From NCBI GenBank assembly GCA_037137535.1, contig JBAXKC010000050.1, positions 1-16,035 on the forward strand: a stretch of 16,035 bases of DNA. The letters run 5' to 3'. The translations under genes were made by a program, and so were the position numbers. Below the pieces are notes generated by a model. The model made no database searches and was not told where the DNA came from. It saw nothing but the letters and a program-made list of their open reading frames with translations. The stretch comes from a bacterium (GTDB lineage Bacteria; Cyanobacteriota; Vampirovibrionia; Gastranaerophilales; JBAXKC01). Numbering within the stretch: position 1 is the first letter of the stretch; every line of letters begins with the position of its first letter. Below, piece after piece: positions 1 through 16,035 of this stretch.

Positions 1-156
1 GATAAGGGTTACCGTTAAAAAATGTTTTTAACCAAACAGCTTCTAATACTTTTAATTTTATTTATCAAGTTAAAACCTTTCTAATTGATTTTTATTAATT
101 TAATTATAATAATAGCTTAGTAAAAACACCACTTTATAAAATTTAATTACGTATAA

Positions 157-189
157 TAAAAAGCATCGACTTTATGATCGGTGCTTTTA
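157..189 (-). terminator. Intrinsic terminator downstream of mgtA (probably bidirectional)
   Basis: Inverted repeat AAAAGCATCGA-N7-TCGGTGCTTTT with A/T tracts on both sides, ~14 nt past the mgtA stop codon. Confidence 0.7.
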
Positions 190-202
190 GTAATCAACGT
201 TT

Positions 203-2896
203 CTAGCTAACTCCAAAACGCTTAAAGAACCACATTTTAACGAACTGGGTAAGGATAGCGTAAGTTATCATCATAAGTGTTAAAAGGACAAAGTACAGCT
301 TAGGAAGTGCAACAAAGCCTAATGCACTTGCTAAAGGCGAGAACGGAAGCCATAATGCTATTGAAACAACGATAATTGTTGTTAGCATCATCGGTAAACT
401 CGCTCTGCTCTGAATAAAAGGTATTTTCGTTGTTCTAATAACATGAATGATAATCGATTGCGATAATAAAGACTCTACAAACCAACCTGTGTGGAATAAT
501 GCCGGGTTTTTCCACGAATGGAAAACGTATAACATCATGAAGAAGGTTGCATAGTCGAAGATTGAGCTTATCGGACCTATAAACATCATAAATTTCTTAA
601 TATTATCTATATTCCATTGTCTAGGGTTTCTTAAGAACTCTTTATCCACGTCATCAGTAGGTATTACGGTCTGCGACATATCATAAAGAAGATTGTTTGT
701 TAAGATTTGAATTGGTAGCATAGGCAGGAATGGCAAGAAAAAACTTGCTCCTATAACGCTGAACATATTGCCAAAATTGGAACTTGCCCCCATGCGGACG
801 TATTTTATTATGTTTCCAAAAACCTTTCTACCTTGAACAACGCCTTTTTCAAGCACCAAAAGATTTTTCTCCAATAAAATTATATCTGCGGACTCTTTTG
901 CAATATCTACAGCTGTATCGACTGAAATTCCAACATCAGCCGCCTTCAGAGCCGGAGCATCGTTTATGCCGTCGCCTAAGAATCCAACTACATGATTTTT
1001 ACGGTGTAAAGCTTTTACAATCTGCTCTTTATGTGATGGGGATAATTTTGCAAATATAGTAGTGGTTTCTGCAACTTCTGCAAGCTCATCATCAGTCATA
1101 GAATCAATATCATGACCTAAAACTACTTTATCATAAGGCAAGCCAACCTCTTTGCAGACTTTTCTTGTTACTGCATCGTTATCGCCCGTTAATATTTTTA
1201 CAGAAACTCCATGATTATTTAAAAGTTTAATAGCTTGTGCAGCTGACTCTTTTGGTGGGTCAAGGAAAGCTAAAAAACCGGCTATTGTTAAATCATGTTC
1301 ATCTTTTAAAGTATAAACGTTTCTATCTGTGGGCATTTCTTTATATGCAACTGCTATAACCCTAAAGCCATCTTCATTGAGGGATTTTACCACGTTTTTA
1401 GCTTTTTCAACGTCAGTTTCTTCTAGGCTTAAAGTTTCACCGTTTATTTCGACTTTCCTACTTATCTCAAAAAGCTCTTCTACTGCACCTTTACAGATTA
1501 GCAAGTGCTTATTGTTCTGCTCATTAACGATTACTGACATTCTTTTTCTAACAAAATCAAAGGGTAACTCGTCTATTATCTTGAAATTATTATCAATATA
1601 TCTGTCTTTATTGAGTTCTGCATGTTCCAAAACCGCAATATCAAGTAAATTCTTCAATCCTGTCTGATAATAACTGTTTATATAGCCCATAGTAAGGACA
1701 TTATCATTATGAAATCCGTAAAAATCAACGTGACGCTCAAGAATAATTTTATCTTGTGTTAAAGTTCCTGTTTTGTCAGAGCATAACACGTCCATTGCTC
1801 CAAAATTCTGAATGGAATTAAGCTTTTTTACAATTACTTTGCTTTTAGACATCTCCAACGCACCTTTTGCAAGGTTTACCGTAACAATCATCGGCAACAT
1901 CTCGGGAGTTAACCCCACGACGACTGCAATTGCAAACAGTAAGGATTCAAACCAGTTGCCTTTACTGAAACCATTGATAAAAAAGACCATAGGAGCCATT
2001 ACAAGCATAAAACGAATCATCAGCCACGCAAAACCGTTAATTCCTTTTTCAAAACTTGTTTGCTCGCGTTTTTTTGATAATTCAAGGGCAATTTTGCCGA
2101 AATAAGTATTATTTCCTGTTAAAATAACCACAGCAAAGGCAGTACCGCTTATAACAGTGCTTCCCATATAACATATATTCTGAAACTCAAGAGCTCCTTG
2201 ACTTTGGTCTTTTTCTTTTACAGCAATCTTTTCAACAGGCATAGCTTCGCCTGTTAAAGCGGCTTGAGCAATAAATAAATCCTTAGCACTTAATATTCTT
2301 ACATCCGCAGGAATAATATCACCTGCCGAAAGTCGAATAATATCACCCGGAACAAGATCCTGAAGCGGAATTTCAAAATTTTCTGAAACCAACTCTTCAA
2401 ATTCATCATTTACAATTTCTTCTTCAAGTATTTTGCGTTGTCTTATTGTTGTAGCGGTTGTATTGACCATTTCACGCAATTTTTCAGCCGCCTGATTGGA
2501 ACGATATTCCTGCGAAAAGGTTAAAAACACACTCACCAGAACCATTAAAAAAATTACTGTAGCGGCTTTTATATCTCCAATTGAACAAGAAACCAGTGAT
2601 AAAGTTAGTAATAAGATATTTAACGGATTTATAAACGTCTTAAGTAGCTCAGTAACAGCATTTTTAGGCTTTTCATGGCTGATTACGTTTAATCCGTATT
2701 CTTTAACCCTATCGTTAACTTCCAGCTCAGACAGTCCATTCAGAGTTGTATCAAAAAACCTTAAAACAAATTCTGTATTACTTTTAGCTGATAACTGCAA
2801 TACTTCATTAATATATAAAGTTCGGTCAGCTTCTTTTTTAGTCTTTTTATAATTTTTAAAAGTGTTTGATAACACTTCGAAAACTTGATTTTTCAT
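203..2896 (-). CDS. mgtA: Magnesium-translocating P-type ATPase (P3B, MgtA/MgtB family)
   Basis: 897 aa with DKTGTLT phosphorylation motif, TGEA actuator, PEMLP, KGA, TGD and GDGINDAP motifs, plus MgtA-typical MGASSNFGNMFS and NLLYD. RBS AGAAGG at 2905-2910. Confidence 0.95.
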   Translation of the reverse strand: MKNQVFEVLSNTFKNYKKTKKEADRTLYINEVLQLSAKSNTEFVLRFFDTTLNGLSELEVNDRVKEYGLNVISHEKPKNAVTELLKTFINPLNILLLTLSLVSCSIGDIKAATVIFLMVLVSVFLTFSQEYRSNQAAEKLREMVNTTATTIRQRKILEEEIVNDEFEELVSENFEIPLQDLVPGDIIRLSAGDIIPADVRILSAKDLFIAQAALTGEAMPVEKIAVKEKDQSQGALEFQNICYMGSTVISGTAFAVVILTGNNTYFGKIALELSKKREQTSFEKGINGFAWLMIRFMLVMAPMVFFINGFSKGNWFESLLFAIAVVVGLTPEMLPMIVTVNLAKGALEMSKSKVIVKKLNSIQNFGAMDVLCSDKTGTLTQDKIILERHVDFYGFHNDNVLTMGYINSYYQTGLKNLLDIAVLEHAELNKDRYIDNNFKIIDELPFDFVRKRMSVIVNEQNNKHLLICKGAVEELFEISRKVEINGETLSLEETDVEKAKNVVKSLNEDGFRVIAVAYKEMPTDRNVYTLKDEHDLTIAGFLAFLDPPKESAAQAIKLLNNHGVSVKILTGDNDAVTRKVCKEVGLPYDKVVLGHDIDSMTDDELAEVAETTTIFAKLSPSHKEQIVKALHRKNHVVGFLGDGINDAPALKAADVGISVDTAVDIAKESADIILLEKNLLVLEKGVVQGRKVFGNIIKYVRMGASSNFGNMFSVIGASFFLPFLPMLPIQILTNNLLYDMSQTVIPTDDVDKEFLRNPRQWNIDNIKKFMMFIGPISSIFDYATFFMMLYVFHSWKNPALFHTGWFVESLLSQSIIIHVIRTTKIPFIQSRASLPMMLTTIIVVSIALWLPFSPLASALGFVALPKLYFVLLTLMMITYAILTQFVKMWFFKRFGVS

Positions 2897-2903
2897 AATT
2901 GTA

Positions 2904-2983
2904 ACCTTCTTATCAAATAAAAATTTATAATTTGGTGAGAAGGTCTATATTAACGGGTATTTATAGAATCTACATCACCAAAT
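2904..2983 (-). promoter_or_regulatory. Predicted translational attenuator of mgtA (mutually exclusive hairpins)
   Basis: On the mRNA, ACCUUCU (2944-2938) is complementary to the mgtA RBS AGAAGGU (2910-2904). Alternatively AUUUGGUGA (2983-2975, end of the leader ORF) pairs perfectly with UCACCAAAU (2938-2930), and UCUAUA (2967-2962) with UAUAGA (2949-2944), which would disrupt the RBS-sequestering stem. Confidence 0.65.
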
Positions 2984-3022
2984 AGTTATTAAACATATAA
3001 AACTACTCGCCTCGGGGTCCAT
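2975..3022 (-). CDS. 15-aa MgtL-like leader peptide MDPEASSFICLITIW
   Basis: Translated by hand: ATG GAC CCC GAG GCG AGT AGT TTT ATA TGT TTA ATA ACT ATT TGG TGA. RBS AAGGAAG (3034-3028) lies 5 nt upstream. The MDPE start resembles enterobacterial MgtL (MDPEP/MEPDP). The stop lies 78 nt upstream of the mgtA start. Confidence 0.7.
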   Translation of the reverse strand: MDPEASSFICLITIW

Positions 3023-3129
3023 AAATACTTCCTTTCTTGATATTTTAACTGATTGACATCCTTAACTCCATGATACTCCATCAAAAATGCTGTAAAGATA
3101 AGTTTTGTAAAGTGTTTTTAGTGTTTTGT

Positions 3130-3338
3130 TCGTTGCTTGATGGTTTCGATGTCTAAAGCCATCGACTCTCTTTTTATTTTTTGAAAAATAAAAAGAGTGC
3201 AAAAACAAAAAAAACATAGTAATTTTGACCGCTACTGTTTTCTTTTCTTACTTTTTGAGTTGTTTAACACATAATAATTTTTGAGAAAAAGGCAAACCTC
3301 TCGTGGATGGTGGTTCTTTGGTTTTTTTTATGAAAACT
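3130..3338 (-). repeat. Dispersed structured repeat, copy A
   Basis: Reverse complement reads ...CCAAAGAACCACC...GGTTTGCCTTTTTCTC...ACTCAAAAAGTAAGAAAAGAAAACAGTAGCGGTC...CTCTTTTTATTTTTCAAAAAAATAAAAAGAGAGTCGATGGCTTTAGACATCGAAACCATCAAGCAACGA, colinear with copies B-G. Confidence 0.9.
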
Positions 3339-3356
3339 ATCAAAACGATTCAATAA

Positions 3357-3391
3357 AAAAATCTTGAGTTTAAAGACAACTCAAGATTTTT
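3357..3391 (-). terminator. Intrinsic terminator of the 86-aa gene
   Basis: Perfect 14-bp inverted repeat AAAAATCTTGAGTT-N7-AACTCAAGATTTTT, ~20 nt after the stop codon. Confidence 0.75.
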
Positions 3392-3412
3392 AATTTTTTT
3401 TTAATAAATTAT

Positions 3413-3673
3413 TTAAGCTATTAAATCAAGTCCGAATTTTGAATTAGAAGGCTCATTTGCACCTGAAATATCATCCACTATACCTTTAAAGAAAGATTTT
3501 AAAGGGTTAGCTCCATAAGTATCAGACTCAAGGTTTAATCTCTCAATATCTACATCAATATCATCATTCTCCAAAACAACAGGGTTTAATAGATTCTCCT
3601 CAGAAGCAGAGTTTCTTTTGAATGCTACATTATTATTTATATTATTAAATGATGGAATATTAAAAAGTTTCAT
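3413..3673 (-). CDS. Hypothetical small acidic protein (86 aa)
   Basis: Strong RBS AAAGGAG upstream of the ATG and its own terminator. N-terminus is N-rich with PSF/VAF. No recognisable domain. Confidence 0.7.
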   Translation of the reverse strand: MKLFNIPSFNNINNNVAFKRNSASEENLLNPVVLENDDIDVDIERLNLESDTYGANPLKSFFKGIVDDISGANEPSNSKFGLDLIA

Positions 3674-3920
3674 TATTTTTCTCCTTTATTTGAAACGAAA
3701 GTTAAATCCCCCTTGAAATACTAATATTTCAAGGAAAAATACTTATTCCGCCTTTGTAATTATGTTTACAAAAGCATTTAAGTAAATTATATAGTTAGAC
3801 GTTCCTTTCAAATGTACAAACAGTATTTGTAATTTGATGGTTAGATTATTAAGTGTAACCTTTACACATTTATAAGGAACAAAAAATTATTATATACCCT
3901 TAATTCTGATTCTCAATTGG

Positions 3921-3962
3921 CCGAAAGTATAATACAATTCGTTTGTTGTGTTATACTTTCGG
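3921..3962. repeat. 17-bp-stem inverted repeat in the divergent intergenic region
   Basis: CCGAAAGTATAATACAA-N8-TTGTGTTATACTTTCGG, with one T-G wobble. Confidence 0.8.
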
Positions 3963-4112
3963 ATAGTATTTATACTCATGTCTGATGACTGTGTACGTTA
4001 TTCTGTATGTGCTATATCCTCGCTAATCCTTATTTTTAGTTCATTTTAAATATTAAATTTAAAATCTTTTTAATCTAATACAAATAGGTGTTTTTTATAA
4101 GTTTATTTTATT

Positions 4113-4121
4113 TGCTATAAT
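4113..4121 (+). promoter_or_regulatory. Candidate extended -10 sigma70 promoter for the MCP gene
   Basis: TGCTATAAT matches TGnTATAAT, ~215 nt upstream of the MCP start. The AT-rich context lowers specificity. Confidence 0.35.
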
Positions 4122-4336
4122 TTACATAGCTTAACACGAAAAATAAAAAATCACTTATCTCAAAGACATGTTGAATTATGTAGAATCAACGTTTATACTA
4201 TAAAAGTTAGTAGCTTTACAAGAAGATAGAGTCTTTCTTTTTATCTTTAAATTAAGTGTTTTTTTAAAGATAAAAAATAATAATAAAGCCATCAGATTAT
4301 AAGTGGGTTGCCTTAATCAATAAAGGAGTTTATTTT

Positions 4337-6049
4337 ATGCAATGGTTTATGGAACTTAAAACAGTTCAAAAAATACTGAGCCTTGTTTTTGTAATGTCTA
4401 TGTTTATCTTAGGGCTTGGATTATTGTCTTATAATCAAATAGAAAAAGCGAATAAAGACATGGAATCTTTATATGCTGATCGACTAATGTCGATTGATTA
4501 TTTGAATACATGCAGCAGAGCAGCAGATCTCAATATTGCTAGTCTTTACAGATTAATGACTGAAAAAGATAAAAATGAGCAAAAGCAAATCGTAAAGGAC
4601 ATACAAAAAAGAGCCAAAAAATTTGTTGATGCACTTAAAACAATGGAAGCAACAGAACTCGATGCTACAGAAAAAGAAGATATTTCAAAAATAAAACAAA
4701 CTCTTGTTAAATATAAAGCGACAAGGGCGATTATAATAAAACTAGCGTTAGAAAACAGACAAAAAGATGCTTATAGTTATTTTATGGAAAATTATGCAGT
4801 TTTAACACACTTTACTGATAATTTAGAACATTTAATTAAATATGAAGAAAAAATGGCGAAAGAAACAAACACTAAAAACAATATAGATGGAGCAAATCAA
4901 AAAATAATTCTTTTAGCGGCAATATTTCTTGCATTAGCTTTAGGCTCTGCTTTTGGAATATATCTTGCTAATATGATTTCAACGCGTTTAGGTCGTGTAG
5001 TTAAGCATTTAGAAGAACTTGCAAATGGTAATCTTGCTGTAAATGATTTAAAAATTTACTCGAGTGATGAAATCGGGCAACTTGGTGTTGCTATGAATAA
5101 AATGACAAGAACACTTCAAAAGTTGGTGAAACAAGTTGCTGACTCGGTGCAGGAGATTACGTCAGGCTCAGAACAGATGAATATTGCGGCAGAGCAGACA
5201 GCAATTGGTGCGCAGCAGGTAGCGAACAATGTTACACAACTTGCCTATGGTGCTAATCAGGTTTCAACAAATATTGAAGAGGGTGCAAAAAATATTTCTC
5301 ATATTAATAAAGTTATTCAAGCAATTCATAATGAAGCAAAAGAAGTGGCAGCTCTTGGAAATAATACGGAAACCTCTGCAAATAGCGGTAAAAAGGAAGT
5401 TGATAAGGCTGTTTTAAAGATACAGAGCATAAGAAACTCTTCTGCAAATATATCAACGGCTATAAGTGAATTAGGTCAATTAAGTTCGCAAATTGAGCAA
5501 ATTGTGGACCTTATTAAAAGTATAGCGGGGCAAACTAATCTGTTAGCTCTTAACGCAGCGATAGAAGCCGCAAGAGCAGGCGAACACGGTAAAGGCTTTG
5601 CAGTTGTTGCAGAAGAAGTAAAAAAACTCGCAGAACAGTCAGGAAGTGCTACAGATAAAATTACAACTATGATTAAAGAGGTCCAAAACAAGACTAATCT
5701 TGCTATAAATAACGTTAATGCAGGAGTTAAAGAGGTTGATGAGGGCGTTATAGTTGTAAATGAAGCTGGTGCAACATTAAATACAATTATTGAACAGGTA
5801 AAACTTGCAAATACTAAAATACAGCTTATTACAAAAGAAATCAGCGGAGCTGCTGCAAATTCTGATGAAATTGTTGCAATGATCGAAAATATATCTGCTG
5901 TAACTGAAGAAACTGCCGCAAGTGCAGAGGAAGTGTCTTCTATTACGCAAGAGCAGACGGCAAGTCTTCAAGAAATAAACGCATCTTCTCATACGCTGGC
6001 TAAAATTTCCGAAGAATTACAAGTGCAGGTCAGTGTGTTTAAGGTTTAA
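4337..6049 (+). CDS. Methyl-accepting chemotaxis protein (TM1, four-helix-bundle sensor, TM2, HAMP, signalling domain)
   Basis: Canonical [40 protein letters not shown] hairpin tip, HAMP (DEIGQLG..MNKM), two hydrophobic helices, RBS AAAGGAG. Confidence 0.95.
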
Positions 6050-6071
6050 TTTTTTTATCTTTATATCAAGA

Positions 6072-6106
6072 AAAATCGACAGTTTTGGCTGTCGATTTTG
6101 TTTTTT
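6072..6106 (+). terminator. Intrinsic terminator of the MCP gene
   Basis: AAAATCGACAG-N6-CTGTCGATTTT followed by GTTTTTT. Confidence 0.8.
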
Positions 6107-6135
6107 ATAGAAGTTTGAAATAAAGTTATATCATT

Positions 6136-6396
6136 ACTTTGTAAAAATTTCAATTAAGAACCACCCTAAGTCGATCGGTTTGCTTCTTTTCTCAAAATTA
6201 TATTATGTAAAACAACTCAAAGAGTAAGAAAAGAAGCCAGTAGCGGTCAAGAACAGCAATGTTTTTGTTCCCTTTTTATTTTTCAAAAAAAAGGGAGTCA
6301 AGGGCTTTAGTCATAGAAACCATTGAGTAACTACCACATTTTATAAGTTAAATGCACTCACCGATTAGAAGATACTGAAACAAGTTCAGCATGAAG
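6136..6396 (+). repeat. Dispersed structured repeat, copy B, with terminal REP-like palindrome (6371-6396)
   Basis: CGGTTTGCTTCTTTTCTC...ACTCAAAGAGTAAGAAAAGAAGCCAGTAGCGGTC...CCCTTTTT...AAAAAGGGAGTC, then GATACTGAAACAAGTTCAGCATGA. Confidence 0.9.
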
Positions 6397-6490
6397 ATTG
6401 TATCTTAGACATTAGAATCATTAAGTAATGAACTAAATTTAAAAAACGATAATATACATATTTGAAAATCAATGTTAAATTATTATTACT

Positions 6491-8161
6491 ATGGATTATA
6501 AAATTCTGGAAAAACTTAAAACAGCATATACACTTTTAAAGCAGGGCAATTTTAATGAAGCAAAAGAGCTTTGCTTTGAGGTAATTAAAGCTAAACAAGA
6601 TATTGACGGAACGGCTAATTATTTTGTAGGTCTTTGTTATTTAGAAGATGAGCAGTTTAATAATGCGGAATTTTATTTTAAAAATGCAGTCGATATTTCG
6701 GAAAAAGATGAATTTATTTATGATTTAGCTTTTACTTATATTGCTTCAGAAAAATATGAAGAGGCGATAAAATTATATTTAAGACTTTATAATAAATATC
6801 CCGATGAGGTTGATTTGAATTTAAAATTGGCCGAATGTTATGAAAAAACCGATAATCCCGAAAAAGCCCTTGTTTATTACATTAACAACATCAGTTTGGG
6901 CAATAATGGAGTTGAAATAATTTTTAAAGCTGGTGTAGTTTGTAAAAATCTCGGAAAATTAGATGATGCCGAATATTTTTATAAACTTGCGTTAAATACA
7001 ATGCCCGAAAATCATTTAATTTATTATAATATCGGTAATTTGTATTATATGAAAAACGATTTTATAAATGCTTTAGAATGGTTTGAAAAGGCTTATTATC
7101 TTGAGAAAAATGACACTAAAGTGCTTAATAATATAGCTTCTTCTTATTATAATATTGGAGAGCTTGGAATTGCCGAAGAATTTTATATTAAATTTTTACG
7201 GCTTTCGCCCGAAGATCCTACTGCTAAATTAAATTTAGCCTGTTTACTTTTATTGCGTCAGGATTATGAAAACGGCTTAGAGCTTTATGAAAACAGGTAT
7301 GATGTTGATTTTTATTTAAAACCCGAAAAAAAAGAATTACCAAAGCCATTATTTACTTCTGACAAAAATAATAAAGATAAAATCGTCTATGTATACTATG
7401 AACAGGGTTTTGGCGACACTTTGAACTTTGCAAGATATTTACCTGTTCTAGCAGATATGGTTAAGCAGGTTATTTTTAAATCTCAAAAAGCTCTTTATGA
7501 GCTAATTAAAGATAATTTTCCGAATATTAAAGTTATAAGTGATGATATAAATGATAGTCAACTGAAATATGATTGTCATATCTCATTAGTAAGCCTGTTA
7601 AAAGAATTGAAAATCAGTAAAAATAATATTATCAGTCCTAATGGCTATTTAAAACCTTACGGATATAAAATTAACATGGATTTAGAAGAATTATTTTCTT
7701 TTGAGGGAATAAAAATAGGCCTATGCTGGAATACAGGTTTAGCCGTCAATAATAGAAATATTCCTTTTGATAAATTAAAATCCATTATTGATTTTTCAAA
7801 AAATCGCATTTACTCACTGCAAAAAGGTTTAGGCTTAGAACAAATAGACACCGAAGAAATAATAAGGCTAGACCCTTATTTAAACAGCTTTTATGACACA
7901 GCAGGCTTTATTGAGCGTATGGACCTTATAATAACAGTAGATACAGCAGTTGCACACATTGCAGCTGCAATGAATAAGCCTGTTTATGTTTTATTAAACG
8001 CCGTCCCTGATTGGAGATGGGGACTTGATGCAGAAACAACTCCATGGTATTCATCCGTTGGCTTAATAAGGCAAGATTACCCAAATGATTGGGATTCCGT
8101 AATTAAAAAACTCGCTTATAAATTTAAAACAGGGTTAATACCTTTTAAAGAGATAAATTAA
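6491..8161 (+). CDS. TPR-repeat protein with C-terminal GT-B (GT9-like) glycosyltransferase domain
   Basis: N-terminal ~270 aa of TPR helices (e.g. YYNIGNLYY...ALEWFEKA), then EQGFGD, DLIITVDTAVAHIAAA, DWRW, TPWY and RQ..DW motifs typical of TPR-GT9-like proteins. No clear RBS. Confidence 0.85.
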   Translation: MDYKILEKLKTAYTLLKQGNFNEAKELCFEVIKAKQDIDGTANYFVGLCYLEDEQFNNAEFYFKNAVDISEKDEFIYDLAFTYIASEKYEEAIKLYLRLYNKYPDEVDLNLKLAECYEKTDNPEKALVYYINNISLGNNGVEIIFKAGVVCKNLGKLDDAEYFYKLALNTMPENHLIYYNIGNLYYMKNDFINALEWFEKAYYLEKNDTKVLNNIASSYYNIGELGIAEEFYIKFLRLSPEDPTAKLNLACLLLLRQDYENGLELYENRYDVDFYLKPEKKELPKPLFTSDKNNKDKIVYVYYEQGFGDTLNFARYLPVLADMVKQVIFKSQKALYELIKDNFPNIKVISDDINDSQLKYDCHISLVSLLKELKISKNNIISPNGYLKPYGYKINMDLEELFSFEGIKIGLCWNTGLAVNNRNIPFDKLKSIIDFSKNRIYSLQKGLGLEQIDTEEIIRLDPYLNSFYDTAGFIERMDLIITVDTAVAHIAAAMNKPVYVLLNAVPDWRWGLDAETTPWYSSVGLIRQDYPNDWDSVIKKLAYKFKTGLIPFKEIN

Positions 8162-8185
8162 TATTATTTTTAAGTTTTCAAAACT

Positions 8186-8424
8186 CGTCATTGCGAGCTA
8201 AGCAATCTAAAAAGTTATTGGGTTTTCATCTGCAAATTATCTTCGTTGTTTAATGATTTCGATGTTTTAAGCCATTGCTTACTTTGAAAATGAAGCAAAA
8301 AGATTACGGCTCTGAGCGCTACTGGCTTCTTTTCTCAAGAATAGTTCTGCACAAAATTATTCTTGAGAAAAGAAGTAAACCGCTTGTGGGCGGTGTGTCT
8401 TTGGTTTTTTCTTTTGCGAAAAGA
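8186..8424 (-). repeat. Dispersed structured repeat, copy C, with a different CGTC-tagged palindrome (8186-8208)
   Basis: Reverse complement TTTTCGCAAAAGAAAAAACCAAAG...GCGGTTTACTTCTTTTCTCAAGAA...AGAAAAGAAGCCAGTAGCGCTC...ATGGCTTAAAACATCGAAATCATTAAACAACGAAGATAAT. The plus strand shows CGTCATTGCGAGCTAAGCAATCT at 8186-8208. Confidence 0.9.
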
Positions 8425-8425
8425 T

Positions 8426-9514
8426 TTATTTTTCTTTTGCTTGAAGATTTGCCGAAATGGTTTTCATTTGTTGTGAGGAATTTGCTGTGTCCAGAACTTC
8501 AAAACTGCCTCCTGAAAGCGTGCTGATTGGCACAACATCGTATTTTACAGCAACAATAGAGTCCTTGCCCTCTTTCATCGATCTTCCGCTGATTTTAAGA
8601 ATTGACGGTTCTCCTTTGTCTATTTTGATTTTTCCGTCAAATTCCCCGACAGTTCTGATTAAAACAGCTTCTTTTGAACCGTTTTGAGCAATAACAAAAG
8701 ATTTAGTATGCTTTAAACTTACGTTTTTATCGTTATTTTTTGAATCAATGCTTAAAAAACCCTGATTCTCTTTATTGTCAGAACCACTTAAAGGTAAAAT
8801 CACAATAGAATCATTGCCATTCATTATTTTGCCTAATGGAATTGCAACACATGGCGAAATATCCGAGGTTTTTTCATGGTTTTTTACACCAACTACAGTA
8901 AAAGAACCCGTCCCTGATTTGTCAAGGGTTGTAACTGCCTTTATTGTGGCAGTTTTTGCATCTGCTGCTGTTTCTGCAAAAATTGCATTATGTTTTGCAC
9001 CTTGTGCAGTTGTTGAGATAATCATTTCTCCTTGTGGGGTTGTAAGCTTACCTTTTTGGTCAATCGGCGACATTATAGATGCTCCCAGCGTGATTGTACC
9101 GCTGTCTTTGTTTGTTGACACAAATGTGAAGGTTCCGTTCTTTTCAGCTTTTAATGTTGAATTCGAAGTGCTTATTGAAGAAGATGTGGCTTCTGATTTT
9201 ATCTCTTGAGTTTGTTCTGCTGTATTTGTTAATGACTGGAATAATTTTTGAGCATTTTCAATAAGTAAATCTGCATTTTTGTTCATTATTGAAGCATTAA
9301 GCTGTTTTTCAAGTGTTTTTTCTGTCTTATTTTCAAAATCTATCGAATGAGTAGCCAGAGAGTAGGCATAAATCGCTTTGGAATAGGATTCCATTCCTTT
9401 TGGCGGCTCGTTTGTTTGAGGTTGCTGAGTTGCAGGATTTGCTTCGGTTTTTTGCATTTTTGGTTTGCTAATTACCGATTGAGCGGAGTTGTTAGTAAAA
9501 GATACTTTAAACAT
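8426..9514 (-). CDS. Hypothetical protein (362 aa): low-complexity Q/T/N/P/S N-terminus, probable beta-rich C-terminal region
   Basis: Long ORF with RBS GAGGA/TGGA. Alternating hydrophobic/polar strand-like segments occur in the C-terminal two-thirds. No family recognised. Confidence 0.8.
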   Translation of the reverse strand: MFKVSFTNNSAQSVISKPKMQKTEANPATQQPQTNEPPKGMESYSKAIYAYSLATHSIDFENKTEKTLEKQLNASIMNKNADLLIENAQKLFQSLTNTAEQTQEIKSEATSSSISTSNSTLKAEKNGTFTFVSTNKDSGTITLGASIMSPIDQKGKLTTPQGEMIISTTAQGAKHNAIFAETAADAKTATIKAVTTLDKSGTGSFTVVGVKNHEKTSDISPCVAIPLGKIMNGNDSIVILPLSGSDNKENQGFLSIDSKNNDKNVSLKHTKSFVIAQNGSKEAVLIRTVGEFDGKIKIDKGEPSILKISGRSMKEGKDSIVAVKYDVVPISTLSGGSFEVLDTANSSQQMKTISANLQAKEK

Positions 9515-9664
9515 TGTCCATCCTCAAACTATTCTATTCATGTATATAAAAGCAAAACAGCCAAAAAATTGACAGGAAATTAAAAAGTTTTACAAAATGA
9601 AATGATTTTGTGGAAATTTGAGAATTTATAAGGAATTAGAATGTTTGGTTACGTTCACAATTAC

Positions 9665-9926
9665 AGTTTTCGCAAAAGAAAAAAACTAAGCCACACAACC
9701 CACATGCGGTTTGCTTCTTTTCTCAAGAATTATATTGTATAAATCAGCTCAAAGGGTAAGAAAAGAAGCCAGTAGCGGTCAGAGCTGTAATGTTTTTGCT
9801 TCCTTTTTTTTGAAAAATAAAAAGGAAGTTGATGGCTTCAGACATCTAAACCGTATAGCAACGAGGATAATATACTGGTGAAAACTTAATAATTTAGGCG
9901 ATGCTGAACTTGTTTCAGAATGACGG
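9665..9926 (+). repeat. Dispersed structured repeat, copy D, with terminal REP-like palindrome (9900-9926)
   Basis: AGTTTTCGCAAAAGAAAAAAAC...GCGGTTTGCTTCTTTTCTCAAGAATTAT...AAGAAAAGAAGCCAGTAGCGGTC...CTTCCTTTTT...AAAAAGGAAG...CAACGAGGATAAT...GATGCTGAACTTGTTTCAGAATGACGG. Confidence 0.9.
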
Positions 9927-10195
9927 GTTTTAGTCACTTAGTTCTAAATTGCTCAAAAAAGTAGCTATATAGCTTTACCCGGCAAGATGTTAAGAAATAT
10001 AAATATTTGTTTTTTTACTGTTAAATAGTGAAAAAAATTGATAAGTAGACCATTACAGGGTTTCAAAAATAATTAATATTTTTATATATAATTTGGATTA
10101 TTTTTCAGAAAATGGGGGGTTATTTTTTTCTGAATTTAGCTTTTAATTATCTGTATAGTTAGAGGGAAATAGAAATTAAACGGTGGGGATTTTAA

Positions 10196-12739
10196 ATGAC
10201 TATCATTCAGTCTAGAAATTTGTGTGTGCAAAAAATTTCAAACAAACAAGTCAAGGAATCCAAAAAAGAAGCAAAAGTTCAGAATGTAGCGTCACAAACA
10301 TTATCATTAAACAATTTAGCAAAAACAAACTCAGAAAATTTAAAAGCGTATTTTCTAAACAACAAAACCGCTGTAAAAAATGCTCGCATGGATGTGGCAT
10401 TCGGTAAAAAATTAGACAGTCTTCATGAATTAGGCGCAAATTATGATGCAAAAACCGACAAATACAAATTCGGTCTTCGCTCGGCTAATGCTGAAAAAGT
10501 AAGACTTTGCGTATTTGACGGCGAACTCGGCAAAGAAGTAATGCATATTGATTGCGACAAAAAAGACGAGAACGGTGTATTCAAGTTTGAAACCCCTTTA
10601 AGTGAACTTAAAGAGAAAAATGCTGTATTTGGCGATAATAAAGCTATTTATTACGGTTATAGAGTTTGGGGACCTAACTGGAAATTTGATGAAAACTGGA
10701 AACCTGGAAGTGAAGACGGTTTTGTTGATGATGTTGATGATAAAGGCAATAGATTCAATCCTAATAAACTTTTACTCGATCCTTACGCAAAAGAAGTTTC
10801 TCATGATCCTATTTCTCCTGAAAAAGTTCATGTAAAAGATCCAGCTTTCTATTATGCAACAGGCCCTGATCATAGATTAAACGATTCAGCTCCTATTGCA
10901 CCAAAGTCAATTGCTTTTATAATGCCAAAACTTAGTGATATGCTTGAAGAATTATCTCCAGAAGAGAAGAAAAAAGTTGAAGAAACAAGAACAAGACCTC
11001 AGGAAAAAGAAATTGTCTATGAAACTCATCTAAGAGGGCTTACGATGAGGGATGAAGCGCTTCCCGAAAACATAACAATTGACGGGCAAAAAGCTCAATT
11101 TAGAGGAACTTATGCCGCTGCGGGCGAAAAAGCTAAAGAATTAGCAGATTTGGGCATTACGGAAATTGAGTTTCTTCCCGTTCAAGAAACCCAAAATGAC
11201 GGAAACGATAAGCATATAGAATCAAATTATTGGGGCTATATGACAAATGCATTTTTTGCTCCTGAAAGACGTTTTGCAGCCGATAAAAAACCTGGTGGAC
11301 CAACTCAGGAATATATGAAAATGGCTATTGAATTTAACAAAAACGGTATTAAAGTTCTTAATGACGTGGTTTATAATCATACAGGTGAAGGCGGATTATG
11401 GGCAAACAATCCGACAACAGCAAATCTATTATCTTTAAGAGGAATTGATAATTCTTCTTATTATGAAACTGCCGATAACGGAAAACGTTATTATGACAAT
11501 ACAGGCTGCGGCGAAAATATAAATGCCGCAAATGAAATGGTAAGGGATTTGGCGGTTGATTCTCTTAAACACTGGCAGGATTTAGGTGCTAATGGCTTTA
11601 GATTTGACCTTGCTCCCGTTCTTGCCAATAAACATTCCAAAGACCGATATGAGTACGATAGAGATGATTCTAAAAATATTTTGAATCGTTTAAAAAAAGA
11701 AATCGGCAGACCTGAAAAAGGCGGTAAAGGTGTTGATTTAATTGCTGAGCCGTGGGCTATCGGTGATAACTCTTATCAGGTGGGTAATTTCCCTAAAGGT
11801 TGGGGCGAATGGAATGATAAATTCAGAGATACAATGAGAAAAGTTGAAAACAGATGTGATGACGTAACTCCAGGGCAAATGGCTCAAGTTATTTCAGGTT
11901 CTGATAACCTTTTCAATAAAAGAGGAAGAACTCCAAACGCTTCAGTAAACTTTATCAATGCGCATGACGGATTTACCTTGAAGGATCTTCATTCTTACAA
12001 TAATAAAAATAATATTGGTTCAGATGGCGGAACTGATGATAATATTTCGTGGGATCACTTCGGTTCACCTGCTATTCAAAGACAGGCTGTAAGAAATTCT
12101 TTTGTTGATCTGTTAACTTCTGCGGGTATTCCTATGTTTGTAGGCGGAGATGAAAGCCTTAGAACTCAAAACGGAAATAATAATGCTTATAACCTTGATA
12201 ATGCAACTACATGGATGTATTGGGGCTGGAAAACTCCTAAGAACTTGCAAGAAACTTTAGTTCAAGGGCATAGAGAGTTTACAAAAGATCTGATTCAATT
12301 CAGAAAAGACCACCCTTCACTTGCTCCGACAGCTTTTTATACAGGAAAAGACGGTAATAAGAACGGCTTAGCGGATATTTCATGGTATGACGCTTCTGGT
12401 AAAACACCAAAAGCAGATTATTGGGACAATCCGAAAAATCATTTCTTAGCCTTTAGAACAGATTGTACGGAAGCTAAATTTGGTAAGCCTGAAAGTGTTG
12501 AAGCTCAAGATGATAAATCAGTTTATATTGCTATAAATAAAAGCCCAGAGGGAACAAGAGCTCATATTCCTGAGCCTGTTGAGGGTAAAAACTGGTATGT
12601 GAGCTGTGATACACAAGAAAGTCTTGAGGGTTCAAATATTAAAAAAGCAGGACAGGAAACACTTCTTAAACGTAATGAAGATGGCGAATACGTTTATGAT
12701 ATGAAAGGCAGAACAAGGCTTGTTCTGGTAGAAAAATAA
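10196..12739 (+). CDS. Isoamylase / glycogen debranching enzyme (GH13, CBM48 + catalytic barrel) with ~70-aa N-terminal extension
   Basis: FNPNKLLLDPYA, NYWGYMT, DVVYNHT, GFRFDLA (nucleophile), IAEPW (acid/base), HDGFTL and NNNAY motifs. The YYGYRVWGPNW...GFVDDVD segment resembles Pseudomonas-type isoamylase. Confidence 0.93.
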   Translation: MTIIQSRNLCVQKISNKQVKESKKEAKVQNVASQTLSLNNLAKTNSENLKAYFLNNKTAVKNARMDVAFGKKLDSLHELGANYDAKTDKYKFGLRSANAEKVRLCVFDGELGKEVMHIDCDKKDENGVFKFETPLSELKEKNAVFGDNKAIYYGYRVWGPNWKFDENWKPGSEDGFVDDVDDKGNRFNPNKLLLDPYAKEVSHDPISPEKVHVKDPAFYYATGPDHRLNDSAPIAPKSIAFIMPKLSDMLEELSPEEKKKVEETRTRPQEKEIVYETHLRGLTMRDEALPENITIDGQKAQFRGTYAAAGEKAKELADLGITEIEFLPVQETQNDGNDKHIESNYWGYMTNAFFAPERRFAADKKPGGPTQEYMKMAIEFNKNGIKVLNDVVYNHTGEGGLWANNPTTANLLSLRGIDNSSYYETADNGKRYYDNTGCGENINAANEMVRDLAVDSLKHWQDLGANGFRFDLAPVLANKHSKDRYEYDRDDSKNILNRLKKEIGRPEKGGKGVDLIAEPWAIGDNSYQVGNFPKGWGEWNDKFRDTMRKVENRCDDVTPGQMAQVISGSDNLFNKRGRTPNASVNFINAHDGFTLKDLHSYNNKNNIGSDGGTDDNISWDHFGSPAIQRQAVRNSFVDLLTSAGIPMFVGGDESLRTQNGNNNAYNLDNATTWMYWGWKTPKNLQETLVQGHREFTKDLIQFRKDHPSLAPTAFYTGKDGNKNGLADISWYDASGKTPKADYWDNPKNHFLAFRTDCTEAKFGKPESVEAQDDKSVYIAINKSPEGTRAHIPEPVEGKNWYVSCDTQESLEGSNIKKAGQETLLKRNEDGEYVYDMKGRTRLVLVEK

Positions 12740-12794
12740 ACACAATCCACCTCTAACCAAGCAGGAGGGTTTAACCGTCCTCCATTAATCATTT

Positions 12795-12822
12795 AGCCCC
12801 TTGAAAAAGGGGTTTTTATTTT
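12795..12822 (+). terminator. Intrinsic terminator of the isoamylase gene
   Basis: AGCCCCTT-GAAA-AAGGGGTT followed by TTTATTTT. Confidence 0.8.
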
Positions 12823-12835
12823 GTTTTTATTCATT

Positions 12836-12995
12836 ATTGTTTTGTGCAAAACAACTCAAAGATTAAGAAAAGAAGCTAGTAGCGGTCAGAGCTGCTATGT
12901 TTTTGCTTCCCTTTTATTTTTCAAAAAATAAAAGGGAGTCGATGGCTTCAGGCATCGACTCCCTACAACAACTAAGAGTATTTACAGGTTAATAC
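12836..12995 (+). repeat. Dispersed structured repeat, copy E (5'-truncated)
   Basis: TGTGCAAAACAACTCAAAGATTAAGAAAAGAAGCTAGTAGCGGTCAGAGCTGCTATGTTTTTGCTTCCCTTTTATTTTTCAAAAAATAAAAGGGAGTCGATGGCTTCAGGCATCGA. It lacks the 5' arm of hairpin 1 and the terminal palindrome. Confidence 0.88.
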
Positions 12996-13031
12996 AGTTT
13001 TAATATGAATATTTTAAAAAATAATGAATAA

Positions 13032-13061
13032 TTGAGTACTTAACCATTTATATGTTATAAC
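13032..13061 (+). promoter_or_regulatory. Candidate sigma70 promoter for the GNAT gene
   Basis: TTGAGT-N18-TATAAC with TG extended -10, ~30 nt upstream of the ATG at 13094. Confidence 0.35.
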
Positions 13062-13093
13062 TTTTTTAATTAAATAATTTGTTGAGAGAGTTA

Positions 13094-13576
13094 ATGTTTA
13101 TTAGAAAAAGCCAAGAAGAAGATTTAAATAATTTATTAACAATATATGATATTGCAAAGAATTTCATGAGAGAAAATGGAAATAAAACCCAATGGAGTCA
13201 AGCTTATCCAAGTATTGAGCTTCTGAAAGCTGATATAAATTCGGGTAATAGTTATGTTTGTGTGGAAGAAAATGAAATTGTGGGAACTTTTTATTTTGAA
13301 ATAGGCGAAGATCCTACTTATAAAAATATTTATGATGGAATGTGGTTGAATGATGAACCTTACGGTGTTATACATAGAATTGCTGTTGCCAAACACAATA
13401 CAGGCGTTGCGGTTTTTTGTCTGAATTGGTGTTTGGGTAAATGTAAAAATATTAAAATAGATACTCATAGGGACAATGTTCCTATGCAAAAATTTATTCT
13501 GAAAAACGGATTTCTTCAATGTGGTATTATTTTAAGACCTGATGGTACAGAGAGATTAGCTTATCAGAAATCTTAG
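13094..13576 (+). CDS. GNAT family N-acetyltransferase
   Basis: IRKSQEED start, VIHRIAV..HNTGVA acetyl-CoA motif and KIDTHRDNVPMQKFILKNGF motif. ATG 13094 after GAGAGAG is preferred over the TTG at 13079. Confidence 0.88.
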   Translation: MFIRKSQEEDLNNLLTIYDIAKNFMRENGNKTQWSQAYPSIELLKADINSGNSYVCVEENEIVGTFYFEIGEDPTYKNIYDGMWLNDEPYGVIHRIAVAKHNTGVAVFCLNWCLGKCKNIKIDTHRDNVPMQKFILKNGFLQCGIILRPDGTERLAYQKS

Positions 13577-13641
13577 AGGGTATTTTTCTAATTATTTTCA
13601 AGTTTTATTTAGAGTGCAGTAATCTTATAATTTAACAATAC

Positions 13642-13912
13642 TATTTTGTAAAAACTTCAACCAAAGACCCACCACTCACGAGCGGTTTGCTTCTTTTTTC
13701 GAAAATGAGTTTGTGTAAAACAGCTCAAAGAGTATGAAAAGAAGCTAGTAGCGGTCAAGAAGCGCCATGTTTTTATTTTTGCTAATTTTTTATTTTTCGA
13801 AAAATAAAAAGTTAGTCGATGGCTTTAGACAAAGAAATCATTAAGCAACGAGGATAATTTATTTGTGAAAACACATGGTTGAAGAGATGCTGAATCAAGT
13901 TCAGCATGACGG
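13642..13912 (+). repeat. Dispersed structured repeat, copy F, with terminal REP-like palindrome (13886-13912)
   Basis: CCAAAGACCCACC...GCGGTTTGCTTCTTTT...GAAAAGAAGCTAGTAGCGGTC...CTAATTTTTTATTTTTCGAAAAATAAAAAGTTAGTCGATGGCTTTAGAC...CAACGAGGATAAT...GATGCTGAATCAAGTTCAGCATGACGG. Confidence 0.9.
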
Positions 13913-13929
13913 TTTTAAGAATCAGCACC

Positions 13930-15372
13930 TTAAATATTTATTTTTTCTTTCATTCTCATCATAAGCTCAAATGGCGAGGATAGGGATGTTCCTGTTACCG
14001 TATCAAACCCTTTCCCTTGAAAAAGCCCTGTAACTTTGTCCCATAGGTTTTGTCTGTATAGAAAATACGGGATAAGTTTATGGTCATCGCTTACAAATTT
14101 TCCTGCTGTAAAATTGCTGATTAAAGTGTTATTAGCACTCCAGTCGTAGATTTTGCCGTTTTTATCCATTGCACCTACTGTTATGACGTTATCTGCAAGA
14201 CTTAACGGATTCAAATAATCTTTTCCGTAATTTCCACCGGAAACTGTAAACGGGATTTTATGGGAGTATTTTTCTATTTCGCATAAGCTCTCGTTCAGCC
14301 AATGATAAAAAGGAGTTCCTAGTGCTAAATCTTCCATGTTTACGTGGGTTATTTTGTCTTTTATGGCTTGTCTGTTGTTTTCAAAGAGTTCCTGTTTGAA
14401 ATTATTTGAGTAGTCCTTGATCATAGCTCTAATATTTTTTTTGCAGCTAGCAATGTTTTCATGGTTTATAGAATCGGGAATATTTTTTAAATATTCAGGC
14501 AATTCTTCTGGTTTTTTTGTGTAATGTTCTGACATTACATCTTTTAGCTTTTTCATGTGTTCTGAAAAGACTCTAAACTCAAAACTCCAGCCTGAGGAAA
14601 GATTTATTCCATCGGGAATTAAGCCTTTTTCTATTTGTTTGTTAAGTTTTTTCAGAGCAATAAACATTGAGCGGTCGTGATAACCTGTTGTTCCATCAGC
14701 AAATTTTGCAACAGGTAGTTGGATTTTAATTAATTTTGCTGTCGGATCGCAGGTTCTTGCAACTTTTTCGGAGCAATCGCCATGTGTCCTTGTTTTTGTA
14801 AGTGCAGATTTCCAGTCATCAAGTAATACAACGACTTTTTGAGGTGTTTCAAAAAACTTCTTTTTTACATTAACAATGGCTTCTTGAAGTTCTAATCTGA
14901 GCAATCCGTCATTTATGCCTGCAATACTGTTTTGCCAGTTATTTATTATTCGTCTAGTTATTTTCTCTTTTAAAGTGTTTTTAACTTGTTCTGCATTTGT
15001 TTTATCCGATAATATATGTAAAATATCTTTATTGCTAAGATCTTTTGCTTCAATAGGGGCTGGTAAATTCACTCCTGTCGGACCTTTTCCTATAAGTTTA
15101 TTTTTTACTATATCAGTAATATCAGTAACAGCATTTGCTTCAAAATTTTTAAAGCCTGCACGAGTTTGACCGCTTGGTTTTTCATGAGTAAATAATTTTT
15201 CCAATTTTTCAGAGCTCGTAAATAAATCTTCTATTAGTTCTATTCCGTAACTGCATTGTCTTAATAAATTGTGTTCGTATAATTCTCTTTCTTTTGACAT
15301 GGTTTCTTTAATGGGCAAAGCACTAGCTTTGACAGTATTAAATACTGTCTCGCCAACAGATAAACTCAACAT
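13930..15372 (-). CDS. Atypical subtilisin-like (S8) serine protease
   Basis: Subtilase motifs in the correct order: VVLLD (D185), THG (H197), INLSSG, VSGGN (oxyanion N381), VITVGA and GTSLSSP (S463). ~175-aa uncharacterised N-terminus with no Sec signal. Confidence 0.8.
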   Translation of the reverse strand: MLSLSVGETVFNTVKASALPIKETMSKERELYEHNLLRQCSYGIELIEDLFTSSEKLEKLFTHEKPSGQTRAGFKNFEANAVTDITDIVKNKLIGKGPTGVNLPAPIEAKDLSNKDILHILSDKTNAEQVKNTLKEKITRRIINNWQNSIAGINDGLLRLELQEAIVNVKKKFFETPQKVVVLLDDWKSALTKTRTHGDCSEKVARTCDPTAKLIKIQLPVAKFADGTTGYHDRSMFIALKKLNKQIEKGLIPDGINLSSGWSFEFRVFSEHMKKLKDVMSEHYTKKPEELPEYLKNIPDSINHENIASCKKNIRAMIKDYSNNFKQELFENNRQAIKDKITHVNMEDLALGTPFYHWLNESLCEIEKYSHKIPFTVSGGNYGKDYLNPLSLADNVITVGAMDKNGKIYDWSANNTLISNFTAGKFVSDDHKLIPYFLYRQNLWDKVTGLFQGKGFDTVTGTSLSSPFELMMRMKEKINI

Positions 15373-15388
15373 AAATAAATCCTAATAT

Positions 15389-15430
15389 AAACTCTCTAAA
15401 CTCTACTAAAAACTCTCTAAACTCTATTAA
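15389..15430. repeat. 21-bp tandem duplication just upstream of the S8 protease start
   Basis: AAACTCTCTAAACTCTACTAA (15389-15409) and AAACTCTCTAAACTCTATTAA (15410-15430), one mismatch. Confidence 0.85.
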
Positions 15431-15716
15431 ACCAATATTAAAATAATTTTAAACATAACATCAAAAATTAATAAAAACTCACCTATAACGTTTGACACCA
15501 CTTAAAAAACTTTTGCAAGAATTTTTAAATATTTTAATAATTAGCCTATTTATTTTATTTTAAGAGAAAAAGAAAAATAATAAAGTAAAAAAAAACCAAC
15601 TTTTTATATGACCTCAATTCAAACAAAAAAGAATAAAATCATACTGTAATAGTAAATAAAGTCTTCCACATTTCAGTCGACATTATTCAATTTGTAAGAT
15701 GAGAAGAGGGAACAAA

Positions 15717-15839
15717 ATGTTTAATAATAAAACTATATTGGCAATTATTGCCATATTTATAATTGTTCTTGCTTTTACAGCCCTCTCCAGTGATACAAGC
15801 GTTTTAAGATTAATTGAATCTGCCGGAGCTTGTGCGTAA
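15717..15839 (+). CDS. 40-aa small protein with a single hydrophobic helix or signal peptide: MFNNKTILAIIAIFIIVLAFTALSSDTSVLRLIESAGACA
   Basis: Translated by hand (below the ORF-track cutoff). Purine-rich RBS GAGAAGAGGG 6 nt upstream of the ATG; K5 followed by ~17 mostly hydrophobic residues; TAA at 15837-15839. Confidence 0.7.
   Translation: MFNNKTILAIIAIFIIVLAFTALSSDTSVLRLIESAGACA

Positions 15840-16035: not shown

Follow-up and report, generated by a model that had tools for sequence, protein, structure and literature searches.

A candidate leader peptide with an MgtL-like start and a predicted Shine-Dalgarno switch ahead of mgtA in an uncultured freshwater bacterium

Leader-peptide translational attenuators of four-segment logic precede the erm and cat genes, and in many low-GC bacteria the M-box (ykoK, RF00380) controls Mg2+ transporter genes. 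Stalling on SecM is described, in the excerpts available, as exposing the RBS of secA. For mgtA, the accessible part of the literature describes the leader peptide MgtL in E. coli and Salmonella only, and solely as a transcription-level device that acts through Rho. The EPDP motif that follows the initiator Met of MgtL is reported to destabilise ribosomes over the first six residues, an effect that is stronger at low Mg2+ (bioRxiv 10.1101/2021.02.02.429294), with translation being aborted or paused at this motif when Mg2+ is low (bioRxiv 10.1101/2021.02.02.429294, PMC11282234). According to the available text of a further account, acidic residues placed early in an ORF, either adjacent or one apart, stall or dissociate ribosomes, and the smallest motif that gave EttA dependence was DPEE (PMC11282234). 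The corA leader peptide, CorL, is said to carry a single Pro (PMC11552253), and both MgtL and CorL are presented as acting via Rho-dependent termination (PMC11282234, PMC11552253). No report of an MgtL-type leader ahead of mgtA outside the enterics appeared in the literature, which was represented mostly by titles and abstracts, and supplementary surveys may hold some.

The locus described here lies in a 16,035-nt stretch of DNA (hereafter the window) from an uncultured freshwater bacterium that is unique at the family level. The minus strand of the window carries an ORF of 897 aa (203–2896, with its start at 2896) that encodes a magnesium-translocating P-type ATPase. In profile searches this ORF matched the MgtA equivalog TIGR01524 with 1173.2 bits (cut-off 610.75) and displayed the usual set of P-type ATPase Pfam domains, in keeping with its designation as mgtA in a first-pass annotation made earlier on this DNA. 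The genome (2.95 Mb, 31% GC) holds a single MgtA-type ATPase (one match in the whole genome) and one copy of CorA, and an MgtE search of the genome revealed no detectable homologue. The corA leader of the same genome did not contain an upstream ORF (uORF) of the kind described below.

Upstream of mgtA, a dispersed intergenic repeat of ~200 nt with a palindromic, terminator-like core (3125–3325) marks the boundary of a unique leader. Blastn with the 3325–3125 region yielded 58 hits across 19 contigs of the genome, with copies occurring within the window as well. The mgtA leader between this repeat and the gene (3124–2897) is 228 nt long and unique in the genome, and a genome self-search did not reveal a second copy of the 2880–3124 region. 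A terminator scan assigned a terminator-like site to the core of the repeat (3146–3165), and located the terminator of the gene preceding the mgtA intergenic region at 3391–3357. Scanning for promoters with spacers of 15–19 nt revealed, as the best candidate, TTTACA-15 nt-TATCAT (3070–3096, minus strand), with 10 of 12 matches and a short spacer, and a scan with spacers of 16–18 nt found none on the minus strand upstream of the uORF. Five public sequencing runs contained part of the stretch as contigs, with the locus represented by DNA contigs, and the 2804–3071 region was uncovered in the four that were examined, making these runs uninformative on expression; the sole RNA contig in them (3569–3752) was located on the upstream gene.

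Within the leader, a uORF of 15 codons encoding MDPEASSFICLITIW was found at 2975–3022 on the minus strand (ATG at 3022–3020, TGA at 2977–2975), with its stop codon 78 nt away from the mgtA start. It is preceded by the Shine-Dalgarno (SD) sequence AAAGGAAG (3028–3035, minus strand), of which the AGGA starts at –11. In our crude whole-genome gene calls (2540 ORFs, 86% of the genome covered), the position of AGGA upstream of genes peaked at –11 to –13, which points to strong SD use by this organism, and –11 was the modal position (165/2534 genes). The first-pass annotation had proposed a 15-codon uORF with a good RBS at 3022–2975 and a peptide with only one Pro; both statements are borne out, and the SD is located at the optimal spacing for the genome. 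The first six residues contain three D/E/P, which is under the rule of the IRD survey as given in its available text (4 of the first six residues D/E/P; bioRxiv 10.1101/2021.02.02.429294), and the uORF reads DPEA as compared to the minimal EttA-dependent motif DPEE.

Codons 2–5 of the uORF (GAC, CCC, GAG and GCG) are all rare synonymous codons, with shares of 0.22, 0.08, 0.17 and 0.08, respectively, and 15-mers as GC-rich as this patch occurred at only 130 of 369,355 intergenic positions. Because the CCCC/GAGG patch was largely unpaired in the minimum free energy (MFE) fold of the leader, its GC-richness is not explained by base pairing.

SD+ATG uORFs of 5–50 codons were found in 76 of the 1541 leaders of the genome in the sense orientation versus 65 in the antisense control, and most such uORFs in this genome are therefore noise. 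This near-equality favours the main rival to a functional leader peptide, in which the uORF would be a chance ORF lying in a structured 5′UTR, with the SD-hiding hairpin described below lowering or tuning mgtA translation on its own. Such a hairpin might be sensitive to cations or temperature, or might be the target of a protein or sRNA, and the GC-rich patch might then have another role in the RNA or DNA. We regard this explanation as a serious one, albeit somewhat unlikely.

The content of the uORF was then compared with that of other reading frames in the genome. At least three D/E/P, including a P, within the first six residues were encoded by only 1 of 84 sense uORFs, namely the mgtA uORF, and the same loose rule selected 54 of 7202 intergenic ATG frames (counting those ATGs with at least four sense codons after them). 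Three consecutive D/E/P were found in 8 of these 7202 frames, and a start of the form M[DE]P[DE] in just one, which was again the mgtA uORF. Simple arithmetic from the uORF and ATG counts yielded an expected genome-wide number of ~0.6 for such D/E/P uORFs and a chance of ~4e-4 of finding one ahead of the single mgtA gene, the latter being a post hoc test. These p-values are optimistic because the feature was chosen after inspection.

The folding of the leader RNA was predicted next to these counts. The mgtA SD, AGAAGGU (2904–2910, minus strand), of which the AAGG starts at –12 and thus within the SD peak of the genome, is part of a predicted sequestor hairpin (2903–2945, minus strand) with an outer stem (2945–2938/2910–2903) and an inner stem (2934–2930/2918–2914). 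In the outer stem, GACCUUCU (2945–2938) pairs with the SD region AGAAGGUU (2910–2903). The pairing of ACCUUCU (2944–2938) with the AGAAGGU (2910–2904) serving the ORF that starts at 2896, as put forward in the first-pass annotation, was recovered both as an inverted repeat and in the MFE structure. The hairpin alone was predicted at –11.4 kcal/mol and the outer-stem duplex at –9.2 kcal/mol, and in the bare leader the mgtA SD was paired with a predicted probability of 0.98–0.99. The whole leader folded better than 198 of 200 shuffled sequences (z –2.57), and the degree of SD sequestration was not exceptional for the genome, with mgtA ranking 118th of 1294 genes.

A second pairing connects this hairpin to the uORF. 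The last two sense codons of the uORF together with its stop form the putative anti-sequestor arm AUUUGGUGA (2975–2983, minus strand), and the matching target UCACCAAAU (2930–2938, minus strand) lies in the 5′ half of that hairpin. The full complementarity claimed for these two elements stood up (9 nt, 100%), with a predicted duplex energy of –9.9 kcal/mol. When the upstream 115 nt were shuffled while preserving dinucleotides, a perfect complement of at least 9 bp to the hairpin's 5′ arm (21 nt) arose in 14 of 2000 shuffles, and an equally good duplex energy to this arm in 89 of 2000.

Three further properties of the leader fold were absent from the first-pass annotation. Firstly, in the bare MFE structure, uORF codons 5–8 (segment 1; 2998–3009, minus strand) pair with 2991–2979, so that AUUUGG is held by local pairing to these codons. 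Secondly, an 11-bp helix (3028–3018/2967–2957; 91% complementary, duplex –9.7 kcal/mol) also forms in the bare MFE structure, with its 3′ arm at 2957–2967 (minus strand) and with the uORF AUG contained in its 5′ arm (3018–3028), so that this AUG is predicted to be buried at equilibrium. Thirdly, the 9-bp target and the RBS-pairing outer stem overlap by 1 nt only, so that the two might form side by side in an H-type pseudoknot instead of acting as a clean two-state switch.

Starting from these sequence elements, their rarity and their predicted energetics, we tentatively read the 228-nt mgtA leader as a translational attenuator of the leader-peptide type, with a sensor motif like that of MgtL and an output resembling that of erm/cat and SecM-secA, a model that we hold to be quite possible and short of probable. 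The attenuator would consist of four segments, being segment 1 (3009–2998; uORF codons 5–8), segment 2 (2991–2975; the 3′ end and stop of the uORF), segment 3 (2945–2930) and segment 4 (2918–2903), the last of which contains the mgtA SD. In the bare RNA, segments 1 and 2 would pair, as would segments 3 and 4, leaving the SD hidden (OFF). A ribosome terminating after translation of the full uORF would cover segment 2 and would likewise allow 3:4 to form (OFF). If, instead, a ribosome were held at an early point, on M-D-P-E with its rare codons GAC-CCC-GAG-GCG, it would cover segment 1 and free segment 2, which could then pair with segment 3 through the 9-bp AUUUGGUGA/UCACCAAAU duplex, loosen 3:4 and expose the SD (ON). 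Low Mg2+ would lengthen the early pause on M-D-P-E. The inferred steps are transcription and translation of the uORF, pausing of this organism's ribosomes on D-P-E, a signalling role for Mg2+, and opening of the SD by the 9-bp duplex.

The states of this model were compared by folding the leader with the ribosome footprint masked, using nested-structure thermodynamics in which kinetics and pseudoknots are not represented. For the bare RNA, the OFF fold was predicted at –33.6 kcal/mol and the ON fold at –22.5 kcal/mol, and forcing the 9-bp alternative thus cost 11 kcal/mol. With a ribosome at the stop codon (mask 2995–2963), the SD was paired at 0.99 and the alternative pairing had a probability of 0.00. 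The masks of ribosomes with their P site at codons 3–5 covered segment 1. With the P site on codon 3 (mask 3031–3001), the ON fold (–17.4 kcal/mol) came to within 0.8 kcal/mol of the OFF fold (–18.2 kcal/mol), the anti-sequestor pairing reached a probability of 0.28, and SD pairing stood at 0.76. Moving the P site to codon 5 (mask 3025–2995) made the ON fold the minimum-energy structure (–18.7 kcal/mol).

The switch logic of the first-pass annotation, in which a ribosome at the leader stop keeps the RBS sequestered and stalling at D-P-E opens it, agrees in direction with these predictions, with a marginal ON state. Such a layout would suit the physiology, as smooth or absent leader translation would lead to OFF and an early-held ribosome to ON. 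In these predictions the ON fold was never strongly favoured, and the switch appears thermodynamically weak. Moreover, ribosome drop-off alone would not result in the ON state because the bare RNA folds OFF. Simple drop-off, which is the IRD outcome described for MgtL, would let the RNA fold back to OFF; what the model requires is either a pause or a kinetic trap formed as the leader is transcribed.

The same predictions bear on the chance-ORF explanation. It is favoured by the SD being hidden in every modelled state other than the early stall, by the burial of the uORF AUG in the equilibrium fold, and by the RNA contigs examined giving no coverage of the leader. It is also favoured by the relatives considered below, as none of the examined orthologues (at most 59% identical) has kept the uORF. 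Against this, a chance ORF would require several independent coincidences within a single mgtA leader. These would comprise an optimal SD, the sole M[DE]P[DE] start of 7202 ATGs, four consecutive rare codons, and a 9-bp complement (14/2000 shuffles) positioned exactly at the uORF stop. The CCCC/GAGG patch, moreover, is left unpaired in the MFE structure and is thus unexplained by secondary structure. Chance accounts poorly for this combination of leader elements.

Relatives of the locus were sought at increasing distance. The genome is alone in its family among 41 relatives, and MgtA was matched in 7 of 401 genomes of the order. Searches of genome contigs recovered two MgtA loci at 50% identity or less and searches of metagenome contigs six at ≤51%, and in a search of 5.8 billion proteins the best MgtA other than the query itself was 64% identical, all of these being too distant for covariation. 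The uORF was absent from the six order-level leaders (G016, G019, G021, G023, G039 and G041), whose MgtA orthologues were 42–59% identical, and no conserved uORF emerged from 29 phylum-level mgtA loci. The mgtA gene of G019 did have an SD-led uORF, MGKAPEPFCQYRLLKIKKGILFK, overlapping its GTG start. This uORF was rejected as a homologue, being absent from the congeners G041 and G039 and residing in a leader that is not unusually structured (z –0.74).

In a second phylum, MgtA was present in 44 of 301 genomes, and several of its mgtA genes were preceded by uORFs with D/E/P-rich starts. At locus L084, an SD+ATG uORF, MEPDSRYSPNSDFVPRRCVTEGMFMSVPPR, starts with MEPD and lies 61 nt before mgtA in a highly structured leader (z –3.73); this leader was rejected as a mechanistic twin, as its SD stayed paired under early-stall masks. 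Locus L080 carries an SD+ATG uORF with a D/E/P-rich start, MPSDSPDFPAPEPGTHNPAGLPAPALSR, upstream of mgtA, and loci L100, L103 and L109 have a uORF reading MDKPP[LF]L[FL]TIN[SG]LKSTA in this position (L109 lies outside the 66 loci counted, and L100 and L103 stem from related genomes). In a third phylum, MgtA was present in 33 of 301 genomes, and none of the 18 sense uORFs at the 30 loci examined was rich in D/E/P. Pooling the 96 other mgtA loci from the three phyla, a D/E/P-rich N terminus was encoded by 5 of 51 sense versus 1 of 37 antisense SD+ATG uORFs. This difference is suggestive, but it is small and not significant.

The MEPD (L084), Pro-rich (L080) and MDKPP (L100/L103/L109) uORFs might, together with the uORF studied here, reflect a mode of Mg2+ sensing that arose more than once and recurs across phyla, in which the ribosome would be destabilised on an acidic/proline tripeptide directly after the start codon. 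In the present leader this sensor would be connected to an erm-like SD switch and not to Rho termination, and nascent-chain-dependent ribosome destabilisation would then be no enterobacterial peculiarity. We consider this wider generalisation speculative and rather unlikely.

Returning to the leader itself, a real uORF might also control mRNA decay or an early end of transcription, whether intrinsic or Rho-dependent, in the fashion of MgtL, and not access to the SD. The known MgtL and CorL are described, in the accessible sources, as using Rho-dependent termination, the SD-switch model favoured the ON fold by a narrow margin at best, and a U-rich stretch comes directly after the alternative 9-bp hairpin. 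Nevertheless, we judge this explanation improbable, as the terminator scan found no candidate site on the minus strand in the interval from the uORF to mgtA, the gap of just 78 nt is AT-rich and has no visible C-rich, rut-like tract, and the leader has no similarity to the Magnesium-II RNA.

The absence of similarity was examined against Rfam. Searching the 2600–3700 part of the window with RF01056 did not yield a match at E≤10, and the E. coli K-12 mgtA leader, included as a positive control, scored 125.8 bits (gathering score 40). The M-box (RF00380) likewise had no match at E≤10 in 2600–3700, and no match at the gathering score in 20 orthologue loci. As for a known RNA family accounting for the leader, 22 weak Rfam matches were obtained in 2600–3700, none of them at the gathering score, and the best of these (SpR14, 31.7 bits versus a gathering score of 50) was on the opposite strand. 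Rfam hits at the gathering score were also lacking from the 20 orthologue loci. Given the lack of an Rfam match and the single Pro, the leader falls outside the enterobacterial MgtL/Magnesium-II RNA family. The first-pass annotation had called it an MgtL analogue, which holds in so far as M-D-P-E resembles the EPDP motif and an SD-led ORF lies ahead of mgtA; homology is unsupported. By analogy, its sensor step may operate as in MgtL.

That the 15-residue peptide would be a trans-acting small protein, such as a hydrophobic regulator of the pump, instead of a cis sensor is very improbable: small membrane peptides regulate Mg2+ transporters in enterobacteria and the C-terminal half of the peptide (FICLITIW) is hydrophobic, but a peptide of 15 residues, some nine of them hydrophobic, is too short for a membrane span, the uORF is not conserved in the examined orthologue leaders, and its stop codon overlaps the alternative pairing, which points to a role in cis.

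If the attenuator model is true, a minimal D-P-E motif would be sufficient for Mg2+ sensing, and the sensor principle of MgtL could be coupled to another output, namely SD unmasking. Cation transport in lineages known from metagenomes only would then be under the control of small leader peptides that annotation has missed. The leader would also provide a compact part of 150 nt that is amenable to in vitro work. If the uORF is a chance ORF, the case would still illustrate how far genome-internal statistics reach without comparative data.

The attenuator model shares several traits with MgtL of E. coli and Salmonella. In both cases a short SD-led ORF is located directly ahead of mgtA, and an acidic/proline motif follows the initiator Met (MEPDPT in E. 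coli versus MDPEAS here). The proposed logic is also the same as that described for MgtL in the accessible sources, in that smooth translation of the leader would result in OFF and impaired early elongation at low Mg2+ in ON. On the other hand, the E. coli peptide has four Pro and 17 residues as compared to one Pro and 15 residues here, the two peptides being dissimilar beyond residue 4, and the distance from the leader stop to mgtA is 140 nt in E. coli K-12 versus 78 nt here. The output differs as well, being Rho-dependent termination in MgtL and predicted SD sequestration here, and as the bare RNA is predicted to fold OFF, the ON state would require a stalled and not a dropped ribosome.

With CorL-corA of E. 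coli and Salmonella, as far as the available text describes it, the present leader has in common a uORF in the leader of a Mg2+ transporter gene and a single Pro in its N-terminal region. Translation of CorL is inversely related to expression of the transporter (PMC11552253). The corA gene is regulated through Rho, in contrast to the output proposed here, and the organism's own corA leader is without such a uORF. With the erm/cat and SecM-secA attenuators, the leader shares its architecture, in which a leader ORF is combined with two hairpins, 1:2 and 3:4, the latter holding the downstream SD, and in the model a stall on segment 1 would similarly let 2:3 form and free the SD. The signal would differ, being Mg2+ or ribosome stability in this leader, as opposed to an antibiotic or a pulling force in those systems.

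On the minus strand of the window, an AUG-UAG start-stop pair at positions 2975–2970 (UGAUGUAG) overlaps the stop codon of the uORF that precedes mgtA. Further upstream, the same strand carries an 86-aa ORF (3413–3673) without a match in Pfam or NCBIfam, and it is on this ORF that the sole RNA-library contig placed on the window (3569–3752) falls. Between both frames lies a dispersed intergenic repeat of ca. 200 nt (3125–3325), the palindromic, terminator-like core of which spans positions 3146–3165 and is accompanied by a T run. More copies of this repeat are located in the window near 6210–6290, 9718–9852, 12849–12958 and 13659–13851, and blastn analysis revealed 58 matches over 19 contigs of G000, the genome to which the window belongs. 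Contigs from metagenome runs were ca. 90% alike to the repeat, and diverged into unlike sequence beyond it.

G000 was the sole genome of its family among the species compared. In the order of G000, a single family with genomes of roughly 1.6–2.2 Mb predominates, and MgtA was found in 0 of the 367 genomes of that dominant family. The named nearest MgtA proteins (ca. 60% identity) stemmed from Betaproteobacteria.

Within the same order, the mgtA locus of genome G019 (L044/L003) contains a 23-codon uORF (MGKAPEPFCQYRLLKIKKGILFK) that ends on the GTG start codon of mgtA, and of which the CCCUUUU stretch is complementary to the mgtA SD (AAAAGGG). This uORF resides within an insertion of ca. 70 nt that is missing in the congeners G041 and G039. 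All three genus g15 congeners (loci L039, L040 and L044) share a stretch of ca. 25 nt (TTAAACA.GTGTT.AATTTAAT.AG), located about 90–130 nt upstream of mgtA, that may constitute an operator or promoter element. In two further mgtA loci, L047 and L049 (genomes G501 and G615), a conserved 26-codon uORF (MNPQLSTFWSL...) extends over the start of mgtA in a different reading frame, and a CUCCA...UGGAG hairpin covers the likely mgtA SD.

SD-led uORFs rich in acidic residues or proline also precede mgtA in a second phylum. Three genomes (G650, G824 and G884; loci L100, L103 and L109) have in common a 17-residue peptide starting with MDKPP, while locus L080 (G896) carries a proline/acidic uORF (MPSDSPDFPAPEPGTHNPAGLPAPALSR) 48 nt before the mgtA start. 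At locus L084 (G924), the uORF (MEPDSRYSPNSDFVPRRCVTEGMFMSVPPR; oriented coordinates ca. 1299–1391) is located 61 nt upstream of mgtA, in a leader that fold prediction indicated to be very structured (z = –3.73) and in which the mgtA SD is predicted to be paired (0.97–0.99). Although the L084 genome belongs to another phylum, the first four residues of this uORF are common to the E. coli leader peptide MgtL.
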